Positions 1 through 64,000 of a DNA stretch of 64,000 nt are shown here, one piece after another. The translations under genes and the position numbers were made by a program. Positions within the stretch are counted from its first letter, which is position 1; each line of letters begins with the position of its first letter. Source of the stretch: an uncultured Desulfospira sp. (GTDB lineage Bacteria > Desulfobacterota > Desulfobacteria > Desulfobacterales > Desulfobacteraceae); assembly GCA_963663165.1 (NCBI GenBank), contig OY760175.1, positions 5,280,001 to 5,344,000 on the forward strand, read 5' to 3'. The notes under the pieces are model-generated. The model worked only from the letters and a program-made list of their open reading frames with translations, searched no databases and had not been told where the DNA came from.

Positions 1-2
1 GC

Positions 3-392
3 ATCATGGGAAGGTCCCTTGGCAGCGCGCCGGCCTTGGAACTTGCCGGCTCAAGGCAGGCGGACATGGACTGCCTGATCATTGAAAGCGGTTTTGCCCG
101 GGTGGCGCCCCTGCTGTCAACTCTGGGGATTGATCCGTCAGGCCTTGGCCTCAAAGAGGAACCGGGGTTTGAGAACCTGGATAAGATAAAAAATTATACC
201 AAACCCTGCCTGGTGATTCATGCCCAAAACGATTTTCTGATCCCTTTCTCTCAGGGAAACGCCCTGTTTGACGCCTGCCCGGCCCGGGACAAAACCCTTC
301 TTGAGATAAAAGGGGCAGGCCACAATGATATTTTTTTCAAAGGGGCCGCCCTTTATCTTGATGCCGTTTCAAAGATCTGCACCGGGTCATGA
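3..392 (+). CDS. Alpha/beta hydrolase (ABHD13/BEM46-like), 5'-truncated by the window edge
   Basis: GRSLG nucleophile elbow, HAQNDFLIP (Asp) and GAGHND (His) motifs; the frame is open to the window start. Confidence 0.85.
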   Translation: MMGRSLGSAPALELAGSRQADMDCLIIESGFARVAPLLSTLGIDPSGLGLKEEPGFENLDKIKNYTKPCLVIHAQNDFLIPFSQGNALFDACPARDKTLLEIKGAGHNDIFFKGAALYLDAVSKICTGS

Positions 393-902
393 CAGGGGGA
401 TCACCAGCACCGGGACACTGGTCCGCTTCAATACCTTTCTGACCAGTTTGGGCCCCATGGCATCGGCTAACAGGCCTTGCTGCTTGCATCCCATGACAAT
501 GATGTCGCAGGATTCACTTACAGCCGTGGCAACGATCTCATCGGCAATGGACCGGCTTTCCGATACCAGAATTTTGACAATGGGGGATTCGGTTTCAATG
601 CCTGAACTGTCTTCCCCGAGAAATCCGGAGATGGCCCGGCGGATTCTAAGGGCATCCACATTTTTCCCCACCAGCAGGTTCCTGGCCCCGGCCTTGTGCT
701 GGCTGATGATGTCGTTGTAGAGGGCCTCGCCAAAGGCCATTTTGACCCGCTTTTCAGAACTTTGCCTGGCCTCTTCCATGACATGGAGGACAACAATATC
801 CGCATTGGCACGGGCAGACAGGGTGGCGGCATGTTCAAACACTTTTTTCATATCCGTTGACAGATCTGAAGCAAACAGTATTTTCTCAGGTTCCTGTATC
901 AT
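387..902 (-). CDS. Universal stress protein (UspA family)
   Basis: KILFASDLS...VLHV N-terminus, DIIVMG and VPVLVIP C-terminus; GGAGG RBS. Confidence 0.9.
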   Translation of the reverse strand: MIQEPEKILFASDLSTDMKKVFEHAATLSARANADIVVLHVMEEARQSSEKRVKMAFGEALYNDIISQHKAGARNLLVGKNVDALRIRRAISGFLGEDSSGIETESPIVKILVSESRSIADEIVATAVSESCDIIVMGCKQQGLLADAMGPKLVRKVLKRTSVPVLVIPLS

Positions 903-1065
903 TTTATCCTCCTGGATAATTAAGGGGTTAAGTCAATGAATCACCTAAAAAAACACCTTACATGATCTATGGTGAATTATCAATTGCCAACGCCACCGCG
1001 TAACCGTATTTGTAATCCGGCGTGATATTTGGATTTTATTTGGTAAGTTTAATAATGTATATTGT

Positions 1066-1150
1066 TGAGACTTGGGATATGGGATATGGGACTTGGGGAG
1101 GCCGTGGATGCCGCAATCCCCAAGTCCCATATCCCAAGTCCCAAGTCCAA
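1066..1150. repeat. Palindromic heptamer tandem array (TGGGAYW family); related copies at 4692-4756 and 48008-48084
   Basis: TGGGATA/TGGGACT units on the left arm and complementary TCCCAAG/TCCCATA units on the right arm. Confidence 0.8.
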
Positions 1151-1206
1151 TTTTTTGGAGATTAAACGTATCATTTCAAATGCAGTTACCTTCGCCAACG
1201 CCATAA

Positions 1207-1221
1207 CCGGCAACCTGCCGG
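1207..1221 (-). promoter_or_regulatory. Candidate bacterial SECIS hairpin for the FmdB-like gene
   Basis: Minus strand CCGGC-AGGUU-GCCGG beginning 16 nt after the UGA at 1240-1238. Confidence 0.6.
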
Positions 1222-1225
1222 AAGT

Positions 1226-1429
1226 TTATCCGCTGGCTCATGAAAACCCCCTGGACGGGCCGGACAGGCATGCTCCGGCACTGGATTTGGTCAGGCTTGC
1301 GGCACTGATCTTTTTTTTTACATCCGGACTGCTGCACGCCGGGCATTCAACCGTGTCTTCCGCTTTGCTGAAAATTAGTTTTTCAAATTCGGTCCGGCAT
1401 TTCTGGCATTGATATTCGTAAATCGGCAT
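1226..1429 (-). CDS. FmdB-family zinc-ribbon protein, probably ending ...GFS-U-ASG (Sec at UGA 1240-1238; ends at 1238 if the UGA is a stop)
   Basis: MPIYEYQCQKC...CPAC signature; AAGGAG RBS; TGA GCC AGC GGA TAA followed by a SECIS-like hairpin. Confidence 0.85.
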
Positions 1430-1511
1430 ATTCTGTCTCCTTGAATTCGGGTTAAATCATACACACTATACGATAATCAGGCCTGCTAATTAAAAACGAA
1501 GGGAGGTACCA

Positions 1512-1718
1512 ATGAAAGAGTTACTCTATGTCGGTATATTTATCGGTATCTATCTGCTGTTGCAGATCGTCATTCTGCCAAAGCTCGGCATATCCACATG
1601 AATGCGGAATGCGGCCTGCCGGGGGGCGGGCAAAGTGCAGGAAACTGGAAACAAGATACAGGAAACCCAAAACGGCATACCGGATATGAGAGACAAAAAA
1701 CGCGGCGCTGGAAGTTAA
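1512..1718 (+). CDS. Small single-TM protein MKELLYVGIFIGIYLLLQIVILPKLGIST-U-MRNAAC..., candidate selenoprotein (29 aa if UGA 1599-1601 is a stop, 68 aa if read through)
   Basis: GGAGG RBS at 1502-1506, ATG 1512, hydrophobic helix, in-frame UGA, downstream Cys and hairpin; not in the ORF track. Confidence 0.7.
1614..1631 (+). promoter_or_regulatory. Candidate bacterial SECIS hairpin
   Basis: GCCUGCC-GGGG-GGCGGGC, 7-bp stem with one G-U pair; G-starting loop 19 nt after the UGA. Confidence 0.55.
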
Positions 1719-1919
1719 CGGACAGGGCCACAAAACAGCCAAGAGGAAACAGGAAATACAACCCGGATAGGGGGCGGGCTTGAATGGCAAATTCCGTTCA
1801 AACACCAGTTTCTTGCTTGACATTGCTGTGGCCGCAAGGGTATTGAACAAAGGGATTCAAGATCAAATTTCCCCTGGGAAAAACAGGGTTTATTAATCAC
1901 ATAAATTCACGGAGGCCCC

Positions 1920-3920
1920 ATGACAGATCCTTTGTTCTCCCCTATCACCATCAACCAGCTCATCCTTGAAAACCGGATTTACCTGCCGGCCATGCACCTG
2001 GCCATGGCCAATGAGTTTGAGGTTACGGACCAGATCGTGGAATTTTATGCCCTCAGGGCAAAAGGCGGTGCCGGGATGATCTGTGTGGGGTATGCCACGG
2101 TGGACGAGCTTTCCGGAAACACCCAGAATATCGGTGCCCATGACGACCGGTTTATCCCGGGGCTTTCCCGGCTGGCCTCCGCTATAAAGGACAACGAATC
2201 AAAGGCGATTGTTCAGCTCAACCATGCCGGCCGGTATAATTTTTCATTTTTTCTGAATGGCAAAGAGCCGGTGGCCCCTTCGCCGGTGGCTTCCAGGATG
2301 ACCCGGGAAACCCCCAGGGAGATGACCCGTGAAGACATTGCCCAGACGGTGAAAGCCTTTGCATCGGCAGCCTTTAGGGTAAAACAGGCCGGGTATGACG
2401 GGGTTGAGATTTTAAGCGGGACCGGGTACCTGATCAGTGAGTTTTTATCCCCCTTGACCAACTTAAGATCCGATGAATACGGGGGAAGCCTGGAAAACCG
2501 GATGCGCTTCGGCCTTGAGGTCATGAATGCGGTCCGGCAGGCGGTGGGCGACGATTTCCCCCTGATCGTCCGGATAAACGGCAATGATTTTATGCCCGGC
2601 GGCAATACCCGGGAAGAACTCAAGGCTTACGCGTCGGCCCTGGCCAACGGGCCTGTGGATGCCCTTTGCGTGAATGTGGGCTGGCACGAGGCCCGGGTGC
2701 CCCAGATCGTGGCCCAGGTTCCCCGGGGGGCCTTTGCCTACCTTGCCGAGGGAATTAAAAAATGTGTGGATGTCCCCGTCATTGCCAGCCATCGGATAAA
2801 TGATCCGGCCACGGCCAGGAAAATGATCCGGGAAGGCCGGTGCGACATGGTGGCCATGGGGCGCAGCCTCATCGCCGATCCCATGCTGCCCCAGAAGGCC
2901 CGCCAGAAAAAGGAAAATGAAATTGTCCACTGTATTGCCTGCGGCCAGGGCTGTTTTGACCATTTGTTCAATCTTAAATTTGTGGAATGCCTGTGTAATC
3001 CCCTGGCCGGGTATGAATATCAGGGACACAGCCAAAAGGCGGATACGTCAAAGAAGGTGATGGTGGCCGGCGGCGGTCCGGCCGGCATGATCGCAGCCCT
3101 GACAGCAAAAAGGCGGGGGCATGATGTGAGCCTGTATGAAAGCAGCGGCCGTTTAGGCGGGCAGCTTCATTTGGCTGCCGCCCCTCCGGGCCGGGAGGAA
3201 TTTGTCCAGTTGGCCCGGGATCTTGAAACTCAGTTAACCCTTGAAGCCATCCCCGTGGTGCTGAATACGCCGGTGGATCAGGCCCTGCTTCAAGCTAAGA
3301 CCCCGGATGCCGTGATTATCGCCACCGGTGCCAAACCTTTTGTCCCGGATATCCCCGGTATGGACATGGATCATGTGGCAGAATCCTGGGATGTGCTGGC
3401 CGGTAAAGCCGATACCGGCAACCGGGTGGTGGTGGTGGGCGGCGGTGCCGTTGGCGTTGAAACCGCTCTGTTCCTTGCCGAACAGGGAACTCTGGAACCT
3501 GAAGTCCTCAAGTTTTTATTGGTGAACCGGGCCGAATCCCCTGAAACCCTCTATGAAATGGCAATAAAGGGAAGCAAACAGGTCACCCTCATTGAAATGA
3601 TGGATAAAATCGGAACCGGGATTGGCAAATCCACCAAGTGGGGGATGATGCAGGACCTTGGGCGGCTCGGGGTTGAGACCATCACCCGGGGCCAGGTCAC
3701 CCGGATTATCCCTACCGGCCTTTCCTATGAAAAGGATGGCCAAACCTTTTCTCTAGAGGCAGATACCGTGGTCATTGCCGCCGGGTCTGTTCCTTACAAC
3801 CCGTTAGAATCCCTGGTAAAGGGCATGGATATCCCCTGTGAGGTCGTGGGGGATGCCGGTAAAGTGGGAACCGCCTTTGATGCGGTTCACGCCGGATACC
3901 GGGCAGCCCTGGGAATATAA
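1920..3920 (+). CDS. fadH: 2,4-dienoyl-CoA reductase-like NADH:flavin oxidoreductase (OYE barrel plus FAD domain)
   Basis: OYE motifs (QLNHAGR, GYLISEFLSP, DEYGGSLENR), CIACGQGC Fe-S motif, two Rossmann motifs (GGGPAG, GGGAVG). Confidence 0.85.
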   Translation: MTDPLFSPITINQLILENRIYLPAMHLAMANEFEVTDQIVEFYALRAKGGAGMICVGYATVDELSGNTQNIGAHDDRFIPGLSRLASAIKDNESKAIVQLNHAGRYNFSFFLNGKEPVAPSPVASRMTRETPREMTREDIAQTVKAFASAAFRVKQAGYDGVEILSGTGYLISEFLSPLTNLRSDEYGGSLENRMRFGLEVMNAVRQAVGDDFPLIVRINGNDFMPGGNTREELKAYASALANGPVDALCVNVGWHEARVPQIVAQVPRGAFAYLAEGIKKCVDVPVIASHRINDPATARKMIREGRCDMVAMGRSLIADPMLPQKARQKKENEIVHCIACGQGCFDHLFNLKFVECLCNPLAGYEYQGHSQKADTSKKVMVAGGGPAGMIAALTAKRRGHDVSLYESSGRLGGQLHLAAAPPGREEFVQLARDLETQLTLEAIPVVLNTPVDQALLQAKTPDAVIIATGAKPFVPDIPGMDMDHVAESWDVLAGKADTGNRVVVVGGGAVGVETALFLAEQGTLEPEVLKFLLVNRAESPETLYEMAIKGSKQVTLIEMMDKIGTGIGKSTKWGMMQDLGRLGVETITRGQVTRIIPTGLSYEKDGQTFSLEADTVVIAAGSVPYNPLESLVKGMDIPCEVVGDAGKVGTAFDAVHAGYRAALGI

Positions 3921-3995
3921 ACCGCGCCGGACCCAGGGGGGAGGGAGAACCCGATCCATGGGAAGATGCCGGTGCATCCAGAATGATAAGCCCCA

Positions 3996-4037
3996 CACCC
4001 GGCCACACGCAAAATATCTATTGCCCGTGGCCGGGTG
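3996..4037. terminator. Hairpin between convergent genes
   Basis: CACCCGGCCAC/GTGGCCGGGTG 11-bp inverted repeat with a 20-nt loop. Confidence 0.4.
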
Positions 4038-4076
4038 GAGGCAGGTTGGCAAAAAACGAATTTCCTGTCTAACAGA

Positions 4077-4667
4077 TCAGACGATTCCCCCCCTTTTTCG
4101 TGCTCGTCTCATGGCAGCACACAAAACAGCAATACCTCCTCCCATCAGCAGCAATGATGAGGGAGCCGGCACCGGGCTTCCCACAGCGGCCGAATAAGAG
4201 ACGCTGCAGCTCAGATCTTCATAGGAGTCAAAGTCCACATAAAAAAGGCCCCTCAAAGAGTCGTCGTATTCCGCATTGATACTCAGGTCGCATGAGCCCT
4301 CGCCCATAATGGTAAAATAAAGTGTGGCCAAAAGGACCTCTTGATCGGTGACACCAAGGAAAGACGTACCGCCTACAAATCCCCACTTGGCAGCACTCTC
4401 CAGGTATTCAAAATCTGATCCCAGCAGATAACCGGCATACCGGTATATGGTTTCATCTGCCACCTCAACATCAAAACCGAAAGACAACAGTTCATTTCCG
4501 GTTAAGTCGTCTGAATCCAGCCATACCTCTACTTCAAACACCGTATAGAGATAGCCGGTATATCCGGTTTGGGTTAAGCTGATGGATGGAGAGGCCAGGG
4601 CCTTTGTGCCGCAAAGACAAAATGCCAGCAGCAGTATCGTTAACAGCGTCGTTATTTGGGTTTTCAA
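4077..4667 (-). CDS. PEP-CTERM-type surface protein with a cohesin-like domain
   Basis: TTG start with AAGGAG RBS; signal peptide; FEVEVWL...SFGFDV...LATLYF...GEG pattern; PVPAPSS-TM-RRARKR tail. Confidence 0.75.
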   Translation of the reverse strand: MKTQITTLLTILLLAFCLCGTKALASPSISLTQTGYTGYLYTVFEVEVWLDSDDLTGNELLSFGFDVEVADETIYRYAGYLLGSDFEYLESAAKWGFVGGTSFLGVTDQEVLLATLYFTIMGEGSCDLSINAEYDDSLRGLFYVDFDSYEDLSCSVSYSAAVGSPVPAPSSLLLMGGGIAVLCAAMRRARKRGGIV

Positions 4668-4777
4668 TTTTTTAATCTCCTTTTTTTGGTCGACCTGGAA
4701 CTTGGGGCTGCCTTTCGCTACCGTTTGCAGAGCCCAGGTCCCATATCTTATATCCCGGTATTAAATTTTTTCACCAA

Positions 4778-5863
4778 TCAGGTTTCACTTAAAAATGTTT
4801 TGTAATATTTGTACCATTGCCGGTAATCGGCAAAGTCAACATCCCCGTCCTGGTCATAGTCGGCCGCCTCAACATAGGCAGCGTCCCCTTGAGACGTTCC
4901 GATGGCTTTTCGGATAAGCACCGCATCTGACCGGCCTACGGATCCGTCCTGGTCAAGATCGCCTTCCCACTTGGCATTGATTACACCAATGGCATCCAGA
5001 TCAACGCCTCCGGAGCCCCAGGTGACCCAGGCGTCGTAAATGGAATTTCCTGCAGAATCTTCAAAGGTGCCGTCTCCGGGAATATCAACAATCCTTACGT
5101 AATTTATCTCATTTAAATCGACCAAACCGGACAGGACAAGTTCGTCTTGCAGCAGGTCGTTCAGATCAAAGGGGGTGCCGAAACTGGTATTGTAACCATT
5201 GACATGCTTGCCCGCTAGATTAAAGATATTCGTCGGGTCCTGAGTCAGGTAGGCCTGGCTGGTGGGGCCGCCATCCAGGTAATTGAGATAGGAACAGGGG
5301 AAACGGGCAAAATTGATCCCGTCAGTAGATACCTCTACATATCCCAGTTCGGCAAATAACCCGCCGGTACTCGTACCAGCACCTGTTGTGTAGTCGGAGA
5401 TGAATCCGTTTTCAAATACCGCAAAATCCGCACCGTCGCCGTTGATGATGGCCCTGTCAAACCCTAAGGTCACATAACCAGGCCCGGATCCGCTGCCGGC
5501 CAGATAGGCTGCGATCTCTTCCGAATCCATGTCCCCAAGAGAAACAATGTGCATCACATTGCCGGTTGCTTCATACAGGGCATTTTGCGGGAATGTGAAC
5601 TGGGTTCCGATTCCGTTGTCGGCGTAGACCCCTTTTATATCCGATGGTTCATACGCCTGCACCGTGGCGGCCCAGCCTACAAAGACAGGATTGACATCGT
5701 TTTTGGAACTTACGACACCGTCCCCGGCGGGGCCAACATAACCGGGGATACCGGCATCTATTCCATCCCCGCCAACCGCATCCGAATAGGGTCCGGCAGC
5801 CCATGCCGTAACCCCTGACAGGGCGATTACGGCCATGACAAACAGCCATTTAATTGGTTTCAT
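4778..5863 (-). CDS. Secreted cell-surface protein with C-terminal dockerin-like duplicated Ca-binding loops
   Basis: Signal peptide; GYVTLGFD...NGDGADFAVFENGF...VEVSTDG domain; tail GDLDQDGSVGRSD...ADYDQDGDVDFAD. Confidence 0.8.
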   Translation of the reverse strand: MKPIKWLFVMAVIALSGVTAWAAGPYSDAVGGDGIDAGIPGYVGPAGDGVVSSKNDVNPVFVGWAATVQAYEPSDIKGVYADNGIGTQFTFPQNALYEATGNVMHIVSLGDMDSEEIAAYLAGSGSGPGYVTLGFDRAIINGDGADFAVFENGFISDYTTGAGTSTGGLFAELGYVEVSTDGINFARFPCSYLNYLDGGPTSQAYLTQDPTNIFNLAGKHVNGYNTSFGTPFDLNDLLQDELVLSGLVDLNEINYVRIVDIPGDGTFEDSAGNSIYDAWVTWGSGGVDLDAIGVINAKWEGDLDQDGSVGRSDAVLIRKAIGTSQGDAAYVEAADYDQDGDVDFADYRQWYKYYKTFLSET

Positions 5864-5878
5864 ATTGTATTCTCCTTT

Positions 5879-5991
5879 TATAAGAAAGTCTCACTAAGGT
5901 CCTGAGAAGACTTTCAATATTTGTTGTGGGCGGTGCTTGGTTGGATAATCCAAGCCGTCCGGTTTCTGCCCTTTAGGGTATGACAGTTATA
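5879..5991. repeat. ~90-bp two-hairpin MITE/REP-like element (family A), copy 1 of 7
   Basis: GAAAGTCT..AGACTTTC hairpin plus GTGGGCGG..CTTGG..CCAAG..CCGTCC hairpin. Other copies: 6691-6740, 7451-7522 (rev), 42402-42495, 42574-42633, 52102-52194, 60512-60605 (rev). Confidence 0.85.
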
Positions 5992-6616
5992 AAAATAGCC
6001 TGCGCCTGATGGCTGAAAGTCCCAGCAGTCCGCTGCCCATGATCAGCAGGGAGCCCGGTACCGGCACGGCAGCCCCAAAGTCAAGTCCGGCCCCGTTTAC
6101 CAGGTATCCTCCGGATATTAGATTTCTAAGATAAAGATTTTGCTCTGCCCAGGTTTGGATATAAAGTGAGTAATAGATGCAGGTTAAATCACTGGTATAT
6201 TCTGTAGGGAAATAAATATCCGGCTCCCCGTCCTGAACCGCACCATCAAGAATTTTCATGGTGTAGGTGCCCAGCAGGTAATCCTCATCTATCACGTAAT
6301 GGGTCCCGTTTCCCTGAATACCGGATATAATCCCATTGCCTACGATACCCGGAGTATATTTTTGATCAAAGTTTGACGGGAGATTGTTTTCATACTCGTT
6401 AATCCAGGCAGCCTCCGAGGTGTCAAAACAAAAACCCAGAGAGTAATATCTGAGGTTCACTGTCTCATCAGCATCTTCGTCCACCATTAACCATATTTCA
6501 ACAGTGTCATCCCCGTCTAAGTTATTCATTTCGATATACCAGGCCGAGGCCGGGAGTGCTGAAATAAAGAGTGTGCAAAACAAGGCCGCTGCCGCGACTA
6601 AAATTTTTTGGTTCAC
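5987..6616 (-). CDS. PEP-CTERM/VPLPA-CTERM-type surface protein, possibly cohesin-like
   Basis: GTG start with AAGGAG RBS; signal peptide; LRYYSLGFCFDTSE...YLLGTYTM pattern; AVPVPGS-TM-RRR tail. Confidence 0.75.
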   Translation of the reverse strand: MNQKILVAAAALFCTLFISALPASAWYIEMNNLDGDDTVEIWLMVDEDADETVNLRYYSLGFCFDTSEAAWINEYENNLPSNFDQKYTPGIVGNGIISGIQGNGTHYVIDEDYLLGTYTMKILDGAVQDGEPDIYFPTEYTSDLTCIYYSLYIQTWAEQNLYLRNLISGGYLVNGAGLDFGAAVPVPGSLLIMGSGLLGLSAIRRRLFL

Positions 6617-6751
6617 GTTGGTTCTCCTTATGCTATTTGGATTGCTCCTGATTTTTTATTAGGCCCCGGCCGGCGGCCCAGGGCCTTGCCTTTTAATATT
6701 GGGTGGGGGCGGATCTTGGTTGGCCAGCCAAGTCTTTCCCTGTTTGTCCCA

Positions 6752-7417
6752 TCAGGCTTTTCTGCGGCAGGTGCCGGCAAGGGCCAAAAGACCGCTACCC
6801 AGCAGCGAGAATGCACCGGGAACAGGTACGGCTGACAGGGTCCCCTCTATGGTCATGGTGATGCTGTCAAGAACAAAGTCTGTGCGGGCGTTGCCGTTCA
6901 GTCCCGCTTCGACCAGGTAAGTCAGTTCTCCGCTCTCCAGCAGGCTCAGGTCCGTGAGGGTGTATTCATAGGTTGAGGCGTCTGTGGTGGAATTAACGCC
7001 GACTTCCACAGCTTCTATGACGGTTGTGGTGCCGTTCAGTGTGACGGTGGCCAGATCCGGATAAATCGAGGTGTCCCTGGTGGTATCCATGCTGTTGGTA
7101 TCCGAGTAAATTCTGGGCGGAGTATTCCAGATGTTGTAATTCAGGTTGTCATCGTCGTGCCAGGTAAAGGTTAAGGTGACGGTAAGACCGGTATAGCCGG
7201 ACAGGTCTTCCCAGCCGCTGAAGCTGCCCGATACGGTTAAATAATTGGCAACAATATAGTCTCCCTGGATGGTATAATTTTCTCCAAGCCCGTAATGATA
7301 TACGGTCTGGTCTGCTGCCTCATATGTGTCTTCATATATTAGGGCTGCCGAAGCAGCTCCTGAAACCATAAAAAGTATGGAAAAGATTGCGGTTGTGATT
7401 AAAACTGATTTTTTCAT
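6752..7417 (-). CDS. PEP-CTERM/VPLPA-CTERM-type surface protein (Thr/Asp-rich beta domain)
   Basis: Start moved to MKKSVL with AAGGA RBS; signal peptide ending ASA; AVPVPGA-TM-RRK tail. Confidence 0.8.
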   Translation of the reverse strand: MKKSVLITTAIFSILFMVSGAASAALIYEDTYEAADQTVYHYGLGENYTIQGDYIVANYLTVSGSFSGWEDLSGYTGLTVTLTFTWHDDDNLNYNIWNTPPRIYSDTNSMDTTRDTSIYPDLATVTLNGTTTVIEAVEVGVNSTTDASTYEYTLTDLSLLESGELTYLVEAGLNGNARTDFVLDSITMTIEGTLSAVPVPGAFSLLGSGLLALAGTCRRKA

Positions 7418-7690
7418 GTGGTTTGTCCTTTCTTTTTTTATAAAATTCGAATAACTGTTATGGGGACGGCTTTGGTTATCCAACCTGGCGCCGGCCCACA
7501 ACGAAAAGCCTTTTCAGCTTGTTGATAAAAATTACATAGAAAAATCTGTGTTATTGAACAAAGCAGCACGTGCCGGAAGGACCGGTCCCGGTGGGCATTG
7601 ATTTGGGCAGCAGAATTGTGGTATTGTACGAAAATCCGTTTTTATTTGAAAACGGACAAGTACCTGCTTTAAATGCCGGTGCGATTTTTA

Positions 7691-7729
7691 AAGGCCCGCA
7701 GAGCATCTTGGCGGAGGCATGCGGGCCTT
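7691..7729. terminator. Strong hairpin in the leader downstream of the riboswitch
   Basis: AAGGCCCGCA/TGCGGGCCTT perfect 10-bp stem; only a short U tract on the minus strand. Confidence 0.4.
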
Positions 7730-7810
7730 CCCTTGTCGAGTAAAATTTTGGGGTCGATTTTTTCCTCCTTTTTCGGTAGTACGGCGCAATAAAAATATGC
7801 CGGGTTTAAT

Positions 7811-7912
7811 TCTCCGGGGCCGCCCGGCTGTCCTTTTTTTGATCCCTGAAGGAGAGGACCCGTGGCTTTCCGGACCCCGGTTTCCCGGGGTGTGGCTTTC
7901 GCTATCCGGGAG
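7811..7912 (-). ncRNA. Cyclic di-GMP-I (GEMM) riboswitch
   Basis: Minus strand GAAAG-CC-ACACC-CCGG-GAAA-CCGG-GG-UCCGG-AAAGCCACGGGUCCU...AGGACAGCCGGGCGGCC matches the GEMM P2 (GNRA loop), AAAGC junction and P3 layout. Confidence 0.8.
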
Positions 7913-8057
7913 TAGGTATAGCAGGTTGTTTTTAAGATTTCTCGGACTTTTTTGCTATAATTTAAACTTTTTTGTCATAGGTTTAATTTTTTTGTTTTCA
8001 AAAGGTGTTCCCTGGCTTTTGCCCCCCCCTCAAAAAAATAGAAGCCAGGCCCCGTGC

Positions 8058-9026
8058 TTAAAGAGAAAAATCCGGGCAGGTGTTGAAGAAATCTGTCACA
8101 TTCCGGATATAGGCGTGGGGGGATGTGGATTTAAGGATTTGTTTTAAGGGCTTTGGGTGCCCTTTAAAGGAAGGGCCTAAAAATGTCCAGAATCCTTTCA
8201 TCCGGTCAATGAGATGGGCGGGGCCGGAGAAAATTTTTTCATATTCCTTGAGCAGATCGTCATGGAATGCCGAAAGCCGGGTCAGCCGGTCTTTGCCCGG
8301 GGGGGGCGGTATCTGCCGGATATCTTCGGCAAGAAAGGGATTGGCCAGAATACCCCGGCCGATCATGAACCGGTGAACCTGCGGGAACCGGTTCCGGACC
8401 CGTTCAAATGATGCGCGGTCCACAATATCACCGTTGTAGGTAAAGGAATGCCGGCTGCAGGCCACGGCTTTTTCAAATGCGTCAAGGTCTGATGTTCCGT
8501 CATACATCTGCACCCCTGTCCGGGGATGAAGAATGATCTCTTCAAGGTCGTGCCGGTCCAGCATGGGGATCAATTCGTGGATTTCATCCTTTGATTTTCG
8601 TCCCAGGCGGATTTTAACGGACAGTGAGGCTGATATCTCGGGGATGATTTCCGATAAAAGCCGGTCAATTTTTTCCGGATACAAAAGAAGGCCTGACCCC
8701 CGGTCCTTTTTGGCGATTTTGGAATGGGGACAGCCCAGGTTCCAGTTGATCCGTTTATGGCCCATGGCATACAGATGCTGGGAAAGAAAGATGAAATCCC
8801 GGGCATGGTTTCCCAAAATCTGGGGAACCACTGGCAGAGACTGGTTTAATTCGGGCAGAACGTCTTTGATTCTGGAGGGTTTGAGCCGGTATTCTCCCAT
8901 GGTGGAAATAAACGGGGCAATGGCCTCATCCAGCCCTGAAAAATGCCGGGCATGGACATTTCTAAAGGTCACATCCGTGAATCCCTGCAACGGGGCAAGG
9001 ATGAGAGAGATTTTTTGATTTTCCAT
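8058..9026 (-). CDS. tRNA-dihydrouridine synthase (Dus family)
   Basis: LAPLQGFTD, NWNLGCP, GSGLL, SVKIRLG, HPRT, YNGDI and MIGRG motifs; start moved to MENQK. Confidence 0.9.
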   Translation of the reverse strand: MENQKISLILAPLQGFTDVTFRNVHARHFSGLDEAIAPFISTMGEYRLKPSRIKDVLPELNQSLPVVPQILGNHARDFIFLSQHLYAMGHKRINWNLGCPHSKIAKKDRGSGLLLYPEKIDRLLSEIIPEISASLSVKIRLGRKSKDEIHELIPMLDRHDLEEIILHPRTGVQMYDGTSDLDAFEKAVACSRHSFTYNGDIVDRASFERVRNRFPQVHRFMIGRGILANPFLAEDIRQIPPPPGKDRLTRLSAFHDDLLKEYEKIFSGPAHLIDRMKGFWTFLGPSFKGHPKPLKQILKSTSPHAYIRNVTDFFNTCPDFSL

Positions 9027-9254
9027 TATATTTCCATGAAAACAAAAGGCTGCGGATAAAAAAACTTTGACAACCCAAAGGCTATAAATTATAGAATCAA
9101 AAACATTTTGGCCTGAGTCTATAATAACCATCATGGACAGGCCGGGCATTTGAACCAGGCATCGCCCACCGTCTTACTGTGGCGCCTGGTATCATTTTAA
9201 CCGGAAGATTCATATAAAAAAAATTTTAAAATTGCAAGGAGTACCTTTAAAATT

Positions 9255-11036
9255 ATGAAAGCGCTTTACAGGGAGGTTATCAGGATCAATCAGATGGTTG
9301 ACAACCAGGACAAGGCTGAAACGGCACAATCCTTTTTTGAAAAACTCAACCAGATGGCATTGCCGGATACATTTAACTGGGCCAAAGAGATCTTTGAAGA
9401 TCTTCATGTAAAAGAAACTCCGGATAAAACCGCATTGATATGGAGTGATATCCATACCACAGAAACCCTCACCTTTTCCTACCGCACCATCCTTCAAAAG
9501 GCCAATCAGCTGATTAATCTGTTAAGTGCCCATGGTATCGGGCACAAAAACAACATGTACCTGATGGCCCCCATTGTGCCGGAAATGTGGTTTGCCAGCC
9601 TTGCCTGCATCAAAGCCGGCATTGTCAGCGTGCCCACGGCCACCACCATGACCGCAAGGGAACTTGAATACCGGTTTGAAACCTTTAAACCCGATGTGGT
9701 CCTGGCTGATCCGGATTCTGCCGGGCTCATTGAAAAGGCGGCTGAAATAAGCGGTGTGAATCCAAAGGTTAAACTGGTCCTGGGAGAACGGGAAGGCTGG
9801 ATTCCCTTTAGTGAAATTGACGGACAGCCAGATGAGGCCCAGGCGGCTGAAACCGAATCCAATGAAACCCTGTTTTGCTTTTTTACCTCCGGCACCACCG
9901 GGCTGCCCAAGCGGGTGGGGCATACGGCGGTTTCCTATCCCCTGGGCCATTTGTCCACCACGGTGATGACCGGGGTTCGGCCCGACGACGTTCACAACAA
10001 TTTGAGTGCCCCCGGCTGGGGAAAATGGGCCTGGTCCAGTTTTTTTGTTCCGTTTAATGTCGGGGCCACTCTGGCGGGTTTTGCGTTTAAGTCCATGGAT
10101 GGAGAGCAGTACCTGGATGCGGTGGTGGCCAATAAGGTCACCACGTTCTGCGCCCCGCCCACGGCATGGCGGATGTTTGTCAATATGAACCTGGACTCTT
10201 TTGACCTGTCCCATCTTCGCCAGTCCATGAGTGCCGGGGAGCCCCTGAACCCTGAAGTGATTACCCAGTGGGAAAAATACACCCATACCGAAATCAGGGA
10301 TTTTTACGGCCAGACTGAAACCACAGCCATGATCGGCAATTTCCCCTGGATGGCCGGGAAAATGCGGTCCGGATCATTCGGGGTTCCTTCGCCCATGTAT
10401 GATGTGACCCTCTCCGATGATGAGGGAAATGTAATTACTGAACCTGACCAGGTCGGCCATATCGTCATCCGGTTGACCCGGTGGCGGGGCCTTGGGCTGT
10501 TTTCGGAATATATCGGGAACCCTGAAAAAATGAGCGCTGTTTTTGTGGACGATTTTTACTATACCGGAGACCGGGCTTCATTTGACAGTGACGGATACTG
10601 GTGGTTTGTGGGACGGGCCGATGATGTCATCAAATCTTCGGACTACCGGATCGGCCCCTTTGAGGTGGAAAGCGCACTGCTTGAACATCCCTCGGTTGCC
10701 GAGACCGCGGTTGTGGGGGCACCGGACCCTAACCGGTATCAGCTGGTCAAGGCCTATGTTATCCTGAACTCCGGTTATGAGGGCAACCGGGACCTTGCCC
10801 TTGAACTTTTCAAGCATACCATCAACATCCTGGCCCGGTTCAAGATTCCCCGAATCATAGAATTTGTCAGCGAGGTGCCCAAAACCATCTCCGGGAAAAT
10901 CCGCCGGGTGGAACTTAGGGATATGGAGATCTCAAAACAGGATGGCGAGGGCGGCGAGCCCATCACAGAATATTTTTACTGGGATTTCCCAGAGCTCAGT
11001 TCCAGTTTTAAAGAGGAGCCGGACAGCCGGGGTTAA
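9255..11036 (+). CDS. AMP-forming acyl-CoA synthetase (medium-chain/acetate-CoA ligase-like)
   Basis: FTSGTTGLPK, YGQTET, YTGD, GRADD and PKTISGKIRR adenylation motifs. Confidence 0.9.
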   Translation: MKALYREVIRINQMVDNQDKAETAQSFFEKLNQMALPDTFNWAKEIFEDLHVKETPDKTALIWSDIHTTETLTFSYRTILQKANQLINLLSAHGIGHKNNMYLMAPIVPEMWFASLACIKAGIVSVPTATTMTARELEYRFETFKPDVVLADPDSAGLIEKAAEISGVNPKVKLVLGEREGWIPFSEIDGQPDEAQAAETESNETLFCFFTSGTTGLPKRVGHTAVSYPLGHLSTTVMTGVRPDDVHNNLSAPGWGKWAWSSFFVPFNVGATLAGFAFKSMDGEQYLDAVVANKVTTFCAPPTAWRMFVNMNLDSFDLSHLRQSMSAGEPLNPEVITQWEKYTHTEIRDFYGQTETTAMIGNFPWMAGKMRSGSFGVPSPMYDVTLSDDEGNVITEPDQVGHIVIRLTRWRGLGLFSEYIGNPEKMSAVFVDDFYYTGDRASFDSDGYWWFVGRADDVIKSSDYRIGPFEVESALLEHPSVAETAVVGAPDPNRYQLVKAYVILNSGYEGNRDLALELFKHTINILARFKIPRIIEFVSEVPKTISGKIRRVELRDMEISKQDGEGGEPITEYFYWDFPELSSSFKEEPDSRG

Positions 11037-11062
11037 CGCTATTCCCCGACGATTGTCCTAAA

Positions 11063-11234
11063 TAGTGTTTGAACGGAAACCCCGTGTTTGGACGAAAAGT
11101 TGCCCAGATGAAAGGCGCAAAAAAATTTAAAACCGGAGCAGCCATGGGGTTGTGAGGATTGCAAATTTTTCTGCAACGCAGCAGATGGGTGACTTTGTGA
11201 GCTAAAGCTCCTCTAACGAGCCGTTCAAACACTA
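11063..11234. mobile_element. 172-bp MITE with 14-bp terminal inverted repeats (family C); degenerate copies near 26397-26471 and 39242-39310, solo end near 49024-49037
   Basis: TAGTGTTTGAACGG/CCGTTCAAACACTA perfect TIR; internal CACCCATCTGC and TTTGCA motifs shared between copies. Confidence 0.75.
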
Positions 11235-11465
11235 AATATATGCATTCAATCTCTTGCCCCTCTGTGCAGTTTGGCGCAAGCCAAACCTCGGTGTCCTCTG
11301 TGGTTTAAAAACATAAAATCCCGAAGGGGTTGAATGGTTCTTCTTTAGCTTCCCGGTTTTTATAAATTGTGGGCTTCGCCCAGGCTTTAAATTAAACCAC
11401 AGAGGGGCACAGAGAAACACAGAGTTTCAGTGCTGCGCACTGAAATGGCGTTCGGAACGCTTAAG
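11235..11465. repeat. ~230-bp multi-hairpin CACAGAG/CTCTGTG element (family B); inverted copy at 42716-42944
   Basis: Near-identical reverse-complement copy about 31 kb away; four small hairpins. Confidence 0.85.
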
Positions 11466-11512
11466 CAATAGGTGAGTTGCCGCGGTTAGCCTATCCCCCT
11501 TCAGTCTTCAGC

Positions 11513-12022
11513 CTAAGTCCCTTTCAAAACCCTGTATTTTGCCAGCACATGCCCGCTGTCGAATTTAATCTCCTCAAAGAGTTCAAGCTGGGCATCCAAA
11601 GGACGGGTAAACAGGGTCAGGCCCTGTCCAAACAGTTTCGGGACCACGGTCAGGTGAATTTCATCGATCAGGTCCTGTGCCATGAAAAGGGTATTTACCG
11701 TGGCCCCGCCGATAAGGGCGGCACATTGAAACCCCTGTGCAGACAGTGCTTCAATGATCTGTTCTGGGGCAAGATCAGTGAACACCAGGTTTTTATCCTG
11801 GCTTTTCCGGGACTTGTCCCGGGTCATGACCACGCTTTTGCGGCCGGGAAGGACCTTTCCAATGGTGTCCCAGGTTTTAGAGCCCATGATCATTACCCCG
11901 GCTTTTTTAGTTGTTTTCACAAAATATTGTTTATCGGCTTTCCCGGTCCAGTCCGCAAAGTGATTGGCGTCCCGCGCAATCATCCCGTCAGCGGTTACGG
12001 CCATTAAAAGAACTATTTTCAT
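11513..12022 (-). CDS. Dihydrofolate reductase family protein
   Basis: MAVTADGMIA, IMGSKTW, LPGRKSVVMTR, IGGA and IDEIHLT motifs. Confidence 0.85.
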   Translation of the reverse strand: MKIVLLMAVTADGMIARDANHFADWTGKADKQYFVKTTKKAGVMIMGSKTWDTIGKVLPGRKSVVMTRDKSRKSQDKNLVFTDLAPEQIIEALSAQGFQCAALIGGATVNTLFMAQDLIDEIHLTVVPKLFGQGLTLFTRPLDAQLELFEEIKFDSGHVLAKYRVLKGT

Positions 12023-12198
12023 TGTCTGGTTCCCCAAGTGGTTGTGTTCCTAACAGGTTATAGGCTGTTTTTCAGGCAATGGCAAATTTTGAATAAAATT
12101 GGTATTGACAATTGCACAATAGAATATACTTTGTTTTTAAAGTTAGTTTTGGCTAATAAATGATATGATCCAAATGGGTCTTGAAAGGACGGTGCCAT

Positions 12199-12375
12199 AT
12201 GGAAAAGAGAATAAATCAGGTCAGTGACAATTACTGCAACGTATTGGAACAGCGCCGCCTGGTAGCAGAAATGACCAGATGCGACCGGGCAGAAGACCCT
12301 CAGGAAAGCCGGTATGAGTGTTACCTGAGAGCGGCCAGGGAAAGCCGAGAGAGCAACGGCTGCCTGTATGGATAG
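12199..12375 (+). CDS. Small hypothetical four-Cys protein (58 aa)
   Basis: AAAGGA RBS; sole ORF in the gap; Cys at 13, 28, 41 and 55. Confidence 0.6.
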   Translation: MEKRINQVSDNYCNVLEQRRLVAEMTRCDRAEDPQESRYECYLRAARESRESNGCLYG

Positions 12376-12385
12376 AATAATAGGT

Positions 12386-12460
12386 TAGGCTGAAGACTGA
12401 AAGTTTTTAGGCTGAAGGAAGCGGGAGCTATCTACCTTCAGTCTAAATTCCTTCAGCCTA
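12386..12460. repeat. Palindromic heptamer array (AGRCTGA family); related copies at 11498-11515 and 14487-14569
   Basis: AGGCTGA/AGACTGA units and complementary TCAGTCT/TCAGCCT units. Confidence 0.75.
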
Positions 12461-14338
12461 TTCCCCTAAATTCTTGTCGATGGGCTCAAAATTCATCTCA
12501 ATATCGATTTCACCGCTGATGTTCCGGGTCATTTTGGCATTGGGATACCGTTTGAGAAAAACATTGAGCATTTTTTTATTTTCAGCCAGGGTGGTGGCGA
12601 TGAACCGTTTGTAGTTGTTTTCCCGGGCAATTTTTTCAAGGGATTTGAGCAGGAATGTGGCAATTCCCTTGCCGTGGAGGTCTTCTTTGACCAGAAACGC
12701 CACTTCGGCTGAATCTTTTCCCACTTCGGCATAGGAGCCGATGGCCACAATCTGCTTTCTTTTGCCGATCTGCATGAGGCCGATCAGGCTCATGTTTCTG
12801 CGGTAATCCACCTCAGCCCACTGCTGCTGAAGCATTTCTCTTGAAAAGACCTTCCGTTTGTTAAAAAACCGGAAATAAATGGATGTTTCCTGAAGCGAGT
12901 AGTAAAAATGGCGGGATTCAAATTCATCAGAAGGCAGCAGGGGCCTGAAATCGACACTTTTTCCGCTGGGCAGTTTCATGGAATCAATGTATGAATCCAG
13001 GAACATCAAATCCTTGGTGGTGGGGGGCAGCTGGTCCGGGAAAATATAATGCCGCTTCTTGGCCTCTTCAATCAGGCCTTTTCTGAATTTGGGGTGGGCG
13101 ATCTGGGCCAGTTCAATGACCCGCTGGTAAATGCTTTTTCGGCGCATTTCCGCAATGCCGTATTCCGTGACAATGATATCAACATCCCCCCGGGTGGTGG
13201 CCACTCCCGCCCCTTCGCTTAAATGGGGGACGATTCTGGACACTTCCCCGTTCTGGGCGGTAGACGGTATAATGATAATGGAAAATCCCCCGTTGGACAT
13301 GGCCGATCCCCGGATAAAATCCACCTGGTCCCCGATCCCCGAGTAAAACAGATATCCTTTGGAGTCCGTACAGACCTGGCCGGTGAGGTCTACCTCAAGG
13401 GCGGAGCTGATGGAAATAAAATGATCGTTGTTGGCAATGATGTTGGGGTCATTGACAAACTGGGAGGTCCGAAAGTGGAACATGGGGTTGTTGTCCACAT
13501 AATCATACAGGGCTCTGGAGCCCATGCACAGGGACGCCACCACCCGGTCCCGAACATAGTTTTTCTTCCGGTTGGTGATCACCTTTTTTTGAAACAGGGG
13601 CAAAAATCCTTCGGTGATGACCTGGGTATGCAGTCCCAGATCTTTTTTATCGGAAAGATAGGGAAGAATGGCATCGGGCAGATGGCCGAACCCGATCTGG
13701 AGGGTGGAGCCGTCATCCACCAGCATGTTGACATAGTGGCCGATCCGTTCGACCACCATCTGGTTTTTGGGGGTGGGCAAGGATTCCAGCAGCGGCTCGT
13801 CCACTTGAACCAGATAATCAATTTCATCAATGTGAACCAGGGCGTCACCCAGGGTTCTGGGCATCTGGGGGTTGACCTGGGCAATCACAATTTCAGCATT
13901 TTTCATTCCGGACAGGGTAATGTCAACGGAAATCCCCAAAGAGCAATAGCCGTGTTTGTCCGGCGGAGAAACCTGGATCAGGGCGACATCCAGGCCGATT
14001 TCCTGGGTCTCGAAAATTTTGGGGATCTGGGACAGATAAACCGGGATATAGTCAATTTTACCTTCAAAGGCGGACTGCCGCATGGCCAGGGATATAAAAA
14101 ACAGTTTAATGGAAAACCGGGCAAGGAAATGTTTATCATTAACATACTGGGACAGCGTGGAGGACAGCATCTGGTAAATCACAATGTCCTGGATGCTGGT
14201 ATCTTTTACCATGGCGTGGATCAGGCATTGGGGTTCGCCGCATCCCGTACCGATAAAAACCCTGGAGCCGTTTTTGATTTTTTTTACGCTTTGTTCCGGC
14301 GTAAGAATTTTCTCCGGGTATTGTTGGCTGATATCCAT
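12458..14338 (-). CDS. Acetyl-CoA hydrolase/transferase fused to a C-terminal GNAT domain
   Basis: QVSPPDKHGYCSLG, LQIGFG, SGIGDQVDF and VTEYGIA motifs; GNAT AEVAFLV..DLHGKGIAT. Confidence 0.9.
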   Translation of the reverse strand: MDISQQYPEKILTPEQSVKKIKNGSRVFIGTGCGEPQCLIHAMVKDTSIQDIVIYQMLSSTLSQYVNDKHFLARFSIKLFFISLAMRQSAFEGKIDYIPVYLSQIPKIFETQEIGLDVALIQVSPPDKHGYCSLGISVDITLSGMKNAEIVIAQVNPQMPRTLGDALVHIDEIDYLVQVDEPLLESLPTPKNQMVVERIGHYVNMLVDDGSTLQIGFGHLPDAILPYLSDKKDLGLHTQVITEGFLPLFQKKVITNRKKNYVRDRVVASLCMGSRALYDYVDNNPMFHFRTSQFVNDPNIIANNDHFISISSALEVDLTGQVCTDSKGYLFYSGIGDQVDFIRGSAMSNGGFSIIIIPSTAQNGEVSRIVPHLSEGAGVATTRGDVDIIVTEYGIAEMRRKSIYQRVIELAQIAHPKFRKGLIEEAKKRHYIFPDQLPPTTKDLMFLDSYIDSMKLPSGKSVDFRPLLPSDEFESRHFYYSLQETSIYFRFFNKRKVFSREMLQQQWAEVDYRRNMSLIGLMQIGKRKQIVAIGSYAEVGKDSAEVAFLVKEDLHGKGIATFLLKSLEKIARENNYKRFIATTLAENKKMLNVFLKRYPNAKMTRNISGEIDIEMNFEPIDKNLGE

Positions 14339-14566
14339 GGGGGTGTTTCTCCTGTGTGAACTGGCAATGGGTTAAACGCTCAACCTGGAAAGGCAAATTA
14401 ATGTAAGATCCGGTTAAACTTTTTTAGCCTTATCCATATCTTGTTTACCAGAATCCTATAAAAACAGCAATTTTAAAAAAGGGATTTAGGCTGAAGACTG
14501 AAGGCTGTCAGGGTAAAGGAAGCCAGCCCTTTGCCGTTGTCAGCTTTCGGTCTGAATCCCTTCGGT

Positions 14567-14890
14567 CTATGCACCTTTTTTCCCGGTTGTTTCATCAATC
14601 CAGTCCAGAAACGGCCCGTACCCTTTTTCAATGGGAATCTGTACGATCTGGGGGACCTCATAGGGATGGCGCTCCAGGATAAAGGCTTCAAGGGCGTTAT
14701 ACAGGTGGTGCCGGGTTTTCATCACCAGCCGGATCTCAGACTCATGGCATGTCTTTCCCTTCCAGGTATACCAGCTGGTGATGGGGCTTAGCTGAACACA
14801 GGCCGCAAGCCCTTGCTCCACAGCGCCGGACGCAATAGCTTCTGCCTCTTCCATGCGCTTGCAGGTGGCCACTACCATAATATAGCTCAT
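14567..14890 (-). CDS. cutA: Divalent-cation tolerance protein CutA
   Basis: LAACVQ, SWYTWKG and HPYEVPQI motifs. Confidence 0.92.
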   Translation of the reverse strand: MSYIMVVATCKRMEEAEAIASGAVEQGLAACVQLSPITSWYTWKGKTCHESEIRLVMKTRHHLYNALEAFILERHPYEVPQIVQIPIEKGYGPFLDWIDETTGKKGA

Positions 14891-14977
14891 TTTTTATCCT
14901 GCCTGGTTTGTTGCCAGCATATCAATGTCATTTAAGGGTATAGCATACCATACGTTAAATTTGACGAAAACGCCAGT

Positions 14978-16237
14978 TTACGGTTGCATAACCTTTGGTT
15001 TAAAATTTAACGTGGCAAAATAATCGGCCATGGTTTCGGCCCGCCTTATACGTTCCACCTTAAGGTCTTTTCTTAAAATCAGTTCCTGGGGCCGCAGCTG
15101 GCCGTTGTAGTTGAATCCCATGGCATGGCCGTGGGCACCCGTGTCATGGATAACCAGAAGATCTCCCAATTGGGTTGGCGGCAGTTTCCTTTGGATGGCG
15201 AATTTATCGTTGTTTTCGCAAAGGGCCCCCACAACGTCCACGGTTTGGGAACAGGGTTCATGGTCTTTCCCGTGGATATGGACGTGGTGATAGGCCCCGT
15301 ACATGCCCGGCCTCATCAGGGATGACATGGAGGCGTCCACGCCCACATAGTTCCGGTAGATGGCTTTATGGTTGATGACCCGGGTGACCAGCACCCCGTG
15401 GGGGCCGGTAATAAAACGGCCGCTTTCCATACAAAGCCGGGGGACCCAGTTGTTCCTTGTTTTAAAGGATGCAAAGGAGGCTTCAATCCCTTTGGCCATG
15501 CCGTTCAGGTCAAAGGGCTCGGCATCGGGAAGATAAGGAATGCCGAGCCCGCCCCCGATATTGATGAATTCCACTTTGATGTCAAGCTTTTGGTCAAGCT
15601 GTTCAACCACTTCCAGGAGCATGTCGGCGGTTTCCACCATATAGGTATAATTCAGTTCGTTGGAGGCCAGCATGGTGTGAAGGCCGAACCGTAATGCCCC
15701 CATGTCCTTGGCTTTCTGGTAGGCCTCCAGGATCTGGTCATAGCTGACCCCGTATTTGGCCTCTACCGGGTTGCCGATAATGGTGTTGCCGGTTCTTCTG
15801 GAACCCGGGTTGTATCTAAAGCAGATCAGATCCGGGACCCGGGACAGTTTAGAAAGCAGGGATATGTCGTCCAGGTTGATAACGGCCCCGTCTTTGTCCA
15901 TGGCAAAATCAAGCTGGGCCCGGCTGGTGTTGTTGGAGGTAAACATGATCTCTTCCGCCTTGGCCCCCAATTGTCTGGCCAGTTCAACTTCCGGAACGGA
16001 ACTGCAGTCAAACCCGAACCCCTTAGCCTTGAGCAGGGCCATGACCGAAGGGTTGGGAAGGGCCTTTACGGCAAAAAATTCTTTAAAGCCGTTAAAATTT
16101 TTAAATGCCGTGTTGACCTGATCGCAGGTCTGCTCCATACCGGCTTCATCATAGATGTGAAACGGGGTGCCAAAAGTTTGTGCAATTTGGGGAAGAAGGG
16201 GGGACAGTCTGTTTTTAAAATCATCTGACATGGGCAT
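14978..16237 (-). CDS. lysA: Diaminopimelate decarboxylase
   Basis: FAVKALPN PLP lysine, NIGGG, ESGRFI, GALCENND and GAHGHAMGFNYN motifs. Confidence 0.9.
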   Translation of the reverse strand: MPMSDDFKNRLSPLLPQIAQTFGTPFHIYDEAGMEQTCDQVNTAFKNFNGFKEFFAVKALPNPSVMALLKAKGFGFDCSSVPEVELARQLGAKAEEIMFTSNNTSRAQLDFAMDKDGAVINLDDISLLSKLSRVPDLICFRYNPGSRRTGNTIIGNPVEAKYGVSYDQILEAYQKAKDMGALRFGLHTMLASNELNYTYMVETADMLLEVVEQLDQKLDIKVEFINIGGGLGIPYLPDAEPFDLNGMAKGIEASFASFKTRNNWVPRLCMESGRFITGPHGVLVTRVINHKAIYRNYVGVDASMSSLMRPGMYGAYHHVHIHGKDHEPCSQTVDVVGALCENNDKFAIQRKLPPTQLGDLLVIHDTGAHGHAMGFNYNGQLRPQELILRKDLKVERIRRAETMADYFATLNFKPKVMQP

Positions 16238-16261
16238 GGGGTTGGGTTCCTTTTTTATTAA

Positions 16262-16344
16262 AGCTGTTAGCCATTAGCTTTTAGCTATTAGCAGGCGGAC
16301 TGACAGCTAATGGCTAACGGCTGAATGCTAACAGCTAATGGCTA
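16262..16344. repeat. Palindromic heptamer array (TTAGCY family); second copy at 21032-21113
   Basis: TTAGCCA/TTAGCTT units and complementary GCTAACA/GCTAATG units. Confidence 0.8.
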
Positions 16345-16800
16345 TATACTCTCCGGCAACACTATCTTGGCGCTTTCCTTAAAAGAGGACAGGACAATAT
16401 GGGTTTTAATGCTTTCCAATTGGCCTGCTCCGGTAATCTGGGTTTTAATGATCTGTTCCAACTCCTGGTTGCCGGATACCCTTAATTTGGCCACCAGGCA
16501 GTCATCTCCGGCAATGTAGTGGACCTCCTGAATCTGGCCTATGGCAGACAGGGCCTTGCCGGTCTCCCATATCCTTGAGGGGTCCTTTACCCTGATGTGG
16601 GCAAAGACAACCATGGTGGACCGGAACATTTCGGGGTTGAGCCGGACCTCGTATCCCTGGATGACCCCTCGGGCCTCAAGTTTCTTAATCCGCTCAAGCA
16701 CGGCAGAGGGGGCCATTCCTACGGTCCGGGCCACTTCTACATTGGGTATCCTGGCTTTTTTTTGCAGGATCTTTAGAATCTGTAAATCTGTTTTATCCAT
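16342..16800 (-). CDS. Lrp/AsnC family transcriptional regulator
   Basis: MDKTDLQILKILQ..ARI HTH, ERIKKLEARGVI, IAGDDC. Confidence 0.92.
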   Translation of the reverse strand: MDKTDLQILKILQKKARIPNVEVARTVGMAPSAVLERIKKLEARGVIQGYEVRLNPEMFRSTMVVFAHIRVKDPSRIWETGKALSAIGQIQEVHYIAGDDCLVAKLRVSGNQELEQIIKTQITGAGQLESIKTHIVLSSFKESAKIVLPESI

Positions 16801-17031
16801 TTGGTTTCTTGTGGATTTATAAACTGCGATTTGGACGGATAATATTCACCGTAATGGCAAAAGTCAAGAATAAAATGTTTGTCATTTGCGGTTTGTATCG
16901 AATGATGTTCTAAAGACGCCCTCAATTCTATTTGTTTTGATTTTGGTTGATAAAACGGCCGGATTCATATACATTAAACAGACACTGGCTCTTGACTCTA
17001 AACTATTCTTACAATCTGAAAAATACTTAGA

Positions 17032-18564
17032 ATGAATACCCAGCCAATTGAAATTCTGGTGGTAGATGATGAAGAAGGCATTCTTGATGTAACAGAAGGC
17101 TATTTCAGCCGGAAAGGGTACAAAGTTTATACCGCGGGCAATGGCGCCCAGGCCCTTGAAGTGGTCAAAGAAAAAAAAATCAGCTGTATATTTACGGATA
17201 TCAATATGCCGGTGATGGACGGCCTTGAACTTGCCGAACAGGTCAGGCATTTGGAAAACACGCTTCCCGTGGTGGTGATGACCGGATATCCGTCCCTGGA
17301 AAATTCCATCGCCACTTTAAAAAACGGGGTGGTGGATTACCTGATCAAGCCCGTGAATTTAGAGCAGATGGAAATGACCTTAAGGCGGGTTCTCAGGGAA
17401 CGTGAGCTGCTGGTTGAGAACCTGATTCTAAAAGAAGAGGTAGAGCGTAAAGAACGGTTAGAACAGCTCAATAACGAACTGATAGCGCGGGTAAAAGATG
17501 TTAATACCCTGAACCGGATAATGGAGGATTTTTCTTCCACGGACTCCACCCATGGGGTTTACGATAAAGTGGTTGATTTAGGGGTGGAAGAGCTGGAAGC
17601 CGATAAGGTGTTTTTCCATTTTTATGCGGAACAGGAACACTCTTTGATAATGATTACCCAGGCTTCAAAGGATGTAGTCTTTCCCATGGATGCGTCGGCA
17701 TTTGACAAGGATATTCCGGCCAAAACCAGGGAATACATTATCGGTATCATTGAGGCTGACGACAAACCGTCTTTGATTCAGGATTCGTTAAACAACCGGC
17801 AGATTGATGACAACATCAACTCCTGCATGGTGGTCCCCCTTAAAATCAGGGACCAGATTTTCGGCGTGGCCAGTGCCTTTATCTTCAGCCCGGGCCGGTT
17901 TTTTGATGAAAAAGACATTTACTACATGACATTTATTACCCAGAAGGCCGCTTCCGCCATTGAGAATATTGCCCTTTACGGCAACATTATTGAAAATCTG
18001 GTTTCCACGCTCAGGGCTTTTGTTACCGCCCTTGAGGCCAGGGATTCATATACCAGGGAGCATTCCACCCGGGTGGCCGAGTTTGCCTATGCCATTGCCG
18101 AATATATGGGATGCACCCAGGAAGAGCTTGAAATCATAGATTTTGCCGGAAGTCTTCATGATATCGGAAAAATCGGCATTCCGGACGATATTTTGCTCAA
18201 GCCGGGAAAGCTCAACGATGAGGAGTACGAAAAAATAAAAGAACATCCCCGGATCGGGGCAGATATCGTCGGCAAACTCGGCGTCTGGGACCGTGAAGTG
18301 GAAATCATCCGGTGCCATCATGAGCGGTTTGACGGAAAAGGATATCCCGGCGGATTAAAGGGGGAAGAGATCCCAAAGCTTGCCCGGATCATGTCCGTGG
18401 CAGACTGTTTTGATGCCATGGCCTCTGACCGCTCTTACAGAAAACGGATGGATACGGATCTGGTGTATCAAATCATCAGGAGAAATTCAGGTTCCCAGTT
18501 TGATCCTAAGGTGGTGGAAGCCTTTTTTCAGATTGCCGATCAGGAGTTATTCCATGACCTTTAA
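17032..18564 (+). CDS. Response regulator REC-GAF-HD-GYP (c-di-GMP phosphodiesterase)
   Basis: ILVVDD...TDINMP REC; central GAF-like region; HDIGKIG and HHERFDGKGYP. Confidence 0.9.
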   Translation: MNTQPIEILVVDDEEGILDVTEGYFSRKGYKVYTAGNGAQALEVVKEKKISCIFTDINMPVMDGLELAEQVRHLENTLPVVVMTGYPSLENSIATLKNGVVDYLIKPVNLEQMEMTLRRVLRERELLVENLILKEEVERKERLEQLNNELIARVKDVNTLNRIMEDFSSTDSTHGVYDKVVDLGVEELEADKVFFHFYAEQEHSLIMITQASKDVVFPMDASAFDKDIPAKTREYIIGIIEADDKPSLIQDSLNNRQIDDNINSCMVVPLKIRDQIFGVASAFIFSPGRFFDEKDIYYMTFITQKAASAIENIALYGNIIENLVSTLRAFVTALEARDSYTREHSTRVAEFAYAIAEYMGCTQEELEIIDFAGSLHDIGKIGIPDDILLKPGKLNDEEYEKIKEHPRIGADIVGKLGVWDREVEIIRCHHERFDGKGYPGGLKGEEIPKLARIMSVADCFDAMASDRSYRKRMDTDLVYQIIRRNSGSQFDPKVVEAFFQIADQELFHDL

Positions 18565-18636
18565 TTGGTTGAGTCGGGTTTTAAAATGTGTTAATCTGAT
18601 AATTAAAGATTTAAGAACATATGGAGCGATTTCACA

Positions 18637-18984
18637 ATGACCGGTTCAGATGAAAAAAGAAAACATCACAGGGTAAGTTTTCCGGCTCGGATTCAGGTTC
18701 TGCTCGATATGGACGGTAAAGAAATAGCGTTAAAAGGCAGTTCCCAGGATTTGAGTCTCAGGGGAATATTTGTGGAAACAGACAGAGACTTTAGCATGGG
18801 AACCCGGTGTCTGGTAAAGGTTTTCCTGGCCGGTGGCATAGATGAGGTTGAACTGCAGATGCAGGGAACCGTGGTCAGGCAGACCCCAAACGGTATTGGC
18901 GTGGAATTTAATTCCATGGACGTGGATACATATTCACATTTGAAAAATATCGTAATGTACAATACAATGGATAGTTCGAGCTAA
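18637..18984 (+). CDS. PilZ-domain c-di-GMP receptor
   Basis: RKHHR (RxxxR) and DLSLRG (DxSxxG). Confidence 0.9.
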   Translation: MTGSDEKRKHHRVSFPARIQVLLDMDGKEIALKGSSQDLSLRGIFVETDRDFSMGTRCLVKVFLAGGIDEVELQMQGTVVRQTPNGIGVEFNSMDVDTYSHLKNIVMYNTMDSSS

Positions 18985-19001
18985 AAGGGTTCTCTTGCTA
19001 A

Positions 19002-19463
19002 ATGGATGTCACACTTATTAATCCGTTTATAAATGCCACTGTCAACGTTCTGGAGACCATGGCCTTTGTGAAGGTTTCTGCCGGGAAACCCTATTTGAAA
19101 AAGGATAACGTCGCCGTAGGGGATGTTTCCGGAGTCCTGGGATTGACAGGCGTTGCCAATGGAACCATTTCAGTAACCTTTGAGGAAAAGTGTATTCTGA
19201 CAATTGTGTCCAACATGTTCGGCGAAACCATGAACAGCCTGAACCATGAAATTGCCGATGCTGTAGGGGAATTGACCAATATGATTTCGGGTCAGGCCCG
19301 GCGGGAGCTTGAAGAGATCGGCAAGGTCTTCAAGGCCGCCATTCCGTCTGTCGTTAGCGGGCCTCAGCACCAAATTATCCATTACTCTAAAGGACCTAAG
19401 ATAGCAATTCCCTTTAGCACTGAGGGTGGGGATTTTACAATTGAAGTCTGTTTTGAAAGATAG
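19002..19463 (+). CDS. cheX: Chemotaxis phosphatase CheX
   Basis: INPFI..., DAVGELTNMISG (ExxN), IPF...GDFTIEV. Confidence 0.9.
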   Translation: MDVTLINPFINATVNVLETMAFVKVSAGKPYLKKDNVAVGDVSGVLGLTGVANGTISVTFEEKCILTIVSNMFGETMNSLNHEIADAVGELTNMISGQARRELEEIGKVFKAAIPSVVSGPQHQIIHYSKGPKIAIPFSTEGGDFTIEVCFER

Positions 19464-19501
19464 AAAACGGTTATAATCCGTATAAGGAGGGAAATTTTGC
19501 A

Positions 19502-19876
19502 ATGGACATGTCCATCAAGGTTCTGATTGTTGACGATTTTGCTACCATGCGCCGCATCCTTAAGAATATTTTAAAGCAATTGGGGTTTAAAAATCTTGTG
19601 GAGGCCGATGATGGTACTGCTGCCTGGGAAATACTGGAAAGCCAGGAGATCAACCTGATTATCTCAGACTGGAATATGCCCAAGATGACAGGGCTGGAGC
19701 TGTTAAAAAAGGTTCGGGCCAGCTCTAACTATAGTAAAATTCCTTTTTTAATGGTTACAGCGGAAGCCCAGAAGCAGAATGTTATCGAGGCGGTTCAGGC
19801 AGGGGTGTCAAATTATGTGGTAAAGCCGTTTACCGCTGAAGCCATATCGGATAAGCTGACAAAGATTCTCAAGTAA
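19502..19876 (+). CDS. cheY: Chemotaxis response regulator CheY
   Basis: [29 protein letters not shown]. Confidence 0.93.
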
Positions 19877-20922
19877 TGGCCGCTTGTCTTCCCCAGCCCG
19901 AAGTTATCGAAAGCGTCCAGGAAACGGCTTTTGACCGGTCCGGCATCGCCGGCATAAGTCCTGGCCTGCTCAATGTCCTTGAAACCGCGCAGAAAGTTTC
20001 AAAGTCAGATGCATCCGTATTAATTACCGGTGAAAGCGGCACCGGAAAGGAGTTGATTGCCCGCGCCATTCATGTAAACAGTTCCCGGAAACTTAACCCC
20101 ATGGTGGTGATTAACTGCGGGGCCATCCCGGGCGAACTGCTTGAAAGCGAGTTGTTCGGCCATGAAAAGGGGGCCTTCACCGGCGCACACCGGTCCAGAA
20201 CCGGCCGGTTTGAAATCGCAGATAAAGGGACGATTTTTCTTGATGAAATCGGGGATATGAGTCCGGACCTTCAGGTAAAGCTGCTGCGGGCGCTCCAGGA
20301 AAGGCGGTTTGAGCGGGTCGGGGGAAACCAGGTCATAGAGGTGGATATCCGGGTCATCTCAGCGACCAATAAAAATCTTGAGCTGGCCGTTGAACAGGGG
20401 GACTTTAGAGAAGATCTGTATTACCGGCTCAATGTGATCCCCATTCATATCCTGCCGTTGCGGGAAAGAAAAGAGGATATCATGCCCCTGGTGGACCATT
20501 TCCAGGAAAACCTTGAATCCCGTGTCCAGGGGTTTGAGGCCAAAGTGTTCTCCGGTGAGGCAGCCAGGGCCCTGGTCAACTATGACTGGCCCGGCAACAT
20601 AAGGGAACTTGAAAACCTGGTGGAACGGGTTTCCGTTCTGGTTGAAAAAAAACGGGTGGATGTTCTGGATCTGCCGGGGAATATAACCGGCTGTGCCATG
20701 GATTCGGGCGTATCCAATGTGGCCACGGTTTTTGAAAAGGGGATCGGGTTTAATGAGGCTGTAGAGCATTATCAGAAAACGCTGATTCTTCATGCGCTAA
20801 ATGAAACCAGCTGGGTAAAAGCGCGGGCAGCCCAGCTTCTAAAAATCAACAGGACCACTCTGGTCGAGAAAATTAAAAAGATGGACCTCGAACCCGAGTC
20901 AGATGAAATGCCTGTTTTTTAA
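19876..20922 (+). CDS. Sigma54-dependent activator (FleQ/FlrA-like) with no N-terminal regulatory domain
   Basis: [36 protein letters not shown]. Confidence 0.85.
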
Positions 20923-21122
20923 CCTTTTTTAGTTTTCCTGCCTTTTTTTGTATCGTCCTTCCTCTCCTGCTTTTATCTTTTTGTTTTAATAAAACCGGCC
21001 GGCCACCCGATAAGACATAACAGAAAATGAAAGCCGTTAGCCGTTAGCTTTTAGCCATAAGGACTAACAACCATTCGTTAACGGCTAACAGCTAACAGCT
21101 AATAGCTAATAGCTTTCTTGGT

Positions 21123-21138
21123 TGGCATATATTTTGCT
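21123..21138 (+). promoter_or_regulatory. Sigma54 -24/-12 promoter
   Basis: TGGCATATATTTTGCT, GG-N10-GC, upstream of the TPR gene. Confidence 0.75.
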
Positions 21139-21205
21139 TAATTTTTCTTTGAACTTGTTTTAACAGTTGGTTTTCCGTCAATGGAAGGTTAACAGGCGCC
21201 CCTGA

Positions 21206-23926
21206 ATGGGCACCGGAAATCAATTCATAGGAAAAGGCATGATGGGAAAGTTGAATTTATACAGATTTTCACTGGAATTAATCGGGGCTCTGATCCTGGG
21301 GGTGATCCTCATGGCGCCCGAGTCTGCCGCTGCTGCCAAGGTCCATGTAAAAGAAATCCAAATTCATGAAAATCCGTTTTCCATCGAGTTTTCAATGACA
21401 GGCCAGGTGCCGGTCAAGGTGATCCAGATTGAAGATACAGAAGTCCTGGTCGCCTTGAAAAATACAGCCATTCCCAAAGATTTAAAAGTTAAAGGAAAAA
21501 ATTCAAAGGCCGTTAAAGAAATCAGCATTGAGGAGCTTGACGGCAACGTAGCGGCCATGGTGCTCAAGGCATCACGGCCTTTTAAGCACGTGAACTCAAC
21601 CTTTGACAAAACCGGCTCACGCCTGATTGTGGCTTTGGATGCCAAAGCAGAAACCATCAACATTCCGCCACAGCCCCCAATAGAGGGACAGCCCGCAGCC
21701 GCACCGCCGGCATCACAGTCCGGGCCAGAGCCTCCCCCTGCCACCCCGGCCTATGAAGCGTCTGTGCCGGAAAAGCAGCTGGAACCGGCACCGGCACCTG
21801 CGCCGGAACCTAAACCGCCAGAAGATGAATCCGATTCCGACCCTGAACCGGCCCCTGATCCGGAGCCGACAGCCATGCCCCCTGTTGCTGCCGCCCCGGC
21901 AGCCATGCCGCCAAAGACCGTAAAAGAACCCCCGACGGCCGATAAAAGCGTCAAAATGCCGACGGCTGTCACCTATGTGCCGCCAAAAAGAGAAAAAAGT
22001 GAGTTCACAGGGGACATCAGTGACATTTACCGGGTCATTGCCCGGATGAAGTGCGATTCACCCATTATTCAAAAAACCATTGTCCTGATCAATAAAGACC
22101 AGTATCAAAAGGCCTATGAAGGTCTTGACCATTATGTCCTCCAGGACAATCTGGGATGTATTGAACAGGTTTCTTTTTTAAAGGCATTTGTCTATTATAA
22201 AAGCCTGGACAAAAAGGATTCCAAGGGCCTGCTGGAGGCAGCCCGGATGTTCCAGGAAGCCTTGATCACCTACCCGGGATCTGCCCTGGTTCCCTTTGGC
22301 TATGCCTCTATTGGAATGATTCATACGGCCCTGGGCAACGTATCCCTGGCCGAAGGGTATTTTGACATTGTCCGGCAGGGGTATGAGGCGTATTCGGGCA
22401 TGCCCGAAGTCCTGTACCACCTGGCAAAAGGGTATGAAGAAAAGGGATATACGGATAAGTCCCTCAGATACTATCAGATGGTTTTTGAATCTGAAAAAGA
22501 AAACAGCTATATCCCGGATGCGGGATTCGGATATGGAAAGGCCCTTTTTGAAAAACAGCAGTTTTTCAATGCCCTGGCCATCTTTAATTATCTGGTCAAG
22601 TTGAATGTCAAGCAGATATACGCATCTCCCGAACTGCTGCTCAAGATCGGGGACGCCAACCTTAAACTGAGCATGAGCCGGGAGGCGAGGGACAGCTATG
22701 TCAGGGCCATGAACCTGTTTCCTGATCTTCCGGACAAGGATCTCATTATCAGCCATATCGGGGATACCTACGGCCTTGAGGACAACCCGGATAAAGCCAT
22801 TAAATTTTATGAACTGGTCCGGCAGACGTATCCCGGGACCCCGGGGTATATCAAGGCCTCCATCGGCATCGCCCGGTATCTGGATACCGATGAGAAGAAA
22901 ATTGAGATCTATGAAATGATAAAAACCCAGTTCCCGGATAATACCTACGCCCGGATTGCCATGATGAGACTGGCTGAAATCTATCAGAAAAACGGGGAAC
23001 ACGATAAGTGTATCAAGGAAATTGAAGACCTGTTGTCCACTCATCCGAGAGGCTTGCGGTATGAGGCGGTCAAGCTCATGCAAAAGGCCTATGAAGAACT
23101 GTTTAAAAAGCAGATGAAAGAGGACGGGTATACCGATGTCCTGAGGCGGTATGAATCCGAATATGTGAGGCTCAACCGGATGGAATCCCGGAACATTGAA
23201 TTCAGTGTCGGGATGGCCTATCTGACAGCCGGACTCTATGAGCAGGCATTTAATCATTTGATTAATGCCTATAAACAGTATAAAAGATCAGAGAGGTCTC
23301 CTGAATTGCTTTTCGGGTTGGGCCTGGCCATGGATGAGTCGGGCAGGGATGCGGACGCATTAAAATTATTTTCCGGATTTTCAAAACGGTTCCCCAAAGA
23401 CAAGAGGCTTTCAAAGGCCCAAATTCGGATGGGAAAGATCTATCTGGAAAAGTCTGATTTCAAACATTCAGACATCAGCTTTAAAGCGGCTTATGCCGCA
23501 TCACAGGACAGCCTTGAAAAAGGGCGGATCCGCCTGTGGCATGCCCAAGGATTTGAACAGAATAAAGACTTAAAAAGGGCGGCAGAACTCAAAGTCCTGG
23601 CCATAAAAGATTTTGCGGCCGCTCCCGGAAACAATTACCAGGCCCTGGCCGATGCCTATCTGACCCTGGGCGATACCTATGTGGTCCTTGGCAGTTATGT
23701 CCAGGCCGCAGACGCATTTTCAAAGGCCTTAAGCTTTTCTTCTGAGGATAAAGACAGGGCCAGCATCGGGTTCTTCCTGGGGGATGCCTACCAGAAAGGC
23801 AATATTCTGGATAAGGCCCAAGAGGCCTATGAACAGGTGGTGCAAAATTATGACTCTGTGTGGGCCAGGCTGGCAAGGCAGCGCTTGTCCACCCTGGAGC
23901 TTGCAAAGCGTGTACAAAACTCCTGA
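21206..23926 (+). CDS. Flagellar-cluster periplasmic TPR protein (N-terminal beta domain, Pro-rich linker)
   Basis: Signal/TM segment, PAPAPEP linker, many TPR-like helix pairs. Confidence 0.8.
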   Translation: MGTGNQFIGKGMMGKLNLYRFSLELIGALILGVILMAPESAAAAKVHVKEIQIHENPFSIEFSMTGQVPVKVIQIEDTEVLVALKNTAIPKDLKVKGKNSKAVKEISIEELDGNVAAMVLKASRPFKHVNSTFDKTGSRLIVALDAKAETINIPPQPPIEGQPAAAPPASQSGPEPPPATPAYEASVPEKQLEPAPAPAPEPKPPEDESDSDPEPAPDPEPTAMPPVAAAPAAMPPKTVKEPPTADKSVKMPTAVTYVPPKREKSEFTGDISDIYRVIARMKCDSPIIQKTIVLINKDQYQKAYEGLDHYVLQDNLGCIEQVSFLKAFVYYKSLDKKDSKGLLEAARMFQEALITYPGSALVPFGYASIGMIHTALGNVSLAEGYFDIVRQGYEAYSGMPEVLYHLAKGYEEKGYTDKSLRYYQMVFESEKENSYIPDAGFGYGKALFEKQQFFNALAIFNYLVKLNVKQIYASPELLLKIGDANLKLSMSREARDSYVRAMNLFPDLPDKDLIISHIGDTYGLEDNPDKAIKFYELVRQTYPGTPGYIKASIGIARYLDTDEKKIEIYEMIKTQFPDNTYARIAMMRLAEIYQKNGEHDKCIKEIEDLLSTHPRGLRYEAVKLMQKAYEELFKKQMKEDGYTDVLRRYESEYVRLNRMESRNIEFSVGMAYLTAGLYEQAFNHLINAYKQYKRSERSPELLFGLGLAMDESGRDADALKLFSGFSKRFPKDKRLSKAQIRMGKIYLEKSDFKHSDISFKAAYAASQDSLEKGRIRLWHAQGFEQNKDLKRAAELKVLAIKDFAAAPGNNYQALADAYLTLGDTYVVLGSYVQAADAFSKALSFSSEDKDRASIGFFLGDAYQKGNILDKAQEAYEQVVQNYDSVWARLARQRLSTLELAKRVQNS

Positions 23927-23946
23927 ACTTTGGAAATGACGTTATA

Positions 23947-25308
23947 GTGCCGGGACATCGAATTTTCATTATACTGGAAGATCCCAAAGAACGCATCCGG
24001 TTTACCGAAATGTTCGAGGGTTTGGGCTTTCTGGTTGATGCTGTGCCTGAAGGCAGCCAGGCCATAGAATATCTGACTGAAAACAAACCCGATGTGGTTC
24101 TGGCCGACGAGACCACCCCTGATTTTTTTGCCATTGAATTCTTAAAGCAGTCCATTAAACTCCTTCCCGACTGCCGGACCATTATTCTCACCTCTCATCC
24201 CGAAGTAGACCATGCCGTCAATTTGATCAAAACCGGGGCCTTAGATTACCTGATCAAGCCCGTTGATATCCGCCAGATTGAATTGAGCGTCCGGCGGGCT
24301 TTGCTCATGGGGAAAAAAAATGAGGACCCCCGGGAAAAGGGCAAAAAAAAGAAAACCCCGGACATTATAACGGAAAACCCGGGCATGAAAGCGTTGTTAA
24401 AGCTGTCCCAGAGAATTGCCGATTCCACGGCGTCTGTCCTGATTCAGGGGGAAAGCGGCACGGGAAAGGAACTTTTTGCCCGGTTCATCCATGAAAAAAG
24501 TGCCAGAAAGTCCCAACCCTTTGTGGCGGTCAACTGTGCGGCCCTGCCGGAAAACCTGCTGGAAAGCGAATTGTTCGGCCATGAAAAAGGGGCGTTTACC
24601 GGCGCCATTTCCCGGAAAATCGGAAAATTTGAACTGGCCCATAAAGGGTCTTTGTTTCTTGACGAGATTACGGAGATGCAGTTTCACCTCCAGGCCAAGC
24701 TGCTGCGGGTCCTCCAGGAAAGGGTGGTGGACCGGGTGGGCGGTACCCAGCCCGTAGAGGTGGATGTAAGGGTGATTGCCACCACCAACCGGAACCCCAA
24801 AGAAGCTGTTGAAAACGGGGACTTCAGGGAAGATCTGTTTTACCGTCTGAGTACCATCCCGCTGGTCATCCCGCCCTTAAGGGACCGGGCCGGGGACCTG
24901 GAACCCCTGTGCCGTTTTTTCATTAAAAAATACAGCCGGATTGACGGCCGGGATGTCAAGGGAATGACGCCCGGGGCCTTATCTGTCCTCTCCTCTCATT
25001 TATTTTCCGGCAATGTCAGGGAACTTGAAAATATCATTCACCGGGCCGTTCTTTTGGCGGAATCTGCCATGATTGAACCCGCTGATCTCATGATGGATGA
25101 TATTATTCCAAGGCCTGAAGCGGCCTCTCTTGACGGGGATTTTGCCCATTCTCCCCTTGCTGCGGGCTCCTTGCGGGAAATGGAGCAAAAGATGATCTTC
25201 AGCGCCTTAGACCAGACCGAGGGCAACCGGACCCATGCGGCAAAAATCCTTGGCATCAGTGTCAGAACCCTCCGCAACAAGCTCAACGAGTACAAAGAAA
25301 ACTTCTGA
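23947..25308 (+). CDS. Sigma54-dependent response regulator (FlrC/FleR-like)
   Basis: REC-like domain, [27 protein letters not shown]; start moved to GTG 23947 to avoid overlap. Confidence 0.85.
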   Translation: MPGHRIFIILEDPKERIRFTEMFEGLGFLVDAVPEGSQAIEYLTENKPDVVLADETTPDFFAIEFLKQSIKLLPDCRTIILTSHPEVDHAVNLIKTGALDYLIKPVDIRQIELSVRRALLMGKKNEDPREKGKKKKTPDIITENPGMKALLKLSQRIADSTASVLIQGESGTGKELFARFIHEKSARKSQPFVAVNCAALPENLLESELFGHEKGAFTGAISRKIGKFELAHKGSLFLDEITEMQFHLQAKLLRVLQERVVDRVGGTQPVEVDVRVIATTNRNPKEAVENGDFREDLFYRLSTIPLVIPPLRDRAGDLEPLCRFFIKKYSRIDGRDVKGMTPGALSVLSSHLFSGNVRELENIIHRAVLLAESAMIEPADLMMDDIIPRPEAASLDGDFAHSPLAAGSLREMEQKMIFSALDQTEGNRTHAAKILGISVRTLRNKLNEYKENF

Positions 25309-25315
25309 TCTTTTT

Positions 25316-25332
25316 TCGGCATACAATTTGCT
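25316..25332 (+). promoter_or_regulatory. Sigma54 promoter of the flgB operon
   Basis: TCGGCATACAATTTGCT, GG-N10-GC. Confidence 0.75.
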
Positions 25333-25485
25333 TCTATTGGTTACAGGGTTGAAAATAACCCGGTTTTGACAACCTGTAACCGGACACCGAAACATCAATT
25401 TCAACCCCTGTAATTAATCTGGAAGATTTCGCGTTTTCCAGGACAGCCCCAAAAGCAACCATCCGTTTTATACCAAGGGGGAAAC

Positions 25486-25896
25486 ATGGCGGATTCAAGA
25501 ATTTTCGGACATACCCATGAGATGATGGGAAAGGCCCTGGACATATCGGCCCGGCGCCACAATCTGATTTCCGGCAACATCGCCAATATGGATACCATTG
25601 GCTACACACCGTCGGATCTGGACTTTGACCGGACCCTGGCCCAAGCCATGGCGGAAAAAGAACCGGATTATCTGGCCAAAACCCATGAAAAACATCTGTC
25701 CATGAACGGCGAGGACAGTTTCTCCATGAACGGGGAAGACAGTGAAGCGGTGGATATCTACCATCTGGACTCTGTGAATATTGATACTGAAATGATGAAC
25801 CTGATGCAGAACAACATCAAGTACCAGACCACCACCGAGTTGCTGCTTCGAAAGATGAATTTACTCAATTATGCCATAGATGAGGGGGGTAAATAA
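25486..25896 (+). CDS. flgB: Flagellar basal-body rod protein FlgB
   Basis: ISGNIANMDTIGY, VNIDTEM. Confidence 0.92.
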   Translation: MADSRIFGHTHEMMGKALDISARRHNLISGNIANMDTIGYTPSDLDFDRTLAQAMAEKEPDYLAKTHEKHLSMNGEDSFSMNGEDSEAVDIYHLDSVNIDTEMMNLMQNNIKYQTTTELLLRKMNLLNYAIDEGGK

Positions 25897-25898
25897 CC

Positions 25899-26396
25899 GT
25901 GGATCTGATCAACGCTTCCAAAATCAGCGGAACCGCCTTAGCGGCCCATCGGTACAAACTCAATGTAATTGCTGAAAACCTGGCCAATGTGGATACCACC
26001 CGGACCGAAGAGGGCGGCCCTTACCGGCGCAAAATGGTTATTTTCAAAGGCGATGATATTGAGTCCTTTAAAAGTGTCATTGAAAAGAAACAGGAAAAAA
26101 AGGCCACCATGGGCATTGAATTCAGCCCCATTGAATTTGATTCAGACAAAAAAGAGGACAGGGGCACCGGGGTAAAGGTGGACCAGGTGGTTCGGTCCCA
26201 GGAAGATTTCCGGCTGGTGTATGAACCGTCCCACCCTGATGCCGACCCGGACACCGGATACGTGAGAATGCCCAATGTGGACCATTTAACCGAAATTGCC
26301 GACATGATGGTGGCCCGGCGAAGCTATGAAGCCAGCATTACGGCCTTGTCCACCACCAAGGATATGATATCAAAGGCCCTGGAAATTGGTAAATAA
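25899..26396 (+). CDS. flgC: Flagellar basal-body rod protein FlgC
   Basis: AENLANVDTTR..GGPYRRK, YEPSHPDA, GYVRMPNV. Confidence 0.95.
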   Translation: MDLINASKISGTALAAHRYKLNVIAENLANVDTTRTEEGGPYRRKMVIFKGDDIESFKSVIEKKQEKKATMGIEFSPIEFDSDKKEDRGTGVKVDQVVRSQEDFRLVYEPSHPDADPDTGYVRMPNVDHLTEIADMMVARRSYEASITALSTTKDMISKALEIGK

Positions 26397-26523
26397 TGCT
26401 GTTTGAACGACAATTCACCCATCTGCGGACCGACTTTGAATAATTTGCATCCGGCAAATTCTCACTCAAACAGAGGACCGTATAACTTTTAGATGGTTTA
26501 AGGATATAGCAAGGAGGAAAAAT

Positions 26524-26814
26524 ATGGATGTCAACGGTGTACAGGGAAAAATTTCTTTAAAGACAGAGCCGGTGGCCACCCGGGTTGAACGGCGTAATCC
26601 CGAGTTCTTTAACCGGCTTAAGGCCGCGGTCTTAGATGTCAACGACAAACAGCACATTGCCGATGATTCAGCCGAGGCGGTGATCAAAGGCGAAATGGGC
26701 ATCCATGAAGGCATGATGGCCATGGGCAGGGCCGACACCAATCTAAGGCTTTTGGCCCAGGTCAGAAATAAGGCCATGGACGCCTACAGCGAAATCATCC
26801 GGATGCAGGTATAA
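26524..26814 (+). CDS. fliE: Flagellar hook-basal body protein FliE
   Basis: QVRNKAMDAYSEIIRMQV C-terminus. Confidence 0.93.
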   Translation: MDVNGVQGKISLKTEPVATRVERRNPEFFNRLKAAVLDVNDKQHIADDSAEAVIKGEMGIHEGMMAMGRADTNLRLLAQVRNKAMDAYSEIIRMQV

Positions 26815-26861
26815 GCAAATTACAGGGCAACAGGCTGTAAAATGGAGCATAGATTAAGGTC

Positions 26862-28571
26862 ATGAATCCCGTCATAGAAAAAATTATCACCATGGTCAAG
26901 GAGTTGTCCATGGTCCGGAAGGTCGGCCTCGGGCTTCTGGTCCTGGTCCTTATCGCCGGATTCACCACCATGTTTATCTGGGCCAATAAGACCAAGTTCC
27001 GGGCCGCTTATTCGGGACTCTCCAAGGAAGATGCCGCCGCCGTGGTGGCCAAGCTCAAGGAATCCAATACCCCCTACCGCCTGGAAGGAGACGGGACCAC
27101 CATCATGGTGCCTGACAAGGTGGTGTATGATGTGAGGCTGGCCATGGCCGGGGAGGGTATCCCTAAAGGCGGGGGCGTGGGGTACGAGATTTTTGATAAA
27201 AACGAATTTGGCACCACGGAGTTTGTCCAGAAGATCAATAAGATCAGGGCCCTGCAAGGAGAGCTGGCCCGGACCATTTCCGCTTTTGATGAGGTCAACA
27301 ATGCCCGGGTCATGATTGTCCTGCCCAAGGAGTCGGTCTTTGTGGAGGAAACCAAACAGCCCTCGGCCTCCATTCTCCTGGAGCTCAACTCGGACCTGGA
27401 TAAGGGAAAAGTGACCTCCATTGCCCACCTGGTGGCAGGATCGGTCCAGGACCTGACCCCGAAGCTGGTGACCATAGTGGACACCACGGGCAGAATCCTT
27501 TTTGAAGGAAAGTCTGAAGAAGAACAGGCCAAAATTGATGCCAAAAACCTGGCCGATACCCAGTACCAGTACAAGGTCCGGTTTGAAGAGAACCTGACCC
27601 GCCGGATCCAGACCATGCTTGAACGGATCGTGGGAAAGGACAAGGCCATTGTTCGGGTCAATTCTGAAATGGATTTTTCCAAAAAAAGCCTGAATGAAGA
27701 AATATACGATCCCCTGGAGCGGGGGGGCGAATTTATCCGCAGCCGGAAAAACCGGGCGGAAAAAGTGGTCCAGGTCACCGAAGATATGGCGATTCCCTCC
27801 AGTGTCAATCCCATCACCGATGAAAATGCACAAGACCAGTCCAACGAAAAAATCAATAAAAGCGATGATACGGTCAACTATGAGATCTCAAAGCAGATCA
27901 TGGCGGTAAGCAAACCCATGGCCGAATTAAAACGGGTCTCCGTGGCTGCGGTCATTGACGGCAAATACGAATACCAGACCGATGAGGCGGGAAATGCCAA
28001 AAAGGTGTATCAGCCAAGGTCTGCCGAAGAGATGAAGCAGTTTGAGAATATTGTGGCCAAGGCCATGGGATTCAACGAGGAACGAAGCGACCAGGTGTCC
28101 ATGGAATGCTTTCCCTTTGCGTCCATTGATGATCTGGCCCAGGCCCAGCCTTCCATTACGGGCTGGAGAATGGTACAAAAGGAATATGGCCGGCTGATTG
28201 CCAACCTCCTGCTGGTTCTGGTCCTGTTCCTTTTTGTGATCCGGCCTGTGATAAAAACCGTAAAAGATATCAAGAGTACGGTGGAACAAGAGGCCCTGCC
28301 AAGTCCTGAAGAACTGGCCCTGCTGGAAGAAGAGGCGGCACCCCCGAAATTTGAAGAAATGGATGCATCCCAGCAAAAAGAATACCTGGATCTGATGCCC
28401 GTAGACCAGCGCGAAGAGTTCATCCAGAAAATGACCCCGGCTGAGCGGGCTGCCTATATTGCCAACCTGACGGTCAATGAAAAGGCGAAATATTATGCCA
28501 ACCAGGATTTTGACAGAACCATCAATATCATCAAAAGCTGGGTCAGCGATTTTGACTCAGAAGAGGATTAG
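26862..28571 (+). CDS. fliF: Flagellar M-ring protein FliF
   Basis: GYEIFDK..FGTTEFVQ, RALQGELARTI, two TM segments. Confidence 0.95.
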   Translation: MNPVIEKIITMVKELSMVRKVGLGLLVLVLIAGFTTMFIWANKTKFRAAYSGLSKEDAAAVVAKLKESNTPYRLEGDGTTIMVPDKVVYDVRLAMAGEGIPKGGGVGYEIFDKNEFGTTEFVQKINKIRALQGELARTISAFDEVNNARVMIVLPKESVFVEETKQPSASILLELNSDLDKGKVTSIAHLVAGSVQDLTPKLVTIVDTTGRILFEGKSEEEQAKIDAKNLADTQYQYKVRFEENLTRRIQTMLERIVGKDKAIVRVNSEMDFSKKSLNEEIYDPLERGGEFIRSRKNRAEKVVQVTEDMAIPSSVNPITDENAQDQSNEKINKSDDTVNYEISKQIMAVSKPMAELKRVSVAAVIDGKYEYQTDEAGNAKKVYQPRSAEEMKQFENIVAKAMGFNEERSDQVSMECFPFASIDDLAQAQPSITGWRMVQKEYGRLIANLLLVLVLFLFVIRPVIKTVKDIKSTVEQEALPSPEELALLEEEAAPPKFEEMDASQQKEYLDLMPVDQREEFIQKMTPAERAAYIANLTVNEKAKYYANQDFDRTINIIKSWVSDFDSEED

Positions 28572-28573
28572 CC

Positions 28574-29587
28574 ATGGCAGAATCAATTGACCCCAAAAAA
28601 ATGACGGGCACCATGAAAGCGGCCATTTTCCTAATGCTTATGGGGGAAAAGTATACCACCCGGGTATTTGAGAAAATGAGCGAGCAGGATATTGCCGAAA
28701 TCGCCTTTGAAATGTCCAAGGTGGATCACATCACTCCGGAAATCATCAAGGCCGTTTCCGGGGACTTTGTGGTGAATTTTGAAGGTGAAACCCGGATGAT
28801 TGTGGAAGGAGACTCCTTCATTAAGAATGTCGTATCCAAGACCCTGAAGGATGCCCAGGCCAAAGCCATCTTAGAAGACCTTGAAAAAAAGAAACAGGAC
28901 AAGCCCTTTATCTGGAGCCGGAATGTCAATGTGGGAACCCTGGCAAGCTATGTGGAAGGGGAGCATCCCCAGACCATTGCCATGATTTTGGCCCATATGC
29001 CCGCTGAAATATCCTCTGAAATCATGATGAACCTTCCCGAGGAGCGCAAAGGGGATATTGCCCTGCGCCTGGCCCGCCTGGGGCAGATTTCCGAGGATGT
29101 GGTCCGGGATGTGGACCGGGCCCTTAAGATGGAACTGAGCGGGGCCGTGGGTCCCGGCGGCAAGGCCGGCGGTATTGAAGTTCTGGTGAATATCATTAAC
29201 GGGGTGGACAAGGCCACTGAAGACGCGGTCATGGAATTCCTTGAAGAAGATGATGCGGAAATGGCCAACGAGATCAGAAAACTCATGTTTGTCTTTGAAG
29301 ATCTGTGCAATGTGGATGATACGGCCATGAGGGAGATCCTGAAGAAGGTTGAAGGACAGCAGCTGACCTATGCATTGAAGACCGCCACGGACGATATGAG
29401 GGAAAAGATCTTCTCCAACCTGTCCCAGCGGGCCGGTGAGATGCTCAAAGACGATCTCGAGGCCATGGGTCCGGTACGCTTGACAGAGGTTGAAGAGGCC
29501 CAGCAGGCCGTCGTCAGGGCGGCCAAGGAACTGGAAGCCGAAGGCACCATCACCCTTGGGAAAGGAAAAGACGATGTCCTTGTCTGA
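28574..29587 (+). CDS. fliG: Flagellar motor switch protein FliG
   Basis: EHPQTIA, MFVFEDL, GPVRL..VEEAQ. Confidence 0.95.
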   Translation: MAESIDPKKMTGTMKAAIFLMLMGEKYTTRVFEKMSEQDIAEIAFEMSKVDHITPEIIKAVSGDFVVNFEGETRMIVEGDSFIKNVVSKTLKDAQAKAILEDLEKKKQDKPFIWSRNVNVGTLASYVEGEHPQTIAMILAHMPAEISSEIMMNLPEERKGDIALRLARLGQISEDVVRDVDRALKMELSGAVGPGGKAGGIEVLVNIINGVDKATEDAVMEFLEEDDAEMANEIRKLMFVFEDLCNVDDTAMREILKKVEGQQLTYALKTATDDMREKIFSNLSQRAGEMLKDDLEAMGPVRLTEVEEAQQAVVRAAKELEAEGTITLGKGKDDVLV

Positions 29588-30566
29588 TACGGATAATATG
29601 GAGTTTCAGCCCATAGACCTTGGGTCCCTTGAAACTTTTGACGAGGAGGTTCAAAGCCGGGAACAGGAACCGGATTTTAACCGGTTCCAACTGCTGTTCG
29701 ACCCGGAAGAATTCAAGACTGCAATCCGGCCCGAAGATGCGTTCAGGGCCCTTTACACCGTTGAAAAGCAGGAGCGGGAAGCCTGTTTTGAACCTTTGAT
29801 AAAACTCAAAAAGCCCAAAGAACAGGTCCCTTTGGAACCGCCAGGGCCTTCTGAAGCTTTAGAATCGGAAGATCAGGACGGACAGGAACCCGAACCGACC
29901 CTGTCCCCTGAAGAGCTGGCCCTGGAGCAGGGATATCAGGACGGATTCGATCAGGGCTTTGCCAAGGGAGAAGAACAGGGGTTCAAAGAAGGAGAATCCA
30001 AGGGATTTGCCAAAGGAGAGGCAGACGGGTTTAAAAAAGGGGAGGCCGAAGGGCTGGAACAGGGCATGGTCCAGGGCCTTGAACAGGGGGAAAAACAGGG
30101 GCTGGCCAAAGGCGAACAGCAGGCACAGGAACAGGCCAGTCTAAGCCTTGACGCACTGAAAGCCGCCATGGGTAGCCTGGATACCCTGATTGAAAATCTG
30201 GTGGACAAGCATGAAGAACAGTTGCTTGAACTGGTCTTTAAAATTGCGCAAAAAGCGGTGATGGCCGCCGTGGATACCAATGACGACATCGTCCGGCAGA
30301 CCATCCTGGATGCCCTTAAATGCCTTGCCCGCCCCGAACAGATTGAGTTGAGCATTTCCCCGGAGGATTATGAATACGTTGAAATGGTAAAGGACAGTTT
30401 TTTCGAGGAAATCGGCTCGTTAAAACAGGTCAAGGTCCTGTCCGATCCCCTGGTCGCCCGGGGGGGGTGCCGGATTGAAACCGCTACCGGTGCTGTGGAA
30501 ACCGATCCTGAAACCAAACTCAAGGCAGTGTATGACGCCCTGGTCAAACCGGGGAATCAGGGGTAG
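29574..30566 (+). CDS. fliH: Flagellar export protein FliH
   Basis: Long GxxxG run, GGCRIET; start moved to ATG 29574. Confidence 0.9.
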   Translation: MSLSDTDNMEFQPIDLGSLETFDEEVQSREQEPDFNRFQLLFDPEEFKTAIRPEDAFRALYTVEKQEREACFEPLIKLKKPKEQVPLEPPGPSEALESEDQDGQEPEPTLSPEELALEQGYQDGFDQGFAKGEEQGFKEGESKGFAKGEADGFKKGEAEGLEQGMVQGLEQGEKQGLAKGEQQAQEQASLSLDALKAAMGSLDTLIENLVDKHEEQLLELVFKIAQKAVMAAVDTNDDIVRQTILDALKCLARPEQIELSISPEDYEYVEMVKDSFFEEIGSLKQVKVLSDPLVARGGCRIETATGAVETDPETKLKAVYDALVKPGNQG

Positions 30567-30568
30567 CC

Positions 30569-31930
30569 ATGAGCGTTCTGGACCGGGCTGATTTTACAAA
30601 ATATTCAGGCCTTGTGGACCGGGTCGGCGTGGTCCGGCCCGAAGGCAGAATTTCCCAGGTGGTGGGGCTGATTGCCGAAGGGAACAGCTTGGGCCTTGGC
30701 ATTGGCAGCATCTGTTCCATCATCAACGACCGGGGCGAGGCCGTTAAAGCGGAAATCGTCGGGTTCAAAGGGGAAAAAGCCCTGTTCATGCCCTATGGCG
30801 ACATCCGGGGCGTCAGCCTCGGGTCCCGGATTATCCCTGAAGCCTCCTCTCCCATGGTGGGGGTGTCTGACCAGCTCCTGGGCCGGGTGATTGACGGCAT
30901 GGGCCGTCCCATTGACGGCAAAGGAAAGATCCGGTTCGATAAGGAATATTATCTTTACGGAAAACCCATCAGCCCCCTGGACCGGGAGCCCATCAAAACC
31001 CTGCTGGACGTGGGCATCGGTGCCATCAACACCATGATCCCCCTGGGAAGGGGCCAGCGCATGGCCATCATGGCCGGCTCCGGTGTGGGCAAAAGCGTTC
31101 TCATGGGCATGATGACAAAGCACACAGCCGCCGATGTCGTGGTTATCGGACTGATTGGCGAGCGGGGCCGGGAAGTTAAGGATTTTGTGGAGGAAACCTT
31201 AAAAGAGGAGGGGCTTGGGCGCGCCGTAGTCGTGGCGGCCACATCGGATACCTCTCCTTTGGTCCGCATAAGGGGGGCGTATCTGGCCACCACCATTGCC
31301 GAATATTTCAGGGACCAGGGAAAAGATGTGCTGCTCATGGTGGATTCCATTACCCGGTTTGCCATGTCATCCCGGGATGTGGGACTCGCGGCTGGCGAGC
31401 CGCCCACCACCCGGGGGTACACCCCGTCCTTTTTTGTCCAGATCCCGGTGCTGCTGGAACGGGCGGGCAGCCTTGCCGGCGGCGGGTCCATTACCGGCAT
31501 CTACACGGTCCTGGTGGAGGGGGATGATTTAAATGATCCTGTGGGGGACACGGTCCGGTCCATTGTGGACGGCCATATTGTCCTGTCCCGGGATCTGGCC
31601 AACCGGGGCCATTATCCGGCCATTGATGTCCTGGCCAGTGTGTCCAGGGTGATGCGGGATGTCAGCACCCCGGAACATGTGGCCCTGCGGGAAAGAGCGG
31701 TGAATATCATGGCCGCTTACAGGGAAGCCGAAGACATGATCAACATCGGGGCCTATGTGGATGGCTCTGATCCGGATATCGACATGGCAAAGGCCTTGAT
31801 GCCCAAGATCAACCGGGTGTTAAAACAGCCCATTGAAAGAAAGATGAGCCTGGACCAGGGCATTGACAGCCTTAAGACAGCCCTGAATATTGAGCCCGGT
31901 CCCGGTCCTGGTAAAAAGCGAAATAAATGA
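30569..31930 (+). CDS. fliI: Flagellar export ATPase FliI
   Basis: AGSGVGKS, GERGREV, DSITRFA, GEPPTTRGY. Confidence 0.95.
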   Translation: MSVLDRADFTKYSGLVDRVGVVRPEGRISQVVGLIAEGNSLGLGIGSICSIINDRGEAVKAEIVGFKGEKALFMPYGDIRGVSLGSRIIPEASSPMVGVSDQLLGRVIDGMGRPIDGKGKIRFDKEYYLYGKPISPLDREPIKTLLDVGIGAINTMIPLGRGQRMAIMAGSGVGKSVLMGMMTKHTAADVVVIGLIGERGREVKDFVEETLKEEGLGRAVVVAATSDTSPLVRIRGAYLATTIAEYFRDQGKDVLLMVDSITRFAMSSRDVGLAAGEPPTTRGYTPSFFVQIPVLLERAGSLAGGGSITGIYTVLVEGDDLNDPVGDTVRSIVDGHIVLSRDLANRGHYPAIDVLASVSRVMRDVSTPEHVALRERAVNIMAAYREAEDMINIGAYVDGSDPDIDMAKALMPKINRVLKQPIERKMSLDQGIDSLKTALNIEPGPGPGKKRNK

Positions 31931-32385
31931 AGCGGTTTACTTTCAAATTGCAGTCTTTGCTTAATTACCGGACATACCTGGAAAAAATGGCCCGCCTGGA
32001 TGCGGCCAAGGCCGGCCGGGACCTGTCCGATTGCCAGGACCGGATTGAGCAGTGCCACCAAAGTCTTGTTGAGGCCGCCGTTAAAATGGATGAAGTGGTG
32101 GCCAAGGGAACGGACGCCCATTTTATTCAACGGTTTGTCATTTACATAAACGGTCTGAACGCGGACCTGGCAAATGAAACCAGGCTCAAACAAAAGCTTT
32201 CGGCCGTGTTAGCGGAAAAGGTTAAAGTTTTAAATCAGAAATCCAAAGAAAAGAAAGTAATGGAACGGCTCAAGGAAAAGCAGAGACTGGCATATAACCG
32301 GGAACTTCTTCGTCTGGAGCAAAAAGACCTGGATGAAATTTCTTCGCTCAAGTCGGCAAGGGAGGTGGCCAATGCAACGGAATAA
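31927..32385 (+). CDS. fliJ: Flagellar export protein FliJ
   Basis: MKRFTFKLQSLL N-terminus, coiled coil, EQKDLDE; follows fliI. Confidence 0.88.
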   Translation: MKRFTFKLQSLLNYRTYLEKMARLDAAKAGRDLSDCQDRIEQCHQSLVEAAVKMDEVVAKGTDAHFIQRFVIYINGLNADLANETRLKQKLSAVLAEKVKVLNQKSKEKKVMERLKEKQRLAYNRELLRLEQKDLDEISSLKSAREVANATE

Positions 32386-33016
32386 AAAAATAATCCCGTT
32401 TCTGATTTTATTTATCACGGCCTCAATTCTGGCCGGAACAGGGGTGAAAGATTTTTTTTATGCCGGAAATGTCCTGGCGGAGGATCCCCCCAAAGAAGCG
32501 GCCGCAAAAGAAGAGGGCAAGGCTGACCAGGGCGAGGCCGGAAAAGACGGAGAGGCCCCTCCCTGTCCGGAATGCCCCGAGTGTCCGGACCCGGCCAAGG
32601 TAGTCTTAAAAGGGCTTGAAGAAAAAAAACAGCACATTGAAGAAGAATCCAAAGAGATTGCCCGGCAAAGAAAAGACTTAGAAAAGTACGAAGAGCAGAT
32701 TGATGAAAAGCTCGCCTCCCTTGAGGCTTTAAAAAAACAGATCCAAGACGATATGGCGCTTCTGGAACAAAAGAAAACCCAGAAGGAACTTCAAGAGGAA
32801 CAGGCCTATGAAGCCCAGATGGCCAAGCTGGTCAAAATGTACGCCGGGATGAAACCCAAAAGCGCGGCCCTGATCGTGGACAAAATGAGCCTGGAAACGG
32901 CCCAGGAAATCTTCTCGCGCATGCGGGAAGCCTCGGCCTCGGATATCCTGTCCTATGTTGAATCTGAAAAGGCCGCCAAGATCAGCGAGTATCTGGCGTT
33001 TAAACAAACGCCTTAG
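32372..33016 (+). CDS. MotE/FlbB-like (MgtE N-terminal-like) flagellar protein
   Basis: Signal/TM, coiled coil, LVKMYAGMKPKSAA motif; GGAGG RBS before ATG 32372. Confidence 0.8.
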   Translation: MQRNKKIIPFLILFITASILAGTGVKDFFYAGNVLAEDPPKEAAAKEEGKADQGEAGKDGEAPPCPECPECPDPAKVVLKGLEEKKQHIEEESKEIARQRKDLEKYEEQIDEKLASLEALKKQIQDDMALLEQKKTQKELQEEQAYEAQMAKLVKMYAGMKPKSAALIVDKMSLETAQEIFSRMREASASDILSYVESEKAAKISEYLAFKQTP

Positions 33017-33035
33017 TATAACCCGAGAAAAGATA

Positions 33036-33071
33036 CGGGCCGGCTGCAGTAAAGAGACTGCAGCCGGCCCG
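33036..33071. terminator. Perfect 15-bp hairpin between convergent genes
   Basis: CGGGCCGGCTGCAGT-AAAGAG-ACTGCAGCCGGCCCG. Confidence 0.6.
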
Positions 33072-33115
33072 GTGGTCAGCACCAAAAGGCTTTGGTTGTA
33101 TCAGAACATCAGATT

Positions 33116-36100
33116 TTATTGCGCAACCCAGCCGAAATTCAAGGCCAGATCTTCCAGCGTAACGGCACCTGATCCCTGCAGAACATATTCAGCCAGATCC
33201 TTTCCGTCCACATCCCCGTCTTCGTCCAGATCCCCGGACGTGATGGATGAGAGGACAAAATCAAAGGTTGAAACCCCCTTGGCCGTCACAGTGAATTTAC
33301 AGGCCTGGCTGTCATCCCGGGTGCCGCCTTCCTGGGTCCAGTATTCATAGTAAACGCCTGAGCCGGAATCAGACGGATGGGCAAGGAGGACAAATTCCTG
33401 GTCAGCCGGGACAAGCAGGGAGAACCAACCGTCGGAATCCGTTCTGTAACCATAGCCGTTGTTATAGTCTTCGGCTTCAAAGGCTGTCACGTCAACTCCG
33501 GAAAGGGGCTGGGTCATCTGAGCATCCCTGTACACGGTTCCCTGAATCCACCCGCCGAGGGCAGGCGTAAAGTTAACAGTGCCATTAACAGGAACCGCTT
33601 GCTCGTACTCCTCCCACAGGTAACAGGTCTCTCCTGAATTAAAGGTCACCCGGTATCCGTTCAGGCTTGGTGCCGGCAGTCCGACAACCATAAAATACCC
33701 TCCATCGGTAAGTCCCACCCATCCGAGATGTTCGTTTGTGTTCCAGTCATGGACACTGATAAATGCGGATTCCAAAGATTCAGGGTTGTCTCCGGTTTCA
33801 CCCTGCACAGAACCGTAAATGGTGTTCCCGGGCTCTATTTCAATGTCACCCATATTTGTTGACGCCCCCTGGCTTACTGAAATGGAAACGGCACTTCCAC
33901 AAGTTCTTGTTGTTCCTGCATTGCCATCATACCATCCGTCAATGTAATTTTCCAAGTTGCAGGCAGGGCAGACATAGACATAAGCTTTCCCTGCAGGAAC
34001 ATTTGTTATGGTAAAATATCCATATTCGTTCGTATCCGTACTGCCGTAATGGGTTCCTTCCTCGCAGGGGTCGGAAAAAGCCTGAACTTGAATATTGGCG
34101 ACCCCTTCCGTACCCTCCCCGACAACTGCCGTAATCCGGCCGGTGATGCTTCCTGCCTGATCAAGGACAAAATCAATGTCCTCCTCCACCTCGTATCCTG
34201 CGGTCACATCGACGGCCACGGCAGCGTTACAGTCATTGGTGTTGCCGTAATACTCGTCTGTATAGGGAAGGGCAACGCCGTCTTCGGTACAGTCCACACA
34301 GGTTCTAAGGTATACTTTTCCCGTGGGCAGACCCGAAAGGGTATAATCGCCGTTCTCGTCCGTATATGTCCCGGCAAGCCATTCTCCTTCACAGGCAGAA
34401 TCTGCCACAGCGTAAATATACAGGCCTTGTATGGGATTTTCACTGGTATCCGTTACATTTCCTTTAATCCACCCGCCGGGTGCCAGGTAAAAATTCGCCT
34501 CTACGGTGTCTCCTGCAGTGGCGACTGTCACCCCCTCTGCCCCGTTACAATCCAAGCTTCCCCCTGTCGAAGACCAGTACTCGGGCAGGTAGTTCACATC
34601 GTTATCCCAATCGGGTCTGGCCTTTAAAAAATAAGTTCCTACCGGAACGGTTATGCTGTATAGCCCGGTATCATAATCGGTTGCATACCCCCCCATCGGC
34701 TCCTCATCACATTTATTTTCAAAGATTTCCACCCCAAGGGAGCCGAGAGGTGAACCGCCACCATATACATATCCCTGGATCTTGCCGCCTTTTACCGGGT
34801 TAAAGGAAATATCAGTTCCAGCAGCAACCGTGCCCTGATATTGTTCGGCAATGTAAAAAGTATCTCCGGATTCCAGGTAAACCGTGTATCCGCCTGTAGA
34901 TGCCTGCAGCCCAAGCACGGTAAAGGTTCCTCCGCTGCCTTCACCGTTTGACACAACTTCGGCCCCGCTCAGATAGTTCCCGTCTGAATCATAGACATTG
35001 ACCCACATGCCCGCCACCCCGGCATCACCGGTAACGGTGCCGGAAATCTGCTCTCCGGCAGAAATTGCAATTGATCCGACATCCACATCCGCGGATGCGT
35101 CAACCGCGATTGCCTCATTACAGTCCTGAGTGCCGGCAGCCCCGTCATGCCATTCACCAATATAGTTTTCACCATTGCATTCCGGGCAGACGTAAACATA
35201 AACCGTGGTATCCGAAGGTACCCCGGATATGGAAAAATATCCATCACCGTTCGTATCGGCCTGGCTGTACTGGGTACCGTTCCAGCATGAATCAGAGAAC
35301 ACCTGAACATGAACATTGGCAACGCCTGTATCCGTGGACCCGTCCAGAACGATCCGGCCGGAAACGGTATGGGCGGGCTCCAGGATAAAATCAATACTGC
35401 TTGTTGTCTCTCCTGCAGACACGGTTACGAACTGGGCCGACCCGCAGTCTAGGGTGTCTCCGTAATATTCATCTACATAGGGAAGGGCAGAATCACCTTC
35501 TTCCTGAATACAATCCACACAGGTCCTGAGGTATACCTTCCCTTCGGGAAGACCAGAAAGGGTGTATTTGCCAGTAGCATCCGTATAGGTGCCGCTCACC
35601 CAGATACCGTCACAGGCCGACGACCCGACTACTGCATAAATATGCAGGTTTGCAATGGGATTTTTGTCATCACTGGAATCTGTAACCGTACCTGATATAG
35701 TTCCGGCCGCTGTAAGGACAAAATTCACGTCGGATGCATCTCCATCAACTGCCAGTTCAAGATCCACGGCATCGTTGCAGTCAATGGAACCGGCCCCGCC
35801 CGAGCCTGTCCACCATTCGTTGATATAATCGTGGCCATTGCATTCGGCACAGGCGATGACATAAATCGGATCGCCCGAAGACGGCACCGTAATGGAATAA
35901 TATCCATCGTCGTCCGTAGAAGCCCCATTGAGGGAAGTCCAGTTGCAGGCATTGGAAACAGCCTCAACCCGCAGGTTTGCAATGCCGTTTCCATCTTCGT
36001 CGGTTACCCTGCCGGACACCGTACCGCTCTTGTTGGGATCAGTTTCTCCGTCATCCACCCGGCCGTTGCCGTTTGCATCCTCCTGGCCGTCGGAAAGGCC

Positions 36101-38227
36101 GTCCCCATCGGTATCCCAGTTTAAAGGATCGGTGGTTGTGGCCGTGTCCTGATCCCCGGTATAACCATCTGCATAAGCCGGAAGCTCGGCTGCTGCCAGG
36201 CCGATTTCAATGCCGTCAAGCACCCCGTCTCCATCGGTATCCGATTCCCCGGGATCGGTTTCAGGCCAGTCAACCCGGCCGTTGGCATTCAGGTCTTCAT
36301 TGCCGTCCATAATGCCGTCATCGTCCATATCCCCGTCTCCGGGATTGTACACCAGCCTTAATTCGTCAAAATCCGACAGAAGATCCCCGTCACTATCAGC
36401 AGGCGTTCCGGTATATACCTTGCTGACTTTAACCAGAATATGGTTTCCCGCATCCCCTGCGCTGCCAGTGGAATATGGATACGCCCTGGCCGTCACCGCA
36501 AAATACTCATTTTCATTGGGATAGGCAGGCGTAGTAATTTCGTGTGTGTGGGTAGCGGTTTTATTGTTGGTCAAGTCGATACAGGAAAAAACGACACGGG
36601 TGCCTGTAAAATTCAGGCCGAGCCGGTAAGGCTTTCCCTTTTCAAGACTAAAGCCTTCGGGAAGAGAAAAGGACTCATTTATCACCTCTTGAGAATTGCC
36701 ATCCGCCGTATACCTCTCCATATAATATTTTGCTTTTAAAAATTCATTGGTACCATCTGTCTTAAGATCAATCAGTACCTGGGCCCAGACCTGCCCTTCC
36801 TGGCCGTTATATCCCTCAAACCCGCTTAAGGTATCGTTATACAGATTCCCTTCCAGCCGGACCCTGGCGGTGTTGTCGGTTGCAAGAGAGGATCCATCAA
36901 TGGTCACGTCGGCATAGGCATGGGTCATTTTCCTGCCGAACTTGAGCTGATTGGTCTCCCTGCTTCCTTTGGACTCAGCCATTAAAACCGCATCGGTGCC
37001 GTCTATGATCCGCACGGTCTCGGTGGTGCGCCAGTTGGCTGAAGTCCAGGCGATGTCATCGGATTCATCCTCAAAATCATCGTAATCGGCATGGTTAAGT
37101 TTAACATTATCAAACGCTGCAGATATGCTGCAAAGTTCCATTTTATCAGTGTTCCGGTTCATTCCCGTGGTCAGGGCCGGATAGGAATCCTGACAGGCCC
37201 TCTGGTAGGCCGGAAGCCCTGTGTAGGTGACATTGCCGATTTCATTTTCCGCACCATCCAGTACCGTATAGGTTACCTGACTGCTCCCCTGGACATATCC
37301 AATTTCAAGGCTGTACCAGGTATTAAGATCAATGTCTCCAGATACAGGGATGATTCCATAATCAATGGTTTCCCAGTTCTCTCCGTCTTCATCCTGGCTC
37401 TGCTGAATTAAATACCAGAACTGCTTTTGACCATTGCGTTCCCTAAGATAAAGGCCCGTCCAGATATTTCCGAGCTTTGCAGTCGGTGCTTCCGCGGCCG
37501 CATTGTAAAGGCTGACCCCCAACCGGGCGAAAACCTGGTTGCCGGAGGCCGTGCCCCCGTCAGTATCCATGATTTTCACGTCCGCTTTAAATTGGGTGAC
37601 CACCCCGGAATAGGTCATGGTCATATGATTTCTTTCCTGGGAGTTGGAGCTTCTGAAACCGGATACCAGCACGCCGTTTTCCACCCGGCGGACATATTCA
37701 AGGGCATTCCAGGTCCGTTTCCATTTGTCGGCAAGAAACAGTCCCGAAGCATCGGAAAAATCGTCGTAATCCTGAAGGATTTCTGAGCTTTCATAGGTTG
37801 TACCGATGGAAAAGTTCTGGCCCGAAATATCTAAAGTTCCAATTGCAATGGGAGACCCGGGTGCATATCCCATAGCATCCCCATAGTCCGGCCAGTCGAA
37901 AAGTTCGTCCGAAGTCTTGCAGGAAGCGTTTCTATCGTAAAAGGCCAGAACAATAACCGCCTCAGGCAGCGCATCTCCCGTGAGCGTTAAACTGTATTCT
38001 TCACTGCAGGCATTGCCTGCTGTACAGGATTCCCCCGGAGTGATCATAGTTGAAGCCACCATGTCGCCTTCCAGATCAAACGCCGCCACATAAAGGTCGC
38101 CGCCACCCGCCACCTTAGTGAACCCAATGTTGCCGGAAAGCGTCAGTGCCCAGGCCGAAGCCCCCCATAACACGGCCAGACACATCAGAACAAAAATCAG
38201 TCCGTTTCTTTTAAACTTTCTTCCCAT
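33116..38227 (-). CDS. Large acidic secreted/surface protein: TSP3-like Ca-binding repeats, tandem carboxypeptidase-regulatory-like beta repeats, C-terminal dockerin-like tail
   Basis: GGAGG RBS and signal peptide at MGRKFK; DTDGDG..DG.E repeats; repeated GxIxGxVT..DxxGxY modules with paired Cys; GDLDEDGDVDGKDLA. Confidence 0.85.
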   Translation of the reverse strand: MGRKFKRNGLIFVLMCLAVLWGASAWALTLSGNIGFTKVAGGGDLYVAAFDLEGDMVASTMITPGESCTAGNACSEEYSLTLTGDALPEAVIVLAFYDRNASCKTSDELFDWPDYGDAMGYAPGSPIAIGTLDISGQNFSIGTTYESSEILQDYDDFSDASGLFLADKWKRTWNALEYVRRVENGVLVSGFRSSNSQERNHMTMTYSGVVTQFKADVKIMDTDGGTASGNQVFARLGVSLYNAAAEAPTAKLGNIWTGLYLRERNGQKQFWYLIQQSQDEDGENWETIDYGIIPVSGDIDLNTWYSLEIGYVQGSSQVTYTVLDGAENEIGNVTYTGLPAYQRACQDSYPALTTGMNRNTDKMELCSISAAFDNVKLNHADYDDFEDESDDIAWTSANWRTTETVRIIDGTDAVLMAESKGSRETNQLKFGRKMTHAYADVTIDGSSLATDNTARVRLEGNLYNDTLSGFEGYNGQEGQVWAQVLIDLKTDGTNEFLKAKYYMERYTADGNSQEVINESFSLPEGFSLEKGKPYRLGLNFTGTRVVFSCIDLTNNKTATHTHEITTPAYPNENEYFAVTARAYPYSTGSAGDAGNHILVKVSKVYTGTPADSDGDLLSDFDELRLVYNPGDGDMDDDGIMDGNEDLNANGRVDWPETDPGESDTDGDGVLDGIEIGLAAAELPAYADGYTGDQDTATTTDPLNWDTDGDGLSDGQEDANGNGRVDDGETDPNKSGTVSGRVTDEDGNGIANLRVEAVSNACNWTSLNGASTDDDGYYSITVPSSGDPIYVIACAECNGHDYINEWWTGSGGAGSIDCNDAVDLELAVDGDASDVNFVLTAAGTISGTVTDSSDDKNPIANLHIYAVVGSSACDGIWVSGTYTDATGKYTLSGLPEGKVYLRTCVDCIQEEGDSALPYVDEYYGDTLDCGSAQFVTVSAGETTSSIDFILEPAHTVSGRIVLDGSTDTGVANVHVQVFSDSCWNGTQYSQADTNGDGYFSISGVPSDTTVYVYVCPECNGENYIGEWHDGAAGTQDCNEAIAVDASADVDVGSIAISAGEQISGTVTGDAGVAGMWVNVYDSDGNYLSGAEVVSNGEGSGGTFTVLGLQASTGGYTVYLESGDTFYIAEQYQGTVAAGTDISFNPVKGGKIQGYVYGGGSPLGSLGVEIFENKCDEEPMGGYATDYDTGLYSITVPVGTYFLKARPDWDNDVNYLPEYWSSTGGSLDCNGAEGVTVATAGDTVEANFYLAPGGWIKGNVTDTSENPIQGLYIYAVADSACEGEWLAGTYTDENGDYTLSGLPTGKVYLRTCVDCTEDGVALPYTDEYYGNTNDCNAAVAVDVTAGYEVEEDIDFVLDQAGSITGRITAVVGEGTEGVANIQVQAFSDPCEEGTHYGSTDTNEYGYFTITNVPAGKAYVYVCPACNLENYIDGWYDGNAGTTRTCGSAVSISVSQGASTNMGDIEIEPGNTIYGSVQGETGDNPESLESAFISVHDWNTNEHLGWVGLTDGGYFMVVGLPAPSLNGYRVTFNSGETCYLWEEYEQAVPVNGTVNFTPALGGWIQGTVYRDAQMTQPLSGVDVTAFEAEDYNNGYGYRTDSDGWFSLLVPADQEFVLLAHPSDSGSGVYYEYWTQEGGTRDDSQACKFTVTAKGVSTFDFVLSSITSGDLDEDGDVDGKDLAEYVLQGSGAVTLEDLALNFGWVAQ

Positions 38228-38363
38228 CGTTGCTGCCTCCCTGGATAAAAATGTCAGCACAGCAATTTTGACCACACGCTTTTATCCCTGTGCCGAACGC
38301 TTTATACAACAAATTTATGTAAACACATTGAATTGCAATTAAACCACTATATTAGCAATTGTT

Positions 38364-38379
38364 AGCAATTATCGTACCA
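38364..38379 (-). promoter_or_regulatory. Sigma54 promoter of the large surface-protein gene
   Basis: Minus strand TGGTACGATAATTGCT, GG-N10-GC. Confidence 0.7.
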
Positions 38380-38752
38380 GGGTGTTGGTTGTTTGGATGA
38401 ACCTATTATTCGTTCAAAAAGAGAGGGGGGGATTCCCCTTTAGTGCAGTTAAAGTTGTTGGAAATAAAGCATATATTGAAAAAGAAGCGCCTCAAATTTA
38501 ATCAAACCATCCGCTGCGGCTCAAATCGACGCTGCCGGTGAAGCTGATGAAGATTTAGGAAAAAAAATACCCAGTTTTATAACCTTTTCTTCACAATATA
38601 TAATTTTTTTCCATTTTTCCATGAAGCGATGGCCAAGGAATGGGGGCAACCGTTACAAATCCACGGGAAACAAAAAGCCTTGGAAGAATTTATCAGGATG
38701 CGTATGGTGTGAAGGGTTTAATTTTAAGCCGTCAAATGATAGATCATACCAC

Positions 38753-39022
38753 ATGAAGCACTTGAATAATTTAAATGACTGGACCGTATACCTGTTAAGG
38801 TGTTCTGATAACTCATTGTACTGCGGTGTCACCAACCATCTTGAAAACAGGCTGGAGAAACACCAGCAGGGCACGGCCTCCAAATACACCCGGTCCCGTC
38901 TTCCTGTAAAACTGGCGGCGGTAAAAACAAATCTTACCAAAACCGAAGCGTACAAGCTTGAATACCGGATTAAACAGCTGCCATCAAACCAGAAAATTCA
39001 TTTTTTAAAAACCGGGGCTTAA
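38753..39022 (+). CDS. GIY-YIG nuclease family protein (UPF0213-like)
   Basis: VYLLRCSDNSLYCGVT...RLEKHQQG..SKYTRSRLPV...EYRIKQL. Confidence 0.88.
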   Translation: MKHLNNLNDWTVYLLRCSDNSLYCGVTNHLENRLEKHQQGTASKYTRSRLPVKLAAVKTNLTKTEAYKLEYRIKQLPSNQKIHFLKTGA

Positions 39023-39028
39023 AGAGAA

Positions 39029-39244
39029 ATGAGCCAGCCTGTTGAACCCGACAAAGAAGCCTTTCTGGCCCTGAAAACCACCCGCATGCCCTTTGGCAAA
39101 TACAAAGGCGTCAGCCTGATCGACTTGCCGGAACCCTATCTGGTCTGGTTCTCCCAGAACGGATTTCCAAAGGGAAAATTGGGCGATCTGATGAGTGCGG
39201 CATATGAAATTAAGGTCAACGGGCTTGAATATCTTTTTAAATAG
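39029..39244 (+). CDS. DUF3820-family small protein
   Basis: MPFGKYKG..LIDLPEPYLVWF...EIKVNGLE. Confidence 0.88.
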   Translation: MSQPVEPDKEAFLALKTTRMPFGKYKGVSLIDLPEPYLVWFSQNGFPKGKLGDLMSAAYEIKVNGLEYLFK

Positions 39245-39343
39245 TGCTTGGGCGAAAACACACCCATCTGCCACATGGCAGAAAAATTTGCATCTGGGTA
39301 ACTTTCCTCCCTGACAGGGGGGGGCAGGCATCAGATATCACCG

Positions 39344-40411
39344 TTAATTGGTGCTGTTTCCTGTCGCTTTGGTGTCTTGTTTCTGCCAGAGGCCCAGGGT
39401 CCGCAGGGGGAGGTCTTCTTTTTTTATTTTCAGGTGATCACGGGTCAGGTAGACCCTTATCCGGTCCGGCAGGTCCAGATGTTTTCCCGGACAGGACCGG
39501 TCTTTGAAATCCCGGATGTCCCGGATATGGGTCATGGATATTTTTTTTAAGTCGCCTTTCACCCGAAAAATGGCTTCCCGGATGATCCGGCTGACCAGGG
39601 CCGGGTGATGGATTGCGAGGCCCTCTAAGGAGAGGCTCAGGCCGTGGGGAGAGCTTTCGGTCTGGATGCTGTCAAGGGCCTTAATGGCCAGGGCCTGGAC
39701 AAACTCATCTTCTTCGCGGATAATCTGGCCGGACCGGTCCAGGGAATCCCTGATTTTAGGGTTGTAGGATTGTTCCAGCAGCGGAATAAGCTGGTTTCTG
39801 ACCCGGTTGCGTAAAAACTGTTCTGTCAGGTTGCTGGAATCCAATACATAATCCTGGTCCATATGATCCAGAAAGGCCAGAATTTCTGATTTCTGGGTTT
39901 GGATCAGGGGGCGGATGATCCGTTCTCCCCGCCGGGGAGGAATCCCTTTGAGTCCGGTTGGCCCCGCCCCCCGGATAAGGGATAGAAGAACCTGCTCACC
40001 ATTGTCATCCCGGGTATGGCCAAGGGCGATTTTAGAGTATCCGAACGCCGTGGCCGTTGCCTCAAAAAACGCATACCTGGCACTGCGGCCGGCATCTTCC
40101 AGGGAAGTCCCCGTATCGGCAGCTATTTTTTTGATATCCTGATGTTCTGTAAAAAGGGGCAGGTTTAATTCTTTGGCCAGGTGGTTAACAAATGCCTCAT
40201 CCCTCTCGGATTCCTCCCCCCTGAGCATATGATTTAAGTGGGCCAGGCCAATGGTGATCCGGAACCGGGACTGCAGCGCCACAAGCCCCCTGGTCAGGGC
40301 CACGGAATCCGGCCCCCCGGACAAGCCGATCAGGACCGCATCTTTCTCACGGATCATGTCATGATTCTGTATGGTCCGGGTGATTTTTTTTAAAAAATGG
40401 TTATTGGGCAT
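39344..40411 (-). CDS. tilS: tRNA(Ile)-lysidine synthase (short form)
   Basis: SGGPDS PP-loop, HLNHMLRG, RYAFF, GHTRDD, IIRPLI, DSSN, RNRVR. Confidence 0.92.
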   Translation of the reverse strand: MPNNHFLKKITRTIQNHDMIREKDAVLIGLSGGPDSVALTRGLVALQSRFRITIGLAHLNHMLRGEESERDEAFVNHLAKELNLPLFTEHQDIKKIAADTGTSLEDAGRSARYAFFEATATAFGYSKIALGHTRDDNGEQVLLSLIRGAGPTGLKGIPPRRGERIIRPLIQTQKSEILAFLDHMDQDYVLDSSNLTEQFLRNRVRNQLIPLLEQSYNPKIRDSLDRSGQIIREEDEFVQALAIKALDSIQTESSPHGLSLSLEGLAIHHPALVSRIIREAIFRVKGDLKKISMTHIRDIRDFKDRSCPGKHLDLPDRIRVYLTRDHLKIKKEDLPLRTLGLWQKQDTKATGNSTN

Positions 40412-40609
40412 AAGTTTTATCTCAACCGGCAAACTCAAAGAACGGCATATCCGGGCTGGTTACCATTATAAGATGCCTTACCATAAATTCAAGAGATTCT
40501 TGGGCATCCATTGTTTCCAGTTTTGGTTGGGGATTTCAGGGCTTTTGTATGCCTTTAATTTGTGATATACGCACTGGCTGCAACTGAACACCCACAGCAA
40601 GGAGGCCCC

Positions 40610-41329
40610 ATGTATAAAGATTTTCAAACCATCTCAACCTATTATGATGACCTGTATGTAAAAGACGACGAATATGGCCTGGAAGCATCCCGGGTCAAAG
40701 AACTTCTTTCAAAGCACGGGGCCCGGCCGGGATCGGATATGCTGGTTCTGGCCTGCGGCACCGGAGGCCATATCCCCTTTTTCAGGGATGAGTACCGTGT
40801 CACCGGCCTGGATCTCAGTGAAGATATGCTGGCCCAGGCCAGAGATAAATTCCCTGATCTTGAATTTCACCTGGGCAATCTGATTGATTTTGAGCTGGAT
40901 ATGGATTTTGACGTGATCATCTGTCTTTACGGCTCCATTGGGTTTGTGAAAACCCATGACAACCTGTGTGCCGCAATGAAGCGGATTGCCGCCCATCTGC
41001 GGCCCGGGGGAACAGCCCTGATCACCCCGTGGAGTACTATAGAAGAATTCCAGGACATGCTGGTGGTAGATGCGGCCGACAAACCGGATTTGAAAATTGC
41101 CCGCATGGAACAGGTGCGCCTCAAGGCCCCCGGGATGGTGGAGGTGACCTTCCACCACCTGATCGGAAAAGATACCGGGGTCACCTACCATAAACAGTCC
41201 ATGGAGATCGGTTTGTTCTCCCGCCGGGAATATTTGTCCGCCATAACCGGTGCCGGCTTAACGGTTGTGGAAGAATATAAGGGCGCGGATGTCCGGGGCG
41301 GTGCCTATCTGGGACAAAAGACTGTCTGA
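40610..41329 (+). CDS. Class I SAM-dependent methyltransferase (TylM1/DesVI-like N-methyltransferase fold)
   Basis: LACGTGGH, GLDLSEDML, HLRPGG..LITPW; GGAGG RBS before ATG 40610. Confidence 0.85.
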   Translation: MYKDFQTISTYYDDLYVKDDEYGLEASRVKELLSKHGARPGSDMLVLACGTGGHIPFFRDEYRVTGLDLSEDMLAQARDKFPDLEFHLGNLIDFELDMDFDVIICLYGSIGFVKTHDNLCAAMKRIAAHLRPGGTALITPWSTIEEFQDMLVVDAADKPDLKIARMEQVRLKAPGMVEVTFHHLIGKDTGVTYHKQSMEIGLFSRREYLSAITGAGLTVVEEYKGADVRGGAYLGQKTV

Positions 41330-41374
41330 AAACCAGGCGCCCCATCGATGGGACCTGAAAATAAAAGGCAACCT

Positions 41375-42370
41375 TTAATTTTGATTTGGTTTAAAGGAAT
41401 GCTGAATATCCTTCAGCCTGTTTTTCAGGTAATGCTTGGGCAGGATGCCGAACCGTTTCTTAAACGCCTCGCTGAAATGGCTGACATTGGTATACCCCAC
41501 CTGCCAGGCGGTCTGACTGACGTTGGTTTCGGTGGTGTCCAGAATTTTTCTGGCCTCCTGCATCCGGTAATCCCGAAAATAATCAAAGACACTTTTACCG
41601 TATGCCTGCCGGAATCCGGCCTGGAGCTTTGCCGGGTTCAGCCCCGTTGTCCTGGCCAGGCAATTCAGGGTTGGCGGGGACTGCAAATCATTGACCAGCA
41701 GGGCCCTGGCCTGGGAAATTTTCTGTTTATCCGTTCTGTTCAGCAATTGCCCCCCGGGGTCCCGGTGGTCAAGGCTAAGGGCAGCCAGGTGAAGGGAAAG
41801 CAGTTCCAGGCTTTTGCCCTCCAGGTAAAGAGACCAGGGGAAGGCATTGCTGGAAGCGTTTAACAGCTGGTAGACCACGGACTGGATATCGGGTGTCATG
41901 GGCCTGATGTTGACAAATTCGGCCTGGGAATCCCCTTTGAGAACCCCCTGTAATTCAGGGGGCAGGACCTTGTATTCCCGGTTCATCACCTTACGGAAAA
42001 ACGGCAGGGTCATGTGCAGGTGGAGGATCTGCTGTTTGGCCTGAGGGGGAATGGTAAAGATTCCGGTCTGCCGGTTTTCCAGCCGGACACCGCTGATGCC
42101 GCTTTTTACAGGGGGGGAATGGGGGGCTGAGCCTGCCCGGCTGGTTTGTTTTCTGATATTGCCCGAGATGACAAAGCCAAAATCAATGACCGGAACCTGT
42201 TTTTCATACTCAAGGCAGACCGGCCTGTCCGAGGAAAAGTTAATCATGGTCATCCACAACCCCGGGCGGATATATATTTCCTGGTGGCCGTTTGTCTGAA
42301 AACCGTTATCTGGAACGTCCTGGCATGACGGTTTAAAAGCAAACAATTTTTTTGGGCCGGCCGGCGGCAT
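41375..42370 (-). CDS. AraC-family regulator (PchR/YbtA-like)
   Basis: LYLEGKSLELL, PPTLNCLARTTGLN, VGYTNVSHFSEAFKKRFGILP. Confidence 0.9.
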   Translation of the reverse strand: MPPAGPKKLFAFKPSCQDVPDNGFQTNGHQEIYIRPGLWMTMINFSSDRPVCLEYEKQVPVIDFGFVISGNIRKQTSRAGSAPHSPPVKSGISGVRLENRQTGIFTIPPQAKQQILHLHMTLPFFRKVMNREYKVLPPELQGVLKGDSQAEFVNIRPMTPDIQSVVYQLLNASSNAFPWSLYLEGKSLELLSLHLAALSLDHRDPGGQLLNRTDKQKISQARALLVNDLQSPPTLNCLARTTGLNPAKLQAGFRQAYGKSVFDYFRDYRMQEARKILDTTETNVSQTAWQVGYTNVSHFSEAFKKRFGILPKHYLKNRLKDIQHSFKPNQN

Positions 42371-42684
42371 CCCGTCTCCTAGTGGTAATCTGGCATATTT
42401 TTATAAGAAAGTCTCACTGACAAGCCGAAAAGACTTTCATTTTTCGTTGTGGGCGGTGCTTGGTTGGATAATCCAAGCCGTCCGTGACGGTTATAAGAAA
42501 CTGGAGACAAGAAACAAGAGGGCGAAGCACCTGAGGTGCCCAATTTATAGCCTGCCATTGCCGGTATCTTCAGTTTCAATATTTGTTGTGGGCGGTTCTT
42601 GGTTGGATAACCAAGACGGCCCGTGGCCGTTATTTAGATGGTTAACAAATAATCAATCCATAATCAAGCTTGCCTTTACCGGGC

Positions 42685-42988
42685 CAGGGCAATCGCATGT
42701 AACTTTCCCCACTGTTTAAGCTTACCGAATGCAATTTCAGTGCGCAGCACTGAAACTCTGTGTTTCTCTGTACCCCTCTGTGGTTAAATATAAAGAGTGG
42801 GCGAAGCCCACAATTTATAAAAACCGGGAGGTTAACGAAGAACAATTCAATCCCTTCGGGATTTCATGTTTTTAAACCACAGAGGGCACCGAGGTTTGGC
42901 TTTCGCCAAACACCACAGAGGGGCGGGCCTTGAATGCATATGTAAATAAAAATCATTAAGGATAATTTTTTTACATGCGATTGCCCTG
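42685..42988. mobile_element. 304-bp non-autonomous element with ISAs1-like CAGGG ends and a 9-bp target duplication, carrying a family B repeat
   Basis: Perfect 18-bp TIR CAGGGCAATCGCATGTAA/TTACATGCGATTGCCCTG; TTACCGGGC at 42676-42684 and 42989-42997; solo end at 43906-43923. Confidence 0.85.
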
Positions 42989-43025
42989 TTACCGGGCCGG
43001 GAACCCATTGCGTCTTTCCCCGGCA

Positions 43026-43628
43026 TCAGGCCTGGCCAGTGGTAAATATGGACAGATAATTGTATCCAAGGTCAGTACACCCGGTTTCCCTGAATCCGCA
43101 TTCAAGGGCCAAGGCCCTGACCTCGTCCGGGGAAAGGCGCATGTGGACCGGCGGCCCAAAGGACATGTCTTCTTTTTTGCACTCCATCACGGCAAGACGC
43201 CCGCCGGGTTTCAGCACCCTGGCGGCCTCCTTGAACAGGCCTTTCCGGTGATGCTCGGAACCGAAAATATGCAGCACCGTGAATGCCATGCAAAGGTCCA
43301 TGGAATGACCCTCAACCGGCAGGGGCGGCTGGGTGATATCGGCGGTCAGGCAGCAGATCCCGGGAAGGCCGGCCGCCCGGGCGGCCGCTTTGAGGGCGTC
43401 CACAATGGGCGGCCAGTGGTCTATTGCAATGACCCGGCCGGATTCACCGGTCAAACGGGCCGCCTGAAGGGCATAGTCCCCGGCCCCGCACCCCATATCC
43501 AGGATATGCCGGCCCGGGCCGATATCCAAGATTCTGAACACCTGTTCCGGTGCCTGCATCCAGTAGCTGCTCGGCCCCTGGCCCCTTGATCCGGGATGCC
43601 CTTTGCAACGCTCTGTTTTCTTTGTCAT
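43026..43628 (-). CDS. Class I SAM-dependent methyltransferase (UbiE-like fold)
   Basis: LDMGCGAGDY, VIAID, ARVLKPGGRLAVME. Confidence 0.88.
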   Translation of the reverse strand: MTKKTERCKGHPGSRGQGPSSYWMQAPEQVFRILDIGPGRHILDMGCGAGDYALQAARLTGESGRVIAIDHWPPIVDALKAAARAAGLPGICCLTADITQPPLPVEGHSMDLCMAFTVLHIFGSEHHRKGLFKEAARVLKPGGRLAVMECKKEDMSFGPPVHMRLSPDEVRALALECGFRETGCTDLGYNYLSIFTTGQA

Positions 43629-43806
43629 CTATCGTCTTCCTTTCAACACCTGATAGGACGGCCGGTTTGGCACCGGTTTGTCTTCAGGCCCATTTGACCG
43701 CATTAATGTATTGCTTATCCTCTCCAATATACCATTATTCCCCCGGATTCTGCCCTGAGGCCATTTTATTTTGCCCCGGGGGAAAAATGCCCTCTTTTTT
43801 TATATT

Positions 43807-43884
43807 CTCACGCAAAGGCGCTAAGGCGCAAAGAATACATTGCCCAAGGGAAGTTAAGCTTTGCGCCGTTGCGCCTTTGAGAGA
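43807..43884. repeat. CGCAAAG/CTTTGCG palindromic repeat
   Basis: CGCAAAGGCGCTAAGGCGCAAAG ... CTTTGCGCCGTTGCGCCTTTG. Confidence 0.65.
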
Positions 43885-44055
43885 GTTTTTTTTGTGGTGG
43901 TCAAGTTACATGCGGTTGCCCTGAAATTCACCGGTATCCCGCCCGGGGTAAAAAGAAGTCCACCCGGGGTAGAATGAAAATTTTAGGCAGGCTATCTCTT
44001 TTACCATAAAACTTTGTTTCCCGGGCCGAATGGACCGGCAGTGAAAGGAGAACCA

Positions 44056-47000
44056 ATGCTTGCATTTGGAATTGATATGGGATCCGCAGCCGTTAAAACC
44101 GCTGTGATAGATAATAAAAATCAGGTGGTTTTGGCAGACTATGTCCGGCACCATGGGGATATCCGGGGGGTGGCAAATTCCCGGCTGAAATTATTAGACG
44201 AAACATTCGGGGCCGAAAACCTGTGCTTTGGTGCGGTCACGGGCAGCGGCCAGGACCTTATGCCCGACCGGATTAAGCCGGTGAATGAAGTGGCCGCCGT
44301 GGCGGCCGCGGCCCGGGCCGTGTCTGAACAGGCCGCCTCTGTGGTGGAAATCGGGGCCCAGACCGCCAAATACATCATTGGTTTGAACGGCCATGGCCGG
44401 GGAATCCGGGTGGCCATGAATGCCAGTTGTGCCTCCGGCACCGGGGCGTTTTTAGAGGAACAGGTGTCCCGGCTGAACCTGGACCTGGAAGACTTTTCAG
44501 GCTTTGCTGCCGCGGCCAAATCCGTTCCCAGGATCGCCGGCCGGTGCGGCGTGTTTGCCAAGACCGATATCACCCACCACCAGCAGGAAGGGGTCCCGGT
44601 AGAAGACATCCTTTTAGGCCTTGCCCATGCCCTGGTCAGGAATTTCAGGGTCAGTGTGATGAAGAAGCTGCCCATGGCCCTGCCCATTCTTTTTGCCGGC
44701 GGGGTGGCCCGTAACCAGGGGATCGTCCGGGCCTTCAGGGATGTGCTGAACCTTGGAAATGACGATCTCATCGTCCCGGAACACGCCGGGGTCATGGGGG
44801 CCGCCGGTGCGGCCATGATTGCCCTCAAGGAAGGGCACGAAACCAGCCTCCTGTCTTCCGGAAACCCCATGTACGGGACCAGCCAACGGCCTGCCTCAAA
44901 AAGTTTCAGCCTCCCGCCCCTGATTTCCTTTGGCTGGGACGACAGCTCCGGCAAACATGACATTCCGGTTGCCTCTGCCCCGGAAAACGGCGTTTACCTT
45001 GGCATTGACGTGGGTTCCACCAGCATTAACCTTGTCCTTACCGATCCGGCGGGCCGGGTGGTGGATTTCCTTTATTTAAGGACCCGGGGGGTACCCGCAG
45101 CGGTTGTCGATCACGGGATCAGGGAATTAAAATCAGTTCACGGCAATGCCATGAACATTCTCGGCACCGGGGTGACCGGGTCCGGCCGTTACCTGATCGG
45201 AAAACGGGTGGGTGCCGACATTGTAAAAGATGAAATCACGGCCCAGGCAACCGCAGCCATGGCCCTTTACCCTGATGTGGACACGGTATTTGAAATCGGG
45301 GGCCAGGATTCCAAATTCATCCGGATTCAGGACGGCCAGGTGACGGATTTCCAGATGAACAAGGTCTGCGCTGCGGGAACCGGCTCTTTTATTGAGGAAC
45401 AGTCTTTAAAACTGGGCATTCCCATTGACGATTTCGGCGCCATTGCCTTGAACAGCAACCATCCCATTGACCTTGGCCAGCGGTGCGCCGTGTTCATGGA
45501 AGCCACCCTGGCAGGGCATCTGGCCCGGGGTGCTGAAAAAAAAGATCTGGCCGCCGGCCTTTGCTATGCCGTGGTGAAAAATTACCTAAACCGGGTGGTG
45601 GGCGCCAAAAAAATCGGCAGCCGCATCCTGTTCCAGGGCGGTCTTGGCCATAACCAGGGGGTGGTCAATGCCTTCAGGGCCGTTCTGGGCAAAAAACTGG
45701 AGGTACCGGAATTTTTCAGCGTCACCGGCGCCTTAGGGGCAGCCCTTCTGGCCAAAGAGGCCGGGGAGAATCAGAAAGAGGATCAAACGGCCCGGTCCCG
45801 GGATTGCCGGCCAAAGCAGAATCCGGATACACCGGTGGAAAACCGGTATGCCACCCATGTTCAGGACCTGGTATTTGAAGGTTACACCGGAACCCTTGAC
45901 CCGGATAAAGAGATCGTTGGCCTTCCCCGGGCCTTGTTCACCTTTGGCATGTTTTCCATGTTTTACACCTTTTTTAAGGCCCTGGGATTCAATGTCCTTT
46001 TGTCACCGCCCTCTGATGAACAGACCATTGCACTTTGCCAGGAACACTCCCTGGACGAGACCTGCTTTCCGGTCAAGCTGGTCAACGGCCACATGGCATG
46101 GCTGATATCCCGGAATGTGGATTATATTTTTTTCCCGGACCTGTATACGGTTCACCACCCGAGGTCAAAGTCCCGGCAGAATTTCGGGTGCGCCTATATG
46201 CAGCTTGCCTTTAAGCTGATGAACCAGGCCATGGACCTTGAAAAAAGCGGCATTACCCTGCTTTGTCCCACCATTGCCTTTAGCTTAGGCCCCCAGTTTA
46301 TGAGTGATAGCTTTACCGCCTTAGGCCAACGCCTTGGCAGGACAAAGGAGCAGACCATGGCGGCCCTTGGAAAATCCATGGCAGCTTTTCAGCAATTTGA
46401 AAAACGGCTGGCAGACCATGGGAAAGCGGTCATAAAAAATCTGGACCCGGATGAAAAGGCCTTTGTGCTGATTTCCAAAATTTACGGGGTGGCCGACCCG
46501 GTACTTAACCTTGGCATCCCGGACCGGCTGGCTGAAATGGGGTATAAAACCATTTCCTTTTTTGACCTGCCCGAAGGCGATATTTTCCAGGAGCATCCCA
46601 ACATGTACTGGCCCTTTACCCAGCACATCCTGGATCCCGCCTATCTGATCAGAGAACATCCCAACCTGTTTGCCGTTTTGTTGACCCATCACGGGTGCGG
46701 GCCGGATTCGGTGGCTTCCCATTTTTTTGCTCAAATCATGGCTGACAAGCCGTTTTTGTCCATCGAAGTGGATGAACACGCCTCAAGGGTAGGGGTCATG
46801 ACCCGGTTAGAGGCATTTGTGGACCGGATTTCCCATATTCCGGTTCACAGGGCTGAACCAATTGAGGCCTATGAAAAGAAAGTGGTTCACACCCCCGTGA
46901 ACATGGTCCAAACCCTGAAAGCGCTTCCTGCCGGAACCAGGCTTTTTCTTCCCCACCTTCCCTTTTATTCTCCCATTCTCAGGGAAATCCTGGCCCGGCA

Positions 47001-48000
47001 GGGTATATCTGCCGGGCTCCTGCCCATGAGTGGCGAAAGTGCGTTGAACCGGGGACGGTGCCACACAACCGCCAATGAATATTTTTCCCTGACCGCCCTT
47101 TTGGGGGATATCCTTGAAAGCCTTGACCATGACCCGGACCCGGAAACTGCGGCATTTCTCATCCCCCAGACCGAAGGGGCCGAGGTGGATGGACAGTACA
47201 GCCGCTTTATCCGGACCAAGCTGGACCAGGAAGGATTTAAGGGAATACACCTGGTCTCCCCGTTTTTAGAAGACGGCATTGCCGGGGACCCGGATGTCCT
47301 GAATCTCTTTTTTTCAGGCATCCTTTCCGCCGACCTGATCTGGCTGGCCCCGCCCCGGCACCGCCAGGCCCATCTATCCTTTGTTTTAGACCTGATCCAA
47401 AAAGATGAACTCACCCCGGATAACCTTATCATCCTTGCCGCAATTATCCGTAAAAATATCAAGGCCCTGGACTTTAAAAGCCGGATTTTTGCAATCGGCG
47501 ATCCCCTGGTGCTGTTTAACGATTTTTTAACAGACCGCCATTTTTCGTGGCTTGAATCCCGGGGCCACCGGGTGGTTTATGCCCCGATGAGCGAATCCCT
47601 GGCAATGGTGTGGAAAGACTGGGCCGAACAAAACGGAAAAGAAAAGGGCCCGGGACTGATAGAACGGGTCCGGGGTCTGTGGGGCCTGATCCGGAATGTA
47701 GATGAGCATCTTTCCGGTGCCGGACTGTTTTCAAAGGACCCGGGCCGTTTGGCCAGGTCTGCCCATGCTGCCTTGGGATATTACGCCGGGGCCAACGGCC
47801 GGTACCGGATAGGCAAATGCCTGGACGTAAACCCTGAAGTCAACGGTATTATCGCGGTATCACCCATGTATGAGAACACGGGCATTTCCCTGAACGCCCT
47901 TAGCCGGAAGCTGAAATTTCCCATGCTCAACCTCACCCTTGACGGCAACCCGAACGCGTCGGACAAAACCCGGCTGGAGGCGTTTTTGTATTATCTGTAA
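44056..48000 (+). CDS. 2-hydroxyacyl-CoA dehydratase activase-like multidomain protein (two BadF/BadG/BcrA/BcrD ATPase domains plus DUF2229-like region)
   Basis: GIDMGS/GIDVGSTS, EIGGQDSK, MNxxCAxGTG twice, ETCFPVK, HGCGPDS, EVDEH; AAAGGAG RBS before ATG 44056. Confidence 0.88.
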   Translation: MLAFGIDMGSAAVKTAVIDNKNQVVLADYVRHHGDIRGVANSRLKLLDETFGAENLCFGAVTGSGQDLMPDRIKPVNEVAAVAAAARAVSEQAASVVEIGAQTAKYIIGLNGHGRGIRVAMNASCASGTGAFLEEQVSRLNLDLEDFSGFAAAAKSVPRIAGRCGVFAKTDITHHQQEGVPVEDILLGLAHALVRNFRVSVMKKLPMALPILFAGGVARNQGIVRAFRDVLNLGNDDLIVPEHAGVMGAAGAAMIALKEGHETSLLSSGNPMYGTSQRPASKSFSLPPLISFGWDDSSGKHDIPVASAPENGVYLGIDVGSTSINLVLTDPAGRVVDFLYLRTRGVPAAVVDHGIRELKSVHGNAMNILGTGVTGSGRYLIGKRVGADIVKDEITAQATAAMALYPDVDTVFEIGGQDSKFIRIQDGQVTDFQMNKVCAAGTGSFIEEQSLKLGIPIDDFGAIALNSNHPIDLGQRCAVFMEATLAGHLARGAEKKDLAAGLCYAVVKNYLNRVVGAKKIGSRILFQGGLGHNQGVVNAFRAVLGKKLEVPEFFSVTGALGAALLAKEAGENQKEDQTARSRDCRPKQNPDTPVENRYATHVQDLVFEGYTGTLDPDKEIVGLPRALFTFGMFSMFYTFFKALGFNVLLSPPSDEQTIALCQEHSLDETCFPVKLVNGHMAWLISRNVDYIFFPDLYTVHHPRSKSRQNFGCAYMQLAFKLMNQAMDLEKSGITLLCPTIAFSLGPQFMSDSFTALGQRLGRTKEQTMAALGKSMAAFQQFEKRLADHGKAVIKNLDPDEKAFVLISKIYGVADPVLNLGIPDRLAEMGYKTISFFDLPEGDIFQEHPNMYWPFTQHILDPAYLIREHPNLFAVLLTHHGCGPDSVASHFFAQIMADKPFLSIEVDEHASRVGVMTRLEAFVDRISHIPVHRAEPIEAYEKKVVHTPVNMVQTLKALPAGTRLFLPHLPFYSPILREILARQGISAGLLPMSGESALNRGRCHTTANEYFSLTALLGDILESLDHDPDPETAAFLIPQTEGAEVDGQYSRFIRTKLDQEGFKGIHLVSPFLEDGIAGDPDVLNLFFSGILSADLIWLAPPRHRQAHLSFVLDLIQKDELTPDNLIILAAIIRKNIKALDFKSRIFAIGDPLVLFNDFLTDRHFSWLESRGHRVVYAPMSESLAMVWKDWAEQNGKEKGPGLIERVRGLWGLIRNVDEHLSGAGLFSKDPGRLARSAHAALGYYAGANGRYRIGKCLDVNPEVNGIIAVSPMYENTGISLNALSRKLKFPMLNLTLDGNPNASDKTRLEAFLYYL

Positions 48001-48112
48001 CTGCCAATAGGGACATGGGATATGGGGAAGGAGTTGCCGGGTTCTGCCCAAGTCCCAAGTCTCAGGTCCCAAGTCCCATATCCCTTATTAAACAACAAAG
48101 GAGAAGTACATT

Positions 48113-48838
48113 ATGAATTCAGAAGAAATGGAACAGCTGAAAATAAATCCCAGGCATAATTTTGACCGGGCCATCCGGGAAAAGGACGTTGCCGCCTGCC
48201 TGGTCAAGACCGCTGAAATCCACGGCCATTACTGCCCGGGAAGCGCATTCGGCGTCATGGCAACGCTTATGGGATTGGAAATCCTGGGCGGAGATACCTC
48301 CCAGGGCATGGAGGACCTCATGTCCATCGTGGAGATCAACGCCTGCTTTGCCGACGGAATCCAGGCGGTGTCCGGATGTACCCTGGGCAACAATGCCCTG
48401 GTCTTCCGGGACCTTGGAAAGATGGCCGTCACCTTTGCCCGGCGAAAGGCGCAAACCGGGGTCAGGGTGAAGATCAAGGGCCAGATCCGGGACCATGTGG
48501 ACCGGGTCCTTCCCGAATTTTTCCCCCTCATGGAAAAGGTGATCATGGCCAGACAAGGGGGGCCTGAAGATGAGAAACAGTTCAGGGAAAAGGGACGGCA
48601 GGCGGCCTTTGCCCTGATTGCCCATCCCTTTGACACCTATTTTGAGGTCAGGACCGTCAAGGCTGAGCTGCCGCCCTATGCGCCCATTGTCGAAAGCCTT
48701 GTCTGTCCGGGATGCGGTGAGACCATCATGGTCACCAAAGCCATCCGGGAAGGGCAGAAAAAAGGATATTGCAGAATCTGCGCCGGGGAGGAGATCCCCG
48801 GGGTGGATGGCCGGGGAATCGGTTTTGAAGTTCTTTAG
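48113..48838 (+). CDS. FmdE-family protein with C-terminal zinc finger
   Basis: HGHYCPG, EINACFADGIQ..GCTLGN, CPGCGE...CRIC. Confidence 0.88.
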   Translation: MNSEEMEQLKINPRHNFDRAIREKDVAACLVKTAEIHGHYCPGSAFGVMATLMGLEILGGDTSQGMEDLMSIVEINACFADGIQAVSGCTLGNNALVFRDLGKMAVTFARRKAQTGVRVKIKGQIRDHVDRVLPEFFPLMEKVIMARQGGPEDEKQFREKGRQAAFALIAHPFDTYFEVRTVKAELPPYAPIVESLVCPGCGETIMVTKAIREGQKKGYCRICAGEEIPGVDGRGIGFEVL

Positions 48839-49044
48839 GGCCGGCCTTAAGGGGTGGCACTCAAGGGGCTTATAATGACACCACGAAGGTGTCCTTTCTC
48901 ACCCCGCGCCGGCCCTGAAGACCCTTTTGTCTGTTTAAACATTAACCCATAACATCGCATTTTTTACCGGAAAGATCTTCATTGTCACCCCATTTCCGGG
49001 TCAGTCAAAAACCAGCCATGAAGGCGTTCAGACACTAAATAATA

Positions 49045-49112
49045 ATACTGATGAGTATGGTTATCTTGACAGGGCCGGGCCGCTGCTGTATCTTTCATAC
49101 TGTCGAGTATGA
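49045..49112 (+). promoter_or_regulatory. Sigma70 promoter of the MFS gene flanked by two ATACT-N4-AGTAT palindromes
   Basis: TTGACA (49066)-17 nt-TATCTT (49089); palindromes at 49045-49058 and 49095-49112. Confidence 0.6.
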
Positions 49113-50290
49113 TCGTTTCAGATAACATGATAACATCAGGAAAAAATATGAATCAATTTCAAAGTTATAAAAGCAACCCGATGTACGGATACCTGGTACT
49201 GCTGGTTTCGGCATCTGCATTCGGGTTCCAGGGATGGCAGACCCTGTTCAACAATTTTGCCGTGGACACCATCGGGCTTAATTCCGTTCATGTCGGGGTG
49301 ATCCAGTCGGTAAAGGAAGTACCGGGTTTTCTGACTTTTTTTGCCGTTTTTATTTTGCTGGCCATTGCCGAACACCGTTTTGCGGCATTGGCCGTTGTCA
49401 TCCTGGGCATTGGCAGTGTCCTGGCCGGGATGTTCCCGTCCTTTGGCGGACTGCTGCTCACCACCCTGACCTTGTCCCTCGGGTTCCATTATTTTGAAAC
49501 CTGCAACCAGTCCCTTGCCCTGCAATACTTTGCCGGAGACCGGGTTCCCCTGGTCCTGGCACGGCTGAAAAGTTACACAGCCCTGGCAAACGTGACCGTG
49601 GGGGTCTTGATCTGGTTTGCGGCAGGTGTCCTGCCCATCCATCAGCTTTTTTTTATCATCGGGGGCGTTGTCATCCTTGCAGGGCTTTATTCTTTCACCA
49701 GAAAACCGGTGGACAAGACCCTGCCGCCCCAGCATAAAAAACTGGTATTAAAGAAAAAATACTGGCTGTTTTATACCCTGAACCTGCTCAGCGGCGCCCG
49801 CCGGCAGATTTTTATGGTCTTTTCCGTATTCCTGCTGGTCCAGAAATACCACTTTTCAGTAGGCTATATCACCGCACTGTTTGTGGCGAACAACATCATG
49901 ACTTATTTTTTAAGCCCCCTGGTCGGAAAGGCCATTAACCGTTACGGCGAGCGCACCATGCTGACTGTGGAGTATACAGGGCTGTTTGTTGTGTTCATGG
50001 GCTATGCCCTGGTGGAAAATCCCTATTTTGCCACAGGGATGTATCTGGTTGACAATCTGTTTTTCAGTTTTGTGATTGCCATTAACTCTTTTTTTAGAAA
50101 ATATGCCGATCCAAAGGATATTGCCCCGTCCATGTCCGTGGGGTTCACCATTAACCATCTGACCGCGGTGATTCTCCCGGTTGCCGGCGGCCTTTTGTGG
50201 ACCATTAACTGGCGCATTCCGTTTTTCAGTTCAGCCCTGCTGGCACTGATTTCCCTGTTTTTTGCTCAGATGGTTAAAACAGACCGGTAA
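49109..50290 (+). CDS. MFS transporter (true start may be ATG 49148)
   Basis: About 12 hydrophobic segments; GKAINRYGER loop motif. Confidence 0.88.
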   Translation: MIVSDNMITSGKNMNQFQSYKSNPMYGYLVLLVSASAFGFQGWQTLFNNFAVDTIGLNSVHVGVIQSVKEVPGFLTFFAVFILLAIAEHRFAALAVVILGIGSVLAGMFPSFGGLLLTTLTLSLGFHYFETCNQSLALQYFAGDRVPLVLARLKSYTALANVTVGVLIWFAAGVLPIHQLFFIIGGVVILAGLYSFTRKPVDKTLPPQHKKLVLKKKYWLFYTLNLLSGARRQIFMVFSVFLLVQKYHFSVGYITALFVANNIMTYFLSPLVGKAINRYGERTMLTVEYTGLFVVFMGYALVENPYFATGMYLVDNLFFSFVIAINSFFRKYADPKDIAPSMSVGFTINHLTAVILPVAGGLLWTINWRIPFFSSALLALISLFFAQMVKTDR

Positions 50291-50304
50291 ATGGGATGTC
50301 CCTT

Positions 50305-50907
50305 TTATGGTTCCCCTTTTTCTATCTCCAATGATTTAAAGAGTACTTTAACGGCTTTGTGGGCATGCGCTTTGATTTGATCTTGGGACGGAGGATCCAG
50401 GCCGGCCAGTACAGGCATTCGCAGGGAATGAAGAATGGCAAGGAAAAAACCGATCTCGTCATCAACACCCGTGATGTTGAAGCGTTCCTTGAAAAACTGT
50501 GACAGCCGGTCTCTTGTGCGCCTGGGGCCTATGGCATAAAATGCCCGGGTTATTTCCGGCACCCTGGGGCCTTCGGATACCAGCAGGCGGATATTGGCCA
50601 GATGTTTCCGGGACAGGTGTTTTTCGGTAAACCTGACCGCAAAGGTCTCTAAGGCCTGAACCGGGTCCCGAAGATCAAGGGCTGCCAGAAAATCACTGCT
50701 CGGCTCCAGCCGCTGGGCTTTCAGGGCCGCAGTGAAAAGCGCCTCCTTGGAATCAAAATACCGGTATACCGTTTGCTTGGTGACATTGGCCCGTTTGGCA
50801 ATGTTATCCATGCTGGTGTTGATGAAACCGTTGGTTTGAAACAGGTCGAGAGCCTCTTTAAGGATACGCTCCAGTGTTTGTCTTTTTTTTTGTTCTATTC
50901 TGGCCAT
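50305..50907 (-). CDS. TetR/AcrR family regulator
   Basis: GFINTSMDNIAKRANVTKQTVYRYFDSKEALF HTH; start moved to MARIEQ. Confidence 0.92.
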   Translation of the reverse strand: MARIEQKKRQTLERILKEALDLFQTNGFINTSMDNIAKRANVTKQTVYRYFDSKEALFTAALKAQRLEPSSDFLAALDLRDPVQALETFAVRFTEKHLSRKHLANIRLLVSEGPRVPEITRAFYAIGPRRTRDRLSQFFKERFNITGVDDEIGFFLAILHSLRMPVLAGLDPPSQDQIKAHAHKAVKVLFKSLEIEKGEP

Positions 50908-50982
50908 GTGCCGTCCGGATCCCCACGTGCAGTTAAAAAATAGCAGGTGATGGCAACCATATAACCATGCCATCAGTTACGG

Positions 50983-52053
50983 TTAATCTTCGGGAGCGCC
51001 CAGTTTGGAAGCCATGTCGTTTATATCCAGCAGGTCGTTTTCCACTGTGGAAATGGTGGCCTCTTCAAGGTCCAGATTCTTGGCCGCTTCCAGGGCAACA
51101 ATAATTTCTCCGCCCACCCCCTGCATGGCAAGATTCCGCAATCGTTCACCTTCGGCTTCGGACTGTTTTACCAGCAGATGTCCTTCCGCGTCTTTTTTGG
51201 CTTCATAGACATCGGCATCCGCTTTTTTTTCAGTGGCATATTTTTCCGAATCGGCTCTAATGGCCGCAATGGTCAAGTCGGTTTCCGCTTTCATCCGGAC
51301 CAGTTCGGCATCTTTTTCTTCCTGGATGATCTTGATAAGCCGTTTGGTTTCCGCACCGATTACATCTGTTTTGCCCTGCATCTCCCTTGCCCGCTGCAGG
51401 GATTTATTCACCTCAACTTCCTGGTCGGCCAGTTTCTTGGTTTGAATTTTGCGTTCATATTCCGGGTCGAACTGAACATCACGAATCAGCAAGTCAAGTA
51501 CTTCGACATAGTTATCTTTTAACGATTCCTGTAGGGCTTGCAACGCTGTCTGAGCCACAGCCCTGCGCACATGGGGGTTATAAAAGTCTTCTGTTTTCAT
51601 CCCCCCGAACTGGGCGATACAGGTCTTTTCCGCCTCGTTTCTCACAATTGTTTTGTAACGGTTTCCGCTTCCCGTATCCACATACAGCTTATGGGCCATA
51701 CCCGGCTTTATTCTGTACTTTAAGGTCACATCCACAGATACGGCGTAACCGTCGGCCGATTGCACCTGGACGTCATCCCGTCCTTTTCTGTCCCCTTTTT
51801 GGGGATCCCGCGTCATTTCCAGGGTCTGGGCGGTGCTGTCAAAAAACTGCCAGGTATCGACGGGCCAGACAGCCCTGTGCCACCCCGGGCCAAAGTCTTG
51901 TTGAACCACCCCTTTGCTTCCGATCAGGGCATACTCCTGGGTGCGCACCCCGACAATACCCACCGGAATGTGGGTGACCGTTAACGTCAGTATAAAATAA
52001 GAGCCAATGGCGGCAACAATAATCACAATGCTGACCAGTTTTATGTGCTTCAT
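50983..52053 (-). CDS. SPFH/band 7 domain membrane protein
   Basis: N-terminal TM, GPGWH, VQSADGYAVSVDVTLKYRI, C-terminal Ala/Glu/Lys coiled coil. Confidence 0.85.
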   Translation of the reverse strand: MKHIKLVSIVIIVAAIGSYFILTLTVTHIPVGIVGVRTQEYALIGSKGVVQQDFGPGWHRAVWPVDTWQFFDSTAQTLEMTRDPQKGDRKGRDDVQVQSADGYAVSVDVTLKYRIKPGMAHKLYVDTGSGNRYKTIVRNEAEKTCIAQFGGMKTEDFYNPHVRRAVAQTALQALQESLKDNYVEVLDLLIRDVQFDPEYERKIQTKKLADQEVEVNKSLQRAREMQGKTDVIGAETKRLIKIIQEEKDAELVRMKAETDLTIAAIRADSEKYATEKKADADVYEAKKDAEGHLLVKQSEAEGERLRNLAMQGVGGEIIVALEAAKNLDLEEATISTVENDLLDINDMASKLGAPED

Positions 52054-52190
52054 GTGATCTCCTCACATTTTGTTTTTTAATAGGTTTGTGTTAACCGGTT
52101 TTATATGAAAGTCTTACTAACATATTGAAAAGATTTTCATTTTTCGTTGCGAGCGGTTCTTGGTTGGATACCCAAGGCGGTCTGCGGCCG

Positions 52191-53306
52191 TTATTCGGAT
52201 TCCGGTTTTTGTTTTTGTGAAGCTGCCGCAGCATGTTCGAACCGTTCGGTCCGGCTCTCCACGGTGTATGGCTGGCCTGTGATCTTAAGGCCCTTGAGCT
52301 TTTTGGCGTATTCCATTTTAACCATGTTGCGCCCGCCTTTTCCTTCCAGGGCTTTTTTCAGGGATTCAATTCCCCTTGCCTCGCTTTTTTTCCGGGCAAG
52401 GGTAGCCTCGCCTTTTTTCTCCAGCCTGTAGAATTCTGCATCAGCACCGACGGTTGTCTTCTTATGATAGGCATCGGCCGCTCTTTTAACCCTTTCCGCC
52501 TCAGCCTTTGCCTGGATAACCAGTTTTTCCATTTCACCGCGAAACTGCTCCACCGCTACATTTTTTTTGGCTGTTTCGTCCACCTTGGCGGTTTCTTTGA
52601 TCTGTTCGGCGGCCAGTGCCTTGGACTGCTCTTCGAGCACGGCCTGGTCTGCCAGCTTCTTTTTCTTGATCAGTTCTTCATATTTTGCGTAAAACCGGGG
52701 TTTCTGGGGAACAACGATATCGTCCAACTGGATTCCAAAACGCTGCAGCCGCTCTTTGGCCTCCTGTTTGGCCTTCACGATCTGTGCGTTCCTTTTCGCG
52801 GAATCATAGAATTCTTCGGTTGTGAGTTCTCCCAAATGATCACGGCAGATGGACCGGACATAATCATGGGCCCATTTGTACTTATAGCGGTCCCCCGGAC
52901 CGGACGTGAACAGGACTTTTTCCGCCATGGTGGCATCAATGCGATACTGGACCTTGAGGGCAACATAAACATCACTGCCGTCAATGGTTTTTATTTTAAG
53001 CCGGTTATCGCCGGTCATGTCCAGGGTCTGCAATGTTTTTTCCAACACATAAAATTCATGGGAGATACCATTGTAAAGACGAACCCCGGACTGGGGGATG
53101 ACCTCCAGGCTCCCGCTCATTTTGTTCAATAGAATGCCCACCTGGGTGCCTTGTACGCGGCCCACACGAATACACAGCAGCAAAAGGACTACCAATACCA
53201 GAACAGCGGCGGCAACCCACAACAGATTGTTTCCGAAGAGGTGGCGCAGCGTCTTCAGGTCTGCCTTTTTTTTTCCGGGAGGAAAATCAACGTCAGTTAA
53301 TGTCAT
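52191..53306 (-). CDS. SPFH/band 7 domain membrane protein
   Basis: N-terminal TM, IKTIDGSDVYVALKVQYRI, LGELTTEEFY, AEAE coiled coil. Confidence 0.85.
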   Translation of the reverse strand: MTLTDVDFPPGKKKADLKTLRHLFGNNLLWVAAAVLVLVVLLLLCIRVGRVQGTQVGILLNKMSGSLEVIPQSGVRLYNGISHEFYVLEKTLQTLDMTGDNRLKIKTIDGSDVYVALKVQYRIDATMAEKVLFTSGPGDRYKYKWAHDYVRSICRDHLGELTTEEFYDSAKRNAQIVKAKQEAKERLQRFGIQLDDIVVPQKPRFYAKYEELIKKKKLADQAVLEEQSKALAAEQIKETAKVDETAKKNVAVEQFRGEMEKLVIQAKAEAERVKRAADAYHKKTTVGADAEFYRLEKKGEATLARKKSEARGIESLKKALEGKGGRNMVKMEYAKKLKGLKITGQPYTVESRTERFEHAAAASQKQKPESE

Positions 53307-53354
53307 TATTTATTCTCCATGGTTAAATGTTTGATATCAGTTTTTTTTAAAGGA

Positions 53355-54185
53355 TCAGTCATCGGGCGGCTTGTCTTTGTGCCGCCATATTTTCAGGGCG
53401 GTAATCGGGGCTGCCACCACAAAAAGGCCGAATAATAAGGGCAGGGGCACATGCATCAGGGCAAGGAGGAAAACCCCCAGCAGCATCCCGGCAATGCTGA
53501 AGATGATACGGATGAGCTTAAGCTCCATATCTTCGGCAACGGCTGCGGGATGTTGCAGGATATTCTCCATATTCTTTTGATACAGCGCTTTGGGGTAGGT
53601 GATGTCAGGAAACGTGTATAGAAGGGTTGCCGAATCACTGTCCAGGTCGATTTTGAGATAGTGCGCCAAAGCCATGGCCTTTAGTTTTTTTTGCATCCGT
53701 TTGAGCGTGTACCGGGAATATCCGGCCAGGTGGGATGCTGAATGCGGCTTTTTGCTTTTGGCGGATAAATAAAGAATCTCATGTTCGTAGACGGCTTTGG
53801 CCGGCCAGCCCGTGGATTCCGCCAGGCGGTTTGATTCCTTGTCAAGGGATTCTTCGCAGACCCGGCAAAGCATCTTTTCCCCGGGGGCCAGATTGGCGGT
53901 GCATGAAAGGCAGGTATGGGACGGATCACTACACGGTTCTTCATCTGATTCCCCGGCCCGGACAAATTCATATGCGGGGAATCCGTCCTGTTCGCCGGTA
54001 ACCACGGAATGTCCGTCTGTCATATTATCAAGGCAGGATCGAATTAAGTCCAGGGACAAGGGAAGATAAGGTGCCAGGTGGTTTACGGTAATAACGCCGT
54101 TATGGCCTTGTGACACTTGATAGGCCAGGTTTTCCACAATGTTCGCTGCCGTTTCATTGAGCATGCCGGTTGTTAGTTTATCCAT
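53355..54185 (-). CDS. Hypothetical membrane protein (wHTH-like, CxxC..CxxC, wHTH-like, two C-terminal TM helices)
   Basis: CLSC...CRVC; hydrophobic hairpin at the C-terminus; first gene of the SPFH run. Confidence 0.7.
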   Translation of the reverse strand: MDKLTTGMLNETAANIVENLAYQVSQGHNGVITVNHLAPYLPLSLDLIRSCLDNMTDGHSVVTGEQDGFPAYEFVRAGESDEEPCSDPSHTCLSCTANLAPGEKMLCRVCEESLDKESNRLAESTGWPAKAVYEHEILYLSAKSKKPHSASHLAGYSRYTLKRMQKKLKAMALAHYLKIDLDSDSATLLYTFPDITYPKALYQKNMENILQHPAAVAEDMELKLIRIIFSIAGMLLGVFLLALMHVPLPLLFGLFVVAAPITALKIWRHKDKPPDD

Positions 54186-54327
54186 AAAAAGCCTGTTTGA
54201 TTGATATTCGTATGGTGTAATGGAGCCTTTTGATTAATTCCCTTTCTTGTATCGATAATTTATGAAATGGTCAAATTCATTATCCAGCCTGGCCCCAAAT
54301 TTTTATGAGAAATCTGCCAGTTTGGTG

Positions 54328-54356
54328 TTGACAGGATGGTTAAGCTGCTTTACTGT
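54328..54356 (+). promoter_or_regulatory. Sigma70 promoter of marR with an operator half-site in the spacer
   Basis: TTGACA-17 nt-TACTGT; ATGGTTAAG at 54336-54344. Confidence 0.65.
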
Positions 54357-54363
54357 CATTGGT

Positions 54364-54825
54364 ATGAACCAGGAATTAAAAAAGAAAATTGTCAACAACT
54401 TCATGCAGGTGGCCAGAAAGTTTGCCGAAGTGGAAACAGTCCCCATCACGGTGGCCGGTGATCTCACCGTTTCAACCCGGGAAGCCCATGCCATTGAAAG
54501 TGTCGGGGAAGGCCATTGTGTCAATGTGACTCAGATTGCCGCCTATTTCGGGTTTACCAAAAGTGCGGCATCCCAGCTGGTTTCAAAATTGACCCGCCAG
54601 GGGTTTATCGTTAAAAAACAGGCCGTCCACAGCAATAAGGAACTGGAGCTGTCCCTGACCCCCCTGGGCTGGCAGGCCTTTGAAGCCCACGCCCGGATGC
54701 ACGGCCATGACCTTGAACGGGTCCTGGAAACCATGGACAGTGCTGAGATTGAAGTCCTGATGCAGTTAAACGACCTGTTGGGACGCCTTAACGGTATTAT
54801 GGACCAGCGGTTGAAAAGCCGATAA
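54364..54825 (+). CDS. MarR-family regulator
   Basis: EAHAIE..G, NVTQIA...FTKSAASQLVSKL...GFI, LSLTPLG. Confidence 0.9.
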   Translation: MNQELKKKIVNNFMQVARKFAEVETVPITVAGDLTVSTREAHAIESVGEGHCVNVTQIAAYFGFTKSAASQLVSKLTRQGFIVKKQAVHSNKELELSLTPLGWQAFEAHARMHGHDLERVLETMDSAEIEVLMQLNDLLGRLNGIMDQRLKSR

Positions 54826-54837
54826 ATTTTTTTGCCG

Positions 54838-54862
54838 TTATGGTTAAGTTTCTTAACCATAA
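54838..54862. promoter_or_regulatory. Perfect palindromic operator upstream of the RND operon
   Basis: TTATGGTTAAG-TTT-CTTAACCATAA. Confidence 0.75.
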
Positions 54863-54885
54863 TAATTCAGTAACAGGAGGTGATC

Positions 54886-56007
54886 ATGAAAAAAATAATT
54901 TTATCCTTAGGCGCCTTGGCATTAGCGGCTTTTGCCCTGTTTTTTTTGAATGCCGGAACCCGGCTGTTTCCCGAACGGGTTTCGGCTCAGGATCAGGTTG
55001 GAAAAAATGTGGTCCGGCCGATCCCCACAGCCCGGGCAATACCATACCGGCCCGAACAGGTGGTGTGTTTTCCGGGCAAGGTCAAAGCGGCCCGCCGGGC
55101 AGCGCTTTCCTTCCAGATTGCAGGACAAATCGAGCAGCTCAATATCCTCGAAGGCCAGCAGGTCAAAAAAGGAGACCTCCTGGCCGGACTTGACCGGAAA
55201 AATTACCTTTACGAGGTCAGGGCGGCCAGAGCCGGATACCAGGCGGCGGAACAGGATTTCAACCGGGCATCCCAACTTTATAGGGAAAAGGTGATCAGCC
55301 GTGCCCGGTTTGACACTGCCCAGTCCGCCCATGATATTGCCCGTGCCCGGCTGGATATAAAGGAAAAGGCCCTGGCCGACACCCGGCTGGTGGCGCCGTT
55401 TAACGGCCTGGTGGCCAAACGGTATGTAGAGAAAAAAGAACATGTGAATGTGGGAGAACCGGTTCTCCTTCTCCAGGATGTTTCCGGAATAGAGGTCGAA
55501 GTCCAGCTGCCCGAGCAACTGGTTGCCCGGGGCGGGACAGATATCCTGAGCCAGTTGAGTGTCCGCTTTGACGCCGACCCGGAAACCGCCTTTTCAGCCA
55601 CGGCCATGGAACTGAGCATGGAATCAAGCCGGGATACCCGTACTTACGCCCTGGTTATCAAACTGACGTCTCCTTCAGGCATGCAGCTTCTTCCCGGCAT
55701 GACCGCCACGGTCACCGGGACCGTCAGGCCGTCAGGCCCTGAAGCGACCCCAAGCCAGACAATGCTGGTTCCGGTCCAGGCCGTGGTGTTTGACCCCCAT
55801 GCCCGGCCCTATGTCTGGATTGTGGACCCCCAAACCCAGAAGGCCCGGAAAAGGCCGGTGGGGATCGGTTCCATGCACGGCGGCAGCATCGAAGTGACCA
55901 AAGGCCTCAAGGCTGATGAACTGGTGGCCACAGCCGGGCTGCACAGCCTGAATGAAGCGCAGCCGGTCCGGCCCATGAAGGCCGGAAAGGAAGGGTTGGA
56001 AGGATGA
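54886..56007 (+). CDS. RND efflux periplasmic adaptor (MFP)
   Basis: LSFQIAGQI..L.I.EGQQVKKGD, LVAPFNG, LLPGMTA; GGAGG RBS. Confidence 0.92.
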   Translation: MKKIILSLGALALAAFALFFLNAGTRLFPERVSAQDQVGKNVVRPIPTARAIPYRPEQVVCFPGKVKAARRAALSFQIAGQIEQLNILEGQQVKKGDLLAGLDRKNYLYEVRAARAGYQAAEQDFNRASQLYREKVISRARFDTAQSAHDIARARLDIKEKALADTRLVAPFNGLVAKRYVEKKEHVNVGEPVLLLQDVSGIEVEVQLPEQLVARGGTDILSQLSVRFDADPETAFSATAMELSMESSRDTRTYALVIKLTSPSGMQLLPGMTATVTGTVRPSGPEATPSQTMLVPVQAVVFDPHARPYVWIVDPQTQKARKRPVGIGSMHGGSIEVTKGLKADELVATAGLHSLNEAQPVRPMKAGKEGLEG

Positions 56008-59000
56008 AAAGTTCCGGGTTATATGCGGTGCGCTACAAGGTCGTCACCCTGGTTTTCAGTCTGCTGATTGCCCTTGGCGGCATATTCAGTTTTCTTCATA
56101 TCGGACGCCTGGAAGATCCGGAATTCACCATCAAGGAAGCCGTGATCTATACATCATACCCCGGGGCCTCTGCCCGGCAGGTGGAGCTTGAAGTGACCGA
56201 GCCCGTTGAAACGGCCATCCAGCAGCTCAAACAGCTTAAAGAAGTCCGTTCCATTTCCCGGCCGGGCATTTCCATCATTTTTGCCGAAACAAAGGAAATT
56301 TACGATAAGCATAATCTCCCCCAGGTGTGGGACGAGCTTCGCCGAAAGGTGGGGGCTGTCAAAGACCAACTGCCGCCGGGATGCCGGGACCCGGTAGTCA
56401 ATGATGACTTCGGGGATGTTTACGGGGTGCTGTTTGCCGTTACCGGGGACGGATACGACAAAACCCAGCTTAAGGCCTATGCCGAGGACCTGCGCCGGGA
56501 ACTGCTTACCTGTACCGATGTGGGCAGAATTGATTTCTGGGGCCTGCCCCAGGAAGCGGTTTTTATCGAAATGGACCGGGCAAGGCTTTCACAGCTCGGC
56601 TTGAACCCCAACACCATTTTTGACACCCTCCGGGCACAAAACAGCGTCACGGTGGCCGGGGCCGTGCCGGTAGGGCCTGAATACGTTCCCTTTCGCATTA
56701 GCGGCGACTATACCGCCATGGAAGATATGGGCAGCCAGCTGATCACCGGTTCCCAGGGGCGGATGATCCGGCTCAAGGAAATTGCCCGGATCCGGCACGA
56801 CACGGTGACGCCGGCTGCCGAACTTATGCGCTACAACGGCAAAGAGGCCATCGGCATCGGTATTTCCACCGTGTCCGGCGGCAATGTCATTGCCATGGGC
56901 AGATCCATTGGCCGGCGGTTGCAGGAACTTGATGCCAGCACCCCTTTCGGGATCACCATCCACCCCGTCACCAGCCAGTCCAGAATTGTTGAAGAGGCGG
57001 TTTCCGGATTTGTCTTCAACCTGATCAGTGCGGTAGCCATTGTCATTGCCCTGCTCATTGTTTTCATGGGCTGGCGTGAAGGACTGATCATCGGTTTTGT
57101 GCTCATCCTCACCATCCTGGCCACCTTGATGGTCATGAATGCCTGGGGCATCACCCTTCAGCGGATCTCCTTAGGGGCCCTGATCATTGCCCTGGGCATG
57201 CTGGTGGACAACGCCATCGTGGTGACCGAAGGCATTATCGCCAGGCTTGCCAGGGGAATGGAAAGGGAACAGGCCGCTGATGCATCGGTCCGGGAAACCA
57301 TGTGGCCGCTTTTGGGGGCCACCGTTATCGCCATTCTGGCCTTTGCCGCCATTTCCCTGTCCAAAGACATGACCGGTGAATGGCTGGCCAGCCTGTTCCA
57401 GGTGATCTGCCTTTCATTGGGGTTAAGCTGGGTCTTTGCCATCACCACGGTCCCCTGCCTCTGTGTCCTGGTTTTGCCGGTTTCAAAAAATATGGCTGGA
57501 AATAAGCATTCACCCCGGTTTTTCAGGGTTTACAAAGCCGTTGTCGGCAAGGCCATTGACCACCGGTGGCTGACCCTGGCCGGGGTCATGGGCCTTCTGG
57601 CCGTTGCCATGTGGGGTTTTGGCCATGTCAAGCAGGATTTTATGCCCGATACCAACCGCGCCCAGTTTACCGTTGATATCTGGATGCCCCAGGGCACCCA
57701 TATTGACAGCACGGCAAAGCAGCTGGCGCAGGTCGAACAATATGTTGCCGCCCTTGAAGGGGTTAAGGGGATCACCAGCTTTATCGGCCGGGGGCCGTTG
57801 CGCTTTCTGCTTACCTTTTCGCCTGAAATGCCGGACAGTGCCTATGCCCAGCTGCTGGTGGATGTGGACGATTTTCAAAGGGTTCCCCTGTTGAAACGTC
57901 AGATCCAGCAATGGTTGGACCAAAAGATCCCCCAGGTCATCGGCAGTGTGGATGCCTTTAAACTCGGCCCCGGCGGCGGTGCGGTGGTGGCCCGCCTGAG
58001 CGGGCCGGAAACCCAAACCTTAAGGCAGTTGGCCAGCCAGGTCACGGCACTGATGGCCGCACACCCCAACTGCCGCAGCATCCGGACGGACTGGGGCAAC
58101 CAGATCAAGGTCAGCCAGGTCAATTTGGCCCATGTCCGGGCCCAGGGTCTGGGAATCCTGCGGCCCGAAATTGCCGCCTCCATTGCCATGAATTTCACCG
58201 GCTCCGTTGTCGGCCAATACCGGTACGGGGACGACCTGCTGCCCATTATCCTGCAACCGCCTAAATCCCAGCGGGACACCATTGACGCACTGGATGGCGT
58301 GCAGGTTTTCAGCCGGATGAAAAATAAGTGGGTGCCGGTCCGTCAGGTCACCAACGCCACAACCCCTGCGGCTGAAGACGGTGTCATTCATCGCCTTAAC
58401 CGGAAACGGACCCTGCGGGTGTTTTGCAAGCAGCGGGAAGGGACCACGGACGCCCTGTTTCGCCAGTTGTCCCCATTAATTGAAAAAGAACTGCCCCTGC
58501 CGGCAGGCTATTCCCTGGAATGGGGCGGCGAACATGAGGAGCAGGTTGAAGCCAATACCAAGTTGATGTCCAATTTCCCCATCGCCTTTGCCGGGATGTT
58601 CCTGGTCACGGTGCTGCTCTTTAACAGCCTGCGGTATCCCTTGATTATTTTCATGGGCCTGCCCCTGGTGGTTGTGGGGGTTGCGCCCGGGATGCTCATT
58701 GCCGATAAAGCCTTCGGGTTCATGGCCATGCTGGGATTTTTGAGCCTGTTCGGCATGCTGATCAAAAATGAGATTGTTCTTTTGGAACAAATCAGGGTTG
58801 AACTTGCCGCCGGAAAAGAGCCCTTTTCCGCAGTGCTGGATTCTTCGGCCGGCCGCATCCGGCCCGTTACCATGGCCACCTTCACCACGGTTCTGGGCAT
58901 GATCCCGCTGCTCACGGACGCCTTTTTCAGCCCCATGGCCGCCACCATTATGGGGGGCCTAAGTTTTGCCACCCTGCTGACCCTGGTGGTGGTGCCGGTG

Positions 59001-59066
59001 TTTTTCAGCACCCTGTTTTCAATCCGCCGACCTGCTGTAGACAAGTTTCAAGGACAAATCTCATGA
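56004..59066 (+). CDS. RND efflux permease (AcrB/AcrD/AcrF family)
   Basis: GRLEDPEFTIK, GMLVDNAIVV, RIRPVTM; 1020 aa. Confidence 0.95.
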   Translation: MKSSGLYAVRYKVVTLVFSLLIALGGIFSFLHIGRLEDPEFTIKEAVIYTSYPGASARQVELEVTEPVETAIQQLKQLKEVRSISRPGISIIFAETKEIYDKHNLPQVWDELRRKVGAVKDQLPPGCRDPVVNDDFGDVYGVLFAVTGDGYDKTQLKAYAEDLRRELLTCTDVGRIDFWGLPQEAVFIEMDRARLSQLGLNPNTIFDTLRAQNSVTVAGAVPVGPEYVPFRISGDYTAMEDMGSQLITGSQGRMIRLKEIARIRHDTVTPAAELMRYNGKEAIGIGISTVSGGNVIAMGRSIGRRLQELDASTPFGITIHPVTSQSRIVEEAVSGFVFNLISAVAIVIALLIVFMGWREGLIIGFVLILTILATLMVMNAWGITLQRISLGALIIALGMLVDNAIVVTEGIIARLARGMEREQAADASVRETMWPLLGATVIAILAFAAISLSKDMTGEWLASLFQVICLSLGLSWVFAITTVPCLCVLVLPVSKNMAGNKHSPRFFRVYKAVVGKAIDHRWLTLAGVMGLLAVAMWGFGHVKQDFMPDTNRAQFTVDIWMPQGTHIDSTAKQLAQVEQYVAALEGVKGITSFIGRGPLRFLLTFSPEMPDSAYAQLLVDVDDFQRVPLLKRQIQQWLDQKIPQVIGSVDAFKLGPGGGAVVARLSGPETQTLRQLASQVTALMAAHPNCRSIRTDWGNQIKVSQVNLAHVRAQGLGILRPEIAASIAMNFTGSVVGQYRYGDDLLPIILQPPKSQRDTIDALDGVQVFSRMKNKWVPVRQVTNATTPAAEDGVIHRLNRKRTLRVFCKQREGTTDALFRQLSPLIEKELPLPAGYSLEWGGEHEEQVEANTKLMSNFPIAFAGMFLVTVLLFNSLRYPLIIFMGLPLVVVGVAPGMLIADKAFGFMAMLGFLSLFGMLIKNEIVLLEQIRVELAAGKEPFSAVLDSSAGRIRPVTMATFTTVLGMIPLLTDAFFSPMAATIMGGLSFATLLTLVVVPVFFSTLFSIRRPAVDKFQGQIS

Positions 59067-60448
59067 ACTCACAGCTTTTAAAAATATTACATCGGACCCT
59101 TGGGGGTGCCCTGTTGATCCTTTTGCTGCCGTTGTGTTTCAACGAGGCTTTGGGGGAAGTGGAAAAGCCCGCCCCCCTTTTAATGGAAATTCCCTGTGGC
59201 CGGCTGACCCTGGCCCAGGCCCAGAAGACGGCGCTTTCGGCGTCCCCTCAGGTGAAAGAAATGCTGGCCCGCATTAAAGAAGCCGATGCCCGCTGCCGGC
59301 AGGCCCGGGCCGCCTTATGGCCGACAGTGTCGGTTCATGCCGGCCACGACTGGCAGGATCTGTCCATGCGGCCGGACTGGCAGCCCCAGGTGCGCGTGGA
59401 AGAAAGCTTCACCCATTTCAATGCCGGGATCCAGGCCAACTGGCTTCTCTTTGACGGATTCAGCACCCGGGCCTCCATTCTGGCGGCAGAGGCTGACAAA
59501 CAGGCAGGCAAAAGCATTGCCGACGATGCCCGCCGCCTGGTGGTCCAGGCTGTGGCCACCGCCTTTTACCAGGCCCAGCTGGCCGCCCAGGGCATGCAGA
59601 TCGCCCGGCAGAACAGCCTGTTTAACCGGCGCCTGGAACAGGACGCTGAAAAACGCTGCCGGGCCGGTGTTGTGCCCCGGGCCGATTATTTAAATTTCAG
59701 CGTTAAATCCCTTCAGGCGGAAAATAACTTTCTTAAGGCCGGGCAATATCATGCCGTGGCCTGCGCTATGCTGGCCAGGCTGATGGTATGGCCGGACCCA
59801 ACGCTTTCCCGGGATATGGTCCCGGTGGCAGGGTCGCCGGTTGAAACCCTGGAGGAACTGCCGCAGTTTGACCGGGAACTGGCCTATGCCATGGATCGCC
59901 GGCCTGATCTAAAGTCCCTTGCCGCCAGGGAAGAGGCCCTGTTACATACCCGGATAAGTGACAAGGGCCGGTATTTCCCCAAGCTGTATCTGAAAGCCGG
60001 TTATGATTATGATGAATACCGCAATTACGGAACCATTAACCAGACCGAACACGGCAGCGCCATCGGCCTTTGCTTTGACTGGGACCTTTTCAGCGGCGGC
60101 CTTCGCCGGGCAAAAATTAGTGAAACCCAGGCACAGCTAATCCGGTTAAACCATGAAAAAGAACAAAAAATTCTGGAGATCCGAGCGGCTCTGGAACAGG
60201 CCCTCGTCAGGGCGGATGCCGCACGGGCCGTGTATCAGCGGGAACAGTATACCTTAACCCTGGTCCGGCAAATCCGTGACCATGTGGAAAAATCCTACCG
60301 GGCCGGGGCCACGACCCTGACCCGGCTCAACGAGGCCCAGACCGACCTGGTCACCCTGTCCGCCGCCGCAGCCACCAGCCGCATCAATTACCTTCAGCAG
60401 CTCGAAGCCCTGCGGGCCGAAAGCGGCCGGAACCTGGAAGACAGGTAA
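59063..60448 (+). CDS. TolC-family outer membrane efflux protein
   Basis: LTLAQA, W.LFDGF, RPDLKS, WDLFSGG; two OEP repeats. Confidence 0.9.
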   Translation: MNSQLLKILHRTLGGALLILLLPLCFNEALGEVEKPAPLLMEIPCGRLTLAQAQKTALSASPQVKEMLARIKEADARCRQARAALWPTVSVHAGHDWQDLSMRPDWQPQVRVEESFTHFNAGIQANWLLFDGFSTRASILAAEADKQAGKSIADDARRLVVQAVATAFYQAQLAAQGMQIARQNSLFNRRLEQDAEKRCRAGVVPRADYLNFSVKSLQAENNFLKAGQYHAVACAMLARLMVWPDPTLSRDMVPVAGSPVETLEELPQFDRELAYAMDRRPDLKSLAAREEALLHTRISDKGRYFPKLYLKAGYDYDEYRNYGTINQTEHGSAIGLCFDWDLFSGGLRRAKISETQAQLIRLNHEKEQKILEIRAALEQALVRADAARAVYQREQYTLTLVRQIRDHVEKSYRAGATTLTRLNEAQTDLVTLSAAAATSRINYLQQLEALRAESGRNLEDR

Positions 60449-60639
60449 ATGTCGTCAGCCAAACGGTTAGGCACAGTATAAATTTTTGTTGTTTATAAGC
60501 AACACATTTTGTATAACGGCCACGGGCCGCTTTGGTTATCCAACCAAGAGCCGCCCACAACAAATATTGAAAGTCTTTTCAGGACCTTAGTGAGACTTTC
60601 ATATAAAATTAAGAAAGTGTTGACTATAGGTGACAAAAA

Positions 60640-60841
60640 ATGAAAATTCCGGATTATGAAGACGGGGACCGGCTGTATGTCCAGGCCGCTTACCTGATTC
60701 CCGATGACCGGGTAAGGGACCGTGAGTTTGGAAACCTCCTCATGGTTTCAGATAATTATCCCAAAAAAGTGGTCTCCATGGACCCGGTCACCGAAGGGTA
60801 TTGAGCATGTCCACCTGTCCGATTTCCTGCTGTCCATCTAA
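60640..60841 (+). pseudogene. Frameshifted C-terminal remnant of an AAA ATPase/DUF4143-type protein
   Basis: LYVQAAYLIPD..REFGNLL..DNYPKKVVSMD, then a frameshift into GIEHVHLSDFLL; no N-terminal part. Confidence 0.6.
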
Positions 60842-60870
60842 CCTGAAGCGTTGCCGCATTTTCATACCTT

Positions 60871-61593
60871 TTATTGGCAACCACGAGGAAGATGCCCCTG
60901 GCGGCGATGCTGCTGTTTCATTATGCCCCAGTAATTTCTTTGGCTTTTGACCTGAAAGATTTTAAAATCCGGCAATAAAACAGCGCTTAAGTTTTTTCCG
61001 TAACAGCATCCGGTGTCCACAAAGAATATCCGGTCATGCACCACGGCCACTTCTCCTATTTATTTTTTGAACACCCTTTTTTGGGAGATGTCCCGGTGGC
61101 CGGCAATAATGGGTTTTTCCGGATCACAAAGGTCATACCAGGGCTTGTTGTACTGTTTTTTTAAATATTGCTCTCCGTTGCGTGTCCCCAAGAGCACCTG
61201 CTTTTTTTGTCGGTCAAGGGGAACCCCCGGTTCAAGGAAACCGTGGATCAGCAGGGCCGGCTCTGTATCCATATAAACGGGCAGTTTCCTTAGCCATTGG
61301 ATCAGGCCTTCATACCCTGTCCGTGAAAATTCCTGCCGGGTGATTTCCTGGGCCGTTGAAGGGGGAACAATGCCCTGGTGGCAGAGAAGATGCTTGTGTT
61401 CATGGTTCCCCAACAGGGAGCAGGCCTGTTCATTTTTGATAAAAAAATCAGTCGCCGGTTTGGAATCCGGCCCCCGGTCCAGCATATCCCCTAGAGAGAT
61501 GATCCGGTCCCGGAGTGAGAGGCCGGCTTTTTCAATCAAAGCCGCAAGTTCCCTGTAACAGCCGTAAATGTTATTCATGAAAGGGCGATTCAT
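60871..61593 (-). pseudogene. Disrupted ApaH/PrpA-like metallophosphoesterase
   Basis: GDMLDRGP, LGNHE, HG and GH motifs; first motif reads NIYGC instead of DIHGC; in-frame TAA at 61062-61060, with VDTGCCYG..LSA continuing in frame after it. Confidence 0.75.
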
Positions 61594-61606
61594 GAATCGC
61601 CCCTAC
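61582..61606 (-). repeat. GTAG-type REP palindrome
   Basis: Minus strand GTAG-GGGCGATTCATGAATCGCCC, a perfect 20-bp palindrome. Confidence 0.75.
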
Positions 61607-61887
61607 GGCCGACCCAACAACACTGCCTCATCCGGTCGCCCGTTTTCGGTCTCCGGACTCTTTTTTATATATCATAAAATTTACAACAACATCCAACCAT
61701 CATGGCGGATTATAAGTGTGGTTATCCTGGATACAAATCTTGACTTTAGGGCCTGGGGTATCCTATATCCAGAAGCATTCAAAAATCTGCAGCTATGGAT
61801 AGATCTGCAGTACCAACTTTTCGCGATCAATACCGGCTGCCTGAGAGTAAACCTGTTTTTTGATTTCAAACGGTAGGGGACAAGCGG

Positions 61888-64000
61888 GTGCCGGTATTTC
61901 CTGAGATCATGATTCTGCCTTCCATGACATGTCCGGCCTCTTGCGCCTATTGTTTCGGACCCCATGACGGACCGATAGCATCCCGGGACGTGATGGACCG
62001 GATTCTGGATTGGATTGCCTTTCTTCCCGAGATTCCGGCGGACCGGCCCGTCCGGGTTACCCTGCACGGGGGCGAACCCCTAACCCTGGGACGGCCTGCC
62101 CTTGAGTATATGTTTCAGGGCCTGTCGGACCGGCTGGGCGGGCCTCACCGGGTGGCGTGGGCCCTTCAAAGCAACCTGTGGGCCATGGACAGAACCATGG
62201 CGGGCCTTATGGCTGATTTTCACGTCCGGGTGGGCACCAGTCTGGACGGGCCTCAAGACATCACCGATGCCCAGCGGGGCAGGGGATATTTTGCAAGGAC
62301 CCGGGCGGGGATGGAATGCCTGATGTCCCAGGGCATTAAGGCGGCCTGCATTGCCACGGTGACCTCCCAAAGCGGTTCCCGCCGTCAGGAGATCTTGGAT
62401 TTTTTTATTGAAGATGAAACGGATTTCTCCGTTCATCCCGCCATTCAGGGTTTAGGGAAAACTCATGGTTACGGGCTTTCCCCGGATCAATACGGCGGGT
62501 TGCTCTGCGGCCTGCTGGACGACTATTTGCCCTTTCGCCACCGGATCCGGATTCCCACCCTGGACCGGCTGTGCCGGGCTGTGGCCTTTCAAAAGCCTTT
62601 GGAGTGTACCTTTCGTCCCTGCCTGGGACTGTTTCTGGTGGTGGACCCCATGGGATATATTTATTCATGCCAGCGGTTTGCCGGCCACAGGGAATACGCT
62701 CTTGGCCATGTCAGCCAAAATCCGGATGTGCCCGCGCTCTTGGACAGTCCGGTGGCCCGCTGGCTGAATCAATGGCAGCAGGACCGTGAATCCGGCTGCC
62801 GTGGCTGCCCGGATCTGAACATCTGCAATGGCGGCTGTCCCTATCAGGCCGTGAGCCCTAACCCGGCGTCACCATTGGCAGACCCCTATTGCCGGGCGTA
62901 TCAGCAGATATTTTCCCATATCCGCCAAAAACTGTCCCAAGAGATTGCATCGGATGAAAATATCCAGGCCATGACTGAAATCCCGTGGAACGGGCAGGGC
63001 AATCCCCTGTTTTCCCGGGGGCCGGTCATCGACCTGGTCAGAAGCCAAAGCCATCCCAAAACATGGGTCCAAAACAGCCGCACCATTCTTCGGGCCCACC
63101 GGCTGGGCTGTCACGAAACCATTTCGGCGGCAGCCAGTGCCCTGGTCGCTGAAGGGATTGACGCAACCCCTCAGCAGTCCGAAGACCGGCTGAACCAAAT
63201 GCTCACCCAGATGCGCAAACCAGGGCGGAATACCCTTTATCTGCACATTACATGGCGGTGCGGCCTGGCCTGCAACCATTGCTACGCCCAAGGGCCTGGA
63301 AAAACAAATGGACTGGACATGGCCGTGGCAGACCTGGAAGAGGCGGCGGTATCCGCAGCGGGCCTGGGCTTCCGCCAGGTCGTCCTGACCGGAGGGGAAC
63401 CCTCGGACCACCCGTTCTGGAACAGGATTCTTAAACAGTTGACCCATATCCGGCGAACCTGTCCCCATGTCAAGTGGGCACTGCGGACCCACCTGGCCGG
63501 CGACCTGACGTTGGGGGACATGGCCCTCATGGCCGCAGCCTTTGATAAGATTGTGGTCAGCCTTGACGGGGATCAGGCCGTTCATGACGCCCGCCGGGGG
63601 CCGGGCGCTTACCAGCGAACCGTGAACCATATCCGGCAGTATCAGGAACAATATGGTCCGGACAGCCCCGGCTGCCTGGCTGTCGGCACACAGGCCCGCC
63701 TGGAACTTGCCTGCACCCAGACCCCGGAGAGCCTGATGGGAGATCCCGGCCGGCATGTGGCATCCCTTGCCCGTCACATGGGAATCCAAAAGACGAGGAT
63801 GCGCCCCGTACTGCCCTTGGGCCGGGCATCCGGCACAGGCCTGGCGCTTTCGCCCATCCGGGGAATTGCCCTGGATGATCCTGAACGTGTGCTGGTGCGC
63901 GGCCTTGAACCGGTCTTAACCTGCGGCCTGGGCCAGAACCTGTCCGTGGACCCGGACGGGACGGTATTTCCCTGCCATGCGGCCCGGTCCGAAGCGTATC
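61888..64000 (+). CDS. Tandem double radical SAM/SPASM protein, at least 704 aa, 3'-truncated by the window edge
   Basis: GTG start after TAGGGG; no stop to 64000 on manual translation; CPASCAYC + HGGEP + SPASM cysteines, then CGLACNHC + TGGEP + CGLG..VDPDG.VFPC. Confidence 0.88.
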   Translation, partial: MPVFPEIMILPSMTCPASCAYCFGPHDGPIASRDVMDRILDWIAFLPEIPADRPVRVTLHGGEPLTLGRPALEYMFQGLSDRLGGPHRVAWALQSNLWAMDRTMAGLMADFHVRVGTSLDGPQDITDAQRGRGYFARTRAGMECLMSQGIKAACIATVTSQSGSRRQEILDFFIEDETDFSVHPAIQGLGKTHGYGLSPDQYGGLLCGLLDDYLPFRHRIRIPTLDRLCRAVAFQKPLECTFRPCLGLFLVVDPMGYIYSCQRFAGHREYALGHVSQNPDVPALLDSPVARWLNQWQQDRESGCRGCPDLNICNGGCPYQAVSPNPASPLADPYCRAYQQIFSHIRQKLSQEIASDENIQAMTEIPWNGQGNPLFSRGPVIDLVRSQSHPKTWVQNSRTILRAHRLGCHETISAAASALVAEGIDATPQQSEDRLNQMLTQMRKPGRNTLYLHITWRCGLACNHCYAQGPGKTNGLDMAVADLEEAAVSAAGLGFRQVVLTGGEPSDHPFWNRILKQLTHIRRTCPHVKWALRTHLAGDLTLGDMALMAAAFDKIVVSLDGDQAVHDARRGPGAYQRTVNHIRQYQEQYGPDSPGCLAVGTQARLELACTQTPESLMGDPGRHVASLARHMGIQKTRMRPVLPLGRASGTGLALSPIRGIALDDPERVLVRGLEPVLTCGLGQNLSVDPDGTVFPCHAARSEAY

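Follow-up and report, generated by a model that had tools for sequence, protein, structure and literature searches.

Why would a Gram-negative sulfate reducer encode a dockerin-tailed protein among proteins with PEP-CTERM sorting tails, behind a c-di-GMP riboswitch? In the window, the 64,000-nucleotide stretch analysed here, four ORFs lie on the minus strand in the 5'-to-3' order 221-aa (7417-6752), 209-aa (6616-5987), 361-aa (5863-4778) and 196-aa (4667-4077), each with an AGGA-type RBS before its start and with signal peptides that we assigned by eye. An RBS precedes the ATG at 7417, which makes a 249-aa reading of the first gene from the TTG at 7501 unlikely. On the same strand, about 400 nt upstream of this first start codon, a full-length match to Rfam RF01051 (7906-7815; 45.6 bits, E 1e-5, gathering threshold 35) marks a c-di-GMP-I riboswitch aptamer. 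The four co-oriented secreted genes behind such a riboswitch described in the initial annotation were thus recovered, as was its sulfate-reducing host, given dsrA in the genome. The same genome carries a GspD secretin and 83-90 PEP-CTERM tails by sequence patterns, and a census of exosortases returned two TIGR02602 (EpsH-family) matches above the cut-off.

The 361-aa protein consists of a cargo domain (4976-5797, minus strand) and a C-terminal class A dockerin (4781-4975, minus strand). The suggestion that it ends in a dockerin was borne out by two Ca-loop-helix units with invariant loop aspartates and by a Pfam Dockerin_1 match at residues 301-347 (31.7 bits, cut-off 22.9), the best PDB sequence matches of the C-terminus being cellulosomal dockerins (to E 1.5e-5). 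The class A profile scored it at 78 bits, compared with 17 for class B and 27 for class C. The second dockerin helix is the usual binding element, and residues D50, Y51 and W54 of the second unit are invariant in alignment A3 (18 sequences). Pfam and PDB searches with the cargo domain gave no match; it bears a distant likeness to LIC_13355 (NCBIfam NF033170, 20.3 bits, cut-off 120; Atlas 0.95). In other proteins this domain is anchored directly by PEP-CTERM or CF-box-like tails, and its three closest relatives carry a PEP-CTERM tail at the exact position of the dockerin, suggesting that the dockerin serves as an indirect anchor evolutionarily interchangeable with the direct one. A second passenger had been proposed at 33116-38275, but this protein contains only one Ca-loop-like unit, gave neither a Dockerin_1 match at E<=1 nor a score with the class A, B and C dockerin profiles, and is hence not a plausible partner.

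The predicted anchor for the upstream dockerin is the 196-aa protein, which would join a class A cohesin to a signal peptide and a PEP-CTERM tail. No match to Pfam Cohesin PF00963 was found for it, only two of the 81 family members match that profile, and weakly (best E 0.019), and PDB sequence searches gave no match. Its model is an all-beta sandwich of about 140 residues with a pLDDT of 92.2, and in a fold search against 48,161 chains ranks 1-14 were all cohesins, matching over the whole domain; 3kcp and 2o4e, which fall within these ranks, are counted as cohesins in part from a PDB sequence match. Identity to solved cohesins is 7-19%, profile-profile comparison of the family with Pfam-positive cohesins gave 94%, and the Atlas cohesin cluster came up only at rank 8 (0.83). 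The protein is thus predicted to adopt a cohesin fold, as had been proposed; its scores place it outside PF00963, in a diverged cohesin subfamily. The label 'type II-like' given to this system could not be established: type II cohesins have beta-flaps and a crowning helix as extras, whereas the model has no helix, fits Clostridium perfringens and type I cohesins best and meets a type II cohesin first at rank 18.

Three sorting tails had been noted in the operon, and two of them hold by score. The 196-aa and 209-aa tails both have the motif, TM helix and basic tail, and reach the PF07589 cut-off of 20.7 bits (20.7 and 20.8, respectively; TIGR02595 18.1 and 15.4, cut-off 16). The tail of the 221-aa secreted protein shares the layout but falls below that cut-off at 15.1 bits. 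This protein is probably not a cohesin, as judged from its single sequence: comparison with the cohesin profile gave 8% across 33 columns, and the class A, B and C profiles gave less than 1%. On the basis of its profile and of an all-beta model of moderate pLDDT (72.6), we consider the 209-aa protein a likely cohesin of a second class, B: hhalign of its family against Pfam-positive cohesins gave 83% (E 8.7e-6, 108 columns), with a score of 37 versus at most 14 for shuffles. The weaker cohesin call made for it in the initial annotation is therefore probably right, but it belongs to another class, with matching dockerins elsewhere in the genome.

Gene pairing and class matching were followed across genomes. 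Members of the 196-aa family follow a dockerin gene of one subtype, that of 5863-4778, in 18 of 21 loci, and the cargoes are unrelated. Relatives of the 209-aa protein follow the other, class B subtype in 13 of 14 loci; the window locus, with no class B dockerin gene beside the 209-aa gene, is the exception, and the partner of this protein is therefore probably encoded elsewhere. A third, Pfam-detectable class, C, is present in the genome, with weaker dockerin-cohesin pairing (9/25 loci, flank ~1.4 kb). By class profiles, dockerin type equals cohesin class in all 34 pairs, two of the own-genome labels (B?) being tentative and one of these having seeded the class B search; within classes dockerins and cohesins correlate with r 0.69. 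Because neighbouring genes are co-inherited, both the class matching and this correlation could come from linkage alone. Of the genome's cohesin-like genes, three lack any dockerin gene within 2 kb; immediately after each of three dockerin genes comes a PEP-CTERM gene that encodes no cohesin.

We thus propose, with a probability of about 0.7, that the 196-aa protein is an exosortase-anchored single cohesin that binds the class A dockerin and holds the cargo on the cell surface. The dockerin, tails, riboswitch, pairing, class matching, exosortases and secretin come from sequence and search tools, and the cohesin fold is predicted. Cargo and 196-aa protein would pass the inner membrane via their signal peptides, the exosortase would replace the PEP-CTERM tail with a membrane anchor, and both partners would be brought to the outer surface, probably by type II secretion, where the dockerin would bind only a cohesin of its own class in a calcium-dependent manner. 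The 209-aa protein, likely a second-class socket, may serve cargoes encoded elsewhere. The modular scaffold previously envisaged gives way to single-cohesin anchors: no multi-cohesin scaffoldin occurs among the 11 PEP-CTERM cohesins, the two PF00963 matches of the genome both fall in short PEP-CTERM proteins with a single domain, and no glycoside hydrolase or cellulase was found among 13 scanned proteins, a set that excludes the fourth-kind dockerin proteins.

Linkage raises the question of whether cohesin-like domain and dockerin-like tail form a DNA cassette without mutual binding, with the tail acting as a tag for secretion or calcium binding, and the beta-sandwich as an adhesin or matrix protein. 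We regard this as quite improbable, since cargo is freely exchanged yet dockerin and cohesin class remain matched, the match persists in reversed gene order (two class C pairs), the dockerin sits where the nearest relatives of the cargo have their direct anchor, and the aromatics of the second dockerin helix are invariant and class-specific. A biofilm signal such as c-di-GMP and cohesin genes without an adjoining dockerin gene could also fit sockets that mainly capture dockerin-tagged proteins of neighbours, for aggregation or for kin or partner recognition. Syntrophic sulfate reducers do express cohesin/dockerin proteins, and passages of PMC10553843 propose a partnership role. Most sockets are nevertheless encoded beside their own cargo, the classes are conserved across families and not strain-variable, and cargoes without a second cell anchor cannot alone bridge two cells, which makes neighbour capture very unlikely.

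Where the complex ends up is a separate matter. It might form but remain tethered to the inner membrane on its periplasmic side, or be shed into the exopolysaccharide matrix once cleaved, as PEP-CTERM sorting is tied to exopolysaccharide, the surface or matrix location in the relevant passages of PMC1569441 is a proposal, not a demonstration, and both exosortases here lie among genes resembling polysaccharide synthesis and export (labels by eye). We consider this unlikely: according to parts of PMC11980579, substrates of exosortases appear to end up on the cell surface with a membrane anchor, and type II secretion, for which GspD is present here, is the route of MYXO-CTERM proteins; subtilases, phosphoesterases and kelch proteins as cargo types fit an extracellular place.

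We tentatively speculate, although we would wager against it, that sulfate-reducing Desulfobacterales possess a surface address code: secreted proteins would be sorted by function through three exosortase-anchored cohesin classes that do not cross-react, each binding only its own dockerin type. Phosphate-releasing enzymes would go to class C (of its five dockerin cargoes in the genome, four contain a metallophosphoesterase domain and one a choice-of-anchor I domain), adhesin-like cargo to class A, and subtilases together with thrombospondin-repeat proteins to class B. The operon would then provide a class A socket for its own cargo and, in trans, a class B socket for the proteases clustered at 6.10-6.11 Mb, where no cohesin gene is present. 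If true, retention of those proteases on the cell or their loss by diffusion would depend on c-di-GMP.

Single-cohesin anchoring proteins are known from cellulosome producers (OlpA and OlpC of C. thermocellum, ScaE of R. flavefaciens), whereas here a PEP-CTERM tail would anchor the predicted cohesin in a two-membrane cell. C. perfringens cohesins (2vo8, 2w1n) are modules within large glycoside hydrolases, in contrast to the stand-alone sorted protein encoded beside its cargo in this operon; Archaeoglobus fulgidus 2xdh is likewise non-cellulosomal. Non-cellulolytic cohesin-dockerin surface complexes have been proposed from genomes, as here, for the Planctosome (PMC6461901) and for ANME and syntrophic SRB (PMC9012536, PMC10553843, PMC5244752), but with lamin-tail or S-layer domains, or none, as anchors; 'CTERM' and 'sortase' are absent from the main text of PMC10553843. 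Tripartite tails, their many copies and EpsH-family exosortases agree with the PEP-CTERM/exosortase system (Haft et al., 2006; PMC1569441), whose main text lacks 'cohesin' and 'dockerin'; in contrast to that system, no PrsR exceeded the cut-off in the genome (best 412.9 vs 502.6 bits) and c-di-GMP riboswitches head several PEP-CTERM genes. Our literature searches found no cohesin-PEP-CTERM pairing.

Such sockets would correspond, in two-membrane cells, to the cohesins anchored by sortase or SLH. They would explain why Gram-negative bacteria indifferent to cellulose put dockerin ends on many of their secreted proteins, and give one group of PEP-CTERM proteins, most of which have no assigned function, a testable job. 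With three classes of distinct sequence in a single complete genome, a direct 3x3 matrix could probe binding and specificity; for surface display, natural orthogonal pairs that come with their own Gram-negative anchor would be useful tools.

As for regulation, the operon likely belongs to a surface-protein regulon and is linked to c-di-GMP through the riboswitch. The aptamer is one of eight RF01051 matches in the genome, seven of which exceed the cut-off, and four of the eight lie within 1 kb of PEP-CTERM genes. This linkage is already published for Methylophaga, where four of seven riboswitches flank PEP-CTERM or VPLPA-CTERM genes; the relevant passages of that report (PMC12530212) mention no cohesin-dockerin module. 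In the leader, a hairpin (7691-7729, minus strand) seen in the MFE and the centroid fold alike is possibly part of the expression platform: its core is kept in the paralogous leader at G000:C1:3624427, no canonical U-tract comes after it, and no clear terminator was found in the leader. The intergenic gaps of 110-135 nt contain hairpins, so that control by the riboswitch may stop short of the last two genes. An inverted repeat 3' of the operon (3996-4037; 17-nt arms, 88% complementary, 8-nt loop) separates its end from the convergent gene 1920-3920 and is likely a terminator, judging from its sequence. Two copies of a REP-like intergenic element (7464-7496 and 5928-5960) form an inverted repeat with each other, and 38 exact copies and 77 with one mismatch occur genome-wide.

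The initial annotation proposed a cohesin-dockerin surface scaffold encoded by four co-oriented genes behind a c-di-GMP riboswitch. This gene order was borne out, with all four genes and the c-di-GMP-I aptamer (7906-7815; 45.6 bits) on the minus strand. Past a leader of about 400 nt follow genes for proteins of 221 aa (7417-6752), 209 aa (6616-5987), 361 aa (5863-4778), and 196 aa (4667-4077), each with a ribosome-binding site. Among the three presumed PEP-CTERM-type tails, those of the 196-aa and 209-aa proteins reach the Pfam cut-off, while that of the 221-aa protein is alike in layout but falls below it. The duplicated calcium-loop end of the 361-aa protein was confirmed as a Dockerin_1 domain (31.7 bits vs the Pfam cut-off of 22.9). 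One other genome of the genus carries the operon too, at approximately 97% identity. The host genome is a single 6.74-Mb contig carrying dsrA, in which our census found two exosortases, a GspD, 20 Dockerin_1 matches, and 83-90 PEP-CTERM-like tails (pattern search, a few false positives included).

The 196-aa protein is predicted to fold as a cohesin, and its family is here called class A. When class A loci were picked by the cohesin alone, the dockerin playing no part in selection, a dockerin-ended gene was located directly upstream in 18 out of 21. The three remaining loci comprise a host-genome paralogue, a contig end, and a locus (L017, G053:C1) where ORFs labelled transposase-like by eye occupy the site expected for the dockerin gene. 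The cargoes ahead of these dockerins are mutually unrelated, yet the dockerins, including that of the window, belong to a single subtype in which D50, Y51, and W54 are invariant. At one class A locus (L032, G382:C79), three tandem dockerins of two kinds are carried by the upstream cargo, and a seven-gene PEP-CTERM cluster of the host genome (L025, G000:C1:1989163-2001739) holds an orphan class A cohesin, along with a c-di-GMP riboswitch preceding a gene labelled radical-SAM-like by eye.

We favour, with a probability of about 0.7, a reading in which an exosortase-anchored cohesin captures calcium-loaded dockerin of the matching class; how the proteins are exported, processed, bound to each other, and regulated is inferred throughout. 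The cohesin would be exported, its tail would be exchanged by exosortase for a membrane anchor, and the anchored protein would then capture the dockerin, whereby the cargo would be retained at the cell surface. The proposed display by a PEP-CTERM-tailed cohesin is supported, in the form of single-cohesin anchoring instead of a multi-site scaffold. That this complex resides in the periplasm or the matrix is unlikely, and capture of proteins from neighbouring cells by the sockets is very improbable.

Somewhat less probable than a periplasmic or matrix location is that the genes are linked without any binding. In the host genome, 5 of 11 cohesin-like genes (two of these labels being tentative) sit immediately after a dockerin gene, as do 3 of the 72 others. 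From 39 dockerin-cohesin pairs, 5 were removed as near-duplicates; in all 34 that remained (17 of class A, 10 of class B, and 7 of class C), the nearest dockerin from another genome accompanied the same cohesin class, compared with a mean of 12.2 and a maximum of 25 upon label shuffling. Several genomes carry two or even all three of the classes, and different-class dockerins are no closer within a genome (27%) than across genomes, so shared host ancestry does not account for the match. Adjacent-gene linkage could underlie it; however, cargoes are swapped while the class match persists, and two class C pairs retain it in reversed gene order.

The cargo domain of the 361-aa protein has no match in Pfam or PDB, and distantly resembles LIC_13355, a Leptospira protein for which PMC11891782 reports laminin and plasminogen binding; an adhesive or matrix role is our guess. 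Within the order, the domain turns up in 37 of 251 genomes. Tails at the 30 best cargo loci were CF-box-like (22), PEP-CTERM (3), dockerin-like (2), or neither (2), the last locus being the window gene itself. In the three closest relatives among them, a PEP-CTERM tail immediately follows the domain, and a host-genome paralogue is likewise tailed directly with PEP-CTERM. Since relatives carry PEP-CTERM or CF-box-like tails there, the dockerin occupies the usual surface-anchor position. One arm of a divergent paralogous locus (L001, G000:C1:3622491-3629237) mirrors the operon layout: a pair of PEP-CTERM genes is accompanied by the same cargo, again ending in a class A dockerin, and by a class A cohesin. 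In its other arm, a paralogous riboswitch leader is fused to a class A dockerin remnant that misses the first calcium loop, suggesting a deletion, followed by a PEP-CTERM gene.

The 209-aa protein, more weakly proposed as a cohesin, is likely one, of a second class (class B) separate from that of the dockerin presumed to partner the 196-aa protein, judging from profile comparison of its family with cohesins (83% over 108 columns; score 37, shuffles at most 14) and an all-beta predicted model (pLDDT 72.6). Members of the family follow a dockerin gene of a subtype other than class A at 13 of 14 loci, the window gene being the sole exception, and a dockerin of this other subtype lies directly upstream in 10/10 loci that were no search seeds. 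In this subtype the linker is short, and most members end in a P-aromatic-Y motif. It is found on three host proteins at 6.10-6.11 Mb (two subtilases and a thrombospondin-repeat protein). None of the five PEP-CTERM genes there is cohesin-like by profile, so these dockerins would require a socket encoded elsewhere, the candidates being the 209-aa protein of the window and the 807170 paralogue of that protein.

Class C comprises five PEP-CTERM proteins in the host genome, both Pfam Cohesin matches among them. Of the five proteins bearing the class C dockerin subtype, four have a metallophosphoesterase domain and the fifth has only a choice-of-anchor I domain; pairing is weaker, being seen at 9 of 25 loci when a short flank is considered. 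At L006 (G000:C1:5960500-5972500), a class C cohesin is flanked by two class C dockerin phosphoesterases, one carrying its dockerin mid-protein between two catalytic domains. Across the order, 49 of 201 genomes encode Pfam cohesins, with up to 19 matches in a single genome, and no PEP-CTERM tail was found on the 30 best-scoring (L046-L075), indicating that other cohesin architectures are common.

A full-text literature search, which covered few subscription papers, revealed no work joining cohesin, dockerin, and PEP-CTERM. PEP-CTERM and cohesin were nowhere found together, which does not prove absence from print, and exosortase and dockerin were handled separately in the one paper where both occur. 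What appears new is the proposed shift of single-cohesin anchoring, a known arrangement, onto the exosortase system, with three classes co-resident in one genome.

The c-di-GMP-I riboswitch is present in eight copies in the host genome. For four of them a PEP-CTERM gene lies on the same strand no more than 1 kb away (0.7% expected), and for five no more than 3 kb away (1.8% expected); the same linkage is reported in Methylophaga (PMC12530212). As the window leader shows no clear terminator and hairpins lie between the operon genes, the predicted control could be of either sign and may not extend to all of the genes. Copies at G000:C1:3708650 and 250450 lie in front of genes for a secreted protein of 2819 aa and for a protein that contains a dockerin-like repeat.

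The supposed second dockerin passenger at 33116-38275 was rejected from the plug-and-socket set, as it has a single calcium-loop unit, no dockerin match, and no class A, B, or C score. It is a 1719-aa secreted protein with CarboxypepD_reg repeats, encoded in a flagellar region and ending in the single calcium-loop tag. This tail belongs to a fourth kind, dockerin-like or half-dockerin, which many secreted host-genome proteins carry although no cohesin gene lies nearby. Besides, a REP-like palindromic intergenic element was observed in the window at 5928-5960, 7464-7496, and near 42479 and 60528; genome-wide, 38 copies are exact and another 77 differ by one mismatch, and the copies often come in pairs about 90 bp apart.
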